In this document: piece by piece, positions 1-64,000 of the stretch | Layout of the letters: every line of letters starts with the position of its first letter | Numbering within the stretch: the stretch's first letter is position 1 | Source of the DNA: Candidatus Levyibacteriota bacterium | Lineage (GTDB): Bacteria > Patescibacteriota > Microgenomatia > Levybacterales > UBA12049 | Assembly: GCA_038254115.1 (NCBI GenBank) | Contig: JBBSGK010000001.1 | Span: forward strand, 67,778 to 131,777 | Length of the DNA: 64,000 nucleotides | Reading direction: 5' to 3' | Position numbers and translations under genes: made by a program | Notes under the pieces: generated by a model | What the model was told of the DNA's origin: nothing | What the model saw: only the letters and a program-made list of their open reading frames with translations | The model's database searches: none

Positions 1-336
1 TTTAAACCCGAACTGCTTAACCGTTTTGATGATGTGATAACGTTTAAACCTCTTGGTGAGGAGCAGGTCACACAAGTAGTGCAATTGATGCTTAACAGTT
101 TGACAAAAGATATGGAGGAGCAGGACATAAAGTTGGTTTTTGAGCCGGCCGTGATTGAAAAAATCGGCCAAGAAGGTTTTGATCCGGAATTTGGCGCCCG
201 CCCATTACGGCGCTATATTCAGGACAATATTGAAGACATGATCGCGCAGAAAAAATTGACAAAAGAACTTGATAGGGGAAAAACAGCTACTTTCTCAATC
301 GACGGTACAGGGGCGCTTAAGCTTACGGTTTCATAG
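1..336 (+). CDS. Clp/Hsp100-family ATPase (ClpB/ClpC-like), C-terminal fragment; the gene starts upstream of the window
   Basis: Frame 1 from base 1 reads FKPELLNRFDDVITFKPLGEE...GARPLRRYIQDNIEDMIAQ, matching the D2-small/C-terminal domain of Clp ATPases. Stop codon at 334-336. Confidence 0.8.
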   Translation, partial: FKPELLNRFDDVITFKPLGEEQVTQVVQLMLNSLTKDMEEQDIKLVFEPAVIEKIGQEGFDPEFGARPLRRYIQDNIEDMIAQKKLTKELDRGKTATFSIDGTGALKLTVS

Positions 337-344
337 GTCTTAAT

Positions 345-703
345 CGTCATTCTGGCTTGTCCAGAATCTCTAATATGAAAGGTGGTTATGTTTACGTCAT
401 GTCAAATATTAGTCAAACCTTATATACAGGAGTTACTAGTAATCTAATAGGAAGAATCTATCAACACAAAAATAATCAGGTAAAAGGGTTTACTCAAAAA
501 TACAATCTACATATGCTGGTTTATTATGAGGTTCTGGACGGAATAACTTCAGCCATAATAAGAGAGAAACAAATCAAAGATATGAATAGAGCAGAAAAAT
601 TAAATATGATTTATAAATTTAATCCAGAGTTTAAAGATTTATACGATCAAATAATAACGTGAGAGATTCTGGAGTCGTCGCTTCACTTCTCCCCAGAATG
701 ACG
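345..703. mobile_element. Inverted-repeat/hairpin-bounded cassette carrying a single GIY-YIG gene (candidate miniature mobile element)
   Basis: Left end cgtcATTCTGGcttgtCCAGAATctc (345-370) is the exact reverse complement of the arms of the right end gagATTCTGGagtcgtcgcttcacttctccCCAGAATgacg (663-703). Each end is itself a 7-bp hairpin. A related solo copy (attctgttccagaatgac) lies at 15866-15883. Confidence 0.4.
375..662 (+). CDS. GIY-YIG nuclease superfamily protein (YhbQ/UPF0213-like), about 95 aa
   Basis: GGYVYVMSN...LYTGVTSNLIGRIYQHK matches the GIY-YIG/URI domain. The ORF track gives 357..662; the start is set here at MKGG. The gene ends with TGA. Confidence 0.75.
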   Translation: MKGGYVYVMSNISQTLYTGVTSNLIGRIYQHKNNQVKGFTQKYNLHMLVYYEVLDGITSAIIREKQIKDMNRAEKLNMIYKFNPEFKDLYDQIIT

Positions 704-754
704 ATAGATACTGTTTATTGATTTAAAAGTCAAGGTTGTTAGATTGAGCTTAAT

Positions 755-1933
755 TTGTTATACTGTAGACCAATTATGCCAGCCATACAACGATCAGAAT
801 TTTCATTAGCGCTTAATCAGGTAGCCTCCGAGCGGGGGGTTGATGTTGATGTTGTTTTGGACACCGTCAAGAACGCTATTTTGGCTGCGTACCGCAAGGA
901 TCATTCGGGTGTTGAGATTGAAGAATTTGATGCAGAATTGAACCCAAATACAGGCGAAGCACACATCCTGCATAATGGAAAAGATGTAACACCACCTGGA
1001 TTTGGCAGGATCGCTGCCCAAACAGCAAAGCAGGTAATCTTGCAGAAAATCCGCGAAAAAGAAAAAGAGGCTATCTTTACAGACTACCGTGTAAAAATAG
1101 GTACAGTTATAAATGGTATGGTTCTGCGGTTTGCGGGAGTAAACATCATCGTAGACATAGGAAAAACTGAGGCCATCATGCCACTTTCTGAGCAAGTACC
1201 AAATGAAAAATACCACCTAAATCAGCGGCTCGGATTTTACATGCTTGATATAAGAGAGGGAATGAAGGGTGACGAGATAGTGGTATCACGGGCAGCAAAC
1301 GGTTTGGTTGAGGGGTTATTTAAAAGAGAAGTTCCTGAGATAGCCCAAGGAAGTGTTGAGATAAAAGCAATTGTGCGTGAACCGGGAAATAGATCCAAAG
1401 TCGCCGTTTTTTCCGCACAACCGGGTATTGATCCTGTCGGGTCTTGTGTCGGACAAAAAGGCGTACGGGTCCAGGCAATTATCCAGGAACTGGGCGGACT
1501 TGAAAAAGTCGATATTATCCAGTGGGCAGATGAGCCAAAGACATATATCGCTCAAGCTCTGTCTCCAGCCAAAAATGTACGGGTAGAGATTAATGAAGAG
1601 GAAAAAATTGCGCGGGTTTTTGTACCTACTGAGGAATTGTCTTTGGCGATTGGCAAAGAAGGTCAAAATGTACGCCTCGCACACAAGCTTACAGGATATA
1701 GAATTGAAATAGAAGGCAAAGAGGAAGCGGGAGAGATAGAAGGGTCTGCGTCAAACGCGGCTGAGGCAGAAGAGACCAAGCCTTCGTCAAAGGCTTCGGT
1801 GGGCGAGACGAAAGTTGAAGCAGACTCTAAAGATTTAGAAAAAGAAGAAGCAAAGCCAAAGGCAGCAAAAGCCAAAAAAGCACCAGCCAAAACAAAAAAA
1901 GTAAAAGAGGAAAAAGTAGAAGAGGAAAAATGA
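755..1933 (+). CDS. nusA: Transcription termination/antitermination factor NusA with a K/E/A-rich C-terminal tail
   Basis: NusA N-terminal domain, S1 and KH domains are recognisable (e.g. GKEGQNVRLAHKLTGYRIEI). The start may instead be at the internal Met at 776. Confidence 0.9.
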   Translation: MLYCRPIMPAIQRSEFSLALNQVASERGVDVDVVLDTVKNAILAAYRKDHSGVEIEEFDAELNPNTGEAHILHNGKDVTPPGFGRIAAQTAKQVILQKIREKEKEAIFTDYRVKIGTVINGMVLRFAGVNIIVDIGKTEAIMPLSEQVPNEKYHLNQRLGFYMLDIREGMKGDEIVVSRAANGLVEGLFKREVPEIAQGSVEIKAIVREPGNRSKVAVFSAQPGIDPVGSCVGQKGVRVQAIIQELGGLEKVDIIQWADEPKTYIAQALSPAKNVRVEINEEEKIARVFVPTEELSLAIGKEGQNVRLAHKLTGYRIEIEGKEEAGEIEGSASNAAEAEETKPSSKASVGETKVEADSKDLEKEEAKPKAAKAKKAPAKTKKVKEEKVEEEK

Positions 1934-2107
1934 ATAACGTGGGAATTTTCAATTTGAAATTTGAAATTACCTTGTCATGCTGAACTTGTTTCAGTATCTC
2001 ATATAAATCGCATGGATCCCGAAATAAATTCGGGAGGACAAGAATAGAAGTGAAAATTCAATGAAAATTAAAAATTTTAAATTAAAAATTAGATTAGGAT
2101 ACAAACT

Positions 2108-3586
2108 ATGGATAAGAAGAGCAATTCAACTTCGACAAATAACTCCCATTTCCCACCTGTCGTAGCAGTTCTTGGTCATGTTGATCATGGCAAAACAACA
2201 CTTCTTGATGCAATCCGAAAAACATCACAGGCAGAGCGGGAAAAAGGAGGTATCACGCAGAAAATTGGAGCATCCCAAGTAGAGATAGTCCATGACGGCA
2301 AAACCCGGAAAATTACTTTTATTGATACCCCGGGGCATGCTGCTTTCACCAAAATGCGCGGACGCGGCGCCACAGCGTCTGATATTGTTCTTCTTATAAT
2401 TTCCCTCGCTGATAGTGTAAAACCCCAGACAAAAGAAAGTATTGAAATTCTCAAAGAATCCAAGACACCCTTTATAGTAGTACTGACAAAAGCAGATTTG
2501 CCTGATCTTATTCCTGAAAAAAGTAAAAAAGATCTTTCCAAAGAAGGGATTTTGCTTGAGGGCTACGGTGGAGATGTGCCGTATATTGAAGTATCTGCCA
2601 AGACAGGAAGCAACATCAAAGAGCTTCTGGATCTGATTCTTCTTATGTTTGATATGCACAAAAAGCCGGAATACGTAAAGGAAGTTTCAGAGACAAATCC
2701 TTTTCAGGCAATTGTCATTGAGGCTAAATTGGATTCCAGAATCGGTCCAAAAGCGACAATTGTTATAAAAAACGGGAGTGTTGTGGCGCGGGATGTACTC
2801 AAGGCCGAAGGCCAGACATTTAAAGTAAGGACCATGCTCAATGACATGGGCAAGCCGGTTGAGAAAGCAACAGTTGGTGATGCAGTCGAGCTTTTTGGAT
2901 TTATGAAAGTGCCTGAAGTTGGAAGTATAGTAACTCACGAATCAAATGCAGCGCAAGCTGTCGTTGCGGAAGAAAAAGCGCCTCTTATGAAAGAAGTTAT
3001 GTATAAAAGGGATGAGGAACACAAGGGGCTTTCTGTTATTTTGGTAGCTGATACTCAGGGTTCACTTGAAGCAATTGCCAATGCCTTGCCTGAGGGAGTT
3101 AAGATAGTTGGTCAGAAGACAGGAGAAGTAAGTGATGCGGATATTATCCTTGCCAAGTCGACTCACAGTATAATCCTGAGTTTTAATACCAAGCTGAAGC
3201 CCGCAATAATGACTATGGCAAAGAGCGAAAAAATACTTCTTCGAAATTATGAAATTATCTATGAGCTATTGGAAGAAGTGAAAGATGCACAGGAGGGAAA
3301 ATTATTTTCTCAAATGGAACAAATTTTCGGTACAGCAAAAATACTTCAGAAATTTCCCTACGAAAAAACATTTGCATTCGGTGTGTCTATAACTGATGGA
3401 CGTCTTGCACGGGGTGACCGCGTCCGGATAATGCGGGGTGAATCAATAGTCGGTGAAACCAATATTGTTTCTTTGAGAATCGGGAAAGAGCCAACTTCAA
3501 AAGTTGAGAGCGGAAAAGAGGCAGGAGCAGTTCTCAACAACCCCCTTGACATAATGGTAGGAGATGTGATACTATCCCATAGTTAA
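2108..3586 (+). CDS. infB: Translation initiation factor IF-2, short form (492 aa) lacking the N-terminal extension
   Basis: G-domain motifs VAVLGHVDHGKTTLLD and DTPGHAAF. Synteny nusA-infB. Confidence 0.9.
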   Translation: MDKKSNSTSTNNSHFPPVVAVLGHVDHGKTTLLDAIRKTSQAEREKGGITQKIGASQVEIVHDGKTRKITFIDTPGHAAFTKMRGRGATASDIVLLIISLADSVKPQTKESIEILKESKTPFIVVLTKADLPDLIPEKSKKDLSKEGILLEGYGGDVPYIEVSAKTGSNIKELLDLILLMFDMHKKPEYVKEVSETNPFQAIVIEAKLDSRIGPKATIVIKNGSVVARDVLKAEGQTFKVRTMLNDMGKPVEKATVGDAVELFGFMKVPEVGSIVTHESNAAQAVVAEEKAPLMKEVMYKRDEEHKGLSVILVADTQGSLEAIANALPEGVKIVGQKTGEVSDADIILAKSTHSIILSFNTKLKPAIMTMAKSEKILLRNYEIIYELLEEVKDAQEGKLFSQMEQIFGTAKILQKFPYEKTFAFGVSITDGRLARGDRVRIMRGESIVGETNIVSLRIGKEPTSKVESGKEAGAVLNNPLDIMVGDVILSHS

Positions 3587-3617
3587 TCTTTTCTGGTGGC
3601 AGAAATAGATATAAAAT

Positions 3618-4742
3618 ATGGATAATAATACAATACAACAAATCAAAGATACTATTGCTCAAAGCAACAGTATTGGGATAACAGCTCCAATTAATCCATC
3701 TGTGGATGAAATGGCAGCGGCCCTATCACTCTATCTTATACTAAAAAGCTCCGGTAAAAACGTGTCTATAGCATCTCCAAAGGATCCTCTGGTTGAGGTG
3801 TCTTCACTTGTAGGAATCAATAAAGTTGAGAAAACACTAAAAGGCAGTGGTGGCGGAACAGGAGATTTGACGGTATCATTTCCTTATACAGAAGGCGAGA
3901 TTGAAAAAGTATCTTATACTCTTGAGGAAGGATATCTAAATATAATTGTCAAAGCTTCTGAACAGGGATTAACATTTGATGAAAAAGACGTAGAATACAC
4001 AAGAGGCAGCACAAATCTTGACCTTGTTTTTACAGTCGGTACCAAAAACCTAGCTGATCTGGATCCTGTTTTTGATACACAAAATCTGGATATAAAGATA
4101 GTTAATATAGATAACAAAGAGGATAATGAGCAATTTGGTGATATTGTTTTGATATCTCCAAAGTTATCATCCCTTAGTGAGGCAGTTGCTGATCTCGCCT
4201 TGTCTCTTGGTCTTAACATAGATCAGGATAGCGCGCAGAATTTACTCAACGGTATTTCCAGTGCAACCGGGAACTTTCAAGACACAAAAACAAGCTCACT
4301 TGCTTTTGAAATGGCAGCGCTTCTTATGAAAAAAGGAGCCCAAAGGGAAGCATCCGCAAGCGCAAGACAGGGAATAAGACAACCTGAAGAACAAGCCCAG
4401 CAACAGGCACGACCTCAGCAAAGAAACGCTCAGCAACAGCCACAGCAACAGCCACAAAAACGCGCACAAAATCCAGTAGCCGGACAGGAAAAAACCTTCA
4501 GCAACGCTCAGGATAAGCGTGAGCAGGACAGAATAAAGTTTGAAGAAAACCTGCAAAAAAGAGTTGCAGAAGAAAAAGCACGGGAAGCCCAAGCTGGTCA
4601 AGCAAAACCTCAAAGACAAGCATCTCAACCTCAAAATCAGCCGGTAAATAATCAAGTGCAAGATGCAGATATAGTTGATGATGAAGAAACGCCAACTGAT
4701 TGGCTCGCCCCAAAAGTCTACAAAGGCTCTTCAGAGGTTTAA
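3618..4742 (+). CDS. DHH-family (NrnA-like) protein with degenerate catalytic motifs and a Q/P/A-rich C-terminal tail
   Basis: The N-terminus IGITAPINPSVDEMAAALSLYLIL resembles NrnA motif I (H-NPDGDALGS) but lacks the Asp pair. No DHH or GGGH motifs are found. Position after infB mirrors the infB-rbfA-nrnA synteny of other bacteria. Confidence 0.45.
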   Translation: MDNNTIQQIKDTIAQSNSIGITAPINPSVDEMAAALSLYLILKSSGKNVSIASPKDPLVEVSSLVGINKVEKTLKGSGGGTGDLTVSFPYTEGEIEKVSYTLEEGYLNIIVKASEQGLTFDEKDVEYTRGSTNLDLVFTVGTKNLADLDPVFDTQNLDIKIVNIDNKEDNEQFGDIVLISPKLSSLSEAVADLALSLGLNIDQDSAQNLLNGISSATGNFQDTKTSSLAFEMAALLMKKGAQREASASARQGIRQPEEQAQQQARPQQRNAQQQPQQQPQKRAQNPVAGQEKTFSNAQDKREQDRIKFEENLQKRVAEEKAREAQAGQAKPQRQASQPQNQPVNNQVQDADIVDDEETPTDWLAPKVYKGSSEV

Positions 4743-4797
4743 ATCTACCATAAATAAAGCATTGATATTTCCCAAATAATTACTTATAATCCACAAT

Positions 4798-5253
4798 ATG
4801 AGTGAAGCAGATCTTAGTAGGGCAAATGGAAGCTGCTTTGGTGCCTATGGGATTGGAGAGAAGGTAAAATTTTCCCTTACTATAGATGGTGATGGAAACC
4901 CTACCATAAAATGCCCGAAACGTGATGACAATGATGGTAGTTGCGGAAATACCGGAAACACATCAGACGGCGCGTGTATTTATAATATATTGCGTCACTC
5001 CAATGTAGCCGTGACGAATAATGCAGTATCTTCTAGGCATACAGGTCAAGTTGTACTCAACCATATTGGAAGGAATCCTGGTACAAGCGTAGAGGCGATA
5101 GCCCAAGCTATAGGAACTGTAGTACAGACAGTACGTGGGCCAGTGCAACAGTTGGTTAAGAGAGGAAAAGCGAAATATGATACCCCCCCAGTAAAGGAGG
5201 GATTGCCTCTGCCTGAAGACGCTGTAAGACTTACTCGAAGACCTAGGCGTTAG
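4798..5253 (+). CDS. Hypothetical protein (151 aa); the C-terminal half is a possible winged-helix
   Basis: ORF only. There are 4 Cys in the N-terminal half and a basic C-terminus. No family recognised. Confidence 0.3.
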   Translation: MSEADLSRANGSCFGAYGIGEKVKFSLTIDGDGNPTIKCPKRDDNDGSCGNTGNTSDGACIYNILRHSNVAVTNNAVSSRHTGQVVLNHIGRNPGTSVEAIAQAIGTVVQTVRGPVQQLVKRGKAKYDTPPVKEGLPLPEDAVRLTRRPRR

Positions 5254-5353
5254 ATGGGTTGACCTGTTAATACGGGAAACAAATCCTTCCTACTTGTACC
5301 AAAACTCAATACCTGCTATAATGCATTCAATAAGAATTAAGTAAAGATAATTT

Positions 5354-5623
5354 ATGCCGCTTAGCACTACACAGAAACAGGAAATCATAAATGAATATCA
5401 GACAGGCAAAGGAGATACCGGATCGCCCGAGGTGCAGATAGCGCTTCTGACAAAAAGAATCACCAGGCTTGCCGAGCATCTCAAAGATCACGCGCACGAT
5501 GTGCACTCAAGACGCGGACTTCTCTCAATGATCGCCAAGAGACGAAGACTTATCAACTTTCTTAAAAAGGTTGACGAAGTACGTGTTGACGGGATCTTGA
5601 AAAAGATCGGGATGAAGGATTGA
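5354..5623 (+). CDS. rpsO: 30S ribosomal protein S15
   Basis: LSTTQKQEIINEYQ...GDTGSPEVQIALLTKRITRLAEHLKDH..HSRRGLL matches the S15 family. It sits upstream of pnp, as is typical. Confidence 0.9.
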   Translation: MPLSTTQKQEIINEYQTGKGDTGSPEVQIALLTKRITRLAEHLKDHAHDVHSRRGLLSMIAKRRRLINFLKKVDEVRVDGILKKIGMKD

Positions 5624-5723
5624 CTCTGACTTCAAAAATTGTCATGCTGGATTAACTTCAGCATCTCCAGATTCTGAAAAGATCAGGATGGCAACCAAGA
5701 AGGACGAAAGAACAGAAATATAA

Positions 5724-8123
5724 ATGAAAGACAATAAAACCTCAGTAAGTTTTGAATTTGCAGGAAAACAAATGACCCTTGAAACAGGCCAGCTTGCCGT
5801 GCAGGCAACAGCATCGATTTTTGCCAGGCTTGGGGACACAGTAGTTCTTGCAACCGTCGTTGAGGGCGGAAAAAGAGCCGATATTGATTATTTCCCACTG
5901 AGTGTTGATTATGTTGAAAGACTTTATGCCGGAGGTAAGATCAAAGGCAGCCGCTGGGTGAAAAGAGAAGGACGTCCAAGCGATGAAGCTATATTGTCAG
6001 GCAGACTCATTGACCGTTCCATAAGACCTCTTTTTCCCAAGTCATTTAAAAACGAAGTCCAGGTAATAGTCACTGTTTTATCAGTTGATTCAGAGAATGA
6101 AGCTGACATTCTAGCTCTTAATGCTGTCAGCGCAGCTTTGGCAATGTCCAGGATTCCATGGAACGGTCCTGTTGCCGCTGTGAGAATGGGTTATATTGAA
6201 GATAAAGATGGAGCACAAGCCGCATATCTCCCAAATCCAACGACAACTGAGGCAGAGCATTCTGTCCTGGATGTAGTTGTTTCACAAAGCAGCGAAAAAA
6301 CAGTCATGGTTGAGTCAGGAGCGCTGCAAGTGACAGAAGACGTCATGGCTTTGGCTATTGAGAAAGCGCATGATGAGACAAGAAAAGTTCTGAAAGGAAT
6401 TGAGGAGCTTGTCAAAAAAGCAGGACAGAAAAAAATAGTAGTTGAAGAAGACAAATCGCTTCAGGATGCGATTGCCCTTTTTGAAAAGACATACAAAAAA
6501 GATATAGATTCCCTCATCAAATCACGTGTCAGTAAAGAAGGAGCGGGCGATGAAACAGCTGAATTAATTACCCGTGTTACAGAAGATATAAAAGCTAAAG
6601 ATCCCAAAGCAGAAGTTGACAAAAAAATGCTTGCAAAAGCTTTGGAATATGTCATGTTCAAGATAATCCGTTCAGAGACAGTAAGTAAGAAAAAACGCGT
6701 TGACGGGCGGGGACTTGACGAGATCCGCGAAATCGGCGCGACTGTCGGGATTTTGCCAAGAACTCACGGGTCAGCGCTTTTTGAGCGTGGAATCACACAA
6801 GCCTTGAGCATCGTGACACTGGGTTCACCAAGACTTGAGCAGCTTATTGAATCAGCAGAAGGTGAGGAGATAAAGCGCTATATTCATCATTACTCAGGTC
6901 TTCCATATTCATTTGGACAAGCAGGAAGAATGGGTTTTACCTCAAGGCGTGAAATCGGACACGGAGCATTGGCGGAGCGGGCTCTTAAAGCAGTTATTCC
7001 AACGCAGCAAGACTTTCCATACACCATAAGAGTTGTATCGGAAGTTTTGTCACAAAACGGATCCAGCTCTATGGCATCAACTTGTGGCTCAACACTTGCT
7101 CTTATGGATGCAGGGGTGCCAATTACAGCGCCTGTTGCCGGAATCTCAATCGGGATGATGAGTGAGGGAGACAAATATGTTTTGTTGACAGATATTATCG
7201 GGCTTGAAGATTTTTCAGGAGATATGGATTTTAAAGTCGCCGGAACTGAAAAGGGAATTACAGCAATCCAGCTTGATGTAAAAATAGACGGATTAACTGA
7301 TGCACAGGTTGTTGAGATTCTTGCCCGGGCCAAGACTGCACGTATGCAGATTCTTGAAAAGATGCTCGCGTCTATCCCGGAGTCACGAAAAGACGTTTCT
7401 GAATACGCACCGAAGATTGAGCAAATTCAGGTGCCGGTTGATAAGATCGGTGAAATTATCGGACCCGGGGGCAAAAATATTAAAGCTATTATCGCCCAGA
7501 CCGGTGCAGATGTAGATGTAGATGACGACGGAATAGTGAGTGTTTCAGGAATTTCTGAGGAATCAGTCAGAAAAGCAGTTGATTGGATAACGGGTATGAC
7601 ACGGGACGTGACACCGGGTGAGGAATTTGAGGGAACAGTGAAAAGAATTCTTCCCTTCGGAGCTTTCGTTGAATATTTACCCGGACGTGAGGGAATGGTA
7701 CATGTCAGTAAAATGAAAAGGGGAGCTTTTGTAAAAGATCCATCTGAAGTTGTAAAAGTCGGGCAAACTGTAAAGGTAAAAGTGGAAGAGCGTGATCAGC
7801 AAGGTCGGATAAATCTAACAATGCTTGTTGATGGAGATGATAATGGTGCCCCTCCGGGCCAGGGATTTGACAGACCCAGAGAGCCTAGAGATGAAGGCCA
7901 AGGCGGTGGAGGATTCCAATCTAGACCCCAGGGTGACAGATTTAGCGGAGCATCTCACGATAGACCATTTAATAATAGAAATTCAGGCGACAGATCATTC
8001 AACAGAGATTCCGGATCAGCTCCGAAATCAGATCATCCATTGTCACAGCAGCTAAGACGTGAAAGTTCTGCAAAAGCGGCAGGAGGCCGCAAATTCCCCC
8101 CGAAAAAAAGATTTAGTAGATAA
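5724..8123 (+). CDS. pnp: Polyribonucleotide nucleotidyltransferase (PNPase) with an RG/G-rich basic C-terminal tail
   Basis: Two RNase PH domains, KH (IGPGGKNIKAI) and S1 domains. Size and rpsO-pnp synteny fit. Confidence 0.95.
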   Translation: MKDNKTSVSFEFAGKQMTLETGQLAVQATASIFARLGDTVVLATVVEGGKRADIDYFPLSVDYVERLYAGGKIKGSRWVKREGRPSDEAILSGRLIDRSIRPLFPKSFKNEVQVIVTVLSVDSENEADILALNAVSAALAMSRIPWNGPVAAVRMGYIEDKDGAQAAYLPNPTTTEAEHSVLDVVVSQSSEKTVMVESGALQVTEDVMALAIEKAHDETRKVLKGIEELVKKAGQKKIVVEEDKSLQDAIALFEKTYKKDIDSLIKSRVSKEGAGDETAELITRVTEDIKAKDPKAEVDKKMLAKALEYVMFKIIRSETVSKKKRVDGRGLDEIREIGATVGILPRTHGSALFERGITQALSIVTLGSPRLEQLIESAEGEEIKRYIHHYSGLPYSFGQAGRMGFTSRREIGHGALAERALKAVIPTQQDFPYTIRVVSEVLSQNGSSSMASTCGSTLALMDAGVPITAPVAGISIGMMSEGDKYVLLTDIIGLEDFSGDMDFKVAGTEKGITAIQLDVKIDGLTDAQVVEILARAKTARMQILEKMLASIPESRKDVSEYAPKIEQIQVPVDKIGEIIGPGGKNIKAIIAQTGADVDVDDDGIVSVSGISEESVRKAVDWITGMTRDVTPGEEFEGTVKRILPFGAFVEYLPGREGMVHVSKMKRGAFVKDPSEVVKVGQTVKVKVEERDQQGRINLTMLVDGDDNGAPPGQGFDRPREPRDEGQGGGGFQSRPQGDRFSGASHDRPFNNRNSGDRSFNRDSGSAPKSDHPLSQQLRRESSAKAAGGRKFPPKKRFSR

Positions 8124-8176
8124 GTTAGATCTTCAATCTTTTGCAATGTCTTTTCCCAATAGTGTAATATAGGTAT

Positions 8177-9511
8177 ATGGATCCTACTGCTCAAACGCCT
8201 GCAATTCCATCTACAGATCAACCAGTTGCCACGCCCACTCCTGTTGTCAATCCCGAAGAGCAGGCGGCCGCTGCGCGCGGGGATATCCCGATGAATTCAG
8301 ATAGCAGTATTGCTGCTCAAAACGCTGCAGATAGTGCTGCATTGAGCAAACTGGAAGACATAAATACAGCACAGATGGTCAATAACGACACCACCCAGCA
8401 GGAAATAAATGGGGCATCTGGGGCTACTCAAAAGATATCGGATCATGGAAAGTCATCTGATCAGATCCGCTCTCTTGGTGAAAAAATAGAAAATGCTCCT
8501 ATTCCTCCTGATTTTAAGCAAGAATTGATTGATAGGATTTCACGTCTTGCTATGATCCGCTCATCTGCAGGGTTCCTAAGCTCTACCTACATCATGGAAT
8601 ATGAATCAACACAGCGTTATGTCAACTGGATAATAGGTATGCCATGGGATAAAAAAAGCGAAGATATACTTGATCTGACAAAAGCCCGTGAAATTATGGA
8701 TAAGAATCACTACGGTCTGGGGCCGCTCAAGCAAAGAGTGTTGGAATACATAGCAACTCTTATGTTAAATATTAAAAATTATGGGGATACAGGGAATATT
8801 ATCAAGTCCCCGATTCTTTGTATTGTAGGTTTGGCAGGAACCGGAAAAACTACATTTGCTTACTCTTTGGCTCAAGCACTGGGACGGGCTTTTGAAAGAA
8901 TTCCATTTGGAGGAATGGCTGATTCCAGAGTTCTCCGGGGACAGTCGCGTTACTTTCCGGATGCTGAGCCCGGACAGATTATAAAGCGTCTGGTTCACAG
9001 CAACACTAAGAATCCTGTAATTCTTCTTGATGAATTGGACCGTGTGACAGATACCGCAAGAGCCGATATCATGGGGGTTTTGATTGAGGTTCTGGATCCT
9101 GAACAGAATGCGCGCTTCACAGATCATTACGTTGATTATCCTTTCAATTTGCAAAACACTCTTTTTATCGCAACAGCCAACAACGTCTCAAGCGTCGCGA
9201 CAGCCGTTCTTGACCGTCTTGAGATTATTCAGATGCCCTCCTACAATGATGAGGAAAAGACAGTGATCGGGAGGGATTATGTACTTCCCAAAACAATGAC
9301 GCTTACAGGTCTGCTTCCTGAGCAATTGATTATCGACCCAACTGTTTGGGAGGGACTTATCAGACCGCTTGGATATGATCCCGGCATCCGTGGACTTGAT
9401 AGATTGATTACAGGAATGTGCCGCAAAGCAGCCACGCAAATAGTTCTGGGTCAAGCCCAAACTGTAAAAATAACCAATGAGAATGTAAAACAATTTTTAC
9501 CGGAGTGGTAA
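8177..9511 (+). CDS. Lon-like AAA+ ATPase module without N-domain or S16 peptidase domain; low-complexity P/T/A/Q N-terminus
   Basis: Collinear with E. coli Lon residues about 250-590: HYGLGPLKQRVLEYI, Walker A GLAGTGKT, Walker B ILLDELD, EVLDPEQN, ATAN..LDR. The ORF ends at TAA 9512-9514 and the next gene is unrelated. Confidence 0.8.
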   Translation: MDPTAQTPAIPSTDQPVATPTPVVNPEEQAAAARGDIPMNSDSSIAAQNAADSAALSKLEDINTAQMVNNDTTQQEINGASGATQKISDHGKSSDQIRSLGEKIENAPIPPDFKQELIDRISRLAMIRSSAGFLSSTYIMEYESTQRYVNWIIGMPWDKKSEDILDLTKAREIMDKNHYGLGPLKQRVLEYIATLMLNIKNYGDTGNIIKSPILCIVGLAGTGKTTFAYSLAQALGRAFERIPFGGMADSRVLRGQSRYFPDAEPGQIIKRLVHSNTKNPVILLDELDRVTDTARADIMGVLIEVLDPEQNARFTDHYVDYPFNLQNTLFIATANNVSSVATAVLDRLEIIQMPSYNDEEKTVIGRDYVLPKTMTLTGLLPEQLIIDPTVWEGLIRPLGYDPGIRGLDRLITGMCRKAATQIVLGQAQTVKITNENVKQFLPEW

Positions 9512-9618
9512 TAAAAATTAAATATTAAAAATAATTTGTTATCCTGAATTTATTCCTCTAAACCTTATTTCTCATGCGTGTTTAATTTTATGTTTATCTA
9601 CTGTATAATTACTCAAGT

Positions 9619-10539
9619 ATGAAATTAGGTTTTATCGGTCTTGGGAAAATGGGAAGCCGGATGGCTCTCAAGCTTCTCAAAGAAGGTCATGATGTAACAG
9701 TTTGGAACCGCTCGCCTCAGCCGGTTGAGGCTCTCAAATCATATATTCCGGATTTGAAGTCAGCACCGACTATTGAAGAGTTGGTAAAAAGTTTGGAAAA
9801 GCCCCGCGTTGTATGGCTTATGCTGCCTGCAGGAGAATCAACTGAGGGGATTTTGTCCCAAGTTGAGAAGCTTGTTGAGAAAGATGACATCGTAATTGAC
9901 GGAGGAAATTCCAAATTTAGCGATACTGACAGACATTTTGAAAATTTCAAGAGTCAGGGCGTGCGTTTCCTGGGAATTGGTGTATCAGGAGGGGTGGTCG
10001 CTGAGAAGACAGGTTATCCTCTTATGGCAGGAGGAGATAGATCTGCTTACGATTATATAACTCCAATTCTGGGCTCTCTCGCAAAGTCTCAGGGAGGACA
10101 TGAGTATTTCGGAACTGGTGGAGCGGGACATTATGTAAAAATGGTGCACAATGCTATAGAGTATGGATATATGCAGTCAATTGGTGAAGGATTTGGCGTG
10201 ATGGAAAAATCATCTTATGATTTGGATTTACTAAAAGTAGCCAAGATTTATGACAGTGGGTCGTTGATCTCAGGATTTATGATGCAGCGCACGATCGAAG
10301 CGCTTGAGAGCGATCCGCATTTGGATACATTCGCAGGTGTCATTGGTTCGGCATCAGGAGAAACAATCTGGACAATTGAAGAAGCGAAGAAAAATAATTT
10401 ATTGATCGATATTATTGATAGGTCTCAGAAAATAAGAACAGAGTCAGAGACAGATGGGAAGATCCAGAACTCCTTTGCTGCCAAAATGGTAGCAGCTCTT
10501 CGGGCCGCCTTCGGCGGTCACCCTGTTAAGAAGAAATAA
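9619..10539 (+). CDS. 6-phosphogluconate dehydrogenase (decarboxylating)-like, short YqeC-type NAD(P)-binding protein
   Basis: MKLGFIGLGKMGSRMALKL Rossmann motif. Length of 306 aa is typical of short Gnd-like enzymes. Confidence 0.75.
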   Translation: MKLGFIGLGKMGSRMALKLLKEGHDVTVWNRSPQPVEALKSYIPDLKSAPTIEELVKSLEKPRVVWLMLPAGESTEGILSQVEKLVEKDDIVIDGGNSKFSDTDRHFENFKSQGVRFLGIGVSGGVVAEKTGYPLMAGGDRSAYDYITPILGSLAKSQGGHEYFGTGGAGHYVKMVHNAIEYGYMQSIGEGFGVMEKSSYDLDLLKVAKIYDSGSLISGFMMQRTIEALESDPHLDTFAGVIGSASGETIWTIEEAKKNNLLIDIIDRSQKIRTESETDGKIQNSFAAKMVAALRAAFGGHPVKKK

Positions 10540-10566
10540 GGAGTTTGTAAAGAATTAAACTGTATT

Positions 10567-11061
10567 GTTTTCAGAATACTCGGAAAACTCGGTAGGCCTG
10601 AAGATCGGATATTCAGAATTTTCGGAAAGTCTGATAAGATGAGAGCATGATTAGAGATGTTACTGATCTGGAGGTTTATGGAGAATCTTTGAGATTATTA
10701 CGAAAACTCTATGAGTTTTTAAAAAAACTACCTAAATCTGAATATGACACGATAGTACAATGTAGAAAATGTGGAAAATCTATACCTGCAAACACTGCGG
10801 AAGGGTGGGCAAAAAGATCATCAGCTCCAGAGTTCAAGAGGTTTTTAAAAATTGCAATCGGATCAAGCGATGAATTAATTAGTCATCTGCGGACAGTTGC
10901 AATAATAGTTCCTCGACTATTTCAGGAATCAAAGGAGCTTGCCGGAGAATATAAAGTTTTGTCAAAAAGATTAAATACTCTTCATAAAAACTGGAAATCT
11001 GGCGTTTTCTGATTTATCTGAATGTCTTTTTTTCTGAGTATCATCTGAGTTTTCTGAAAAG
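10567..11061. repeat. Short inverted-motif arrays flanking the four-helix-bundle gene
   Basis: Left TTTTCAGAATACTCGGAAAACTCGG and ATTCAGAATTTTCGGAAAG (10567-10629). Right TTCTGA/TCTGAG repeats ending TTTTCTGAAAAG (11005-11061). The reverse complement of the right matches the left in about 16 of 18 positions over TTTTCAGAA-ACTC-G. Confidence 0.35.
10647..11012 (+). CDS. Four-helix-bundle protein (23S rRNA intervening-sequence protein / DGR Avd-like family)
   Basis: TAEGWAKRS...FLKIAIGSSDELISHL is the signature of this family. Length 121 aa. Confidence 0.7.
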   Translation: MIRDVTDLEVYGESLRLLRKLYEFLKKLPKSEYDTIVQCRKCGKSIPANTAEGWAKRSSAPEFKRFLKIAIGSSDELISHLRTVAIIVPRLFQESKELAGEYKVLSKRLNTLHKNWKSGVF

Positions 11062-11091
11062 ATGTATGTTATAATTATGATTAAGTAAATC

Positions 11092-12846
11092 ATGGACGAG
11101 AATAAGATACCTTCACCACCACCAATACCACAAAATTTACAATCACCAAATCTGCCTACTCCGGATTCTGTTTCTTTTATAGCGCTTGGAGGCCTCGAAG
11201 ATGTTACGCGTAATCTTTATGTTTATGATTATAAAGATCAGATCCTCATCGTTGATTGCGGGCTTGGATTTCCTGATGAATCGATGCTTGGCGTAGATCT
11301 TCTTCTTCCTGACATCACATATTTACTTGATGTTATAAAGACAGGCAAGAAAAAGATTATCGGTATGCTTCTCACACATGGTCATGAGGACCACATCGGA
11401 GGTACTCCATTTATTCTGCCTCAATTGATGCCAACTGGCCGGGATGATTTGAAATTCCCTATTTATGCATCGCCCCTGACAGCAGCGCTGACTAATGCAA
11501 AACTTAAAGAATACAATCTCCCTTTTTCAGTTTCAACAGTAAAATTTGAAGATCCGGATGTCAAGATCGGTCCATTTATCATCTCTTTTATACATGTTAC
11601 TCATTCTGTGCCGGATAGCGCCAACTTTTTCATCAAATCTCCTGCTGGGAATTTCTTTCATGGGAGTGATTATAAATTTGATCTGACTCCGGCAAATGGA
11701 AAAAGATCTGATTTTATCAAGATGATGAAGGCAGCTGATGAAGGCGTGACGTGCCTTATGTCTGATTGTCTGGGATCTGACAGGCCGGGACACACAAAGT
11801 CCGAGGGGAAGCTGGGGCAGAATTTTGAGCGGGCAATGCGCGACGTTAGGGGAAAATTTTTGATAACCACTTATTCCTCAAATATTTCAAGACTTAATCA
11901 AGCAATCCAAGCTGCAGAGCGTGTAAACAGGAAAGTTTGTTTTGTCGGACGGTCAATTCTTAAAGTCAAAGAAATCGGCCAAAACTTGGGGTATTTGAAA
12001 ATAAAACCGGGAACTGAAATTGATATGAGAGATGTGGGAAAATTCAAAGGCAATCAGCTGGTTTTACTCGTTGCCGGTTCCCAAGGACAGGAAAATTCAG
12101 CAATGACAAGAATCGCCAATGGCGAGCATAAAGACGTAAGGATTGGCCCGGGCGACGCCGTTGTTTTCTCAAGTGACACTATTCCTGGAAATGAGATAAA
12201 TGTAAATTCATTGGTGGACGCTATCACCAAAAGAGGCGCTCGGGTTATTGATTCAGATCCAAGCGGTTCTTTTCATGTTTCAGGACACGGATCCAAAAGT
12301 GATCATGAACTACTTGTCGCGCTCACCAAGCCCAAATATCTTCTTCCGATAAGCGGAACATATAGGCACATGGGTTATTACAAAACAATGGCTGAGGATA
12401 TGGGATATGATAAGCGGGATATTTTTCTTGTTGAGAACGGCCAGGAAGTGAGATTCAGCAAAAACTCGGTAAGACTCGGAAACAAAATCGGAATCAGAAA
12501 TATTTATGTTGATCAGGTATCAGGTGAGGAGGTAGAGAATTTTGTGATCCGCGACCGCGAGAGATTGGCAAAGGAGGGAATTGTGATAGTAATGGCTGAG
12601 ATCCGAGCGCAGGATGGGCAACTTGCTGAGAAGCCTATCATTGTTGCCCGTGGATCCTCACTGGTTGATTCTAAGGAAATAACTGATTCTATAACCTCGG
12701 AATTGGAAAGGGTGCTAGCGCCGAACAAAAGTAGGGTTACAAACTGGGTGCATTTGAGACGCTTGGTAAGCGAAACAGCACAAAAACACTTATTTAAAAA
12801 ATTCCGTACCCGTCCTCTCGTCATGCCGGTAGTAATAGAGGTATAA
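11092..12846 (+). CDS. rnj: Ribonuclease J (metallo-beta-lactamase/beta-CASP)
   Basis: LLTHGHEDHIGG motif, beta-CASP region and C-terminal domain. Length 584 aa. Confidence 0.9.
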   Translation: MDENKIPSPPPIPQNLQSPNLPTPDSVSFIALGGLEDVTRNLYVYDYKDQILIVDCGLGFPDESMLGVDLLLPDITYLLDVIKTGKKKIIGMLLTHGHEDHIGGTPFILPQLMPTGRDDLKFPIYASPLTAALTNAKLKEYNLPFSVSTVKFEDPDVKIGPFIISFIHVTHSVPDSANFFIKSPAGNFFHGSDYKFDLTPANGKRSDFIKMMKAADEGVTCLMSDCLGSDRPGHTKSEGKLGQNFERAMRDVRGKFLITTYSSNISRLNQAIQAAERVNRKVCFVGRSILKVKEIGQNLGYLKIKPGTEIDMRDVGKFKGNQLVLLVAGSQGQENSAMTRIANGEHKDVRIGPGDAVVFSSDTIPGNEINVNSLVDAITKRGARVIDSDPSGSFHVSGHGSKSDHELLVALTKPKYLLPISGTYRHMGYYKTMAEDMGYDKRDIFLVENGQEVRFSKNSVRLGNKIGIRNIYVDQVSGEEVENFVIRDRERLAKEGIVIVMAEIRAQDGQLAEKPIIVARGSSLVDSKEITDSITSELERVLAPNKSRVTNWVHLRRLVSETAQKHLFKKFRTRPLVMPVVIEV

Positions 12847-12860
12847 ATTTAGTTTCCGGC

Positions 12861-12889
12861 TTGACAACTATAGGACTTTATGATATAAT
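12861..12889 (+). promoter_or_regulatory. Consensus sigma70-type promoter TTGACA-17-TATAAT upstream of ftsK
   Basis: TTGACA (12861-12866), a 17-nt spacer, then TATAAT (12884-12889). A second TATAAT lies immediately before the ftsK start codon. Confidence 0.5.
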
Positions 12890-12977
12890 ACGAATTGATG
12901 CTTCAATCTTCAATTATTCTACTTTCTTCAGAAAAATCTATTTGCCTACTCATTTATAAAGCTCTATAATATAATTT

Positions 12978-15101
12978 ATGCCCAAGAGAAGACGAAGTAG
13001 CGGAAGACGCAGGAAACCGTTTAAGCTAAAACTCAAAACAAAAACAATCTATACGATATTTGGTATAGGATTTTTCCTGCTCGGCGTATTTTTACTTCTG
13101 GTCTATATCAAGCCTACAGATTCTACAACCGTTTTGACAAATAAGCTTAATGAAATGTTCGGATCCTTGACGATTTTGGCCCCTCTTATTTTGGTTCTCA
13201 TAGGATTCTTATTCCTGCATCTAAAATTCTATTTATCACGTTTGAATGTAACAATTGGATATATCCTGCTTTTTGTTTCGCTCATAGGACTCACAAAGAG
13301 TGGTTCTATAGGAAATGGGATTTTCTCAATTCTTAAAGAGATTATTACAGTGCCTGGTGCTGACATGGTTTTTATCACAGGAATTCTTGTCGGTATTATT
13401 GTTCTTTTGGATACATCCATTGATGAGATGATTAGTTTTATCGGGAGCGTTTTCAGTACCTTAAATAAATTAATTCCAAGAAAAATATTTTCATCTTTTA
13501 AAAAAGATAAAAACTTGTTTGATAGAAATAAGCCAATGACCATAAAAGGCGGAAAGAGAGAGGAAGAGCCATTGTCTCCAAAAATTAATCAGCCTCCGGT
13601 AATACAAAAAAAGGAGCTTGAAATGCTTCCTCAGACGCTAGTAAGTAATGTTTTGGGCGGAGATACACCCGGGGTTTGGGAATATCCACCTCTTTCTCTT
13701 TTGTCTGAGGAACCCGGGAAGAAAGCCGAGCGGGGAGATATCAAGGAGATTGCCGGAACTATTGAAAAAACGCTTGATAGTTTTGGAATAGCGGCCCGCG
13801 TAGCCGAGGTCAATTTGGGTCCTGCCGTTACGCAGTATGCGCTTGAGATTGCGCAAGGTACAAAAATTTCAAAGATCACCTCTCTTACCAATGATTTGGC
13901 GCTGGCAACAGAGGCACCAACCGGTCAGATCAGAATTGAAGCACCTATTCCGGGGCGGAACTTAATTGGTATAGAAATACCTAACAGATCGCTTGAGGTA
14001 GTGACGCTTAGAACAATGCTTGCATCAGCCGCCATGCAAAAATCAAAATCCAAACTTACAGTTGCCTTGGGACTTGATGTATCAGGTAGTCCGATCGTTG
14101 TAGATATCGCAAAAATGCCACACGTTTTGGTTGCCGGTACGACGGGATCCGGAAAATCAGTACTTATCAATTCATTCATATCAAGTCTTCTATTTAGAGC
14201 ATCTCCTCAGGAAGTCCGTCTTATTCTGATTGATCCAAAGAGGGTTGAGTTCACAGGATACAATGGGATTCCGCATCTTTTGACACCTGTAATCGTTGAG
14301 TCGGATAAGATCCTTTCCGCTTTGAAATGGGCAATGGGTGAGATGGATAAAAGGTATAAAATTTTTGCAGAACGGGGAGTGCGTAACATTGATTCTTATA
14401 ACGAGCTTTCAGGATTTCAGGCACTTCCTTATATTGTTATTTTTATAGATGAGCTTGCCGATCTTATGATGTTTGCGCCGGTTGAGGTGGAGGATGCAAT
14501 AGCGCGTCTTGCGCAAATGGCCCGTGCAACCGGTATTCACTTGGTGATTGCGACCCAGAGACCATCAGTTAACGTCATCACAGGTCTTATAAAGGCCAAC
14601 GTGCCAGCTCGTATAGCATTTAGCGTTTCGTCAATGATTGACTCCCGCGTAATAATTGACTCCCCTGGTGCTGAAAAACTCCTAGGCCGTGGGGACATGC
14701 TTTATATACCGCCTGATCAGGCAAAGCCCACCCGTATTCAAGGCGCATATATTGAAAAAGAAATAAAACTACTGGTTGATTTTCTCAAATCCAAAAATTA
14801 CCCTGTTGAGTATACAGAAGAAGTAACAAGTCAGCCCTTAATAATTAAAAAAGGAGGAGCTGCTCAGGAAGGAAAGGATGGAGAGCTTGAGGAAGCGATA
14901 AGAGTTGTATGTCAGTTCAATACAGCATCCGCATCTTTTTTGCAGCGGAAAATGTCAATTGGTTACGCAAAAGCTGCCCGCATTCTTGATCAGCTTGAAG
15001 AGATGGGCATTGTCGGAATGGCAGAAGGTTCAAAACCACGGGATGTATTGGTCAGAAACGCTGAGGAATTTCTAGCCTCACAACAGCAGGGAGGGCAATA
15101 A
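12978..15101 (+). CDS. ftsK: DNA translocase FtsK/SpoIIIE
   Basis: N-terminal TM segments, Walker A GTTGSGKSV, the motor domain, and a C-terminal gamma winged-helix. Confidence 0.9.
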   Translation: MPKRRRSSGRRRKPFKLKLKTKTIYTIFGIGFFLLGVFLLLVYIKPTDSTTVLTNKLNEMFGSLTILAPLILVLIGFLFLHLKFYLSRLNVTIGYILLFVSLIGLTKSGSIGNGIFSILKEIITVPGADMVFITGILVGIIVLLDTSIDEMISFIGSVFSTLNKLIPRKIFSSFKKDKNLFDRNKPMTIKGGKREEEPLSPKINQPPVIQKKELEMLPQTLVSNVLGGDTPGVWEYPPLSLLSEEPGKKAERGDIKEIAGTIEKTLDSFGIAARVAEVNLGPAVTQYALEIAQGTKISKITSLTNDLALATEAPTGQIRIEAPIPGRNLIGIEIPNRSLEVVTLRTMLASAAMQKSKSKLTVALGLDVSGSPIVVDIAKMPHVLVAGTTGSGKSVLINSFISSLLFRASPQEVRLILIDPKRVEFTGYNGIPHLLTPVIVESDKILSALKWAMGEMDKRYKIFAERGVRNIDSYNELSGFQALPYIVIFIDELADLMMFAPVEVEDAIARLAQMARATGIHLVIATQRPSVNVITGLIKANVPARIAFSVSSMIDSRVIIDSPGAEKLLGRGDMLYIPPDQAKPTRIQGAYIEKEIKLLVDFLKSKNYPVEYTEEVTSQPLIIKKGGAAQEGKDGELEEAIRVVCQFNTASASFLQRKMSIGYAKAARILDQLEEMGIVGMAEGSKPRDVLVRNAEEFLASQQQGGQ

Positions 15102-15233
15102 CTAATTTCTAAATACTAATTACTAATTTCTAAATAATATCTAAATTCAAATATCAAAACCCGTTTGCAGTTAGTAATTGAAACATTTGTATTTGTTTAG
15201 GATTTAGATATTAGGTATTAGATTTTTAATGAT

Positions 15234-15860
15234 ATGATTAGGTTTGGGCAAAGACTGAAAGACGAAAGAATTAGGCGTATGCTGACGCTTGATGACGTTT
15301 CGGTTGCCACCAAAATCAAGCGCGATTTTCTTGCTGCCATTGAGCGCGAAGCTTACGATGAGTTGCCTTCTCCTGCGTATGCAAAAGGCTTTGTCCAAAA
15401 TTATGCGGATTTCCTCGGACTTCCAAAAATCCAAAGCTCAGCACTTTTCAAACGTGATTTTGATGAAAAAAGAGCAATGAAAGTATTGCCTGAGGGAATG
15501 ACAAATTCGCGGACCATTCCTTTAAAACGAGTCAATATAAGAAGTTTTGTTGTTGGAGGATTAATTCTATTAATGCTAGCCGGTTTTTTCTTATTCCAAA
15601 CCCGGGATATGTTATTCGCGCCTTCAATCCATATTACATCACCAAAAGAAGGAAGCGTTGTTTCGCGTGATGTTGAGGTAGCGGGTACGACAAGCAGCAA
15701 CGGTATAGTTACAATAAACAATAATCCGGTATTTGTAAAAGATAGTGGAGTGTTTGTTAAAAAAATTACACTTTTCCCAGGTAAAACAACAATAATAATA
15801 AAATCAAAAAACAGATTGGGTAAAGAGTCCTCTCAAACTGTAAACCTGATTGTGAAATAA
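15234..15860 (+). CDS. RodZ-like HTH (XRE) membrane protein
   Basis: The N-terminal HTH FGQRLKDERIRRMLTLDDVSVATKIKRDFLAAIE is followed by a TM segment and a C-terminal beta domain. Confidence 0.65.
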   Translation: MIRFGQRLKDERIRRMLTLDDVSVATKIKRDFLAAIEREAYDELPSPAYAKGFVQNYADFLGLPKIQSSALFKRDFDEKRAMKVLPEGMTNSRTIPLKRVNIRSFVVGGLILLMLAGFFLFQTRDMLFAPSIHITSPKEGSVVSRDVEVAGTTSSNGIVTINNNPVFVKDSGVFVKKITLFPGKTTIIIKSKNRLGKESSQTVNLIVK

Positions 15861-15955
15861 TATAAATTCTGTTCCAGAATGACTACAAATGAATACAATT
15901 GATTCTAATTGTTTTGCTTGACAGTCCACTTTTCATAAGGTAACGTATATAGACT

Positions 15956-16258
15956 ATGGTAGATCCTGTCCAAATAATCCTCTTAATTGTTATTGTTATC
16001 TTAACAACTCTCCTAGTTATTTTGGGAGTCCAGATATTTTTTATCTTAAAAGAACTTAGAAAGACTGTCAAAAAAGCAAACAGAATTTTGGATAATGCAA
16101 ATTCAATTACGGAAAATATCGAAGGACCGCTTGAAGCACTCTCTTCAGTACTTGTGGGTTTTAAGGCTGGGTCTTTATTATCAGTATTGAAATTTGCGAA
16201 GGGTTTCATTGGACGGGATAAAGAAGACTTGGATAAGCGGCGGAGCGAAAATTTTTAA
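15956..16258 (+). CDS. DUF948-like small membrane protein (YtxG-like)
   Basis: N-terminal TM segment plus a coiled-coil. It is paired with a YtxH-like gene, as in the Bacillus ytxGH operon. Confidence 0.5.
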   Translation: MVDPVQIILLIVIVILTTLLVILGVQIFFILKELRKTVKKANRILDNANSITENIEGPLEALSSVLVGFKAGSLLSVLKFAKGFIGRDKEDLDKRRSENF

Positions 16259-16260
16259 TA

Positions 16261-16616
16261 TGGAAGACAGACATAATCATAATCACAACCAACCGCCAAG
16301 CAATGGATTTTTAATGGGAGTGATTATTGGTGGTGTTGCAACGCTTATTTTTACCACAAAAAAAGGTCGGGAAATAGTTAAAGATCTGGCAGATAAAGGA
16401 CTTGAAAAGTATTACGAATTTGAAAAAAAACTTGAAGATACTAAAGAAGACTATGAAGAGATTATAGAAGGGGAAGATTATATTGCGCCAGTTGAGAGTG
16501 AAAAAGTTAAGTTAGCAAAGGAATCAAAGCAGGAAAAAATAAGTACTGTGAAAGAAGATAAAGCGGCTTCAGCAAAAACAAAAGTAAAAAGATATTTTAG
16601 ATTGAATAAGAATTAA
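16261..16616 (+). CDS. YtxH-like protein
   Basis: GFLMGVIIGGVATLIFTTKKGRE matches the YtxH N-terminus. The start is chosen at ATG 16261; the ORF track's 16194 start overlaps the preceding gene. Confidence 0.55.
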
Positions 16617-16662
16617 ATTAAAAAATTAAATTTTATCTGATAAAGCCTCGGAGATTCAGGAG

Positions 16663-17622
16663 TTAGAGTCCGTATTTTTTTATATTTGCGTTGTGTTCCT
16701 CAAGAGTTCTTGCATAATGGTTTTGTCCCGATTTATCTGAGATATAATAAAGATAATTTGTGTTGGAAGGATTAAGAACGGCGCTTAGAACATCAATACC
16801 CGGATTGGAAATCGGACCCGGTGGAAGTCCACTATGCTCATAGGTATTGTATGGTGAAGAAATTTTGAGGTCATCAAAAGTCAGTTCTTTTTTCCACCAT
16901 GTTTTGCTGCTTGGCTGGTAACCTAGGGCGTATTGGATTGTTGCATCAATCTGAAGAGGCATTCCTTGCTTTAGACGGTTTAAGACAACGGAGGCCACAA
17001 TCGGGCGGTCTTTATCGTGTTTTGCCTCTCTTTCTACCATAGAGGCGACTATAACTACTTGATCTTTGGACAATTTATTTTGACTACCTGCATTTATGCT
17101 ACTATATTTTTTCTCAAAATTGGCTCTCATAATATCTATGATTTGTTCAATTGTTGATTCTTTGGGAAATGAGTAAGTGTCTGGAAAAAGGTATCCCTCA
17201 TAAATAATTAATTTGCCGCGCCAACTTTCCTGAAATGTTGGGAATCTTTCACTCAATTTATCGGCAATTTCCTGTGCTCTTTTACCCTCTGGGATTACAA
17301 TATGAAAATCAGATGTACCAACCTGGAGAGCTTTTGCGATATCGACAGCGCTCATTGAGGGGGATAATTGGAAATCTCCGGCTTGAATTTTTTGATCAAG
17401 TCCGAATTTCTTGACAACTATAAAAAATATAACAGGATCTTTTATGAGATCCTCAGATTTCAAATGGCTGGCAATTTCCCGGACTCCTTCACCCTTTTTA
17501 ATAATAAAAGTTTTTTGACTTTTGTCCGATATATCAGCTGCAGCAGTAGCATTGACCCACCAAGCAAGTATTCCTCCTAGAATCAAAACTAAAAATACTA
17601 TTAAAAAGGAAAATTTTCTCAT
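16663..17622 (-). CDS. mltG: Endolytic murein transglycosylase MltG (YceG-like)
   Basis: N-terminal TM segment and YceG-family body (VIVASMVEREA, GLPPGPISNPG). Confidence 0.85.
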   Translation of the reverse strand: MRKFSFLIVFLVLILGGILAWWVNATAAADISDKSQKTFIIKKGEGVREIASHLKSEDLIKDPVIFFIVVKKFGLDQKIQAGDFQLSPSMSAVDIAKALQVGTSDFHIVIPEGKRAQEIADKLSERFPTFQESWRGKLIIYEGYLFPDTYSFPKESTIEQIIDIMRANFEKKYSSINAGSQNKLSKDQVVIVASMVEREAKHDKDRPIVASVVLNRLKQGMPLQIDATIQYALGYQPSSKTWWKKELTFDDLKISSPYNTYEHSGLPPGPISNPGIDVLSAVLNPSNTNYLYYISDKSGQNHYARTLEEHNANIKKYGL

Positions 17623-17629
17623 AATCCAA

Positions 17630-18898
17630 TCAATACTCCAATATAGGAAATTGTTTAAGTGAATCTACCGCCTCTTTAAGATTGTAAGCGCTTTCACTAT
17701 AAAGCGTATATATAGGTTTTCCGGCTATTACTTCCTCACCAATTTTTTTATCAAGATATATACCGCTTTTTTTCTGAGCTGGCGCGCCCAAAATTTTGGC
17801 GATTGCGGTTATATATCTGCTATCTACTTTTTTAACGACACCATGTATTTTGGATAAAACCACATGTGAATGATTTCCCGGTTTCATATCTTTGCTCATT
17901 ATACCAGATTCACCGCCTTGGGCTTTTATTATTTGTTTCATTTTCAAATGAGCATGCCCGTTGGACAAGATGTATTCAGCCCATTTGTGTCCTGTTCCAA
18001 ATTCTTTTTTAATTCTGTTATTTAGGGAGTTTGATGCATCTTTTAGGCAAAGATCCAAGAGGGCGCCTGCAAGATGCACCGCTTTTTGCTCAAGATCTAC
18101 CGGTCTATCAGGATTTTGCTCAAGAACCATCATTGCGTCCCGCGCTTCAAGAAGAGGGCCGATTCCCCGGCCGGCCGGTTGTTCTGTATTATGAATTAAA
18201 ATTTTTATTTTAACGTTGAATTTATGAGCCAAATACTCAAATTTTCTTTTGACCTCTTCAGCGTCCCTAAGTGAATGAACCTTTACGTGTTCGCCGTATG
18301 GTAAATCAATAACGATGTGATTTGACCCGAAAGCGATTTTCTTTGCCATTATTGAAACCAAAATCTTATCAAAACTCTCAAGGCCTAGTGGTTCTTCTAC
18401 TTTTATCAACTCATCATCCGCTGGTGCTATATCGACTCCTCCTCCCCATACGATGCATGCGTTTGTTTTATCGACAATTCTATAAATATGTTCTTTATCA
18501 AATGTCACAGGACTTATGACTTCCATATCATCCGCAGTCCCGCCAGGAGTTGTAATTGCGCGGCTTGAGCTTTTGGGAATTGTAAATCCTGCTGCAGCAA
18601 CAATGGGCACGACGATCATGGTCGTTCTGGTACCAGGTACTCCTCCTATTGAATGTTTGTCGGCAACCAGACCTTTGAATTTGAGTGTTTCGCCCGTTTT
18701 GATCATCGCCTCTGTTAGAAAATAGAGTTCTTCATTGTTAAATCCTTGTGCGTATCCTGAGGCTGCGAAATAAGTCGTAAGAACTGTGCCCAATTGATGG
18801 CGGCTAATCTCATCCATGACCGCGAAAATTTGTTGGTAGTTTAGTCTCTTTCCGCCTAGTTTGGTTTGAATGGCATCAACTGCTTTCTGATCAATCAT
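17630..18898 (-). CDS. Thymidine/pyrimidine-nucleoside phosphorylase family enzyme (possible AMP phosphorylase)
   Basis: DKHSIGGVPGTRTTMIVVPIVAAAG and TTPGGTADDMEV correspond to the DKHSTGGVGD motif of glycosyltransferase family 3 phosphorylases. Confidence 0.8.
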   Translation of the reverse strand: MIDQKAVDAIQTKLGGKRLNYQQIFAVMDEISRHQLGTVLTTYFAASGYAQGFNNEELYFLTEAMIKTGETLKFKGLVADKHSIGGVPGTRTTMIVVPIVAAAGFTIPKSSSRAITTPGGTADDMEVISPVTFDKEHIYRIVDKTNACIVWGGGVDIAPADDELIKVEEPLGLESFDKILVSIMAKKIAFGSNHIVIDLPYGEHVKVHSLRDAEEVKRKFEYLAHKFNVKIKILIHNTEQPAGRGIGPLLEARDAMMVLEQNPDRPVDLEQKAVHLAGALLDLCLKDASNSLNNRIKKEFGTGHKWAEYILSNGHAHLKMKQIIKAQGGESGIMSKDMKPGNHSHVVLSKIHGVVKKVDSRYITAIAKILGAPAQKKSGIYLDKKIGEEVIAGKPIYTLYSESAYNLKEAVDSLKQFPILEY

Positions 18899-19058
18899 AA
18901 TAATTATTCGCCTTTTATCATGGCAATTGCGTTTTTAAAGAAGTACTTGATAATGCCTAAAATGAAATAAAAAGTAGAATTAAGTACACGGTAAATAAAC
19001 GGCCAAATCTTACGTAAAAAAATTATAAATTTTGATTGCTGAGAATTTTCTTCCATAT

Positions 19059-19802
19059 TTATGATTTTTCGAGTTTTGATTTAACTATCAATCTTTTCCA
19101 AGTCGTACCAGGGGGTGTACAAGTAACAATATCAAGATAATTTGAATCGTAGCCTTGTGTCAAATAGGACGTATCCTCAGGCTCGGTAATTAGCATAGTA
19201 AAAATTTTATATGTATACAAAGTATTATTTGCACTTACGATAATATTGTCTCCAATGCTGAGTTGATGTATATTGGCAAAAATGGTTTTGTAATTTTTGC
19301 TGTCATAAAGCTGAGGTAGCGTTGAATGGCCAAAGACAGCAGCAGTTCCCTTATTCGGCGGAATCGCAGTGCCCGGGAAATGGACAAGATGAGAGGAAAG
19401 ATCCGTATCAACCGTTGAAACAATCGCATTTTCTATATTCAATTTTGGTATAGATATAAAATAAGTTGACACATTCTCAACAGTAGATGTCTCTTTATAT
19501 GTAGGCGGAAGCCAATTTGCAGCATTATTATAATCAATTCCGGACAAATTATTTGTGGTGTTCGCAATAAGACTTCCCATATAATCTTTACTTAAAATTG
19601 TATTTTTAGGAATTGGTGAAGCGTAAGATTTAGTTGAAAATTCAGGACTTATGTAAATCTCCCACGATAGCAATGGAAAAAATATATATAATCCGATCAC
19701 AAAACCGATAATAGAAATACCAAGTCCTAAGAAGCGCACCATTTTTTTGACATTTTTTTTCTTTGTTTTTTTGTAAACGTGATTACTCATTGGGTTTAAC
19801 AA
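19059..19802 (-). CDS. Sortase (class A/E-like transpeptidase)
   Basis: N-terminal TM segment, catalytic His context VFGHST, and the TLxTC motif as LDIVTCTPPG. Confidence 0.8.
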   Translation of the reverse strand: MLNPMSNHVYKKTKKKNVKKMVRFLGLGISIIGFVIGLYIFFPLLSWEIYISPEFSTKSYASPIPKNTILSKDYMGSLIANTTNNLSGIDYNNAANWLPPTYKETSTVENVSTYFISIPKLNIENAIVSTVDTDLSSHLVHFPGTAIPPNKGTAAVFGHSTLPQLYDSKNYKTIFANIHQLSIGDNIIVSANNTLYTYKIFTMLITEPEDTSYLTQGYDSNYLDIVTCTPPGTTWKRLIVKSKLEKS

Positions 19803-22101
19803 TTATGCTTATATTCTTAGGAAGCATCGGGAAAAGACTGGATAGAAACAAAATATTTGGAGAGAACTTTATTTCAGATTCGGCAATTTGGGGAAGGCTA
19901 TTCAAAATCTCTTTTGCATTTTTTGGAGATTTATTTTTCAATTTGCTAACTACTTCATTGTTGTCAATTTTTGGAAGAAGGCCAGTAGTGATTTTAAGCT
20001 TTGCAGAAATCTCATTGTCATTTTTTATTTTTGAGTCTTTAACTTCATTTTTCAAACTCTTGTCAGCAAAGCTTATGTCTTGTGAATAATGATCTTTTAA
20101 AACAGATTTATCATAGTTTTCCAAATCATCATTTTGATAACTCATCCCATCAAAACTCACCGTTGCCACTAATTTAACTTCCTTTGCTTCATCATCCACT
20201 CCCTTGTCAAATTTTGTTTTTCCTAATGTGATTTTTGAGAAACCCGGAAGAAGAGTCTCACTGGGCCCGATTTTTTTTGAAAGCTCATCCGCTGCTTTTT
20301 TTTCAAGACTTTTGGGTAAGTCCGATTTTAATTTTGCAAGATCAGCTGCACTTACAACTGTTATATTCTTTTTACTTCCTCCCGAAAAAGCGCTGTCATT
20401 TTTTCCGGCAAGACTGCTGTTGCTGCCGATCGCAAATTTTGCATTTGATGGAAGATTTGATTCAGTACCCAAATCTTTTGCAGTTACACCTACCTGAGCA
20501 GTTCCCGGTTTGGTTCCTGAAAAAATATCACCCGATGCTGACGCGATGTTTATATCCTTATCAGTTGTAAAAATTATTCCGTTACTTGATTTAAGACTTG
20601 TCCCGCTGCTAAGTTGGACAGGGTTTTCAGAATTATTATAAATGGTTACACTGCCTTTAGCTTTATTTCCTGCGTCTTTCTTACCGGTTGCAGGAGTGGA
20701 TAATTCGCCGTCAATATCCGTTGAAATACTGTGCGCGGCAATGATATTTTTGGAAAAATCATTCGCGCCTGTTGTTGAAAAAGTGACATTGGAGTCTTGT
20801 GTAACAATTTTGGGTTTAACAGTTAGGATTATTTGAGCTTTTACGCTATAAAAATAAAATAGGGATAAAGCGACAACAAATATTAAAATAGCGCCAATAA
20901 TTATAAGAGGAAGTTTCAAGCTTTTATTTTTGGCAAAAAAATTAGAAACGCTTTTTATCCTTGGAAATGAAAATTGGGGCACCATAGCTAATGCACCCGC
21001 GAACGTGCTATTCTTTTCTCTTTTGGATTTTGGGGTATTATCGTTTTCATAAGTATTTATTTCAGCGTTTGTGCCATTTAAGTTTACATTAGATTCTTCA
21101 CCGGAAATAGTTTCATTTTTTTGTACTTCAATTTTCGGCGATTGATCAATAGCTTCATCTGCTGCAATTTCCACCACACTTTCTTTGACCGACTGTTTGG
21201 CAATATCCTGATCTTGAACAAAACCAAAATTGCCGGGCTCCGCAGGAGATGGGGTAGTAGGCTCGATATATTTTTCCTCTTGGATTTGATCATTTTTATC
21301 CAGTAAATTTTCGTCAGATTGTACTTTTTCCAGCAATCCGAGTATCTCAAATCCCATTTGTTGGCCGGCTCCATATGTTACCGCTCGGGTATCATAGTCT
21401 TTGGGTAAAACGCTTACAAGCGGCGGGTGTAGAAAAGGTAAGCTTTTACTCCATTCGTGATTTATGAAATGATGAGACAATTCCTTGGCATCTTTTGTGT
21501 GGAAAAGCAGAATTTTAGTTGGTAGCACTGCAGCGGTAAAATTTTTGAGCAGTGAATCAACTGTCGCAGGAATAGAGTGCGCAATTAAGCCTGAAATCGA
21601 TTCACTTACTTTTCCCCCCCTGAAAAGGGTGAGGTGAGCTGTTTTTTTGCCTACATCAATCAAAATAGCCGATAGAGGAGATCCTTCCTCATGCGCCAAT
21701 AAATTTGCAATAGCTTCATTTATTACTATAAAGCCAATTGGATTTAGATCAAGCTCATCACATACTTTTTTGAGTTTTATAAGGTATTCTTTTTTTATTT
21801 TTTTAGATTCAGTATCTACCCAATTTTCTTTTACACCAAAAATTGTTTTGTGAGTTTCTATATTTGGAGGTAAAACTTCCTCCGCTTTTGAGATAGTTTT
21901 GTCGATGAGCGTTATTAGTTCATCTTGCGGGATGGTTTCCAGAGTTAATTCGAAGTGCTCAGTATGTTTACCGACAATTTTTAGTTTCCCCTCCTCTTCT
22001 TCCAGAATTACACTGCTTGTTTTTTCATAATCCAAAATAAGCGCCAGGTAATACCCTTTGTCTTTACCCTTTTTATTTAAAAATGGAATAGGCAGCTTCA
22101 T
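19783..22101 (-). CDS. Actin-fold (FtsA/PilM-like) N-domain fused to a single TM segment and an S/G/T/N/K-rich extracellular region
   Basis: LALILDYEKTSSV and ILIDVGKKTAHLTLF resemble the two phosphate-binding motifs of FtsA/PilM. A TM segment is at LPLIIIGAILIFVVALSLFYF. The gene overlaps the sortase start by 20 nt. Confidence 0.5.
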   Translation of the reverse strand: MKLPIPFLNKKGKDKGYYLALILDYEKTSSVILEEEEGKLKIVGKHTEHFELTLETIPQDELITLIDKTISKAEEVLPPNIETHKTIFGVKENWVDTESKKIKKEYLIKLKKVCDELDLNPIGFIVINEAIANLLAHEEGSPLSAILIDVGKKTAHLTLFRGGKVSESISGLIAHSIPATVDSLLKNFTAAVLPTKILLFHTKDAKELSHHFINHEWSKSLPFLHPPLVSVLPKDYDTRAVTYGAGQQMGFEILGLLEKVQSDENLLDKNDQIQEEKYIEPTTPSPAEPGNFGFVQDQDIAKQSVKESVVEIAADEAIDQSPKIEVQKNETISGEESNVNLNGTNAEINTYENDNTPKSKREKNSTFAGALAMVPQFSFPRIKSVSNFFAKNKSLKLPLIIIGAILIFVVALSLFYFYSVKAQIILTVKPKIVTQDSNVTFSTTGANDFSKNIIAAHSISTDIDGELSTPATGKKDAGNKAKGSVTIYNNSENPVQLSSGTSLKSSNGIIFTTDKDINIASASGDIFSGTKPGTAQVGVTAKDLGTESNLPSNAKFAIGSNSSLAGKNDSAFSGGSKKNITVVSAADLAKLKSDLPKSLEKKAADELSKKIGPSETLLPGFSKITLGKTKFDKGVDDEAKEVKLVATVSFDGMSYQNDDLENYDKSVLKDHYSQDISFADKSLKNEVKDSKIKNDNEISAKLKITTGLLPKIDNNEVVSKLKNKSPKNAKEILNSLPQIAESEIKFSPNILFLSSLFPMLPKNISIIVKPNE

Positions 22102-22118
22102 ACAAATTTATATTTCAA

Positions 22119-24002
22119 TCAAAATTGACCAACAGTTGCATAAATTCTCCGTTGTTTGTTACCGATATTTTCCTGCCTTATAATCTTAAACGATTTTAAC
22201 TTTGATGTAAAATCAACATGAGGTCCTCCACAGAACTCAATTGAATATACTTCTCTCAGATTCTTGGAATCGCCTCCGATAAAATAAATTTTGGATGTAT
22301 CTTGATAAGTATCTGTAAATAATCCGATTGCCCCCATTTTTCCGGCCGTTTCTGTCGGAATCATTTCAAAATGAACCGGTAAATTCTCCTTTATCTTTTT
22401 TATCACTGTTTGTTCCAACTGCTTTATCTCATCATCCGTCAACTTACGGTCAAAGTTAAAATCAAATCTTACCCGCTCGGTTGTGATATTGGATCCTGTC
22501 TGGTGAAGTTGTTTTCCAAACATATCACGAAGCGCCTGATGCACAAGATGAGTTGCGGTGTGTCCCATGATTGTCCGTTCCTGATGGTCTGCAAGCCCGC
22601 CTTTAAATTTTTGTCCTGCCCCCGCTTTTGATAAATCTTTATGACCTTTCATCTTTTCAGCAAATGCTTTTTCATCAAAAGTGTATCCTAGGCTTTTAAT
22701 TTGTGTAGGAGATAGTCCATGAGTTGTATAAATAATAAACGTATCTTCTGCTGAAATTTCAATTGATCCCATTAGTTCGTCTTCAGTTTGTTTGGACGGT
22801 GGATATTTTTTAATCAAAAATAACTGGGCCCTCGTCAAGCTTTGCTGATATTTATTTGTTTCCTCAAGAATTGTATTCTTAATATTTTCAAAATTTGTTA
22901 CTAGGTCAGGATCTGTTTCTTTATATTGGTCAACTATTATTTCAATAATTTGATCTAGACCATGCCTGCCGGCAGGCAGGTTTTTTCCCTCCAATTTATT
23001 AATACTGTCAATAGATCTTCTTATCAACCGCCTTAAAATATACCCTTGTTCGGTGTTTGAGGGATTTACGCCTGCGTTAACTATAAATACGCTTGATGAG
23101 AGATGCGCAGTGATCATGCGCATTTCGCGAATATTTTCCTGATATTTTTTGCCTGATAGTTTTTCAACAGATTGAATAACAGGTTTGAATAAGGAAGTTA
23201 AAAAAACATCGGATTGATTTTCAGCCGCCATTAACAACCGCTCAACACCTGCTCCATGATCGACATTCCTTTGGGGAAGCTTGGCAAAACTGCCATCGTT
23301 TTGTTTTATAAATTCCATAAAAACATTATTACTGATTTCGAGATAACGTCCGCAGTCACAATTGATATGGCATTTATAATTTCTATATTGAGAATTTTCG
23401 TGAAGTTTTAATTCCGCTCCGAAGTCATAAAAAATTTCACTATCAGGTCCACCCAATTCACCTGAGGGCATGTTTTCCGGTACTCCCGCTCTTGACCACC
23501 AGTTTTTTTCGGGACCATAGGGAAATATTTTGCTTTTCGGATCCAACCCAATTCCGTTAAATATTTCAGTCCAGATTGAAATTGCTTCCTGATCTTTTGG
23601 AAATTCTTTATACTCATCAAAAACACTAACATAAATTTTCTTCGGATCAATTCCCAAATCTTTTGTGATATATTCAAAAATCCAGTTAAGCTGTTCTTTT
23701 TTGAAATAGTCACCCAGTGACCAATTGCCAATCATTCTAAAAAAAGTAAGGTGCCTGTTGTCGCCGACTTCATCAATGTCATCAAGCGCTCCTTGACCCC
23801 GAAAAACATTCTGGACATTAACAAATCTTTTCCCCTGCGGATGCGGCTCCCCAGCAAGATATGGAATGAGTGGCTGCATGCCGGAGTTGGTAAAAAGTGT
23901 TGTCGGGTCGTTAAGTGGCACAAGAGGAGAGTTGGGGATTTTTTTATGCCCCCTTTTTTCAAAAAATTTTATATATTTATCAATAATATCAAACGCCGTC
24001 AT
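22119..24002 (-). CDS. alaS: Alanyl-tRNA synthetase, short form ending after the editing domain (no C-Ala domain)
   Basis: LFTNSGMQP, FFRMIGNWSLGDYFK, and editing motifs HTATHLVH / CGGPHV. Length 627 aa. Confidence 0.9.
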   Translation of the reverse strand: MTAFDIIDKYIKFFEKRGHKKIPNSPLVPLNDPTTLFTNSGMQPLIPYLAGEPHPQGKRFVNVQNVFRGQGALDDIDEVGDNRHLTFFRMIGNWSLGDYFKKEQLNWIFEYITKDLGIDPKKIYVSVFDEYKEFPKDQEAISIWTEIFNGIGLDPKSKIFPYGPEKNWWSRAGVPENMPSGELGGPDSEIFYDFGAELKLHENSQYRNYKCHINCDCGRYLEISNNVFMEFIKQNDGSFAKLPQRNVDHGAGVERLLMAAENQSDVFLTSLFKPVIQSVEKLSGKKYQENIREMRMITAHLSSSVFIVNAGVNPSNTEQGYILRRLIRRSIDSINKLEGKNLPAGRHGLDQIIEIIVDQYKETDPDLVTNFENIKNTILEETNKYQQSLTRAQLFLIKKYPPSKQTEDELMGSIEISAEDTFIIYTTHGLSPTQIKSLGYTFDEKAFAEKMKGHKDLSKAGAGQKFKGGLADHQERTIMGHTATHLVHQALRDMFGKQLHQTGSNITTERVRFDFNFDRKLTDDEIKQLEQTVIKKIKENLPVHFEMIPTETAGKMGAIGLFTDTYQDTSKIYFIGGDSKNLREVYSIEFCGGPHVDFTSKLKSFKIIRQENIGNKQRRIYATVGQF

Positions 24003-24360
24003 ACTGCATAATTATAGCATGAATTATTGTCCGGGATAAGTTATGGGGTTATGGGGTGCCTATCTACCTTTTGACCTGATTATTACGGTTTCGCTAGCTG
24101 GCCTAGTACGTAAGCGAGCGTTTCTTTCTGTCTGGTCAACTTCTCTAAGATCGTCTTTAAGTCTTTTAAGTCCTGGGCTATTGGGTTTTAATCCCAGCCA
24201 ATCACTTAAATTTCGACCTAATCTTATTCCTGGCATCTCAATAACACGAGAAGCAGGTGGGGTTTGCGAAGACACATTTCTCTCAATAGCCATAAACTTA
24301 TATTATCATAGAATTTCGATAAATCAAGTTTCAAGTTAGTTTTTATGGTATTATGTAGTC

Positions 24361-25869
24361 ATGAATATTCTATTTGTTTCGGCTGAAGTTGCCCCTTTTG
24401 TATCTGTGGGAGGATTGTCCCAAGTTATGCGTTTTTTGCCTCAATCCCTCATAAAGTTGGGTCATGATGTCCGTGTATTTACTCCAAAATACGGGACGAT
24501 GGATGAGACGCTTCCTAAAAAAAAGTGGGAGCTTTCAACGGAATTTAGCCAATTAGTTCTGCCTGTTGAAGACACACCTGATACAGGAAAGACTTTGATT
24601 TGCAATGTAAAATCATACAAAGATAAGAAGGAAAAAATTACCGCTTATTTTCTTGAGAACCGAGAATATTATGAACTCCGTGCCAATGTTTACGGTTATA
24701 AAGATGATCACATCCGATTTGCGCTTTTATCAAAAGGAGCGCTTGAATGGCTATATCAGACCCGGGAAAAAACTGATTGGTGGCCTGATATCATCCATTG
24801 TAATGATTGGCATACTGGATATCTAGTTGATTTTGCAAGAAGGAGTTCAAGATATGCACATGTTTTTAATAAAACATCTTTTGTTTTTACTGTCCATAAT
24901 TTTTCATTGCAGGGAAACTACGATTTCCGCTACGGTGTAAAGGAAGACTATGATAATGGAGAATCAAAACTGGCTCCTATACTTTCACCAAAACTTCAGG
25001 CCCAAAATCCGCTGAAACGGGGACTTCTTTATTCAGATGCCATTAACACAGTAAGCCAGACTCACGCGGTTGAGGTGATGACCCCGGAATACGCTGCGGG
25101 CTTGAGCGATGAACTTCAAGTTGTCCGTGGCAAGCTTACAGGGATACTCAATGGACTTGATACAAATAAATTTAATCCCAAAACAGATAAGTTAATAAAA
25201 AAACAATATGATGTCAGCTCAGGTATTCGCGCGCGGAAAGACAATAAAAAAGAATTACAAAAGTTGTTTGATTTACCTGTTGATACAAAAAGTCCTCTTC
25301 TATCTTTCAGCGGCCGGTTGGTTGAGCAGAAAGGAATAGATCTAATTATTAAAGTACTGCCGCATCTTTTCCAGGAAAGACCTGATGTGCAGCTGGTTGT
25401 CCTTGGCAGCGGTACGGAGAGGTATAGACTTGAATTAACTGTCCTCCAGAAAAAATTTCCGATGCAGGTTGGTCTTCATCTCCGTCCTGATTTTACGATG
25501 CCCCGGAAAATATTTGCAGGCTCCGATATGATGCTAATTCCAAGTATATTTGAACCGGGTGGAATTATAGCTCTTGAGGCAATGAGATATGGATGTGTTC
25601 CGATAGTCCGCCGGACGGGTGGACTCAATGATATTGTCGATGATTTTAATCCCAACACAAATTTGGGAAATGGATTTTCATTTAAAAGTGTTGATTCATG
25701 GGCGCTTTATGGTGCGATAATTGAGTCACTCACTATATATAATGCCCCGTCTTTATGGAAGGAGCTGGTCAAAAATTGCATGCTGTCTGATTTTTCCTGG
25801 AATCATGCAGCAAAAGAATATGATGCGTGGTACAAAACAGTAATTGAAGACAAAAATTCACATGAATAA
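24361..25869 (+). CDS. glgA: Glycogen/starch synthase (GT5)
   Basis: MNILFVSAEVAPFVSVGGLSQV matches the GlgA N-terminus. Confidence 0.9.
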   Translation: MNILFVSAEVAPFVSVGGLSQVMRFLPQSLIKLGHDVRVFTPKYGTMDETLPKKKWELSTEFSQLVLPVEDTPDTGKTLICNVKSYKDKKEKITAYFLENREYYELRANVYGYKDDHIRFALLSKGALEWLYQTREKTDWWPDIIHCNDWHTGYLVDFARRSSRYAHVFNKTSFVFTVHNFSLQGNYDFRYGVKEDYDNGESKLAPILSPKLQAQNPLKRGLLYSDAINTVSQTHAVEVMTPEYAAGLSDELQVVRGKLTGILNGLDTNKFNPKTDKLIKKQYDVSSGIRARKDNKKELQKLFDLPVDTKSPLLSFSGRLVEQKGIDLIIKVLPHLFQERPDVQLVVLGSGTERYRLELTVLQKKFPMQVGLHLRPDFTMPRKIFAGSDMMLIPSIFEPGGIIALEAMRYGCVPIVRRTGGLNDIVDDFNPNTNLGNGFSFKSVDSWALYGAIIESLTIYNAPSLWKELVKNCMLSDFSWNHAAKEYDAWYKTVIEDKNSHE

Positions 25870-27538
25870 TTACTTATCTTGGTTTGAAGAATTCCGAAAG
25901 AGCGAGCATTTTAGTTTTTTACAAAAAAAGCCAATTGCTTACTTTTCGGTAGAGTATGCCCTATCTGACGTACTGCCCACTTATGCCGGAGGACTTGGAG
26001 TTTTGGCTGGAGATTATGTCCGGGAACTCGGTGATCAGAAGATACCGGCTGTTGCAATCGGACTTTTCTACCAAAATAAATATGGAGTACTCGATGTTCC
26101 CCATGCAAAGACGAATTCTGTTCCACTTAGTCCCGAGGAACAGGGGCTGCAGCCAGTAATGGATGAAGATAAAAAGCCTATCCTTGTTGCTGTTCCTATC
26201 CAGGACCGGGAAGTTTTTGTAAAAGCCTGGGTGTGGCAAAAAGATAGCATTCCTGTCTACCTACTGGACACAGATGTTGAAGAAAATTCCCACGTTGATA
26301 GGCAAATTGTGTATCAGTTGTATGACTCTGATAAAGAAACCAGATTGAAGCAGGAAATTATACTTGGAATTGGGGGATTTAGGTTACTTGAAAAACTTAA
26401 AATAGAGCCGTCAATTTATCATATGAACGAAGGTCACTCAGCTATGCTTTATTTGGAAATTATCCGCCACGAAATGCAGAAACGTAAAATCGGATTTAAA
26501 GATGCTATTTCTCTCTCAACACATCATGTTGTTTTTACAAATCATACATTGGTTGCATCGGGAAATGAAATATTCAGTAATGAATTGTTTACATTTTTAT
26601 TAAACCGGTATGCAGCAGAGCTTGAAGTTCCAATGACAGATCTTCTGGCTCTGGGTACTATCCAGGAGTCAAACAGTTTCTCAATGTCTCTGATGAGTCT
26701 TAAATTGGCTGGAAAAATAAATGCTGTGAGTACTCTTCATGCCAAAGAGGCATCCAAATCCTGGTCTGATTACAAAATTGAGTCAGTTACAAATGGCATT
26801 CATATAGCATCCTGGGATAAAGTAAAAGATAATGATTTGCCACACACCCACCAGGAAAATAAGAAAACTCTACTTGAGTATATAAAAAAAGAAACCGGAC
26901 AAATGTGGGGAGAAGATGAGTTAATGATTGGTTGGGCAAGAAGGATGGTCCGCTATAAAAGACCTCTAAGTTTGTTTGGTGATATTAGCCGCTTAAAAAA
27001 TATTACGATAAAAACACCTGTAAGAATTGTAATGGCAGGTATTGCGCATCAATCGGATGATGACGGTCGGAAAATGGTTGAGGAAATAAAAGAAATCATG
27101 CAAAAAGAGCTTCCGGATACAGCAGTGTTTTTAAATAATTATAGTGTTACTTTGGCACGCTTGCTAAATACAGGATGTGATATTTGGCTTAATACCCCGG
27201 TAATTGGTTCTGAAGCGTGCGGGACAAGCGGGATGAAAGCATCTCTAAATGGAACCCTAACAATGAGTACCAAAGACGGGTGGGTTTACGAAGTAAATAC
27301 ATCTGAAATCGGTTGGGATATAGATAGTGAAAGCGTTGAGAAAAGTATATTGGATGTGCTTGAGCACAATGTTTTGCCTATGTATTACTCTCAAGACAAA
27401 AGTCATATAGAAACACTTATGAAGAATTCCCGCAGTCTAATATTGGAAAAATTCAGTGCAACTAGAATGCTGAAAGAATATTTTGAAAAATTGTATTTGC
27501 CGACACTTACTTCCTCATATCCCCATTATTTTTCCTAA
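25844..27538 (+). CDS. glgP: Alpha-glucan (glycogen/maltodextrin) phosphorylase, short GT35-related family
   Basis: FSVEYALSDVLPTYAGGLGVLAGDYV. It overlaps glgA by 26 nt. Confidence 0.85.
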   Translation: MKTKIHMNNYLSWFEEFRKSEHFSFLQKKPIAYFSVEYALSDVLPTYAGGLGVLAGDYVRELGDQKIPAVAIGLFYQNKYGVLDVPHAKTNSVPLSPEEQGLQPVMDEDKKPILVAVPIQDREVFVKAWVWQKDSIPVYLLDTDVEENSHVDRQIVYQLYDSDKETRLKQEIILGIGGFRLLEKLKIEPSIYHMNEGHSAMLYLEIIRHEMQKRKIGFKDAISLSTHHVVFTNHTLVASGNEIFSNELFTFLLNRYAAELEVPMTDLLALGTIQESNSFSMSLMSLKLAGKINAVSTLHAKEASKSWSDYKIESVTNGIHIASWDKVKDNDLPHTHQENKKTLLEYIKKETGQMWGEDELMIGWARRMVRYKRPLSLFGDISRLKNITIKTPVRIVMAGIAHQSDDDGRKMVEEIKEIMQKELPDTAVFLNNYSVTLARLLNTGCDIWLNTPVIGSEACGTSGMKASLNGTLTMSTKDGWVYEVNTSEIGWDIDSESVEKSILDVLEHNVLPMYYSQDKSHIETLMKNSRSLILEKFSATRMLKEYFEKLYLPTLTSSYPHYFS

Positions 27539-27555
27539 TTATTTATTTTTGCTGG

Positions 27556-27585
27556 TTGACAGGTTAAAGTATTGGAAACTACAAT
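27556..27585 (+). promoter_or_regulatory. Candidate promoter TTGACA-18-TACAAT upstream of corA; an AGGAGG Shine-Dalgarno sits at 27655-27660
   Basis: Sequence match only. Confidence 0.4.
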
Positions 27586-27669
27586 TAAGGCTAGTGGGTA
27601 GCATTAAAACACTTAATATAGTATAATTAGCTTGCATCCCCAGGAAGATTCAATTAGGAGGTAATACTT

Positions 27670-28686
27670 ATGAACATTCCAACAGTTACACACAACGGTC
27701 TTTCTTTTATTAATCTAAATAAACCAACAGAGGCGGACATAAAATTTCTTAATAAAAATTTTGGTTTTAGCATGCTTAATCTTGAGGATTATCTGTACAA
27801 AACTCAAATCCCAAAGTTTGAGACATATAAGGATTATTCTTTACTTGTGCTGGATGTTCCTTTTATCCCGCAAGCAGGTAAGTCAAAAAAAGAAAGATCA
27901 GCAAACAAACCTTTTTTTATTCCAAATGCTATCTCAAATAGAATATCTCTCCCGATTTTTCCAAAAGCAGCAAGGAAAAAACGGATAAGCGTCGGTGAGG
28001 TAGATTTTTTTATTGGGAAAGACTATGTTGTAGTTCTTCACGACGAGAGTACACCGCAAATTGATGAGCTATTTGAGATGTGTAAGATTACATCAAAGCA
28101 CAGGGAAGAGTTGATGGGACGAGGCGCTGTTTATCTTCTATACCGCATTATAGATATTTTGGTTGACGGCGCTTTTTCATATATTGAGGATATTACAACG
28201 ACAATTGATGTGATTGACCGCCAGATTGAGGACAGCAAGTCTGCATCAGTCATTGAAGATATTTCCATGACTCGGCGCAATATTGTTGTTTTTGAAACTA
28301 TGATCAAGCCTGCACTTCCGATATTTGCAGACTTGGAAAAGGGGAGATATAAGGAATTGAATGGTGAGATGATGCCTTACTGGTCAAATATCCTAGACCA
28401 TTTGCAGAAAATTTGGGAGAGACTTGAGGACAATAAAGAGTTGATTCAAGGTATCTCATCAAGTCACGAATCCATTCTTTCAAATAGAAGTAACGAGCTA
28501 GTTAAATTTTTTACAGTACTTACTGCGATGTCCTTCCCATTTGTTATCGTTAACAATTTGTATTCTATGAATGTTAAGGGGCTGCCGTATGCTAATTCTC
28601 CCTGGATTGTTTGGGTGTTATTTTTGGTGATACTTGCCGGGGCAATGGTTGTAGTTGCTTATTTTAAATACCGCGACTGGCTCTAA
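27670..28686 (+). CDS. corA: CorA-family magnesium/cobalt transporter
   Basis: Two C-terminal TM segments with the YSMNVKGLP loop (GMN-motif variant). Confidence 0.85.
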   Translation: MNIPTVTHNGLSFINLNKPTEADIKFLNKNFGFSMLNLEDYLYKTQIPKFETYKDYSLLVLDVPFIPQAGKSKKERSANKPFFIPNAISNRISLPIFPKAARKKRISVGEVDFFIGKDYVVVLHDESTPQIDELFEMCKITSKHREELMGRGAVYLLYRIIDILVDGAFSYIEDITTTIDVIDRQIEDSKSASVIEDISMTRRNIVVFETMIKPALPIFADLEKGRYKELNGEMMPYWSNILDHLQKIWERLEDNKELIQGISSSHESILSNRSNELVKFFTVLTAMSFPFVIVNNLYSMNVKGLPYANSPWIVWVLFLVILAGAMVVVAYFKYRDWL

Positions 28687-29792
28687 ACTCTTACCTTAAG
28701 GCTTTCTCCTTTGAAGATAATTTTTTTAGGTTTTATAATCACTTGTCTTTCTCCAGTTTCTACATAGCCCGCATTCAAGCTTTCAAAACCATTTTTATTA
28801 ACGATTTCTTGAGCTTTCGCTATATCCTTTTCAGGAAGGAAAATTGCGTAGTCCATTCCCATATTATAAGTGTCATACATTTCATAATCGGTTAAGCCTG
28901 CATGTTCCTGAATAAATACAAATATTTCATGTGGCTCAATAATTTTATCAATAAAATATGTATAATCTTGTCTTGCACGCATTAATTTCCTCATCCCATG
29001 TCCGGTTATGTTTGAGACATAATGAATGTCGATATTTTCATCCAATAAACCCTGAATTAATTTTGCATAAATATTTGTTTTTGTTAAAAGTACCTCTCCA
29101 TATGTTTTACCGCTTGGTAATTTTGTACTATAACCTTTTGGTAGTTGTTTGGCAACTGCGCGTGTTAATGAAATTCCGTTGGCATTTACGCCACTGCTTT
29201 TAACCATCAGTATCCTGTCGCCTGATTTTAATTTTTTATCGGTTATTAATCTATCTTTACTTTTAATCATTCCAATCGCCGATCCTCCAAGCTCTGATGT
29301 TCCGGGGACAACAATACCCTTCATCGTTGGAGTTTCTCCACCGCCCCATGAGACTCCGGCGATATCGCACGCATTCTTCCATCCGTTAATAAGATCCGTC
29401 ATCCTTTTTTCATCAGATAGCCACTCATTGTCCTCAATAGCCCAGTAAGCATGAAGAACAAGAGGTGTTGCGCCTACAGTTATTAAATCATTGATAACTG
29501 TTGCGACAGTATCATGACCGATGTTGTCGTAGTAGGTTTTACCTGTAATTTTTCTGGTGTCGTCTGCGATAAGATTTTTAGTACCCAATCCTTCAATAAC
29601 CGATGCCATGAATACATTCCCTTGTTTCCAAACATATGCTGACTCACCACGGGAGTCTGAAACTTCTTCAAAACCATGTTTCTTTAGATTGATACCGGTA
29701 TTTGCTGCAGCAGATTGAGCCAGTACTTTGACTGGGTCTTTTGTGTCATAGTTATCTCCAACTTCTGAATAAGTAATTTTGTTATTTTTCAT
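28683..29792 (-). CDS. purM: Phosphoribosylformylglycinamidine cyclo-ligase (AIR synthetase)
   Basis: GLGTKNLIADD...DTVATVINDLITVGATPL is collinear with E. coli PurM GVGTKLRLA...LVAMCVNDLVVQGAEPL. Confidence 0.8.
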   Translation of the reverse strand: MKNNKITYSEVGDNYDTKDPVKVLAQSAAANTGINLKKHGFEEVSDSRGESAYVWKQGNVFMASVIEGLGTKNLIADDTRKITGKTYYDNIGHDTVATVINDLITVGATPLVLHAYWAIEDNEWLSDEKRMTDLINGWKNACDIAGVSWGGGETPTMKGIVVPGTSELGGSAIGMIKSKDRLITDKKLKSGDRILMVKSSGVNANGISLTRAVAKQLPKGYSTKLPSGKTYGEVLLTKTNIYAKLIQGLLDENIDIHYVSNITGHGMRKLMRARQDYTYFIDKIIEPHEIFVFIQEHAGLTDYEMYDTYNMGMDYAIFLPEKDIAKAQEIVNKNGFESLNAGYVETGERQVIIKPKKIIFKGESLKVRV

Positions 29793-30436
29793 AGTGATTG
29801 TATTATAGCAGGTGTTAGTTCATCAAAAGATGTAATAATTTTATCAGCACTTTTTAGTTCTTTAGGATGATGCGTTGTGGTAATTGCAATGCATTTCATG
29901 CCAGCACTTTTTGCCGATTTTATACCGTTTGAAGAATCTTCAATCACAATACAATTTTTTGGATCAACATTTAGCATTTTTGCAGTAAGTAGAAATAATT
30001 CAGGATTTGGTTTGCCTTCTGAAACCTGATCACCTCCTGAAACAACTCTAAATTTATCACGGATTCCTAGTATCTTTAAAACTAATTCTACAAAATGAGT
30101 TGGTGATCCGGAGGCAACTCCTAGTTTGTAACCCTTTAATCTATTAATCAAATCAATTATACCTGGAATTGATATAATTTGGTCGTGTGGTATTTTTTTC
30201 ATTTTCAGCCATTTTTTTCTTACTGCCTCGCTAGGAGAGTAGTTAACTGAATGTTTTATAAATTCATTTTTAAACTGTACACCGTCTTTTGTTCCTGAGT
30301 ACAATAAAGTTATTTCTTTTTCTGAGATGTCTATACCATAACTTAAAAAGATTGCGCTTTCAATTTTAGCGTGAATCCTTTCAGTATCGGAGATGACCCC
30401 ATCCATGTCAAAAATAACTGCTCTTATTTTCGTCAT
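29789..30436 (-). CDS. HAD-superfamily hydrolase (beta-phosphoglucomutase/phosphatase-like, subfamily IA)
   Basis: AVIFDMDGVISDTE motif I, and the later motifs IEDSSNG and K. Confidence 0.75.
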   Translation of the reverse strand: MTKIRAVIFDMDGVISDTERIHAKIESAIFLSYGIDISEKEITLLYSGTKDGVQFKNEFIKHSVNYSPSEAVRKKWLKMKKIPHDQIISIPGIIDLINRLKGYKLGVASGSPTHFVELVLKILGIRDKFRVVSGGDQVSEGKPNPELFLLTAKMLNVDPKNCIVIEDSSNGIKSAKSAGMKCIAITTTHHPKELKSADKIITSFDELTPAIIQSL

Positions 30437-31404
30437 ATTTTTTTGCTTAAATTCTTCATTATTCTATCTTCAATCGGGTAATCAAAAGCTTTGAAATTTT
30501 TTCCTGTTATTTTTTCGTAGACGCTGATGTAGCGTTGAGAAGTTGCTAAGATTAATTCCTGGGCCATTTCTGGTGGTCTGCCGTTGCCAGAGTAGCCCTT
30601 TTCTGCGTACCAGAGCCTTATAAATTCTTTGTCAAAATTTTCAGGTTCCAAGTTTTTGCTAAACCTTTCATCGTAAGTATTTGCTATCCAAAATCTTGAT
30701 GAATCTGGAGTATGAATTTCATCTATTAGTATAAGTTTGTCGTCATACAAACCAAATTCGTATTTTGTATCGACAAGTATTAGTCCACTTCTTTTGCATA
30801 GCCTTTGTCCATATTCAAACAATTTAAGCGAGACTTCTTCCATTTGCTCATATAGATTTTGGGGGACCAATTTTTTTCCGATAATTTCTTTTTTGGTCAA
30901 CCGCGTATCATGCCCTCCTTTACCGGTCATATCTCCGTGATATGTAGGTGTAATAACGGGTATAGGAAGTTTTTGATTTTTTTTCAAGCCGTTCGGAAAA
31001 TTAATTCCATAAATTTCCCTCTCACCTTTTTTGTATGAATCCCAAATTGATGTGACAGTAACTCCTGTCATGTATCCGCGTACTACAATTTCAATTGGAA
31101 TCAGTTCGCAGTTTTTTGAAATCAAAACATTTGGATCGGGGACTGAGATCATATGATTTGGAACAATATTTTTTGTTTTCTCAAACCAAAACTCAGCAAG
31201 CTGATTGAGTACGGCCCCTTTGAATGGAACGTATCCAAGCATGACATCAAATGCCGACTGTCGGTCAGTTGTGATAGTTATTCTTTTATCATTTTTAATA
31301 TAAAAGTCGCGGACTTTCCCCTGATGTTTTCTGCCGAGGTTTGGGAGATTTATTGTCTTTAATACATTTGGAAGTGATGTTAGAATTGTTTGTTCATTTA
31401 CCAT
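30433..31404 (-). CDS. purC: SAICAR synthetase (long form)
   Basis: GKVRDFY...TTDRQSAFD match PurC motifs. Confidence 0.9.
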
Positions 31405-31891
31405 CTTGTTTCAATTTTTCATTTTTCGCTTTTACTGTCGATTCCATATTCTTCTTGTACTGTTCGATTTTTGATTGTAACTGCGGATTTGATGTCCCCA
31501 AAATTTCAATTGCCAAAAGTCCTGCATTTTTGGCGCCATTTACAGCTACTGTCGCAACGGGTATTCCGGCCGGCATTTGGGCAATGGATACCAAAGAGTC
31601 CAGACCATCCATAGTACTTGTTTTGATAGGTACCCCAATTGTTGGTAAAGAGGTGAATGACGCGGTCATACCGGGTAAATGTGCAGCCCCCCCGGCTCCT
31701 GCTATTATTACCTTAAGGCCTTTGCCGATAGCGGACTTAGCGTATTCAGACATATAATCCGGTGTTCTGTGGGCCGAAACAATTTCCAGCTCAAAAGAAA
31801 CGCCGAACTCCTCCAACACTTTGGCTGCTTCTTGCATAACAGGGAGATCGGAATCCGAACCCATTATTATGCCGACAAGTGGTTTATTCAT
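31394..31891 (-). CDS. purE: N5-CAIR mutase
   Basis: [14 protein letters not shown]...[10 protein letters not shown]. Confidence 0.9.
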
Positions 31892-33015
31892 ATAGTTATA
31901 TAACTTCCCGCAAGTTTTGCGTTTTTTAAAGCCTCTTCAAGTGTATCCGCAACGGCTGTAATGTGTCCCATTTTACGCTCTGGTTTCGTCTCCAGTTTAC
32001 CATAAATATGTACCTTTACGCCAGGTATTTTTTCAGCAATTTCTACGCCTTTCGGATCTGCATTTCCAGTTCTATTGCCCAAGATATTTATCATAACAGC
32101 AGCAGGAGAGGTTGTCTTGGTTGATCCAAGATTCATTCCTGTTACTGCCCTTATGTGCTGCTCGAACTGGGAAGTTTCATTTGCTTCAATTGTGTGATGT
32201 CCTGAGTTATGAACTCGTGGTGCAATTTCATTAATTAGTACTTCACCATCCTCTGTCAAAAACATTTCAATCCCGAAGACTCCTGCTCCCTTGAGGTGTT
32301 TCATAACTTCAATTCCTAATGCTTTTGCTTTATCTGCAATTTTTTTATCCATAGGTGCAGGGGAGAGAAGATAGTGCAAAATATTATTTTTATGAATTGT
32401 TTCAACCACTGGATAAGTTACAATTTCGCCATTTGTGCTACGTCCTACAATAATAGCCAGTTCTTTAATAAATGGTACAAATTTTTCTACGTACAATTTT
32501 CTTCCTCCAAGTTTGCCTAATGCACTATCAATTTGCGACTCATCTTCTATTAAGGCATTACCCCGCCCATCATATGCATCAAAGCGTGCTTTTAATAAAA
32601 TAGGGTAGCCGAATTTTTCAGCTGATTTTAAAACATCTTTTTTAGTGTTTATATCGAGAAAGTCAGAAACAGGTAGATTATTTGTCTTCAAAAACTGCTT
32701 TTGCAAAAATTTATCACGGATAATCTCAAGAGTTTCAGGAGATGGGTTTATCTTAACGCCTTTTTCTTCGAGTTCTTTTAAAATGTCGGAGTTTGCCAGT
32801 TCAATCTCAAATGTCAGATAATCAGAAATATCTCCAAGCTCCCGGATCGCTTTCTCGTCTTTAAAATCTGCTATTATCTGGCTATCTGCTATTTGACCTG
32901 CAGGACTCTTGGGGGTTGGGTCGATGATATTAACTGTGAAGCCTAATTTTTTTGCAGGAGCGGTCAGCATTCTACCAAGTTGCCCGCCGCCAACAATTCC
33001 AATTCTTTTTTTCAT
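31888..33015 (-). CDS. purK: N5-carboxyaminoimidazole ribonucleotide synthetase (ATP-grasp)
   Basis: [14 protein letters not shown] with an ATP-grasp body. It sits directly upstream of purE. Confidence 0.85.
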
Positions 33016-34409
33016 CTACTGCAAAGATTTTTTATATTTTCAGCTAATTTTTTTGCTCTCTCGGGGGCGTCGCCAGTGTGGGATTTTACATCTAGCAATT
33101 CTTCAATTTCTTTTTTATTGAGATATTTGTTAATTGTTTGATCAGACAATAATAAATCTTTCATTGGGTTTGGATTGCCATTTGATACTTCTTCCCAAGC
33201 TTTCATTGAAATTTCTCGAAGCACCTCGTGCGTCTCCTGGCGGTCTGCGCCTTTTTTAACTGATTCAATTATTATCAGCTCAGTTGCCGAGAAAGGAGCA
33301 TATTGATTAAGGTTTTGCATGATTTTGTTTTCATTAATAACCATTCCGCCAATTAATTTTTTTGCAGTTTCCAAAATATCATCTGTTGCTAGAAAAGCTT
33401 CGGGCATAATAACACGTTTGTTGGCAGAATCGTCAAGAGTTCTTTCAAGAAGTGAAACAGAGGCATTCTCTAGCGCAACCGGAGGGAGCGATCTAACATA
33501 TCTTGCAAGTGAACAAACTTTTTCAGATGTAAAAGGATTTCTTTTAAAAGGCATTGCCGATGATCCGACTTGTTTTTTACCAAACGGCTCAGACCATTCA
33601 CCAAAACCGGGGGATTGCATAATACGCAAATCAAATGCAAACTTTGAGATGCTGGATGCAATTGATGCCAGCGAAGATAGAATAAAGTAATCAAATTTTC
33701 TAGGATTAACCTGGCTTGAGATTAGAACAGCATCAAGGTCCAAGTCTTTCAAGAATTTTTCTTCAAGTTGGGCCGGTGTGGTAGTAGTTCCTTTCAATAA
33801 TGCTGAGTAACTTGCCGCTGTGCCGACTGCGCCTTTTAAACCTTTTCCTTTGATGGTTTGTTTAATAAAACGCAATTGTCCAAGATCCAGCAAAAGGTCT
33901 TGCGCATAAAAAGCAAATCTATATCCGAGAGTTGTCGGTTCTGCCGGCTGCAAATGAGTGTATCCCATGCATGCATGATCTGCATATTTTGAGATTTTTT
34001 CCTCAAGAAGTTTTAATACACTTATTAATTTTTCTTCAATTATATTTAGCGCTTCTTTGTTACGGAGTGTTTCTGCATTGTCAACAATGTCCTGACTTGT
34101 TGCACCCAGATGAATTTTTCCACCGCCAATTTTTGCTTTTTCTGAAAATTCTTTCAGAGCTGAAACTACATCATGATTTGTGTCTTTTTCAATTTCAAGT
34201 ATACGCCCGATGTCAAAATCGTCTACATTTTTTTCCAGATCCTTCAGTTCCTCAGTACTTACCAATCCCGTAGAGTTTTGTGCTTTTGCAAGTGCCACCC
34301 AGAGTTTTCTCCAGGTCCTGTATTTATTTTCCTCACTAAAAATACCTCTCATTTTTTCAGATCCGTATCTCCAGCTAAAAGGCGATTGATATGTTTTAAA
34401 ATTTATCAT
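33012..34409 (-). CDS. purB: Adenylosuccinate lyase
   Basis: Fumarate-lyase signature GATSQDIVDNA. Length 465 aa. Confidence 0.9.
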   Translation of the reverse strand: MINFKTYQSPFSWRYGSEKMRGIFSEENKYRTWRKLWVALAKAQNSTGLVSTEELKDLEKNVDDFDIGRILEIEKDTNHDVVSALKEFSEKAKIGGGKIHLGATSQDIVDNAETLRNKEALNIIEEKLISVLKLLEEKISKYADHACMGYTHLQPAEPTTLGYRFAFYAQDLLLDLGQLRFIKQTIKGKGLKGAVGTAASYSALLKGTTTTPAQLEEKFLKDLDLDAVLISSQVNPRKFDYFILSSLASIASSISKFAFDLRIMQSPGFGEWSEPFGKKQVGSSAMPFKRNPFTSEKVCSLARYVRSLPPVALENASVSLLERTLDDSANKRVIMPEAFLATDDILETAKKLIGGMVINENKIMQNLNQYAPFSATELIIIESVKKGADRQETHEVLREISMKAWEEVSNGNPNPMKDLLLSDQTINKYLNKKEIEELLDVKSHTGDAPERAKKLAENIKNLCSR

Positions 34410-35497
34410 GAAATTATTGAATCTAGCTTATTTGATTCTGCTGCTTCTTTTATTTCCATAGCTACCCGTTTACCGACATTGATTGGCTCTCCAAATAAAT
34501 ATCCGCTGTAGGGAGTTGCTGTAATTCCCGGAGATCCGGGGAATCTTGGCGAGACATCAATTACAACAATATCCTTTTTTGGAGGACCCGGTATTATAAA
34601 AGATTGAAGTGCAAAGGGTCCAATTATACCGGGATTCTTTAGTTTATTGCATGCTGTCACAAATCTTTCTCCTATTTCAAATACCTGCTCAAGCATAGAT
34701 TCAAGAACAGTAACTGCAGTATGGCTTGCTTCCTCATATGAGATGGTTACTTTTTTTAATAATTCCTCCTGGTAATTTAGAGGAAGTTTCGTGATGCCGT
34801 CAAAATTTGTCTGTCGTCTGGTATCTGTTCCTAGTAATTCCAAGCGGTTATGGATAGGAGAATAGAAAAAATTAAAATTTACTTGGACTCCAACAATAAA
34901 TTCTTCAATTACTGCTTTCTTTAGCAAGTCTTCTGTGATTAGACCAAGATATAATTTTTGCTCTGTTTGCTTAATATAGTCTTCATAACTATCAACTATA
35001 AAAAATGCCCTCTCAAACTCTCGCTCCTTTTCAAGAACTTTCACAAGACACACCCTGTCAATTTTTTTGGGATCCTTGAATTGTTTCGGATAGCGTATCC
35101 CTGCTGCGTCTAAGAGATCGTATTGATTTGGTTTGGCCCCTCTTTCTTCAATTCTTAACAATTTTTTGTTGCCAAACATAGGAACTGAGAATTTGTTTTC
35201 AATTGCATCATAGTCATTTATATAAACTTCAAATGACCTGTTGGGAATAAATATTGCGTTTTTACTCTTTAACTTTTCCTGAATAGGTGGTGTTAGAATA
35301 TCAGAAAATTTATCAACCAATAAAATTTCATCAACGCATCCAAGATTGCCTTTGGTTTTATAATAATTTGCATACGTTTTTTCCCTTCCTTTTTGGCATA
35401 CAATTATATTCTTAAATCCGATGTCCTTGGCGCCGCGGGCAACTTCAAGTGCTGAATGGCTGCCTATTGTTGCGATAGTTATGTTTTTATTATTCAT
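34406..35497 (-). CDS. PurP-like ATP-grasp protein; divergent paralog of archaeal FAICAR synthetase
   Basis: IATIGSHSALEVARGAK, SVPMFGNKKLL and NFNFFYSPI are collinear with M. jannaschii PurP TLGSHTSLHILKGAK, LVPMFGNRRIL and IHYFYSPL. Confidence 0.6.
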   Translation of the reverse strand: MNNKNITIATIGSHSALEVARGAKDIGFKNIIVCQKGREKTYANYYKTKGNLGCVDEILLVDKFSDILTPPIQEKLKSKNAIFIPNRSFEVYINDYDAIENKFSVPMFGNKKLLRIEERGAKPNQYDLLDAAGIRYPKQFKDPKKIDRVCLVKVLEKEREFERAFFIVDSYEDYIKQTEQKLYLGLITEDLLKKAVIEEFIVGVQVNFNFFYSPIHNRLELLGTDTRRQTNFDGITKLPLNYQEELLKKVTISYEEASHTAVTVLESMLEQVFEIGERFVTACNKLKNPGIIGPFALQSFIIPGPPKKDIVVIDVSPRFPGSPGITATPYSGYLFGEPINVGKRVAMEIKEAAESNKLDSIIS

Positions 35498-36144
35498 TGG
35501 TGATGATGCTTGATAGGTTCTAATCCGTCGACTTCTTCAATGAAAAAATCAACGCCATCAGTTTTTATCTTGATATATGCGGTATTTGCAATTGAATAAT
35601 CGGCAAGCTCCTTGTATGTTTTATATCCCAAGTGAACTAAGAACGTTCTCATAATTGAGGTGTGACTGATTGTCAAAACGGTCTTGTTAGGGTAGGAAAT
35701 AGCAATTTCCCGGAGCGCAGTTATAAATCGTGACATAACTTCCTCATCAGTTTCGCGTCCAACGGCAAGAGTTTTACTTTTCCATTCATCATAAGGAATG
35801 TTATACATTGTATCTATAATTTCCTTTATTTCTTTTTTTGCTTCAGCTGTAGGGCGTCCTTCCAATACTCCATGAAACCTTTCTTTCAAGTGTTCTTTGG
35901 TAAGAACGGCGAGCTTATGTTCCTCAGCAATAATTTTGGCGGTTTGCTGTGCTCTTACCAAAGGTGATGCAAAAATGACATCAAATTTAATTTTTTTAAG
36001 GTTTTTTGCCGCATCTTTCGCCTGCTCTTGCCCTTTTTCAGTTAATTCTTTATCTAGTCCGTAGGTATCAACAGGATGGTTTCCATGGGATTGTCCATGG
36101 CGTACTAGATAAATTGTGCAATAGTTTTTATCTTTCATAGTCAA
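35494..36144 (-). CDS. Histidine phosphatase (phosphoglycerate-mutase superfamily) protein
   Basis: IYLVRHGQSHGN with the RHG catalytic motif. Confidence 0.8.
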   Translation of the reverse strand: MTMKDKNYCTIYLVRHGQSHGNHPVDTYGLDKELTEKGQEQAKDAAKNLKKIKFDVIFASPLVRAQQTAKIIAEEHKLAVLTKEHLKERFHGVLEGRPTAEAKKEIKEIIDTMYNIPYDEWKSKTLAVGRETDEEVMSRFITALREIAISYPNKTVLTISHTSIMRTFLVHLGYKTYKELADYSIANTAYIKIKTDGVDFFIEEVDGLEPIKHHHQ

Positions 36145-37685
36145 TGTTTAAATGCTCTTATTCCTGTCATTATCATAGCAACTCCTGATTCATTACATGC
36201 ATCAATTGTTTCTTGGTCTCTTATCGATCCGCCCGGCTGAATAATAGCTATTATGCCAGCTTTTATCAGTATATCAGGTCCATCCCGGAAGGGAAAAAAT
36301 CCATCAGTTGCAGCGACTGCACCGGTTAGGGGTTTAACGGCTTTACTTACGCATAATTCACAGCAGCGTTTCCGGTCTTGCTGCCCGACACCCGATGCCA
36401 AAAGTACACCATTTTTTACAGCTACAACACAATTTGATTTACTGACTTGGGATATACTCCATGCAAATAATAAGTCATCCAGTTGTTCTTTAGTTGGTTT
36501 TATTTTTGTAACACATTTCAGATCTTTTTTGGTCAATTCATATGTATCTGTGTCTTGCATAATATAACCGCCCCTGATTTTTTTCTGCTCTTTATAATTT
36601 TTGAGATATGGCTTTGATAACTGGGTATTCTCCAGCAATTGCAATTTAGGTTTTTTGGATAAAGCTTCTAGTGCTTTTTTTGAAAACCCAGGCGCCGCAA
36701 TCACCTCGAAGAATTTTTTATCCAAAAGCATGAGAGTGGCCAAATCTTGCGTAACGGCTCTATTGAAAATTATAACTCCGCCGAATGCTGCCAGAGGATC
36801 GCCATCAAACCATGCTTTTTGAAATGCATCTTCTACGGTTTCAGAAACAGCAGCTCCGCAGGGATTGGTGTGTTTGAGAATTACACAAGCCGGGGATTTT
36901 TGTCCTATTAAAGAAATTGCCTGAAGACCTGCATCCAGATCAAGATAATTATTGTATGATGTTTCTTTCCCCTGCAAAACTTTGTAATTTCCCAGTCCCA
37001 ATCCATCTTTGTTTTTAGCATCTTTGAAAAATTCTGCGCTTTGATGCGGGTTTTCTCCATAGCGTAATTTTTTTCCATTTTGCAGCGTAATAAATTTATC
37101 AGTTCCGTCTATTTCTTTCTGAAAATAATTTGCTATTATTTCATTATACTGCGCAACGTAAGAAAAGGCTTTGGCGGCCAGTGCTTTACGAAAATCTTCA
37201 TTAGTCACGTTAGTTTTTTCAATTTCTTTTGCGACAGATTTATAATCTCTAGGATCGGTAACTACAGTTACACTTTTATAATTTTTGGCAGCGGATCTCA
37301 CCATTGTTGGACCGCCTATATCGATCATTTCAATACCCGGTTGATCAGCGAAAGGATAAAAATTGCAAATAACAAAATCTATAATAGGAGTTTGAAGTTC
37401 TGCTGCTTGTTTTGCATGAGTTTTATTGCCGCGGTCAAACAAAAGGCCTGATGCAATTTGAAAGCTTATTGTTTTTACACGTCCATCAAAACTCTCAGGA
37501 GATTTGGTTATTTCTTCGATCGGAATTATTTTTATACCGTTTTTAATTAAATACTTTGCCGTCCCGCCTGTTGAAATAATATTGATTCCATTTTTGAGGA
37601 GTATTTTTGCCAGATCTAAGATACCTGTTTTGTCATAAACACTAATTAGAGCGTATTTTTGATTTACTGTTTGGTTCTTCTTCAT
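36141..37685 (-). CDS. purH: Bifunctional AICAR transformylase / IMP cyclohydrolase
   Basis: ALISVYDKTGI MGS-like domain, and AICARFT domain motifs. Confidence 0.9.
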   Translation of the reverse strand: MKKNQTVNQKYALISVYDKTGILDLAKILLKNGINIISTGGTAKYLIKNGIKIIPIEEITKSPESFDGRVKTISFQIASGLLFDRGNKTHAKQAAELQTPIIDFVICNFYPFADQPGIEMIDIGGPTMVRSAAKNYKSVTVVTDPRDYKSVAKEIEKTNVTNEDFRKALAAKAFSYVAQYNEIIANYFQKEIDGTDKFITLQNGKKLRYGENPHQSAEFFKDAKNKDGLGLGNYKVLQGKETSYNNYLDLDAGLQAISLIGQKSPACVILKHTNPCGAAVSETVEDAFQKAWFDGDPLAAFGGVIIFNRAVTQDLATLMLLDKKFFEVIAAPGFSKKALEALSKKPKLQLLENTQLSKPYLKNYKEQKKIRGGYIMQDTDTYELTKKDLKCVTKIKPTKEQLDDLLFAWSISQVSKSNCVVAVKNGVLLASGVGQQDRKRCCELCVSKAVKPLTGAVAATDGFFPFRDGPDILIKAGIIAIIQPGGSIRDQETIDACNESGVAMIMTGIRAFKH

Positions 37686-37687
37686 AA

Positions 37688-38704
37688 CTAATCCAGAATA
37701 ATTGAAAGTTTGTCTTTCTTAATAGCATTTTTTATTTCCCTGGCAATTCTCCGGCCTGTACTCATCGGTTCATTGTAATAAAGCCAAGAGTAAGCAGAGC
37801 CGTTGATAAATAAGTTTGTTCCGGCGACGATTCTTGCGGAAATTTCCAAAACAAAAAACCTGCCGTCAGGAGTGATAATTGTCTCAAGACAGAAAGGACC
37901 AAAAATTCCCCTTTTATCAATCACTTTTTTTGATTGCGCTATCGTTTTTTTGGCCATATTATATGCCTCAGAAAGCATACTTTCACGTAGTACCAAATCG
38001 CTGTTCCCGACAACAACGTAGCTTGGCTCAATATCTAGCTCTTCTTGTCCGAGGAGTGGAATTCTTCCTATGCCATCAGCATTGGTTTCATAGCGCCTAT
38101 CCATACTCATGATTTCAAGTTTATTGGATAGAGGGGAGTAAAAATAGTGAATATATAACGGGACACCTATGACATATTCTTGTATTACAAATTGTTTATT
38201 CTCAAAAACGCTTATTTTATTTTCAAAATCACTTCTGTTTTTTGCGTAGAAATATCCTTTGCCGCCTGATGCACCATATGACTTAACAATGATAGGGTAT
38301 TTTACCGGCTCGTGCTCAAAATCAAATTGGTGGGGCACATTGATTCCTGCATTTACAAGCCACTCGCGCTGCTTTTGTCTGTCTTCTTCCCAGTCGAGGA
38401 CATTTTTATTGCCATAATACAAAACGTTCATACTCTTATTCTTCTCAGCGCCGAGATAGGCAACAAATGAGCCGTGAGGAATTAGAATTACATTCTTATC
38501 TATTAATTCTTTCTCAATCGTCGGGAATTCAGAAAAAGAGGGGAGAGTTATAAATTCATCAATAAAGGGAAATGTTTTATAAAACTCTTCTTTTCCTGGA
38601 GTTGTTATTATTAGAGTTCTGAATCCTTCATCTTTTGCACCTTTTAATATCTGAAGCGCCGAGTGGCTTCCAAGTGTCGAGATTATGTATTTTTTATTAT
38701 TCAT
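37688..38704 (-). CDS. purP: 5-formaminoimidazole-4-carboxamide ribonucleotide synthetase, archaeal-type (formate-dependent)
   Basis: ISTLGSHSALQILKGAKDEGF, IPHGSFVAYLG, YIHYFYSPL and FVLEISARIVAGTN are collinear with M. jannaschii PurP. Confidence 0.8.
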   Translation of the reverse strand: MNNKKYIISTLGSHSALQILKGAKDEGFRTLIITTPGKEEFYKTFPFIDEFITLPSFSEFPTIEKELIDKNVILIPHGSFVAYLGAEKNKSMNVLYYGNKNVLDWEEDRQKQREWLVNAGINVPHQFDFEHEPVKYPIIVKSYGASGGKGYFYAKNRSDFENKISVFENKQFVIQEYVIGVPLYIHYFYSPLSNKLEIMSMDRRYETNADGIGRIPLLGQEELDIEPSYVVVGNSDLVLRESMLSEAYNMAKKTIAQSKKVIDKRGIFGPFCLETIITPDGRFFVLEISARIVAGTNLFINGSAYSWLYYNEPMSTGRRIAREIKNAIKKDKLSIILD

Positions 38705-38705
38705 G

Positions 38706-39551
38706 TTATTTAAAGTATTTTACAGCATTTTTGAATATTTGTAACCCTGGTCCATCAACCGGAAGTTTTTGTCCCTCTCTATTATACTTTTCTTTCAGCA
38801 ATTGCCAATTGGGAATTTGATTAAAAAACATTCCCCGTTCAGGATGGGGCATAAGACCCAAGATTTTACCTGTGCTGTCAGTAATGCCTGCAATATCATC
38901 AATTGAGCCATTAGGATTGGCAGGAAGATCCAGATAAATACTCATTTCTCCCAGTGTATACTGTAGTGCAATTTGTCTGTTTTTATGTAATTCCTTGAGA
39001 TCTTTTTTGTCTACGAAAAACTTTCCTTCACCATGTGCGATTGGTAGGGACAGAGTATCAATTCCCAAGAGCCAGGGAGTATCGGATACGACCCTCAGGT
39101 CTACCCAGCGGGTAATAAACCGAGCCGATTGGTTGTAAACCTGTGCAACCTGTCTTTCACCGTAGTTTTGAGAAAGGGCCGGAATAAGGCCAAGATTTGT
39201 AACAATCTGGCAGCCATTACATATTCCAATGATAAGCTTATCTTTCTCAAGAAACTTTTGTATTTGCACCCAAAGATGATTACGTACTTTATTTGCGTAT
39301 GCATTTCCGGCACCTGTGTCATCTCCATATGCAAAACCGCCCGGGAAGGACAATATTTGGTATTTATCCAGTTTTTCCCGCCCATCAACGATATCATTGA
39401 TATGAACAATGTCTGAGCTAGCCCCTGCTAATTCAAAGCCATATGCGGTTTCTTCTTCTGAATTTAGTCCGTATCCTGAAAAAACTAAAACTTTTGGTTT
39501 GTTCATAATATTAATAATCCGCAAATGTTTTTCTATACGCGTTTGTTGCAT
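38706..39551 (-). CDS. purQ: FGAM synthase glutaminase subunit (class I glutamine amidotransferase)
   Basis: VFSGYGLN..., GGFAYGDD, IGICNGCQI with a catalytic Cys, and the MPHPER His. It overlaps the purL 3' end by 41 nt. Confidence 0.8.
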   Translation of the reverse strand: MQQTRIEKHLRIINIMNKPKVLVFSGYGLNSEEETAYGFELAGASSDIVHINDIVDGREKLDKYQILSFPGGFAYGDDTGAGNAYANKVRNHLWVQIQKFLEKDKLIIGICNGCQIVTNLGLIPALSQNYGERQVAQVYNQSARFITRWVDLRVVSDTPWLLGIDTLSLPIAHGEGKFFVDKKDLKELHKNRQIALQYTLGEMSIYLDLPANPNGSIDDIAGITDSTGKILGLMPHPERGMFFNQIPNWQLLKEKYNREGQKLPVDGPGLQIFKNAVKYFK

Positions 39552-42537
39552 CTTTCAAATTCAAGTTAATTATCTCCTCTCCTTTTAGTCCATTAATTTT
39601 TATGGTTGGTTCTTTGACTATTTTTCCAATTTGGGATATCGCGTTTCCTAGCATAGCTTTTTCAAATATTTTTTTATTGCTTGGCGCAATTGTCACTAAA
39701 ATTCTTCCCTGGCTTTCCGAGTATAGTGCAAAATCATTTCTGTTTACGCTGCCCGGTAAATTTTTCAAATAAATATCTGCCCCAAGCTGTCCACCTATTA
39801 TTTTTTTGGCAAGTGCAACAGCGAGTCCTCCGCGCCCAATGCTAATGCTTGATGCGATAAGTTTTTGCTGAATTGCATTATAGTAAGAAGCATATAATTT
39901 TTTATTTTTCTCGGCATCTACATCCGGCACGATACTTCCTGTTTGATTAATCATCGAAAAATATTCAGATCCACCTAATTCTTCGTGTGTTTCTCCCAAA
40001 ATGTAAATTATGTCTCCAGCAAATTTTGCATCAAGTGAAACGGTTTTTGTTATGTCATCAATCACACCAATTGATGAAATGAGAAGAGTGGGGGGGACTG
40101 AGATTTTGATAGGCAAGCCATTATTATCAAATCCTTTAAAGTCATTGAACATGCTATCTTTTCCTGAAATAAAAGGAGTGCCATATGATACTGCATAATC
40201 GTAGCAAGCTTTTGCGGTTTGTTTTAATTGCCATAAGCGTTCCGGTTCAAAGCTTTCGCACCAGCAAAAATTGTCCAAAAGCGCGATTATGTCAGGCTTG
40301 GCTCCTGCGGCAATAACATTTCTTACTGCGCTATCGATACAAACTGCACCCATTTTGTAAGGATCAATTTCAGAATAACTAGGATATAAAGCTTGGGACA
40401 TTACTACTCCCTTTTGGCTTTTTAAAATAGGTTTGATTACCGATGCATCAGCATTCACTCTGCCCCGCCCCTGAAGCGGCCCCAGGACTGCGTTACTTTG
40501 AACGATATTATCGTATTGTTGTGATATAAATTTAAAACTTGTTAGATTCATACGCGACAACATTGAAAGCAATATTTTTTTTTGATCTTTTGGTTCTGCA
40601 ATGCTTAATTCTTGCTTCTTAATGCTTAATTCTTTGGTTTCAAGTTGGCGCTTAGGAAGACCGTCGTGTAAAAACTCTAAATCAACATCCATTATTTTTT
40701 TACCGTTATAGTCGACAACACACCGGCCGCTTCTTGTAAATTCACCAATTATAGTTGCCTCAACACCCCGCCTCTTCATAAGATCTGAAAATTTCTTCCA
40801 GTTATTTTTGGGAATGGCAAGTGTCATACGCTCCTGGGATTCCGAGATCCAAATTTCCCAGGGATCAAGGCCTGCATACTTAAGTGGTACTTTTTCAAGA
40901 TCTACAATGCAGCCGCCTGATTCTTTTGCCATTTCCGAAACTGAGCAGGAAAGTCCGCCGGCTCCATCGTCTGTGATGCTGTTGTACAGCAACTGATCAC
41001 GCGCTTCTTTTATGATAGCATCACTCATTTTTTTCTGAGTAATCGGATCACCAATTTGTACTGCAGCAGCAGGGCTTCCACTGTCTAGCCCAACTGATGA
41101 AAAAGTAGCTCCGTGAATTCCATCCTTACCGACTCGCCCCCCGGTCATTACTATCAAGTCGCCAGGTAGGGATTTTTTAATGTGTGATAATTTGCCTTTA
41201 ATTTTTTTCGGGATTAGTCCGATTGTACCGGCAAACACCAAAGGTTTACCCCTATAACGCTCATCAAAGTATATAAATCCCTGAGGTGTCGGAATTCCTG
41301 ATTGATTCCCTCCTGCATTTACACCGTCTATTACTCCGTCCATTATCCTCCTGCTGGAGAGTATTGGATTTTTGAGGTCTTTATCACGATATAAAATTAT
41401 TTCATCCGATGGATCTCCTGCCCGCAACGCTCTCGCTTGCGAGGCGGGCGGGGCGAGACAAAACCCGTAAAAATTGGCAATAGGTTTGGCACCTAGACCA
41501 AATCCGATCGTATCGCGGTTAACGCCTACAATCCCGGTTATGGATCCCCCATATGGGTCAAGAGCTGATGGGCTATTATGTGTTTCTACTTTGTGAGTTA
41601 TTAAATAATTATCATCAAAAACAATTGCTCCTGAGTTATCTGTAAAAACAGAAACACAGAAATCCTTTTTGCCTTTCTTTTTTCTAATCTCTTCCGTTGC
41701 CCGCTTAATATAAGTTTTGTAAAGCCCGCCTTTTATTTTATCAATTGGTCCTCCAAAAATTGTATGCTTGCAATGTTCAGACCATGTCTGGGCAATTGAC
41801 TCCAGCTCAATATCAGTGGGATTACGTCCTAGCTTTTTAAAATATTTTTGAATTGCTTTCATAAATAGAAGATCAAGAGCAAGAGGACCACGCCGGGTCT
41901 CATCAGAATTTAAAATTCCAGATTTTCCAATTTTTATCAACTCCTCGTCTGATATATTGAGATTAACATCTGTTACTTGAGGTTTTTTAATAAGTTTTAC
42001 TTTGGAAGTAACGATATCCATCCCTCCGTCTTTAATAAACTGCCCGCAGCTTTTTATAAGTGTTCTCTGAATTAGAGGATTATGAAGACTTAGTGCGATT
42101 TGTTCTGCATCCGCTTTTGAAATTTTTCCATTAATGAATGTGACTTGGGAAGTGTAAACATCTTCATCGTTTGAAAATTTTATTTTCAAAGTGTCTTCAA
42201 TTATTTCTTTCGCAGTGTGCGCTATGTTATCGGTCACTCCCGGAAGAAATCCAATTTCTATTGCAAAACTAAACTGGTTTTCTAGTTTTGCCTTTTTGTT
42301 TTTTGTTCGAAATATAAAATTCTGAGTGACAGGATTGGATAATGCTTGTGCAATTGATTCGAGATGTTTTTCTGAAAATGATTTGTCAACAGTATATACA
42401 TCGATTATCCAAAGATCTGAAATATTTTTAAAGCCAAAACCATTTAGCTTTTTTTGCCGAGTTTGCGCTCTTGCATCAAAATCTTTTACTATAATTCCTA
42501 TCCTTGTTGTCATATCTTTCCAATGTCCAATCTGCAT
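39511..42537 (-). CDS. purL: FGAM synthase, large (E. coli-type) N-domain plus synthetase domains but without a glutaminase domain
   Basis: Two PurM-like repeats with glycine-rich motifs. Length 1008 aa. Confidence 0.9.
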   Translation of the reverse strand: MQIGHWKDMTTRIGIIVKDFDARAQTRQKKLNGFGFKNISDLWIIDVYTVDKSFSEKHLESIAQALSNPVTQNFIFRTKNKKAKLENQFSFAIEIGFLPGVTDNIAHTAKEIIEDTLKIKFSNDEDVYTSQVTFINGKISKADAEQIALSLHNPLIQRTLIKSCGQFIKDGGMDIVTSKVKLIKKPQVTDVNLNISDEELIKIGKSGILNSDETRRGPLALDLLFMKAIQKYFKKLGRNPTDIELESIAQTWSEHCKHTIFGGPIDKIKGGLYKTYIKRATEEIRKKKGKKDFCVSVFTDNSGAIVFDDNYLITHKVETHNSPSALDPYGGSITGIVGVNRDTIGFGLGAKPIANFYGFCLAPPASQARALRAGDPSDEIILYRDKDLKNPILSSRRIMDGVIDGVNAGGNQSGIPTPQGFIYFDERYRGKPLVFAGTIGLIPKKIKGKLSHIKKSLPGDLIVMTGGRVGKDGIHGATFSSVGLDSGSPAAAVQIGDPITQKKMSDAIIKEARDQLLYNSITDDGAGGLSCSVSEMAKESGGCIVDLEKVPLKYAGLDPWEIWISESQERMTLAIPKNNWKKFSDLMKRRGVEATIIGEFTRSGRCVVDYNGKKIMDVDLEFLHDGLPKRQLETKELSIKKQELSIAEPKDQKKILLSMLSRMNLTSFKFISQQYDNIVQSNAVLGPLQGRGRVNADASVIKPILKSQKGVVMSQALYPSYSEIDPYKMGAVCIDSAVRNVIAAGAKPDIIALLDNFCWCESFEPERLWQLKQTAKACYDYAVSYGTPFISGKDSMFNDFKGFDNNGLPIKISVPPTLLISSIGVIDDITKTVSLDAKFAGDIIYILGETHEELGGSEYFSMINQTGSIVPDVDAEKNKKLYASYYNAIQQKLIASSISIGRGGLAVALAKKIIGGQLGADIYLKNLPGSVNRNDFALYSESQGRILVTIAPSNKKIFEKAMLGNAISQIGKIVKEPTIKINGLKGEEIINLNLKDATNAYRKTFADY

Positions 42538-43784
42538 TGCATGCCTTCAAAATGAATTCCATTTTTTCCAATTGCAGAATAAGCTTTTTTCAGTGCCTCA
42601 TTAAGTGTTTTACCTATTGCAGTTATACCAAGAACGCGACCCCCGTTTGTCAAAATTTTTCCATTTGCTTTTTTTGTTGCGAAGTGAAAAACAAAAATAT
42701 CTTCGTTTTTAATATTATTTAATCCATGAATTTCAATATTTTTTTTGTAACTTCCCGGGTATCCTGGGGATGCAAGGATGATGCAGCATGCAGATTGTTT
42801 AGCCCACTTTATATTTAACTCAGATAAATTTCCTTCTACGCAGGCAACTAGAATATCATAGAAATCTGTTTGCAGAAGTCTCATGTACGATTCCATTTCA
42901 GGATCTCCAAATCTTGAATTAAATTCAATTACTTTGGGTCCATCTTTTGTCATCATGAGTCCGGGATAAAGACAACCTACAAATGGTATGCCTTTTTTCT
43001 TAAGCCCGTTTAATGCCGGCTCAACAATTTTTTTCTTTATAGTTTCCAGATCATTTTTTGTAATATCCGGAACCGGTGCGATGGTTCCCATACCGCCTGT
43101 ATTTGGTCCGAGGTTTCCATCATGGATTGGTTTGTGATCACGTGATGCGGGCCATATTGAAAAAATATTTCCATCTGAAAAAACATGAATTGATATCTCT
43201 TTGCCTTGTAGAAATTCCTCTATCACCACTTCGTTCCCGGCTTCTCCAAATATCTTTTTTACCATAAGTTCATTAATTGTCCCCAAGGCTTGGTCTAAAC
43301 TCCGGGCAATTATTACCCCTTTTCCTAGCGCTAAACCCGATGCTTTGATAACTACGGGAAATGTGTGGTTTTTGAGATATGTCTTTGCATCAGCGGCATT
43401 TTTAAAAGTTGAAAATTTTGCAGTTGGAATTTTTTCATCTTTCATTAAATCTTTGGCAAATGATTTTGACCATTCTATCTTTGCCGCTTCTTTTGTGGGG
43501 CCAAAAATCTTTAATCGTTTTTTCTGAAACGCATTTACAATCCCGGCGGCAAGTATATCATCAGGTCCTGCAATGGTTAGAGCAATTTTATTTGTTATCG
43601 CAAATTTAATTAGTCTATCAAAATCGAGCGGATTAATACTTGTATTCTCACCAACAGTTTCCGTTCCTGCAGTGCCAGGGGAAAAGTAAATTTTCCCAAC
43701 TTTTGGAGATTGCTTCAATTTCCATCCCAACGCATGCTCCCGCCCGCCTGAACCGATAATTAAAACATTATTTTTTTTCACCAA
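42510..43784 (-). CDS. purD: Phosphoribosylamine--glycine ligase
   Basis: VLIIGSGGREHALGWKL. Confidence 0.9.
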   Translation of the reverse strand: MVKKNNVLIIGSGGREHALGWKLKQSPKVGKIYFSPGTAGTETVGENTSINPLDFDRLIKFAITNKIALTIAGPDDILAAGIVNAFQKKRLKIFGPTKEAAKIEWSKSFAKDLMKDEKIPTAKFSTFKNAADAKTYLKNHTFPVVIKASGLALGKGVIIARSLDQALGTINELMVKKIFGEAGNEVVIEEFLQGKEISIHVFSDGNIFSIWPASRDHKPIHDGNLGPNTGGMGTIAPVPDITKNDLETIKKKIVEPALNGLKKKGIPFVGCLYPGLMMTKDGPKVIEFNSRFGDPEMESYMRLLQTDFYDILVACVEGNLSELNIKWAKQSACCIILASPGYPGSYKKNIEIHGLNNIKNEDIFVFHFATKKANGKILTNGGRVLGITAIGKTLNEALKKAYSAIGKNGIHFEGMQCRLDIGKI

Positions 43785-45904
43785 ATAAATTCTCCTTTGC
43801 TGATATCAATACCATTTTTTATTACATGAAGAACTCGCTTTATTGCAGTTGGTAGAATTACATGTTCAGTTTCATGTATTTTTTTCTCCCATGATTCAAA
43901 TGTATCTTCAGGTCTTCTTCTTATCTCAGATTTCATAATAATTGGTCCCATGTCAAAGTGATTGCCTGCAACTATCTGATGAATTGTTATTCCTGAAACC
44001 GGCCACTCTTTTTCGAACGGAGGTTTAATTACTTGCATGCCCCATCCTCTAAGGACCGGAATTCTACCACGTGATGTTTGAACTGTTTCATCAAATTCTT
44101 TTGTAATTAGTGCGGGATGTAAGTTGATTGCACCAATTTGCATTTGTTGTATTTTTTCCCAAAATGGTTCTCCCAATATCATTGACCAGCCTGCTAATAC
44201 AATTAGATCAGGACGGTTTTTTTCTACATAATCAATTAATTTTATCTCATAATTTTCTCTTCCCAATTTATCAGATAATTTTCCTTCGTAAGGAATTACA
44301 ACCGACGGGATTTTATGTTTTTTTGCCCGGACCAGCCCATAAGCATCTTTTTTATTGGATACAACGCTAATTTTTGCATCAATATTCCCATTTTCTACCT
44401 GGTCAATTATTGCTTGCAAGTTTGTGCCGCCACCGGAAATGAACACTGCAATTTTTGGCTTTCCTGTTATTTTTTTATTTAATTTTGGAAGAGGTTTTTG
44501 TTTATCCCTGATTGGATGCGGACCGCCAAACGGGGCATAGTAAAAGTCTTCTTTCACGCCACCCATTGCTTCGGCAGTTTGTTCGATCGGTAGGTATATA
44601 ACTTTGTCCGCTTTTATGAGTTCTGCGATATTTTTTTCTATTCTATCAAACGGTTCTTTTTCAAATAGCGCAGCAGGCAATTCTTTCTTCGATCTCATGT
44701 CAATTCCCATATCGCACTGATCTACAACAGGAGGTGAGGCAAATGCCATATATATTTCTGTTGCTCCTGCTTTTTTGAGCTCCCTAGCCAAAATTTTACT
44801 TGTTGTAAGTCTTACCGCAGAGTCATCTACAACAACAACTTTTTTGCCTATCACCTCATCGGGAACTACGTTATGTTTGTGTCCGACAGCTGCCTCTCTT
44901 TTTTTCTGACCTGGTTGTATAAAGGTGCGCCCAATATAATGACTTGTCATGATTGCATCAACAAGTGGAAGTCCCAATGCCTTTGAAACTCCTTTTGCTG
45001 CAGGGTATCCAGAATCAAATACAGGAACTACAATATCAGGTTTAATATTTTTTTGTTTGATCCTCCGAGCCAAAAATGTTCCACTTCTTTCACGTCCAGC
45101 CTTAACCCGCCTTCCGTTAATAAAACTGTCTGGTCTTGTAAAATAAATATATTCAAGTATACAGAATTGGTGACGTTTGGGAACTCCGAAAAAGTAGGAA
45201 TTCAGTGATCCATCTTTACTTATTTTTATTATCTCACCGGGCGCAACATCGCGGACAAAATCAGCGCCCGTTGTATCTATGGATACGGATTCTGATGCGA
45301 TAATCCAGCCCTTGGGTAGTTTGCCAAGGCAAAGCGGGCGGATGCCAAAAGGGTCACGTACAGCGAAAATTGATCCATCTTCTGTCAGAATAGTCAAATT
45401 ATATGCCCCTTCAAAAAAGGGAAGGGTGTGCACAAGAGTTTCCTCCCAGCTATTAAAAGATTTGCGTTCTTTTATAAGAAGTTTGGCCATAAGCGTTGTA
45501 TCGCTGTTCGCTTTTTCGTGTCCTCCCAAATGCTTTTTAAGATTCGATACATCAGGAATGTTTCCGTTGTGGCCTATGCTTATTTGATATTTGTCATTTG
45601 TTATATCCAATGGTTGGGCATTTGAAAATGAGGATTCGCCGGAAGTTCCATAGCGGTTTTGTCCGATCACGGATTGGCTTTTACCCAAATTTTGAATAAT
45701 AGTATCAGTAAGCACATGAGGAACAAGCCCCATGCCTTTATATGTAACAATTTTATTTTTTGGAGTATAAACAGAGAGGCCTGCACTTTCAAGTCCGCGG
45801 TGCTGGAGAGCTGCTAGGGCTAGGCGTGCAAGGTATGGCGCATGACCGTTTGCATCCCATACTGCAATTACACCGCATTTCTCTCTTAAATCAATATTAC
45901 TCAT
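43778..45904 (-). CDS. Fusion protein: amidophosphoribosyltransferase (PurF, N-terminal) plus phosphoribosylglycinamide formyltransferase (PurN, C-terminal)
   Basis: N-terminus M-SNIDLREK-CGVIAV carries the Ntn Cys with a propeptide, followed by PRTase motifs. The C-terminus KIAVFISGGGTNLQAIID...NLHPAL is collinear with E. coli PurN. Confidence 0.85.
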   Translation of the reverse strand: MSNIDLREKCGVIAVWDANGHAPYLARLALAALQHRGLESAGLSVYTPKNKIVTYKGMGLVPHVLTDTIIQNLGKSQSVIGQNRYGTSGESSFSNAQPLDITNDKYQISIGHNGNIPDVSNLKKHLGGHEKANSDTTLMAKLLIKERKSFNSWEETLVHTLPFFEGAYNLTILTEDGSIFAVRDPFGIRPLCLGKLPKGWIIASESVSIDTTGADFVRDVAPGEIIKISKDGSLNSYFFGVPKRHQFCILEYIYFTRPDSFINGRRVKAGRERSGTFLARRIKQKNIKPDIVVPVFDSGYPAAKGVSKALGLPLVDAIMTSHYIGRTFIQPGQKKREAAVGHKHNVVPDEVIGKKVVVVDDSAVRLTTSKILARELKKAGATEIYMAFASPPVVDQCDMGIDMRSKKELPAALFEKEPFDRIEKNIAELIKADKVIYLPIEQTAEAMGGVKEDFYYAPFGGPHPIRDKQKPLPKLNKKITGKPKIAVFISGGGTNLQAIIDQVENGNIDAKISVVSNKKDAYGLVRAKKHKIPSVVIPYEGKLSDKLGRENYEIKLIDYVEKNRPDLIVLAGWSMILGEPFWEKIQQMQIGAINLHPALITKEFDETVQTSRGRIPVLRGWGMQVIKPPFEKEWPVSGITIHQIVAGNHFDMGPIIMKSEIRRRPEDTFESWEKKIHETEHVILPTAIKRVLHVIKNGIDISKGEFIW

Positions 45905-45916
45905 AATTAAAAGAAC

Positions 45917-45939
45917 AAAAAAACCCGCTCGTTAGCGGG
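45917..45939 (-). terminator. Intrinsic-terminator-like hairpin followed by a T7 run in the purF 5' leader, 12 nt upstream of the start codon
   Basis: On the minus strand: CCCGCU-aacg-AGCGGG followed by TTTTTTT. No convergent gene exists for it to terminate. Confidence 0.5.
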
Positions 45940-46093
45940 GTTATGTTTTTATGCTTCGGCACTGAGCATTCTAATTTAATTATAATATATCTCTTTTGTT
46001 GTTTCAATAGGATTTTTGCTACCTCCATATGGTATTATAGCACAATTACTCATAAATTACATTAAATTGGGCCCGATATGTTAAAATCAGTCC

Positions 46094-47095
46094 ATGGATA
46101 ACATAAGGGAAAGGGCTGAAAAATTGATTGAAAAAGTAGACGCTGAAAGTAAGCGGGAAAAGATAAGAGAGCTCGAGGGGGAGAGTTCAAAGCCCAATTT
46201 TTGGCAAGATCATCAAAAGGCAGCCCTTGTAATGAAAGAGCTGTCGGATCTCCAGAAAGAGCTTGAGGACATAGAGCTCTTGCAAATGTATGTGAGTGAG
46301 GGGGAGGATGAAGAGGCAGCTAAGCTCCTAAAGAAATTAGAACTGTTGTTATTTTTTGGCGGAGTAAATGATCAGGCGAATGCTATTATGGGTATTCACT
46401 CAGGGCAAGGAGGAGTTGAGGCAATGGACTGGGCAGAGATGCTTTTTAGAATGTACACCAGATTTTTTGAGAAAAAGGGATGGAAATATGAGATTTTGGA
46501 TCAGACGCAGGGTGAGGAAGCAGGGATAAAAAGTATAACAATTGCAGTGAGCGGTAAATATGCATTTGGATACCTCAAACATGAAGGAGGCGCGCACCGA
46601 TTGGTACGGCAATCGCCTTTTAACGCAGATAAGCTCCGTCAAACCTCTTTTGCACTTGTTGAAATTTTGCCTGAAGTTGCAAAAGAAGTGCTGGATCTTA
46701 AAGATGATGACATAGAATTTGAAGCATTCCGATCAGGAGGACATGGCGGACAAAATGTAAATAAGGTTTCAACGGCAGTCCGCATCAAACACAAGCCAAC
46801 GGGAATCGCAGTTACCGCCTCAGTTGAGCGCTCCCAAATCCAAAACCGGGAATTTGCAATGAAGCTTCTCCGTGCAAAGTTGTGGGCGATTCAGGAAGAG
46901 GAAAGAAAGAAAAAAGAAGCGGAATTAAAGGGCGGTTACAAAACGCCCGGCTGGGGGAATCAGATCCGGTCATATGTCCTGCACCCTTATAAAATGGTAA
47001 AGGATTTGCGGACTGGTGTTGAGACAGGTAATACGGATGCTGTTTTGGATGGAGATTTGGATATGTTTATTGAAGAAGAGCTTCGGGTTTTATAA
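46094..47095 (+). CDS. prfB: Peptide chain release factor 2 (single ORF, no programmed frameshift)
   Basis: SPF motif (VRQSPFNAD) and GGQ motif ([11 protein letters not shown]). Confidence 0.9.
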
Positions 47096-47197
47096 TTGCA
47101 TATAGTTTTTTCTTACGCGACCTTTACTCCGTCCTAGTATATATCTTAATGTTACCTGATTAAATGGATTATCAACGGGAAAGGAGGTGGATAATCT

Positions 47198-47479
47198 ATG
47201 GCAAAAAGAACAAGCCGGGGACTAGGTTCAAGTAAAATTGATCCTCAAAAAAAACGTGATATTCAAAGTAAGGGTGGACAGGTGAGTTCCATGCAGCAGG
47301 ACATGAGCGCATTGGGTCAAAAAGGCGGACAGGCAGCGCAAAGAAGCGGTCACGCGCATAAGCTGACTAATGCCGAAAGAAGCCGAGGTGGGCAGAAAAG
47401 CTCAGTATCTTTTACAAATATTTCAAGAGATGAATTAGCGGAAGGAGATAGCATGCGAAGTGACAGTAGGCAGTTGTGA
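47198..47479 (+). CDS. KGG-repeat stress-induced protein (YciG/GsiB-like)
   Basis: Repeated SKGGQ, QKGGQ and SRGGQ motifs. A strong Shine-Dalgarno GGAAAGGAGG lies 7 nt upstream of the start. Confidence 0.7.
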   Translation: MAKRTSRGLGSSKIDPQKKRDIQSKGGQVSSMQQDMSALGQKGGQAAQRSGHAHKLTNAERSRGGQKSSVSFTNISRDELAEGDSMRSDSRQL

Positions 47480-47549
47480 TTTTTTAGAACAAAAAGTTTT
47501 GGGTTATTTGTGACAGACAGTTGCGGGCTATCTGTTTGAAGTTATTTAG

Positions 47550-48086
47550 TTATATTTTTATTTGAGGTTCCATAGAAATTAGACTCTCAGTAAATATAGG
47601 TTTATAATCATCCACCTTAACATCTTGCAAAATTTCCGTAAGCAGCGTGGTGCTTTTGTATAAAGCAAGATCTATTAGCTCTTTATCCTCATGTCCGGTA
47701 TCGATTTCTATCCGGAAAACCCCCCGCGGATCTTTATTCCAATTCCAGCTGGTCAGTCCATTATAGATGTGGTTTTTAGACTCCTGGTTGTATTTTAGTT
47801 CGCTTAAGTTCTCAAGGATTATATGTTCAAAAAGATGTCCTATTTCAGTATTTAGAACTTCTTTTGAAAATTTGTAATCATTACCATTAAAACATTTGGA
47901 GCACATGATACTTGGCAATTGTTTTTTTAGTAAATAGGAAGTCCCCGGTAAATTTTCAGTAGTAAGTATTGATACCAGCATTTCCATGCGGATTTTAGTA
48001 GATTTTGCTCTTGTCACTACATCAAGAGTGAACAAGTCGTTTTTATATAAAACAGGCTGTTTAACCTGCGCAGTGATTATAGACAT
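47550..48086 (-). CDS. Hypothetical protein
   Basis: ORF only. Confidence 0.4.
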   Translation of the reverse strand: MSIITAQVKQPVLYKNDLFTLDVVTRAKSTKIRMEMLVSILTTENLPGTSYLLKKQLPSIMCSKCFNGNDYKFSKEVLNTEIGHLFEHIILENLSELKYNQESKNHIYNGLTSWNWNKDPRGVFRIEIDTGHEDKELIDLALYKSTTLLTEILQDVKVDDYKPIFTESLISMEPQIKI

Positions 48087-48168
48087 AGATAAATTCTTTC
48101 CGTTTTATTACGGGTTACATAGATAATACACAGAATTAAAATAACTTTGCAAACATATGAAGCGGCAA

Positions 48169-48618
48169 TTAGAAGATTTTTTTAAAATGATAGCCTTCAT
48201 TTTTATATCCCAAAGATTCATAAAATTCATGAGCTGCTGTACGGTCATAAACTGATTCGATAAACATGTTTAAGCAATCAAGCGCTTTAGCTTTTTCCTC
48301 AACAGCTTCCATAAGTTTTTTTCCAATTCCATGTTTTCTATATTCTTCTATAATAAATAATTCATCCAGTTCTGCGATCGGTTTGGGATATCTTATAACC
48401 AGCCTTATGGAAAATGTGGTAAAGCCTACTAATTTATTATTTTCTTCAGCCACAAATACGAAATTATTGGAGCTATCCAATACTTTTTCAAATGAATCAT
48501 TATTTTTTGTGGAAAATCTTTTCTTTCCTACAAATAAATTATAGAGATTAATTAGTTCTTCGTAGTCGGATAATTTTGCCAGCCTTATTTTCATTTTCCC
48601 CCTCCGCCTTTTTTCCAT
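48169..48618 (-). CDS. GNAT family N-acetyltransferase
   Basis: ELFIIEEYRKHGIGKKLMEAVEEKA is the acetyl-CoA-binding motif A. Confidence 0.8.
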   Translation of the reverse strand: MEKRRRGKMKIRLAKLSDYEELINLYNLFVGKKRFSTKNNDSFEKVLDSSNNFVFVAEENNKLVGFTTFSIRLVIRYPKPIAELDELFIIEEYRKHGIGKKLMEAVEEKAKALDCLNMFIESVYDRTAAHEFYESLGYKNEGYHFKKIF

Positions 48619-49346
48619 TCAACTGAGGTCAGGAGTTTGCCATATAAGTCTTTTTCGATCGGAAATATTACTGCATTCAATTCATCCGGTGTAGGGATTC
48701 TATCCTGAAACTTTACAAAAGATAAATCAGTAAGGATAGCAAGAGGAGTTTGTTCGTTTGTTTCGCCAATTACAACCACAGCTGATACGGCGAGGGATTC
48801 GATCACACTCACCTGAGTAAACATTATTTGTCTTCCGAAGATATCATTTTTGCCGACAAAGCTATTGATCGCTTCAAACCCGCACCAGCTGAGGCAACTG
48901 CCAATAACGCCTGTCCTGACAGGAATAATTCCACTGTCTGTTACAATTACGCCAAGATTTTTTATATTACGTTTTTCTCTTAGATACTGCCATATTTTAT
49001 CCGTAATCTCCTGCAGATTTTTTGGCCATAAAACATACCCTTCGTCTGTATTGGATTCGTCAATTCCGGCAGTGAATACAATAAGTCCGTTCTTGCGCGT
49101 GAGAAAGATTTTTCCATACTCAGAATCTTTATCATTCTCTATGTAATAGTCGGATTCTTTTTTTATAAGTTCCTCCTTTGTTATGGCTCCATCGTTTTTG
49201 ACAATATCCCCCTGGGTAATACTTACAATTTTTGAGGTAATAGCAACTACTGAATTTTCATTAAGAGGCGGTAGATATTTATCGAGAATTTTATAAAGAT
49301 CCTCACCGGCTTTTATTTTGTGGGTTTTGTAGGATCTGACTATCAT
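48591..49346 (-). CDS. CofE-like (F420-0:gamma-glutamyl ligase family) protein
   Basis: VVAITSKIVSITQGDIV...GIDESN...GVIVTDS matches the PF01996 pattern. The start is set at the internal Met (MIVRSY); the ORF track's upstream extension to 49550 looks non-coding. Confidence 0.55.
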   Translation of the reverse strand: MIVRSYKTHKIKAGEDLYKILDKYLPPLNENSVVAITSKIVSITQGDIVKNDGAITKEELIKKESDYYIENDKDSEYGKIFLTRKNGLIVFTAGIDESNTDEGYVLWPKNLQEITDKIWQYLREKRNIKNLGVIVTDSGIIPVRTGVIGSCLSWCGFEAINSFVGKNDIFGRQIMFTQVSVIESLAVSAVVVIGETNEQTPLAILTDLSFVKFQDRIPTPDELNAVIFPIEKDLYGKLLTSVEWKKGGGGK

Positions 49347-49449
49347 GCGGAAATTATAACATAATCTAAATCTGGCAATTATTTTATCGTCATTCAGAAG
49401 AAAATATATAATTGACTTTAGCCTATAGCAATGGTATACTATCGGTCTT

Positions 49450-51045
49450 ATGGCAGTACAAATTGAACTGAGACCTGGACATTCTGATGGTAGACCTCCT
49501 ACGCTAAAAGAAAGAGTGGCTAGAATAGGAAAGCGGAGAATCCCATCCAATGCTGTTGGTGAGTTCTGGCAACTTCGTGGTGAGCGTAACCCCGGTCATA
49601 TCTTCGGTGGCGTGATCTTAAGAAGTATGGAGGATCTGGCGATACAAGGTGCTGTTCCTTCTCTTCCTGCATTTCAAGATATTAACGAAGGTAATCGAAT
49701 CGATTCCATGGAGCTAGGAACAGATATTAATATAAACGCTCTGTCTCCGGACGCTCAGGAGGAGATTTCCTTAAGAAAATCTCAAATTGACGGACTTATT
49801 ACAGCAGACACATCTACTATGGATGATGGCGAGAGAAAAGAGCATGAGGCAAAGCTAAAAGCAGTTAGAATATTCATAGATGGATTATCATATGAAATGA
49901 AGCCGGCAATACTTCGCTCATTGGGTTTCGATGTTCCCCAAGGCACGTATGATGTAGATCCCCGTGAGTTCAGGACAAGCATAGAAAACCGTATCAAATC
50001 TAACGGCGAACCGGTAAGCAGACAGTTTGTAGCATTAGCGGGATATGTAAATGCAAGAGACCGTGTGCACACCGACTTATTGTTTGAGCGTTTCAAAAAC
50101 GAAAGGATGGAAATATTCAGAGAGCAAACAAACAGGCTTATAGACGAGGGTGTACTTCCGTTGGACCGTGAAGTCTTTGATGACCGCCTGAGGCGGGAGG
50201 CAGATTGGTATTTGACCGATGAGATATCAGAAGTGCTTACATACGATTTTCCGTATGTCTCACGTGGTTGGGCAGTCGCAGCACAAGGATTCATTACTTT
50301 TACTAAAAATTCCTATGACCTTGCTCCTTCCGAGAATGTATCACACGCAACAAGAGGTAATTTTGCAGATCATGAACTTGTCCACACATACATAGCGGGT
50401 AAAAGGTTTGTTAAAAAGGAGGGAGAAATAGTCGTTGCAACAAAAAAAGGATTTTATGAATTTGTTGAAAAAAGTGAAGGAGCTAGCTTTAGTACTAATC
50501 ATTGGATAGATGAAGGAATTACTGAATACCTCATGGTTTTACTCGGCAGAGATGAGAGAGTACGAGAAGAGCGCGCAGACGAAAAAAAGCATATCTATGA
50601 TACAGCTTATATTCCTGTCTTCAAAGCACTTGCTGAGGAGATAGGCTATGAGCCATTTCTTAAGTACTTTGTGATGGACCGTGATCCGGATGATCCCGAT
50701 CCTTTTAACCAAGCGCGAAGGAATCTGGTAAAAAAGCTTGATAATGAATTTGGGCACGCGACCCTGATTCGTTTGTCTGAATATATGGATGGATATGTTT
50801 TAGACGGGGCAGACGATGCAAATAAGGCAATACTAGCCGGATCAAAGAAATTACTTGGTGCAATGGCCGAGGATAAATCCACAATAAGTGAGCGATTTGC
50901 AGATGAGGAATTGAGAGAGTATAGTAAAAATCCAAGTCCAGCTGTTGCCCGTGAACTTTATCCAAAGTTCAATGAATTACTGGATCAAGCAATTGAATGG
51001 TCAAAAAAACAAAGAAAAGAGCGGCTTGCTACATTACCTGAATAA
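49450..51045 (+). CDS. Hypothetical cytoplasmic protein with an HExxH motif (possible zincin-like)
   Basis: HELVH is followed about 40 aa later by DEGITEY. There is no signal peptide. Local GC is higher than in neighbouring genes. Confidence 0.4.
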   Translation: MAVQIELRPGHSDGRPPTLKERVARIGKRRIPSNAVGEFWQLRGERNPGHIFGGVILRSMEDLAIQGAVPSLPAFQDINEGNRIDSMELGTDININALSPDAQEEISLRKSQIDGLITADTSTMDDGERKEHEAKLKAVRIFIDGLSYEMKPAILRSLGFDVPQGTYDVDPREFRTSIENRIKSNGEPVSRQFVALAGYVNARDRVHTDLLFERFKNERMEIFREQTNRLIDEGVLPLDREVFDDRLRREADWYLTDEISEVLTYDFPYVSRGWAVAAQGFITFTKNSYDLAPSENVSHATRGNFADHELVHTYIAGKRFVKKEGEIVVATKKGFYEFVEKSEGASFSTNHWIDEGITEYLMVLLGRDERVREERADEKKHIYDTAYIPVFKALAEEIGYEPFLKYFVMDRDPDDPDPFNQARRNLVKKLDNEFGHATLIRLSEYMDGYVLDGADDANKAILAGSKKLLGAMAEDKSTISERFADEELREYSKNPSPAVARELYPKFNELLDQAIEWSKKQRKERLATLPE

Positions 51046-51052
51046 AGCAACT

Positions 51053-51703
51053 TCATTTATCCTTTTTGAGCCAGTTGACGCCGAGATAGACGAGGGGGGT
51101 CTCGATGATAGACATGAAGCAGCGGAGAAGATAATAGGGAATTGCCAGGCCAATTATAAAGCTTAAATTACTTGCAAATGGTTTATCAAGAGCATAGAAA
51201 GCAAGCGTCATAAAAATAGCAGTATCCAGAAGTTCTGAGCCAAAGTTTGATAGATTTGTTCTGAGCCAGAGTTTGGTTTTGCCAAATTTTTTCTGAAGCC
51301 TGGCAAAAATATAGATATCTGAAAATTCACTAATTATAAAAGCAATCAGACTGGCTGCAGAGAATCTTGCAGAAATCCCAAAGATTGTATTGTAAGCTGT
51401 GTTGGTAGGCAAGAATCTTTTACTTGGCGGTAGATAAGTTACAAGAAGGGAAAAAAGCAAAATAAATAAAATCATAAAAAGGCTCGATCTCACAACGCTT
51501 TGGGCCCGTTCTTTACCAAAGACTTCAACGATAATATCATTGATTGAATAAATGAGAGGTAGGACAAAAAGCGCAACAGTTGCATTCAGGTGAAACGTTC
51601 CGATAGTTGCAATGGGGAAAGTTTTGGCTCCCATGAGTTCGGAGAGGATGACACAGGTTGTGTAAAAAGCGATAAGGAAATCTAATTTGTTGATTTTAAA
51701 CAT
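51053..51703 (-). CDS. YhhQ/VUT-family (DUF165) queuosine-precursor transporter
   Basis: Polytopic, 216 aa, with FHLNATVALFVLPLIYSINDIIVEVFG as in YhhQ. Confidence 0.75.
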   Translation of the reverse strand: MFKINKLDFLIAFYTTCVILSELMGAKTFPIATIGTFHLNATVALFVLPLIYSINDIIVEVFGKERAQSVVRSSLFMILFILLFSLLVTYLPPSKRFLPTNTAYNTIFGISARFSAASLIAFIISEFSDIYIFARLQKKFGKTKLWLRTNLSNFGSELLDTAIFMTLAFYALDKPFASNLSFIIGLAIPYYLLRCFMSIIETPLVYLGVNWLKKDK

Positions 51704-51765
51704 AATTGGGTAAGCGGAGCAACAAAAACATTATAGCAAAAGAGGCTAGGAATATAAAGTGGGAT

Positions 51766-52323
51766 TTATCTGGGTTGTCTTCTCGGATCAGGAGTAACCG
51801 CCCTAAGCAATAGGGCAATATCTTTTGCTCTATCAACAGTATTCGCTTCATTTTCCATAGGAATAACCAAGTTTTTGCCATCAGAATAGCGAATAACTGA
51901 AAGTGTGTTATTGACTCCGCTATAGCCTCTACCCCCAAATATGGAAGATCTTGCAAAGTCTGAAGGATTACGCTCTGGATCAACAGTGCGTGATCCAATA
52001 GCTATAGCTAGTTGCGTTTTGCCTGAGCGTAATCTATGGCGAACTACAAGAATGGAGGGCACCTCAGTTTCAGATGTTTCTCTCTCTAAATGTTCTAAAT
52101 GGTCAGCAATAAAAGACGATGAACCTCTTCTAATTCCCCTCGCAGTCCTATTGGAAATATCATGGAATACAGCGGTCCTACCACCTCTTCCCAAAATCTC
52201 AGCAAGCCTAATATTGCTTGCCGCATCTGTACTTTCTACAAGATCTCGTTCTCTAATTGTATGTAAAACCGCATTTTCTATTAGGACATTTGGCGGTGTC
52301 AATCCATCATTTTCTCCTGCCAT
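51766..52323 (-). CDS. Hypothetical protein (185 aa, Arg-rich, GC-richer)
   Basis: ORF only. It is preferred over the overlapping + strand ORF 51941..52402. Confidence 0.35.
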   Translation of the reverse strand: MAGENDGLTPPNVLIENAVLHTIRERDLVESTDAASNIRLAEILGRGGRTAVFHDISNRTARGIRRGSSSFIADHLEHLERETSETEVPSILVVRHRLRSGKTQLAIAIGSRTVDPERNPSDFARSSIFGGRGYSGVNNTLSVIRYSDGKNLVIPMENEANTVDRAKDIALLLRAVTPDPRRQPR

Positions 52324-52330
52324 ATCGGGC

Positions 52331-52347
52331 TATTCTAGCATAGAATA
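52331..52347. promoter_or_regulatory. Perfect 7-3-7 palindrome TATTCTAgcaTAGAATA in the divergent promoter region (candidate operator)
   Basis: Read directly from the sequence. Confidence 0.35.
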
Positions 52348-52428
52348 TTTTTCTTTACAACTTGCAGAGGGTTGTTTGAAAATGATTTACAGTCGTAGTT
52401 AAGTAAATAACTTATGTGATAAAATATT

Positions 52429-54366
52429 GTGAAGAACATGATTGGAAGCTTTTCTCTTAGCGACTTCTATTTTTGGCTCAATTTTATTTATTTTATACCG
52501 GTAGTATTTATCTCAAATTATATTCCGGGGAATTTGTTACTAAATAAATTAAAAATTGACAGATTTTCCAAAATAATATTAAGCATAGTGACCGGAATGG
52601 TTTTATGGGGATATCAGGGATACATTTTTGGATATATTGGATTTAGATTTGGAACATATATTTATCTTTTTGCCTGTTTAGTATTTTGGCTAATACAGTT
52701 TAGAAAGTTCGATACTAATTTCCCTGAGGTAAGAATCTCAAAACAAACAATATTATTATCGCTTCTTCTTCTAGCAGGTACAGCCGTTCAACTAGTAAGC
52801 ATATGGTTTACAGGTATTAACATACCTCAGGGGCTGAGTTTGTGCTGCGGGATTGATAGTATTTATCATCTTTCTTTAACTCATGAGATTGTAAAACAAT
52901 TTCCACCAATGGAACCGGGTACTTTTGGTACAGTCGTAAAAAACTATCATTATTTTTCAAATATGATAGTTGCAGAATGGATACGGGTTTTTAAATTACC
53001 ACTGACAGCGACATATTTTCAATTCTCAACAGTACTACTTTCTTTTTTGATGGGAGGAACTGCTGTAGCATTTGGAAGAGTACTTGGATTAAGCAGGAAA
53101 TATATTTATTGGTTATTATTTTTCATTTATTTTAGCGGTAGCGCTACTTACCTTATTATTTTATTCTCAAAACATATTCTTGATTTCAGAACTCTGGTAT
53201 TACATGAATCGACTATTCTTTGGGCAAGTCCATCCAGAGTGTATGGAATAGTTATTTTCCTGACGGGATTAACATTTCTAAATTTGTTTTTAAAAAGTAA
53301 GGATACTTTTCTGGGAGTTATATGCGGGATTATATTTGGATGCCTTATCAGTGTGAAGGTTTATTTCGGTTTATTTGTGGTAGCGGGATTTTTTGTACTT
53401 GATCTTTATTTTCTTGTTAAAAGAGATCTAAAAGCATTTCTGCCTTCAATAATAACTCTGATTTTTTCACTATTACTTTACTTACCTGTAAATACCGGCT
53501 CCGGAGGATTGGTCTTTACCGGTATGTGGAGGTTTGAAAATTTTATCGTTTTCCCGCCTCTTGGACTAGAAAGATTAGAATTAGCAAGAGTTATTTATTT
53601 GAACCACAATAACTGGCTGCGTGTTTTTATATATGAAATATTCTTTGTGATTTTATATTTTATTGCCACTTTTGGAACGCTATTAATAGCAGTTTTTCAG
53701 ACACGGAAATCATTAAGTTCAATCAGGAAAGAGATACACTTTTTTCTATTGGGAGGTGTTATTATCTCTCTGATTGCAGGATCATTTTTTATACAAGAAG
53801 TGGGCGGTAGTAATTCTGCCCAATTCATTATTACCGTAATAGCAATAATATCTATATATGCAGCTTTATCTGCTGAATTCTGGACAGAGAGGACAAATAA
53901 TAAAGGGTTTAAGTTAGCATTAATTGCATTATTAATTATATTTACTGTACCCCGCGCATTACATGATACAATTTTTAAAATTAAGGATATACCTCACCCA
54001 ACCAATCTAATTGTAAGTAATGATGAGCTCGAGGCGCTCGCATACTTAAGAAAGGCACCGGACGGAGTAATATTAAGCCCGGTATCGGATTGTCTATACA
54101 TAACACTTCTTGCAGATAAGCCTGTATATGCTTGTAATGATGCCAATGTACTTACAGACCATCAGGTAAAAAATGGAAAAGAAAGGCTTAAAACAGCCAA
54201 ATATATTTTTTCGGATATTAATATTGAAAATATAACCGGATTTTTAAAGAAGCAAAACATCAGCTATATATACATAAAAAAAGATTCAAAAAACACTCTG
54301 AAAAGTTACGCATTGCCTGTAGTGCTTGATAATAAATCAACAACTATCCTAAAACCACGTTTTTAA
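52429..54366 (+). CDS. Polytopic membrane protein, possibly a GT-C-type (ArnT/PMT-like) glycosyltransferase
   Basis: More than 10 predicted TM segments and a C-terminal soluble domain. No confident motif found. Confidence 0.45.
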   Translation: MKNMIGSFSLSDFYFWLNFIYFIPVVFISNYIPGNLLLNKLKIDRFSKIILSIVTGMVLWGYQGYIFGYIGFRFGTYIYLFACLVFWLIQFRKFDTNFPEVRISKQTILLSLLLLAGTAVQLVSIWFTGINIPQGLSLCCGIDSIYHLSLTHEIVKQFPPMEPGTFGTVVKNYHYFSNMIVAEWIRVFKLPLTATYFQFSTVLLSFLMGGTAVAFGRVLGLSRKYIYWLLFFIYFSGSATYLIILFSKHILDFRTLVLHESTILWASPSRVYGIVIFLTGLTFLNLFLKSKDTFLGVICGIIFGCLISVKVYFGLFVVAGFFVLDLYFLVKRDLKAFLPSIITLIFSLLLYLPVNTGSGGLVFTGMWRFENFIVFPPLGLERLELARVIYLNHNNWLRVFIYEIFFVILYFIATFGTLLIAVFQTRKSLSSIRKEIHFFLLGGVIISLIAGSFFIQEVGGSNSAQFIITVIAIISIYAALSAEFWTERTNNKGFKLALIALLIIFTVPRALHDTIFKIKDIPHPTNLIVSNDELEALAYLRKAPDGVILSPVSDCLYITLLADKPVYACNDANVLTDHQVKNGKERLKTAKYIFSDINIENITGFLKKQNISYIYIKKDSKNTLKSYALPVVLDNKSTTILKPRF

Positions 54367-54469
54367 AGCGTAGGGGAAGAAGTTGAGATATTGCTTCAAT
54401 CTGACAATTACAAAAACTTCTGAATCTTAATTGTGGTTTGGGAAGAAGAAGTAATGGTTTCTAGAAAAG

Positions 54470-54874
54470 TTATTTATCTGCGGGGAGACTTTCGCATGCT
54501 TCATCATCTTTATCCCCATCGAGGCGGTTGGTGTCTTTACTCTGTCCACCCGCATTAGTAAAAAAGGTCTGTGCTTCTTTTTGGGTTTGAAAGTCATCGC
54601 AATTGTACTCATCTGTGAGTTTTCCACCGCTTGTTACTACTTTACCTGATTTATCCCTCATAACGTTTCCCTTTTCATCTCTAGCGACTTTTGATTCAGA
54701 CATTGATGAACCCGACAAAAGCTTCCCCAGATCAAAGTCATTGTTACTGGCTTCAAGTCCAAATGCGCCAAGAAGCAATGCAACTACTCCAATCAGCACA
54801 GCTTTTATCACATTTTTTGTTCCACCACTGGCATTATCCAGTGGTTTTAATTTAGGTATTTTTGGTATAGCCAT
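54470..54874 (-). CDS. Excalibur calcium-binding domain protein with an N-terminal TM anchor
   Basis: The C-terminal DGDKDDEACE matches the Excalibur DxDxDGxxCE motif. Confidence 0.7.
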   Translation of the reverse strand: MAIPKIPKLKPLDNASGGTKNVIKAVLIGVVALLLGAFGLEASNNDFDLGKLLSGSSMSESKVARDEKGNVMRDKSGKVVTSGGKLTDEYNCDDFQTQKEAQTFFTNAGGQSKDTNRLDGDKDDEACESLPADK

Positions 54875-55027
54875 ATATTTTTACCAGACAGAGTACAACA
54901 AGTAAGCCGCGATTATTAGCAAAAGCGCAATCACAATAAGCCTGGTGTTTTTATTATCTCGTAACTTGTTGATAGTAGCCATTATCTAGTAAATTATATC
55001 ACACATTTTAAATATTTGGAATACCCT

Positions 55028-55870
55028 TTATTTAAAAGTATCACATGCAGATAGTGAGCCTTGCTGATATCCTTTATCAAACCAGTTCCGGCGCTGTTCA
55101 GAGGACCCATGGGTCCATGATTCAGGATTTACGTAACCTGTAATTTTTTTTTGGATACGGTCATCTCCAACTGCTGATGCTGCATCCATTGCCTCATGAA
55201 TTTCCCCCGGTTCCAAAACGCCTCTATCTTTAATAGAATTTACCCAAAGGCCTGCAAAACAATCCGCCTGAAGCTCAAGTTTTATTGATAAATTATTTCT
55301 GAGGTCAGGGCTCGACCCCATTTCTTTTTGCTGCTCCCCCATGATTCCCAATTCATTCTGGGCATGGTGGGCTACTTCATGGGCGATAATATACGCCTCA
55401 GCAACATCTCCTCCATTAGCCCCAAATCGCCCTGTTAATTCATCAAAAAAAGTTTCATCAAGGTAAATTGTCTTGTCCAGCGGACAATAATGCGGCCCTA
55501 CCTCAGAAGTAGCCGCCCCGCACATTGATTCAGTTGCACGCCGGAATAATACTAATTTTGGTTCAGTATAGGTCTTGTTTGTACCGGTAAATATCTGCTT
55601 CCACATTTCATTATTCGATCCAAGGACTGTTGAAGCAAACTCTTCATAACTATCTTTTCCCTCAAATTCTTGAGTGGTAATATTTTGCTGTTGCTTAACG
55701 GGGATATTTTGTAATTCATTTAAGAAGTCTGTAGTGTTTCCACCGGACAAGACATTGAACAAAAAAAGCAACGCAACACCAGTCAGGCTAATTCCACCAA
55801 TTGCAGCAGGTGCAAAAGACCTTCTATCTTCAACATTTCCACGATTTAATATCTTGCTCCAATTTGCCAT
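55028..55870 (-). CDS. YpfJ-family putative neutral zinc metallopeptidase (membrane-anchored)
   Basis: GPHYCPLDKTIYLDETFF and AYIIAHEVAHHAQN are collinear with E. coli YpfJ. Confidence 0.8.
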   Translation of the reverse strand: MANWSKILNRGNVEDRRSFAPAAIGGISLTGVALLFLFNVLSGGNTTDFLNELQNIPVKQQQNITTQEFEGKDSYEEFASTVLGSNNEMWKQIFTGTNKTYTEPKLVLFRRATESMCGAATSEVGPHYCPLDKTIYLDETFFDELTGRFGANGGDVAEAYIIAHEVAHHAQNELGIMGEQQKEMGSSPDLRNNLSIKLELQADCFAGLWVNSIKDRGVLEPGEIHEAMDAASAVGDDRIQKKITGYVNPESWTHGSSEQRRNWFDKGYQQGSLSACDTFK

Positions 55871-55989
55871 AATAGTTAATGCAGATTGATTTTATGCTGT
55901 ATTGTTAGAAATTGCATGCAACATTGGATAATTGGCACTACTTGAATTGTCAGCCAAATAGGGTACCACATGAAGCTGAAGTTCTACAA

Positions 55990-57114
55990 TTATTTCTTTT
56001 TTATTGGTAATGAAAACGAAAATGTCGAGCCTTTTCCTTCAACACTCTCAACCTTTATTTGTTCTCCATGCTGTTTGATTATCTGCGCGGCGATATATAA
56101 GCCCAATCCATATCCTGACAGACTTTTTGTCTTTACGTTTTCGCTTCTGTAAAATCTGTCAAACACTCTCTTTTTCTGCTCCTTCGGAATACCCATACCA
56201 AAATCTTCGACACTGACAGTTACACTCTTTTTATTCTCAAACAGCCGAACAATAACCTTTTTAGCTTCGGGTGAGTACTTTATGGCGTTGGTAAGAAAGT
56301 TCGTCAAAACCTGTCCAATATGCTCTTTAATGGCACTAACCTTATGGGAGGTTTTCCCTTCGACCACAATAGTGTGAGTTGGTGCGGTAGCTTCCAGCTC
56401 TTTTGCCGTGTCCTTCACTAAACTATCAAGGTTAAATTCTTCAGTCTGGTAATCTGCCATGCCAGATTGGATTTTGGAAACATTAAGCAAATCGCGAATC
56501 AGGTTCTCCTGTTTGGTTATCTGCTCCTGCATTTTAGTAAGGTGTGATAGACCTTTGGTTTCCTTAATCTGCTCAAGGTGTTTGTGGAGTATCTCAGCAT
56601 AAAGCTTAATGCTTGTCAGGGGTGTTTTAAGCTCATGGCTTGCCATACTAATAAAATCATCTTTTTGCTGTTCAAGCTCTTTTCGTTCTGATAAATCCCG
56701 TATTATTTTGGCAAATCCAAGTAAGTTTCCTGCCTTATCCCTTAAAGGCGTTGACATGCCACTCGCCCAGAATTGGCTTTTATCGCGTCTTACAAGCCAG
56801 TTTTCGTCATCACCTGTGCCTGTTTCCAGCGCTTGTTCTAATTCTAACTTTGGCTTACTCGCTTTTCTGTCTTCAAGGGTAAAAAGTCTTGAAAAGTGTT
56901 TGCCGACAATTGCTTTTTCCTTGTACCCCAAAAGGTTTTCTGCTCCGATATTCCACCCTATTACGTATCCTTTTAAATCAAGCATAATCATTGCGTATTC
57001 TTTAACACCCTCTACAAATAAGCGGTATCCCTCGTCATCTCCCACGACTGAAACCTCACGAGCATTTTTTGTAGTTGTTTTATTCGTAAATGGAACTTTT
57101 ATTTTTTTATCCAT
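55990..57114 (-). CDS. Cytoplasmic PAS sensor histidine kinase
   Basis: PAS domain, HisKA (SHELKTPLTSI) and HATPase_c (GYGLGLYIA). No TM segment. Confidence 0.85.
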   Translation of the reverse strand: MDKKIKVPFTNKTTTKNAREVSVVGDDEGYRLFVEGVKEYAMIMLDLKGYVIGWNIGAENLLGYKEKAIVGKHFSRLFTLEDRKASKPKLELEQALETGTGDDENWLVRRDKSQFWASGMSTPLRDKAGNLLGFAKIIRDLSERKELEQQKDDFISMASHELKTPLTSIKLYAEILHKHLEQIKETKGLSHLTKMQEQITKQENLIRDLLNVSKIQSGMADYQTEEFNLDSLVKDTAKELEATAPTHTIVVEGKTSHKVSAIKEHIGQVLTNFLTNAIKYSPEAKKVIVRLFENKKSVTVSVEDFGMGIPKEQKKRVFDRFYRSENVKTKSLSGYGLGLYIAAQIIKQHGEQIKVESVEGKGSTFSFSLPIKKK

Positions 57115-57127
57115 ACTTTTCTCTAAT

Positions 57128-57508
57128 TCATTTAGTGTATTTTTCTACTTTTGCTAATAAGTCTTGCATCTCAAACGGTTTAGCAATAAAGTCATCTGCA
57201 CCCGCCTCTTTGGCAATATCTCTTGTGTCTTTATTAGCTGAAATCATGATAATTGGGATATGCTTTGTTTTCTTTTGACTCTTCAATTGTTTACAAATCT
57301 CCTTGCCATCAATACCCGACATCCATATGTCCAGTAAAACAAGGTCAGGCAACTCATTTTGTACTTTCTGCACAGTTTCACCATCTAATGTTGAGGTAAC
57401 CTCATATCCATCGTCTTCAAGCATTAAAGTCATAACATGTAAAATAGCAGTATCATCATCTGCAACTAATATCTTTTTCTTGTTTGTAGAAGAGCTGTGC
57501 TTATTCAT
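57128..57508 (-). CDS. Single-domain response regulator (CheY-like receiver)
   Basis: ILVADDD...LVLLDIWM...ISA and K. Confidence 0.85.
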   Translation of the reverse strand: MNKHSSSTNKKKILVADDDTAILHVMTLMLEDDGYEVTSTLDGETVQKVQNELPDLVLLDIWMSGIDGKEICKQLKSQKKTKHIPIIMISANKDTRDIAKEAGADDFIAKPFEMQDLLAKVEKYTK

Positions 57509-59018
57509 GTTTTAATTCCTCCTCAACAAGGGTATTCGTTTGTTTCTTCCGCATTCCTTTTTTAATAGGCAAACTGAAACAGAATGTTGAGCCTTTTTTC
57601 ACGTCACTTGCAACCCAAATACGACCACTATGTCGCTTGATAATTTCTCCTGCAATGTACAAACCAAGCCCAAGTCCGGCAAAGGTATCTCTCTTCTTTC
57701 CGCCGACTCGAAAGAAGCGGTCAAACACTTTATCTTGTTTTTCTTTTGGTACTCCTACGCCGAAATCCTGCACACAAAGCGTTACAGTTTCTTTATCTTC
57801 AGACGTTGTGACAATAATTTTATTAGAATGAGGAGAGTATTTTATTGCGTTTGAAATGAGATTGGTAATCACCTGACCAATTCTGTCACGGTCACCATAA
57901 ATGGTTTTTGTAGTTGCTAGTTTCTTGACAATCGTATGTTTGGTTGATGTGAGCCGCATTTCATCAACAATCTCTGTTGTCAGTTCGTTAAAATCAAAAT
58001 ATCCTTCGTGAAACTGAAGTTTCCCGCCTTCAATCTTGGTTGAGTCAAGTAAATCAGCAATAAGGCTGGTTAGTTTGTTAATTTGACCGTCCATTCTTGA
58101 TAAGAGTTCAACTGCTTTTATATTTCCATCTTTTCGAAATCTGTTTTGTAATACTTGAGTGTATCCCTTAATACTTGTAACAGGTGTTTTTAATTCGTGA
58201 GAAGCAATACCAATAAACTCATCTTTTTGGATTTCAAGCTCTCTTCTTTTATTTATATCACGGTAATTTATGACTACTGCATAAACGTTAGGGTCGAAAA
58301 GCAGATTGGTCATAACAGACTCTAACCATATGAAACTACCGTTCTTGTGCTTAATTCTATGTGTTGTATGTCCACTACTGCCTCGTTTTTTGAGGACTTG
58401 TTCAAACAGTGTTGTGACTGGTTTTCTCTCGTCTGGGGGGACAAGTTCAAATGGATTTTTTAGTTTTTGAATCTCCTCTGGGGTATAGCCCATCACCCTT
58501 ATTGTGGAAGGGCTGGCATACAATACTTTACCAGCGGCATTAACAAGTGCAATCGCATCGTCACTTTTTTCAATCATTGCACGAAAACGTTTCTCATCTC
58601 TTTCCCTTGCCTCTTCCGCTTGCCTTTGTGCAGTAATGTCTTCAAGTGACAATAAAATAAGCTCAATGCCAGCAATCTTTCGGGCATTCAGTAGCATTGT
58701 TTTTTTCCCTATATCGGGAAAGTCATGCGTCACTTCTAAACCCGTTAACCGTTCTTTTTTTGGTAACACTTCTTCAAGGATTTTCCGTAGCTCTGGTATA
58801 TCCCACTGATGATTTCCTAACTTATAGACAAGTGTTCCTTCGGTATCCTTTTTGGATACTTTATACATTTTGTAAAAAGCAGCGTTTGCACTCACTACCT
58901 TGAGCGCGTCATTAAGGACGAGAAATGGCTCTCTGACAATATCAATAATGTCTTGTGCGTGTTTTATAGCATCACTTTGGTTATTATTACGCAACTCTTT
59001 TGTTGATTTTTTATTCAT
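57501..59018 (-). CDS. Cytoplasmic sensor histidine kinase with two PAS domains
   Basis: Two PAS domains, HisKA (SHELKTPVTSI) and HATPase_c. Confidence 0.85.
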   Translation of the reverse strand: MNKKSTKELRNNNQSDAIKHAQDIIDIVREPFLVLNDALKVVSANAAFYKMYKVSKKDTEGTLVYKLGNHQWDIPELRKILEEVLPKKERLTGLEVTHDFPDIGKKTMLLNARKIAGIELILLSLEDITAQRQAEEARERDEKRFRAMIEKSDDAIALVNAAGKVLYASPSTIRVMGYTPEEIQKLKNPFELVPPDERKPVTTLFEQVLKKRGSSGHTTHRIKHKNGSFIWLESVMTNLLFDPNVYAVVINYRDINKRRELEIQKDEFIGIASHELKTPVTSIKGYTQVLQNRFRKDGNIKAVELLSRMDGQINKLTSLIADLLDSTKIEGGKLQFHEGYFDFNELTTEIVDEMRLTSTKHTIVKKLATTKTIYGDRDRIGQVITNLISNAIKYSPHSNKIIVTTSEDKETVTLCVQDFGVGVPKEKQDKVFDRFFRVGGKKRDTFAGLGLGLYIAGEIIKRHSGRIWVASDVKKGSTFCFSLPIKKGMRKKQTNTLVEEELKHE

Positions 59019-59196
59019 GATTTCCCTTCACCATCTTGAGCAAATCCTCTTTAGTAAACCGCCAGTCTCCCCGCGTACCTACCTTAATTCCGTTAAGCTG
59101 GTTTGTTTTCGCCCATCTGCGGATCGTACTTGCACTGATACCAAGAAATGCTGCTGACTGTTGAATATTTAGTAAATTGGAGTTTATTGTAGCCAT
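59011..59196 (-). CDS. Excisionase/MerR-type HTH DNA-binding protein (HTH_17-like)
   Basis: LNIQQSAAFLGISASTIRRWAKTNQL. It overlaps the kinase start by 8 nt. Confidence 0.6.
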   Translation of the reverse strand: MATINSNLLNIQQSAAFLGISASTIRRWAKTNQLNGIKVGTRGDWRFTKEDLLKMVKGNHE

Positions 59197-59414
59197 AAAT
59201 GTTTTTAAACTTGTCTAAACTAGACTAAAACTTACTATACTTTACCATGGTTATATAATAAAGGAGTAAGAGTATAGCTGATATTTGCGCAAGAGTGGAT
59301 ACCTTTTATTTCAAACTTACTTTTTACAATCTTTGTTCCGACAATCCTAAGGAATGTTGGGGTAGTGGCACTTTTTCTCCTCCATAGCTTTTGCTTCGGT
59401 GGACAAAGCATTTT

Positions 59415-62156
59415 TTATGATAAATTAGGATAATGACATTTTTTCCACTTTTTACCACTTCCGCACCAGCAGGGGTCATTTCTACTTAATTTATTTTGCG
59501 CTTTTGCTTTTGGTTTTTTAGCATCTTGTGAGACTTCACTTTCAGGCGTGTTGGTTACTGCATTGGCAAGAGGGTTTGTCTTCGGAATTTGGGGAGCGTT
59601 TCCTGTCTGCGCCGGACCCTGATGTACAGTTCCATCTTCATGCGTGTGCTGCTCCTGGACCTGAAGCTTGTATATTCTGTGCGCGACCTCATCATTTATT
59701 GATGACATAAGACCTTCAAACATATTGAATCCTTCATTTTTATATTCAACCAGCGGATCTTTTTGCGCATATCCTCGGAGTCCAATACCTGATCTTAAGT
59801 TGTCCATTGCATCAAGATGGTTCATCCAGAGATTATCAATTACAGAAAGCAATACAAACTTCTCGACTTGGCGCATAAGAGTAGTTCCAACCTGAGCCTC
59901 GCGCTGATCATATATATCGCTTGCCATTTTGGTCAGAAATTCAGTCTTTTCCTCGATAGTATGCAGCTGCTCAAGTTGTTTGACCAACTGTTTTCTCGAC
60001 TGCTCATCAAAAGGTATGATTGTCCCGAATTCCTCTATTATTTTTTCGTTGTGTAGTTCTTGTTGGGCATCTTTTGCAATTGCTACAGCCACAATGGTAC
60101 TGATGGCAACGGAGATGCGGTTTTTAACTTCTTCTTTTAAGTTGGCATCTCCATCCTTTGCGGTTTCGAGAATTTTTCTTCTGAGTTGATAAATTATCTC
60201 CCGTTGTTTATTCAAAACATCATCGTATTCGACGAGATGTTTTCTGGTGTCAAAATTAAATCCCTCTACTTTTACCTGAGCGTTTTCAATTGATTTTGAA
60301 ACAAGCGGATGTTCAAGAGGAACGTCCTCAGGCATATTAAAGCGTGTCATAATCCCGGCAATTTTGTCACCGCCAAATAAGCGCATTATCTCATCATCCA
60401 AGGCAACAAAGAATCTGGACGCGCCGGGGTCACCTTGTCTGCCCGATCTTCCTCTTAGCTGGTTATCAATTCTCCGAGATTCGTGACGCTCTGTTCCGAT
60501 TACATACAATCCGCCAAGCCTGAGAACCTCATCATGTTCTTTTTCCCATTTTTTATATTCGGCTGAGCTTTTATTGGTTGTGCCGTCTTTATTCTTTGGT
60601 GTTTCTCCACCCAGTACGATATCAACTCCCCGGCCTGCCATGTTGGTCGCAACAGTTACTGCTCCCATTTTACCGGCCTCCGCGATAATCTCAGCTTCTC
60701 TTATATGGTTTTTGGCATTTAGTAGTTCAAATTTTATTTTCTTCCTTTTCAAATACTCCGCAACAATCTCATTCTTCTCAATTGATGTGGTACCGACCAG
60801 AACAGGCTGTTTCTTTTTGTGCGCTTCTTCAATTGCATTGACAACAGCTGCGTATTTAGCACGGGTTGTTTTATAAACTGCATCTGAATTGTCGATTCTA
60901 ACCATGGGATTGTGGGTTGGGATTACTACAACATCCAGCTCATAAATTTTTCTAAATTCCTCGGCTTCAGTAACAGCTGTTCCTGTCATTCCTGCCAATT
61001 TTTCATAAAGTCTAAAATAATTTTGGAGCGAAACAGTAGCAAGAGTTTTGGACTCCCGTTGAATCGGCACGTTTTCCTTGGCTTCAATTGCCTGGTGTAT
61101 TCCTTCAGATAGCCTTCTTCCCTCCATCAGGCGGCCTGTAAATTCGTCAACCAAAATCACCTGGTTGTCCTTAACGATATATTCTTTTTCTTTATGGAAT
61201 AAAGTACGCGCCTTAAGAGCGGCTTCCAAATGATAAACAACGTCAAAATCTTTTTCATAGATATCCGACACGCCGTAAAGCTTTTCAACTTTACCGATTC
61301 CATGATCTGTAAGATGTGCGGTGCGGAGTTTTTCATCAATTATGAAATCTGTGTCGGGAGCCAGCTTATCCACAACTTTGGCGTATTCATAATACCGCTG
61401 ACTTGGCTCCTCATCAGGTGCTGAGATGATGTGAGGGGTTCTGGCTTCATCGATAAGGACTGAATCGACCTCATCAACAATTGCATAGTAATAGCCCCGC
61501 TGAACCAGCTGATCAAGTTCCTGTGCCATATTGTCACGAAGGTAATCAAAACCAAACTCTGAATTAATACCATACGTTACATCGGCGAGATATGCTTCTT
61601 TGCGTGATACAGGTTTTAAATGAAGCAAGCGGTAATCAAAAGCATTTTCCTGTGTAAATTTGGGGTCATAGATAAATGATTGGTCATTTATAATTGATGA
61701 AACAGATACCCCAAGAAAGTCAAAAACAGGAGCGTTCCATCCTGCATCCCGTCTTGCCAGATAATCATTAACGGTAACCAGATGGACACCTTTTCCGGTT
61801 AGGCTGTGAAGATATAACGCAGGAATTGCTGAAATTGTCTTTCCCTCTCCCGTTTTTTGCTCGGCAATTTTACCGCTTGCAAGCGTAATTGCTGCCATAA
61901 GTTGAACGTCAAAATGGCGCATTCCCAAAGTACGTCTTGTTGCTTCACGGGCCAGCGCAAAAGCCTCAGGCATTATTTGTTCAAGAGTTTCTCCTTTTTT
62001 AAGTCTCTCTTTAAATTCTTTAGTTTTTTTGGGAAAGTCTGAGTCTTTTAACTTTTCAACCGTTTTCTCTAGATTGTTGATTTCATCAACGATTGGCTGG
62101 ATTTTTCCGACCTCCCGGTTGTTGGAATCAAAAAATTTATTTAAAATACCTAACAT
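59415..62156 (-). CDS. secA: Preprotein translocase ATPase SecA
   Basis: DEAD motor, PPXD, and a C-terminal Zn finger CWCGSGKKWKKCH. Confidence 0.95.
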   Translation of the reverse strand: MLGILNKFFDSNNREVGKIQPIVDEINNLEKTVEKLKDSDFPKKTKEFKERLKKGETLEQIMPEAFALAREATRRTLGMRHFDVQLMAAITLASGKIAEQKTGEGKTISAIPALYLHSLTGKGVHLVTVNDYLARRDAGWNAPVFDFLGVSVSSIINDQSFIYDPKFTQENAFDYRLLHLKPVSRKEAYLADVTYGINSEFGFDYLRDNMAQELDQLVQRGYYYAIVDEVDSVLIDEARTPHIISAPDEEPSQRYYEYAKVVDKLAPDTDFIIDEKLRTAHLTDHGIGKVEKLYGVSDIYEKDFDVVYHLEAALKARTLFHKEKEYIVKDNQVILVDEFTGRLMEGRRLSEGIHQAIEAKENVPIQRESKTLATVSLQNYFRLYEKLAGMTGTAVTEAEEFRKIYELDVVVIPTHNPMVRIDNSDAVYKTTRAKYAAVVNAIEEAHKKKQPVLVGTTSIEKNEIVAEYLKRKKIKFELLNAKNHIREAEIIAEAGKMGAVTVATNMAGRGVDIVLGGETPKNKDGTTNKSSAEYKKWEKEHDEVLRLGGLYVIGTERHESRRIDNQLRGRSGRQGDPGASRFFVALDDEIMRLFGGDKIAGIMTRFNMPEDVPLEHPLVSKSIENAQVKVEGFNFDTRKHLVEYDDVLNKQREIIYQLRRKILETAKDGDANLKEEVKNRISVAISTIVAVAIAKDAQQELHNEKIIEEFGTIIPFDEQSRKQLVKQLEQLHTIEEKTEFLTKMASDIYDQREAQVGTTLMRQVEKFVLLSVIDNLWMNHLDAMDNLRSGIGLRGYAQKDPLVEYKNEGFNMFEGLMSSINDEVAHRIYKLQVQEQHTHEDGTVHQGPAQTGNAPQIPKTNPLANAVTNTPESEVSQDAKKPKAKAQNKLSRNDPCWCGSGKKWKKCHYPNLS

Positions 62157-62282
62157 ATGTAATTATTTTCCATTTATCATTTACCATTTTCCATTGATTT
62201 TAGAATTTGAAGACTGGCCAATTGAAGATAAATGGTAGGTGGAAAATGTACACTGGCAAATCGTATATCTATCTTACCACAA

Positions 62283-62322
62283 ATTAGGTTCAAAAAAAAC
62301 CCCGCTCATTTATTTTAATAAG
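62283..62322 (-). terminator. Rho-independent terminator (10-bp GC-rich stem containing one G-U pair, followed by T8)
   Basis: ccccgctcat...atgggcgggg on the + strand. On the minus strand it is followed by TTTTTTTT. Confidence 0.6.
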
Positions 62323-62378
62323 ATGGGCGGGGCTTACCAATTGATCAGTTGGTAATGTGTTTTAAACATTAACCAAAA

Positions 62379-62429
62379 CTATTTCTTTTTCTTTGTAGCT
62401 GTTTTCTTTGCTTTTTTCTTTGCTGGCAT
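62379..62429 (-). CDS. Candidate 16-aa Lys-rich micro-ORF (MPAKKKAKKTATKKKK) with a strong Shine-Dalgarno sequence
   Basis: GGGAGGTGA lies 6 nt upstream of the ATG. A TTGACA -35 box lies further upstream, and the terminator follows about 40 nt downstream. Confidence 0.25.
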   Translation of the reverse strand: MPAKKKAKKTATKKKK

Positions 62430-62644
62430 GTAAAATCACCTCCCTTGTCTCGCCGAAGTTCGCACGAAGGCGTACTCCAAACCTTAGGATAATTTAATAG
62501 TGTAATTAATAACTTAATTTGTCAAGAAAATTTCATTGCTTCAAAAGTGGCAAATTAGCTTGATAATGCAACAAAAATTATGAATAGGAAATTATTACTT
62601 TTTTCTAACAAAATGAGGCTAAAAAATATTATTTTTTTAAAATA

Positions 62645-63511
62645 TTATTTATATTTTTGTATATATTGTTTGTAGGCTCTTGGGAACCGGAGAGCTGAGA
62701 AAAATGAGAATACGAGTCCCTGCCAAGAGTCGAGAAACCCTTTGTGCCGTATAAACGTATTTAAAAACCATCCAACAGGAAGAATTACCAAATACTTAAC
62801 TGCAGTTATTGGATCTTTACCGGTTTTTTTGATTTTAAGTTCCTGCGCTATAAGGTCAACATATCTATTGTTACGTTTTATATATCTTGAAAAGGTGGGG
62901 TCCGCCAGATGTATCAGGTCATTTTCCAGCCAGCCGACTCTGCCATTCACGCTAAATTGTTCATGGACGTCAACGCATGGAAGAAAAGCTTTGCTCTTTT
63001 TAATAAGTCTTATTACCCCATCTGGATAGACTCCGCCGTAACGCAGGTACCTACCCAGAAAATAATTAAGACGCGGAACAAAAAATGCAACATAAGGGTC
63101 CTCCTGTATTCCAATAGAACCATCCCTTTTTTCCAATAGTTGCTGATGCCTTAGGAATAATTTTCTTTTTGGAAGATATTCCTGATATTTTTTTAATTCT
63201 TTTTCCGTCATGTCAATAACTTTTTTTATCTCATGGCCCAACTCCGGGCTTACCTGCTCATCGGCATCAAGTTGCAGGACCCACTCATTTGTTGATAAAT
63301 CTATGGCTTTTTGTTTGTTAATATGAAAGATTGGGGGATTATCAGTAATTTTTATATGGGCGCCGTATTTTTTGGCAATTTCGGCTGTTTTGTCAGTTGA
63401 GGATCCGTCAACTATTATGATCTCAGAAGCAATATCTTTTACCGAATCAAGACAATCTCCGAGATCCTCCTCTTCGTTAAATGTAGCGAGCGCAACAGTT
63501 AATTTGGCCAT
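62645..63511 (-). CDS. Family 2 glycosyltransferase
   Basis: VALATFNEEEDLGDCLDS...IIVDGSSTD...LDADE (DxD). Confidence 0.85.
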   Translation of the reverse strand: MAKLTVALATFNEEEDLGDCLDSVKDIASEIIIVDGSSTDKTAEIAKKYGAHIKITDNPPIFHINKQKAIDLSTNEWVLQLDADEQVSPELGHEIKKVIDMTEKELKKYQEYLPKRKLFLRHQQLLEKRDGSIGIQEDPYVAFFVPRLNYFLGRYLRYGGVYPDGVIRLIKKSKAFLPCVDVHEQFSVNGRVGWLENDLIHLADPTFSRYIKRNNRYVDLIAQELKIKKTGKDPITAVKYLVILPVGWFLNTFIRHKGFLDSWQGLVFSFFSALRFPRAYKQYIQKYK

Positions 63512-63514
63512 ATG

Positions 63515-64000
63515 CTACTTTTTCTCAATTACTTTCTTGCCCATATATTTTTGCAGCACCTCAGGAATAAGTACGCTTCCATCAACTTGCTGATAGTTTT
63601 CAAGGATCGCTCCCAAAAGACGCGGCGTTGCAACAACTGTGTTGTTAAGGGTGTAAACATATTTCGTTGTGCCGTCTGAAGCATGATACTTCATGCTAAG
63701 TCTTCTTGATTGGAAGTCGTTGAAATAACTCGCCGAATGTGTTTCGCGGTATTTATTTTGTGAGGGGAACCACGTTTCTATGTCATATTTTTTGCGCTGT
63801 CCTGCTCCCATGTCACCCGTACACATAAGTAGAATTTGGTAGGGGAGATTTAGTTCTTGAAGGATCTGTTCTGAGAATCCGAGCATTTTTTCATGCCAAT
63901 CACGGGTGATTTTTTCATCCGCAACCGTTAATACAACCTGTTCAACTTTGTTAAATTGATGAACCCGGAAAAATCCCTTTGTATCTTTTCCGTATGTTCC
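63515..64000 (-). CDS. serS: Seryl-tRNA synthetase, 3' part; the gene continues past the window end
   Basis: GKDTKGFFRVHQFNKVEQ (class II motif 2) and GAGQRKKYDIETWFPSQNKYRE. The frame stays open to base 64000. Confidence 0.85.
   Translation of the reverse strand, partial: GTYGKDTKGFFRVHQFNKVEQVVLTVADEKITRDWHEKMLGFSEQILQELNLPYQILLMCTGDMGAGQRKKYDIETWFPSQNKYRETHSASYFNDFQSRRLSMKYHASDGTTKYVYTLNNTVVATPRLLGAILENYQQVDGSVLIPEVLQKYMGKKVIEKK

What the first reader, a model, noticed from the sequence alone, without database searches (positions are those of the whole stretch)
62283..62520. Stand-alone micro-ORF MPAKKKAKKTATKKKK with its own -35 box, structured leader, strong Shine-Dalgarno and terminator, upstream of secA
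On the minus strand the order is a TTGACA -35 box, a leader hairpin (CGCC-UUCG..CGAA-CUUC-GGCG), GGGAGGUGA, a 6-nt spacer, the AUG of a 16-codon ORF encoding 11 Lys, and about 40 nt later a strong terminator with a 10-bp stem and U8. It lies between the GT2 gene and secA. This could be a tiny basic peptide such as a ribosome-associated micro-protein. Alternatively it could be a poly-Lys stalling or attenuation leader, which would be intriguing given that secA in other bacteria is controlled by the SecM arrest peptide.
Basis: partly seen in the sequence, partly recalled or inferred. Interest (0 to 1): 0.5.

Follow-up and report, generated by a model that had tools for sequence, protein, structure and literature searches.

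The report
Conserved poly-lysine micro-gene upstream of secA
A 16-codon gene for an almost pure lysine peptide, with its own promoter, very strong ribosome-binding site and terminator, is conserved and unannotated across the uncultured Levybacteria, and it is a stand-alone micro-gene, not a control element for the neighbouring secretion gene secA.

Summary
The feature is real. Window 62292..62525 (minus strand) holds TTGACA-17-CACTAT, a 10-nt Shine-Dalgarno, ATG, MPAKKKAKKTATKKKK (9 Lys, not 11), a structured 3' UTR and a hairpin+U8 terminator. It is conserved. The same cassette lies between serS and secA in 36 of 72 informative species-level relatives (Levybacteria, Patescibacteria) and in 12 metagenome contigs.

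Evidence of translation:
- None of 564 residues in 45 distinct ORFs falls outside K/R/A/T/V/P/G (shuffles: 187±10).
- AAG 202, AGA 30, GAA 0.
- Codon 2 is always Ala or Pro.
- AAG codons are placed so that no A-run exceeds 8 (expected 10.8 with secA codon usage).

secA has its own extended -10 promoter, 6-14 nt before its ATG in 54 of 77 loci, and almost never a Shine-Dalgarno. This also holds where the cassette is absent. I found no antiterminator. The SecM-like and attenuator readings are therefore not supported. The window's leader hairpin is neither significant nor conserved.

Best reading: a highly expressed gene for a polycationic peptide, probably nucleic-acid or ribosome binding, like bS22/eL41. 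Its function is inferred, not shown. An unexplained conserved hairpin starts at the stop codon, next to a 22-nt palindrome.

The parts
62534..62582 (-). Conserved upstream blocks. Consensus: TGTGATTTTT / ATTAnCAAyCTAAA / TTTTGAAGCAAGG. In the window: CATAATTTTTG at 62572-82, ATTATCAAGCTAA at 62555-67, CTTTTGAAGCAATG at 62534-47. Role unknown (promoter-upstream or regulatory region).
   Evidence: Aligned in most of 36 loci; coordinates. Absent in L030, where serS runs up to the -35 box. On the opposite strand they read as a weak promoter-like match, TTCAAA-16-GATAAT.
62497..62525 (-). Promoter of the micro-gene: -35 TTGACA (62520-62525), a 17-bp spacer, -10 CACTAT (62497-62502).
   Evidence: The -35 box and the nAnnAT -10 at 17 bp are conserved in almost all cassette-positive loci. 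Coordinates. The scan tool did not list it because the -10 matches only 3 of 6 positions.
62451..62472 (-). A lineage-specific insertion in the 5' UTR, not part of the conserved core.
   Evidence: Fold z = +0.44. Absent in L002, L006, L007, L013, L044, L046 and L054; other loci carry unrelated 5' hairpins.
62435..62444 (-). Shine-Dalgarno GGGAGGTGAT, followed by the 6-nt spacer TTTTAC.
   Evidence: (G/A)GGTGA is found upstream of the ATG in every positive locus, with up to 12 nt of AAGGAGGTGATC. The reading as complementary to the 16S rRNA 3' tail rests on general knowledge, because no 16S gene was examined. GGAGGTGAT occurs only twice in both strands of the 64-kb window.
62379..62429 (-). Micro-ORF ATG...TAG, 16 codons: MPAKKKAKKTATKKKK (9 Lys; net charge about +9).
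   Evidence: Homologous 9-34-codon ORFs occur in 36 + 12 loci. There are 0/564 residues outside KRATVPG, against 187±10 in shuffles. AAG is enriched (55% vs 26% in secA, p = 4e-23). No A-run is 9 or longer. An internal 12-nt tandem repeat explains length change in whole codons.
62348..62381 (-). Hairpin H1, which begins at the stop codon. UAGU...UUGGUUAAUGU (seg1, 62366-76) pairs with ACAUUACCAACUG (seg2, 62348-58).
   Evidence: The minimum-free-energy fold of the 3' UTR pairs UAGU with ACUG and seg1 with seg2. Across 41 distinct 3' UTRs the median z is -3.9. The stop codon is paired in 21 of 41. In a deep clade a different hairpin starts at the stop codon.
62334..62355 (-). Near-perfect palindrome TTACCAACTGATCAATTGGTAA (seg2:seg3, hairpin H2). 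Its left arm is shared with H1, so H1 and H2 are mutually exclusive.
   Evidence: The 18-nt core occurs once in the 64-kb window. It occurs once, at this position only, in 32 of the 80 loci. It is absent from viral contigs. Its sequence is almost invariant, while neighbouring hairpins vary.
62292..62333 (-). Intrinsic terminator: GCCCCGCCCAT...ATGAGCGGGG plus T8.
   Evidence: Folds. A GC-rich hairpin followed by a T-run is present at this position in nearly all positive loci, with different stem sequences.
62271..62293 (-). Conserved secA promoter region, TTGAACCTAATTTGTGGTAAGAT (extended -10 TGGTAAGAT at 62271-79). It is not part of the micro-gene and shows that secA is transcribed on its own.
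   Evidence: The same TTTTGAGGCTG..TGTGGTAAnAT follows the terminator in cassette-positive and cassette-negative loci. The extended -10 ends 6-14 nt before the secA ATG in 54 of 77 loci. In the window it lies 114 nt upstream, because of an insertion.

Best explanation
This is a self-contained transcription unit of about 200 nt that encodes a very short polycationic peptide. It is not a leader of secA.

Anatomy, in order: a sigma-70-type promoter (TTGACA-17-CACTAT); a short 5' UTR; a 9-12-nt Shine-Dalgarno (read as complementary to the 16S 3' tail); a 9-34-codon ORF made almost only of Lys/Arg with Ala/Thr/Val/Pro spacers (16 codons here); a hairpin that starts at the stop codon; and an intrinsic terminator.

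Shown here:
- The unit is conserved across the Levybacteria clade.
- The reading frame is under strong selection for a basic peptide.
- Slippery A-runs are avoided, so the ORF is built to be translated faithfully.
- secA is served by its own leaderless-type promoter.

Inferred:
- The expression signals and the 5'/3' hairpins give a stable, heavily translated mRNA.
- The initiator Met is removed, because position 2 is always Ala or Pro.
- The free peptide is the functional product. It acts as a polycation that binds RNA or DNA, either as a ribosome- or rRNA-pocket micro-protein of the bS22/eL41/bL37 type, or as an H1/protamine-like counter-ion.
- Its position next to secA reflects inheritance in the ancient serS-secA spacer, not regulation of secA.
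For: Conservation:
- 36 of 80 species-representative loci found with SecA carry the ORF 95-375 nt upstream of secA on the same strand.
- 12 further metagenome contigs do too. All of those with enough sequence read serS - cassette - secA.
- The positives fill one clade of the SecA tree.

Coding constraint:
- 0/564 residues outside K,R,A,T,V,P,G, against 187.5±10.5 in 2000 shuffles (minimum 147). Other frames give 36-59% 'foreign' residues.
- AAG 202, AGA 30, AGG 5, GAA/GAG/AAC/AAT/CAA 0.
- Lys-to-Arg replacements occur in several lineages.
- Codon 2 is GCN or CCA in 45 of 45.
- The start codon is ATG in all but one (TTG in L040).

Faithful translation:
- AAG makes up 55% of Lys codons, against 26% in the adjacent secA genes (Fisher p = 3.9e-23).
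- The mean longest A-run is 6.07, and none reaches 9. Expected values are 10.8 with secA codon usage and 7.07±0.23 when the ORFs' own AAA/AAG codons are permuted. No simulation out of 3000 was as low.

Expression signals: the promoter and the Shine-Dalgarno are conserved.

Independence from secA.

Precedent: unannotated micro r-proteins with about 60% K/R, such as Borrelia bS22 (30 aa, essential candidate, abundant transcript), with eL41 as analogue (PMC10618245).

The longer versions (for example MPVKKKVAAKKPAAKKTVKKAVKKTVKKTAAKKK) have the KKxx periodicity of H1-like Ala/Lys/Pro tails. That resemblance rests on my own knowledge.
Against: - There is no expression or proteomic data; everything rests on comparative sequence.
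- The shortest versions (MAKKKKKKK, 9 codons) are far shorter than any known ribosomal protein. They may be too short to be stable or to bind specifically.
- No sequence similarity to any family could be shown: Pfam, NCBIfam and PDB gave no hits.
- About 10 lineages inside the clade have lost the cassette from this site. So it is dispensable there, or has moved; I could not check which.
- The conserved hairpin at the stop codon and the invariant palindrome are not explained by a simple 'peptide factory'.
Confidence: 0.5

Rival explanations
1. A translation-coupled RNA device. The transcript, not the peptide, is the main actor: either a dual-function small RNA, or a unit in which the terminating ribosome toggles the 3' UTR. 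A ribosome at the stop codon melts hairpin H1, and seg2 then pairs with seg3 (H2). This could control mRNA stability or the availability of seg3. It could also return the ribosome to the strong Shine-Dalgarno only 30-50 nt upstream, giving repeated re-initiation.
For: - A hairpin that starts at the stop codon is conserved by structure even where its sequence differs.
- The inner stems show many compensatory variants.
- In L072 a seg1/seg2 change TTGG/CCAA to TTGA/TCAA keeps the pairing.
- seg1, seg2 and seg3 are nearly invariant, as expected for segments with two pairing partners.
- H1 and H2 are close in energy: H2 is in the minimum-free-energy fold in 13 of 41.
- The palindrome occurs only in this cassette.
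Against: - The ORF is more widely conserved than the palindrome: L022, L030 and L063 keep the ORF but lack or degrade the palindrome.
- A pure 'translate anything' switch would not need a strictly polybasic peptide with Lys-to-Arg conservation and Ala/Pro at position 2.
- No target or output of the switch can be named. Both H1 and H2 are compatible with the terminator.
Confidence: 0.2
2. A cis-acting leader of secA: a poly-Lys arrest or attenuation peptide whose translation controls read-through of the terminator into secA, by analogy with SecM.
For: It lies immediately upstream of secA on the same strand in every case. A run of one kind of codon is followed by hairpins and a terminator.
Against: - secA carries its own extended -10 (TGnTAnnnT) ending 6-14 nt before the ATG in 54 of 77 loci. 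An SD-like motif is present in only 2 of 77. The same promoter is present where the cassette is absent. A read-through transcript would therefore present an internal, SD-less AUG.
- I found no structure that competes with the terminator stem.
- The peptide has no hydrophobic signal or TM segment and no arrest motif.
- A-runs that cause sliding or stalling are selected against.
- The cassette was lost about 10 times while secA stayed.
- The position is explained by the ancestral serS-secA adjacency.
Confidence: 0.05
3. The 22-bp palindrome TTACCAAyTGATCAATTGGTAA is a DNA operator for a dimeric regulator. That regulator would either block transcription of the micro-gene as a roadblock or act on the secA promoter. 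The third half-site at the stop codon would be an auxiliary site.
For: - The palindrome sequence is almost invariant, while flanking hairpins drift.
- Inner-stem deviations are often uncompensated: C·A, A·A or U·U in several clades.
- Upstream block ATTAnCAAyC resembles a half-site.
Against: - It is absent from cassette-negative loci that keep the same secA promoter.
- The seg1-seg2 distance varies from 3 to 46 nt, filled by compensating helices. That fits RNA, not a rigid DNA-binding dimer.
- There is no further copy in the 64-kb window or in 80 loci.
- No regulator gene is linked: the window's HTH gene and 58-aa ORF are not conserved.
Confidence: 0.1
4. A chance ORF in an A-rich spacer, with the hairpin being merely the terminator of the upstream gene.
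For: The ORF is tiny, and no gene caller lists it. The peptides are not in a 15-billion-protein collection.
Against: - The ATG, the Shine-Dalgarno, the promoter and frame-specific composition are conserved over SecA divergence down to about 62% identity.
- The GT2 gene upstream is found only in the window among all loci held, so the terminator is not 'its' conserved terminator.
Confidence: 0.02

Closest known systems
Tiny polybasic ribosomal proteins bS22 / eL41 (also bL37, bTHX)
   Same: They are very short, about 60% or more Lys/Arg, often unannotated, and abundantly expressed. Borrelia bS22 is 30 aa with 61% K/R and was found only by cryo-EM plus a translated search (PMC10618245). The Levybacteria peptides are 47-80% K/R.
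   Different: No sequence similarity could be shown. Many versions are only 9-13 residues and nearly homopolymeric, far below the 24-33 residues of those proteins. Length varies 4-fold between relatives. Ribosome binding is untested.
SecM-secA (E. coli) and other secretion-monitoring arrest peptides (MifM, VemP, RAPP-type)
   Same: A small ORF immediately upstream of a protein-export gene.
   Different: SecM-type monitors have a signal or TM segment and a specific arrest motif. They are co-transcribed with the target, whose Shine-Dalgarno they unmask (established knowledge; RAPP class in PMC12992588). Here there is no hydrophobic segment, a terminator, a separate leaderless secA promoter, and no secA Shine-Dalgarno.
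Ribosome-mediated attenuation leaders (hisL, trpL, pheL), and the trans-acting leader peptide/sRNA pair peTrpL/rnTrpL
   Same: A short ORF rich in one amino acid, followed by hairpins and an intrinsic terminator, giving a small released RNA. peTrpL shows that a 14-aa leader peptide and its attenuator RNA can act in trans (PMC7298713, PMC7968998).
   Different: I found no antiterminator that overlaps the terminator. The downstream gene has its own promoter and is not a lysine-pathway gene. The codon runs are broken up to avoid stalling or slippage.
Histone-H1-like Ala/Lys/Pro tails of bacterial nucleoid proteins (mycobacterial HupB C-terminus, chlamydial Hc1)
   Same: The longer versions (PAKKKAAKKTAKKKKK; VAAKKPAAKKTVKKAVKK...) have the same AKKx/PAKK repeat character. 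The resemblance is from my own knowledge.
   Different: Those are tails of folded proteins of 100 or more residues. Here the repeat stands alone as the whole gene product.
mRNA stabilisers of Gram-positive bacteria (5' stem-loops; 'STAB-SD' of B. thuringiensis cry3A)
   Same: A near-perfect Shine-Dalgarno close to the 5' end, plus 5' and 3' hairpins on a short mRNA. This comparison is from my own knowledge.
   Different: Here the Shine-Dalgarno is a genuine translation start for the micro-ORF. A stabilising role is only inferred.

Membership tests
SecM-type secretion-monitoring arrest peptide | N-terminal signal sequence or TM segment that engages the Sec machinery | tested here: not met
   All 45 peptides consist only of K,R,A,T,V,P,G. 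None has a hydrophobic stretch.
SecM-type secretion-monitoring arrest peptide | Co-transcription with the target, and unmasking of the target's Shine-Dalgarno by the stalled ribosome | tested here: not met
   There is an intrinsic terminator between the ORF and secA. secA has its own extended -10, 6-14 nt from the ATG in 54 of 77 loci, and an SD-like motif in 2 of 77.
SecM-type secretion-monitoring arrest peptide | Conserved C-terminal arrest motif | tested here: not met
   The C-termini are K/R runs of variable length. No conserved motif is present.
Ribosome-mediated transcription attenuator | Antiterminator helix that is mutually exclusive with the terminator and is selected by ribosome position | tested here: not met
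   The alternative helices H1/H2 exist, but neither overlaps the terminator stem. The terminator forms in all predicted folds.
Ribosome-mediated transcription attenuator | The downstream operon depends on read-through and is functionally tied to the sensed amino acid | tested here: not met
   secA has its own promoter in cassette-positive and cassette-negative loci. secA is not a lysine-pathway gene.
bS22/eL41-type polybasic micro ribosomal protein | Very short (about 24-33 aa) and about 60% or more Lys/Arg | tested here: inconclusive
   K+R is 47-80%, but the length is 9-34 aa, with most at 9-20. The comparison values come from PMC10618245.
bS22/eL41-type polybasic micro ribosomal protein | Detectable sequence relationship to known members | tested here: not met
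   phmmer against all PDB chains gave no hit at E<=10. Pfam and NCBIfam gave no hit. Low-complexity filtering limits the force of this test.
bS22/eL41-type polybasic micro ribosomal protein | Bound in an rRNA pocket of the ribosome | not testable with these tools
   This needs ribosome purification, cryo-EM or mass spectrometry from Levybacteria.
Known RNA families (Rfam 15) | Match to a curated covariance model | tested here: not met
   No match at gathering score in the window or in 12 related loci. Only noise (E>0.4) appeared in the permissive scan of 61900..62900.

The most novel reading that the evidence does not exclude
Levybacteria encode oligolysine as a genetically templated polycation. 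This would be a ribosomally made surrogate for, or complement of, polyamines that neutralises rRNA or DNA in their very small cells. It would be produced from a dedicated micro-gene whose stop-codon hairpin and strong Shine-Dalgarno keep ribosomes cycling on a 27-100-nt ORF.

One hint supports this. In the sister clade the same serS-secA slot holds a gene with a spermine/spermidine-synthase domain (23 loci). None of the 36 cassette-positive loci has one in the sequence held.
Probability: 0.12. Interest if true: 0.85.

Novelty: new variant of a known kind. Interest (0 to 1): 0.6.

Why it matters
If the peptide is made, these would be, to my knowledge, among the shortest conserved protein-coding genes known (9 codons in many species). 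They would be an unannotated, phylum-wide component of Candidate Phyla Radiation bacteria, whose ribosomes and nucleoids are already known to be reduced and unusual.

The finding gives a concrete, easily synthesised candidate (oligolysine peptides of 8-33 residues) to look for in ribosome or nucleoid preparations.

It also shows that gene callers miss a conserved gene with textbook expression signals.

For secA biology it removes a tempting false lead. In this group secA is a leaderless, separately transcribed gene, not a SecM-like regulated one.

Tried and rejected
- **Rfam.** The window, 12 loci and a permissive local scan gave nothing.
- **Protein families.** Pfam, NCBIfam and PDB sequence searches with the 20-34-aa versions gave no hits.
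- **Exact look-up.** Six peptides were looked up in the 15-billion-protein collection; none is present. The first attempt failed because a 16-aa query is too short.
- **Stop-codon read-through to a longer protein.** Rejected. The distance from the stop to the palindrome falls in all three frames (8/21/17, my count from the distances).
- **Alternative frames.** Rejected. The other frames give Glu/Ser/Gln-rich peptides with stop codons.
- **Linked regulator gene.** The window's HTH_17 gene, 58-aa ORF and GT2 gene have no counterpart in related loci.
- **Phage origin.** The palindrome is absent from 2.9 million viral contigs.
- **Formal covariation on a MAFFT alignment (A1).** Abandoned, because seg1 and the inner hairpins were misaligned. 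I used per-sequence pairing and folding instead.
- **Metagenome palindrome scan.** About 90% of matches were chance hits, as expected for an 18-mer with four degenerate positions. Only those with the ORF were used.
- **First NJ tree attempt.** It timed out and was redone.
Full report
**1. What is in the window**

All features below are on the minus strand.
- Promoter: TTGACA (62520-62525), a 17-bp spacer, CACTAT (62497-62502).
- 5' UTR of about 55 nt.
- Shine-Dalgarno GGGAGGTGAT (62435-62444), then the 6-nt spacer TTTTAC.
- ORF from the ATG (62429) to the TAG (62379): ATG CCA GCA AAG AAA AAA GCA AAG AAA ACA GCT ACA AAG AAA AAG AAA TAG = MPAKKKAKKTATKKKK.
- A structured 44-nt stretch after the stop.
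- Terminator hairpin GCCCCGCCCAT...ATGAGCGGGG plus T8 (62292-62333).

Upstream lies a family-2 glycosyltransferase (GT2) gene (62645-63511). Beyond it is the 3' part of a class-II aminoacyl-tRNA synthetase gene that matches serS of relatives. Downstream lies secA (59415-62156).

Two details of the finding are wrong or weak:
- The peptide has 9 lysines, not 11.
- The 'structured leader' (62451-62472) folds no better than shuffled sequence (z = +0.44).

The simple terminator scan did not list the hairpin. RNAfold does, however: the 3' UTR gives -24.9 kcal/mol, z = -3.6.

No Rfam family matches anywhere in the window.

**2. Origin and conservation**

A SecA-based scan of one genome per species returned 80 loci, all Patescibacteria of the Microgenomates group. 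The closest are labelled Levybacteria, with up to 84-88% SecA identity.

Presence of the micro-ORF:
- 36 loci have a Lys-rich micro-ORF of 9-34 codons on the secA strand, 95-375 nt upstream of secA. It is always preceded by (G/A)GGTGA-type Shine-Dalgarno sequences.
- 8 loci are too short upstream to judge.
- 36 informative loci lack it.

Phylogenetic pattern (SecA neighbour-joining tree):
- The positives fill one major clade, Levybacteria in the broad sense. Its deepest members share only about 62% SecA identity with the window.
- About ten negatives are scattered inside that clade: L005/L011, L008, L009, L010, L012, L014, L015, L019 and L043.
- The sister clade (Gottesmanbacteria, Woesebacteria and others) has none.

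A metagenome scan with the 3' palindrome gave mostly chance matches. It also gave 12 further cassettes. In these, secA follows in all 9 contigs that reach far enough, and serS precedes in 11.

serS-secA adjacency is ancestral for the whole group (61 loci). The GT2 gene is found only in the window among the loci held. The cassette therefore arose once in the serS-secA spacer, was inherited vertically, and was deleted several times.

**3. Is the ORF translated?**

There are 45 distinct ORF sequences. Several independent lines point to a protein-level constraint.

Composition and frame:
- None of 564 internal residues lies outside K, R, A, T, V, P, G. Nucleotide shuffles of the same ORFs give 187.5±10.5 such residues (minimum 147 in 2000).
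- The other two frames give 36% and 59% foreign residues, plus stop codons.
- Among purine codons: AAA 158, AAG 202, AGA 30, AGG 5. GAA, GAG, AAC, AAT, CAA and ATA are all 0. Guanines therefore sit where they keep a basic residue and never where they would make an acidic one.
- Codon 2 is Ala (33) or Pro (12) in all 45.

Other observations:
- Several lineages replace Lys by Arg, for example MARKRAKKRKRR and MAKKRKKRR.
- The start codon is ATG in all but one locus.
- Stops are TAA (19) or TAG (18), never TGA, in the 37 ORFs.
- Length changes occur in whole codons. The window ORF contains a 12-nt tandem repeat, which is a plausible source of such changes.

**4. The gene is built for smooth translation, not for stalling**

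- AAG makes up 55% of Lys codons in the micro-ORFs, against 26% in the adjacent secA genes (Fisher p = 3.9e-23).
- The AAG codons are positioned so that the longest A-run averages 6.07 and never reaches 9.
- With secA codon usage the expected mean is 10.8, and about 31 of 45 ORFs would have runs of 9 or more.
- Permuting each ORF's own AAA/AAG codons gives 7.07±0.23 and about 11.5 such ORFs. No simulation out of 3000 was as low as the observed value.

Long A-runs are the known cause of transcriptional slippage and ribosome sliding on lysine tracts (established knowledge). Selection against them argues for faithful production of the peptide. It argues against a device that relies on poly(A)/poly-Lys stalling.

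**5. Expression signals**

- The -35 TTGACA, the 17-bp spacer and an nAnnAT -10 are aligned in nearly all positive loci.
- Three upstream blocks are also conserved: TGTGATTTTT, ATTAnCAAyCTAAA and TTTTGAAGCAAGG.
- The Shine-Dalgarno extends to 9-12 nt (AAGGAGGTGATC). I read this as complementary to the 16S rRNA 3' tail from general knowledge; no 16S gene is in the sequence I held. GGAGGTGAT occurs only twice in both strands of the window.
- The 5' UTRs vary from about 25 to about 100 nt and often carry unrelated lineage-specific hairpins. The window's hairpin is one of these.

I infer, but cannot show, a stable and heavily translated mRNA.

**6. The 3' UTR**

Architecture:
- seg1, (U)UGGUAA, overlaps or abuts the stop codon. 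It starts 1 to 3 nt before the end of the stop codon in about 30 of 46 loci.
- Next comes a variable loop or an inserted GC-rich helix, with many compensating sequence variants.
- seg2, UUACCAA, follows.
- The centre is YUGAUCRW.
- seg3, UUGGUAA, comes last, directly followed by the terminator.

seg2 and seg3 form a near-perfect 18-22-nt palindrome (window 62334-62355). The 18-nt core occurs once in the 64-kb window. It occurs once, at this position only, in 32 of the 80 loci. It never occurs in viral contigs.

seg1:seg2 (H1) and seg2:seg3 (H2) are mutually exclusive.

Folding results:
- The stop-to-seg2 segment has a median z of -3.9; 37 of 41 have z < -2.
- The stop codon itself is paired in 21 of 41 minimum-free-energy folds, including the window.
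- H2 appears in 13 of 41 folds.
- In the deepest clade (L053, L060, L072, L079, L118, L130) a different hairpin of unrelated sequence starts at the stop codon. The property 'hairpin begins at the stop codon' is thus kept by structure.
- L072 changes TTGG/CCAA to TTGA/TCAA in seg1/seg2, which keeps H1.

These points favour an RNA-level role. A terminating ribosome must open H1 and thereby allow H2.

Neither helix competes with the terminator, so I see no attenuation logic. The output of this toggle is unexplained. Possibilities include keeping the 3' UTR folded whether or not a ribosome is present, returning ribosomes to the nearby start, or acting in trans.

The uncompensated inner-stem mismatches and the sequence invariance leave a DNA-operator reading possible, though less likely.

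**7. Relation to secA**

- In 54 of 77 loci an extended -10 (TGnTAnnnT, mostly TGGTAAAAT or TGGTAAGAT) ends 6-14 nt before the secA ATG. An SD-like motif precedes secA in only 2 of 77. That is the signature of a leaderless mRNA.
- The same promoter, preceded by TTTTGAGGCTG and a terminator, is present in cassette-negative loci, where the terminator belongs to serS.
- A transcript reading through from the cassette would carry an internal AUG without a Shine-Dalgarno.
- In the window the extended -10 (62271-62279) lies 114 nt upstream of the ATG, because of a low-complexity insertion. That insertion includes 4.4 copies of a -10-like heptamer, GGTAAAT (62165-62195). There is still no Shine-Dalgarno.
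- The peptide has no signal or TM segment and no arrest motif.

The SecM analogy and the attenuator reading therefore fail their defining tests.

**8. What the peptide may do**

Nothing in Pfam, NCBIfam or the PDB matches. The peptides are absent from a 15-billion-protein collection. Six full-text literature searches found no description.

The nearest known kind is the set of tiny polybasic ribosomal proteins. Borrelia bS22 is 30 aa with 61% K/R. It was unannotated, is a candidate essential gene with an abundant transcript, and is structurally analogous to eL41 (PMC10618245).

The longer Levybacteria versions also look like H1-type AKKx/PAKK repeats (my own knowledge).

I therefore commit to 'free polycationic peptide that binds RNA or DNA' as the most likely function. 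Confidence is moderate, because the 9-13-residue versions are unprecedentedly short and no expression data exist.

One hint deserves follow-up. In the sister clade the same serS-secA slot holds a 211-215-aa gene with a spermine/spermidine-synthase domain (PF01564; 46.5 and 26.1 bits against a cut-off of 22.9). This is seen in 23 loci. No homologue is found in the sequence held for cassette-positive loci or the window. By eye, that protein lacks the aminopropyltransferase signature as I recall it (my own knowledge), so its activity is uncertain. The pattern may be coincidence.

**9. Verdict**

The 'tiny basic peptide' reading is supported as a conserved, translated, independent micro-gene. The 'secA leader' reading is not supported.

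The element is a new variant of a known kind, the polybasic micro-proteins. It carries an unexplained, conserved RNA module at its stop codon.

Noticed in passing
window 62157..62293; loci L001-L080 just upstream of secA: secA appears to be leaderless across this group. An extended -10 (TGnTAnnnT) ends 6-14 nt before the ATG in 54 of 77 loci, and an SD-like motif is present in only 2 of 77. The window instead has a 114-nt spacer without a Shine-Dalgarno. That spacer contains 4.4 tandem copies of the -10-like heptamer GGTAAAT (62165-62195).
   Followed up: partly
L047-L080 (e.g. L048:2338-2973, L056:2328-2975): In the sister clade (Gottesmanbacteria, Woesebacteria) the serS-secA slot is filled by a 211-215-aa gene with a spermine/spermidine-synthase domain (PF01564). 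This is seen in 23 loci, none of which has the poly-Lys cassette. The cassette-positive loci and the window show no homologue in the sequence held.
   Followed up: partly
window 62645..63511 (-): The GT2 glycosyltransferase gene between serS and the cassette has no counterpart in any of the 80 related loci. It appears to be an insertion specific to this genome.
   Followed up: partly
L074 ~2850-2990, L076 ~2800-2930, L078 ~2850-2990: In some Woesebacteria and Gottesmanbacteria loci, a CTTCTTGACA promoter-like box upstream of secA is followed by about 75-100 nt without an ORF. That stretch contains a small hairpin, a CUGCCC motif and a terminator. It may be a small RNA at the position where Levybacteria have the micro-gene. 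There is no Rfam match.
   Followed up: partly
window 62534..62582 (-); promoter-like match on + strand 62540..62567: Three conserved blocks lie upstream of the cassette promoter. On the opposite strand, blocks C and B read as TTCAAA-16-GATAAT, a promoter-like pair pointing away from the cassette. Their role is unknown.
   Followed up: no
viral loci L204:10045, L202/L214, L206:2789/L218: Phage contigs also carry short polybasic ORFs behind GGAGGTGA. Examples are MAKKKKK* followed by a terminator at the end of a lysis module (endolysin upstream); a 31-aa K/R-rich ORF; and a 24-aa ORF between a DNA helicase gene and endonuclease/primase genes. No relationship to the Levybacteria cassette could be established.
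   Followed up: partly
L164 (reverse strand), ORF MAKKRRRRNSW: This is a frameshifted variant of the micro-ORF. It runs past the usual TAG and stops at the TAA inside seg1 (TAGTTGGTAA holds stops in two frames). It may be a sequencing error, or an example of a built-in back-up stop.
   Followed up: no
window 62334..62348 (-) and equivalents: The palindrome can be read as a 4-codon mini-ORF, UUG AUC AAU UGG UAA. In one subclade the H1 loop, AUUUGGAG, places a GGAG 9 nt upstream of that UUG. This is probably coincidental.
   Followed up: no
L001, L002, L004, L005 and others (record titles): Several of the closest genomes are labelled Lysobacterales, Limnocylindrales, Saccharimonadales or 'uncultured Gammaproteobacteria'. 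Their SecA and synteny place them with Levybacteria, so these are likely mislabelled MAG records.
   Followed up: no
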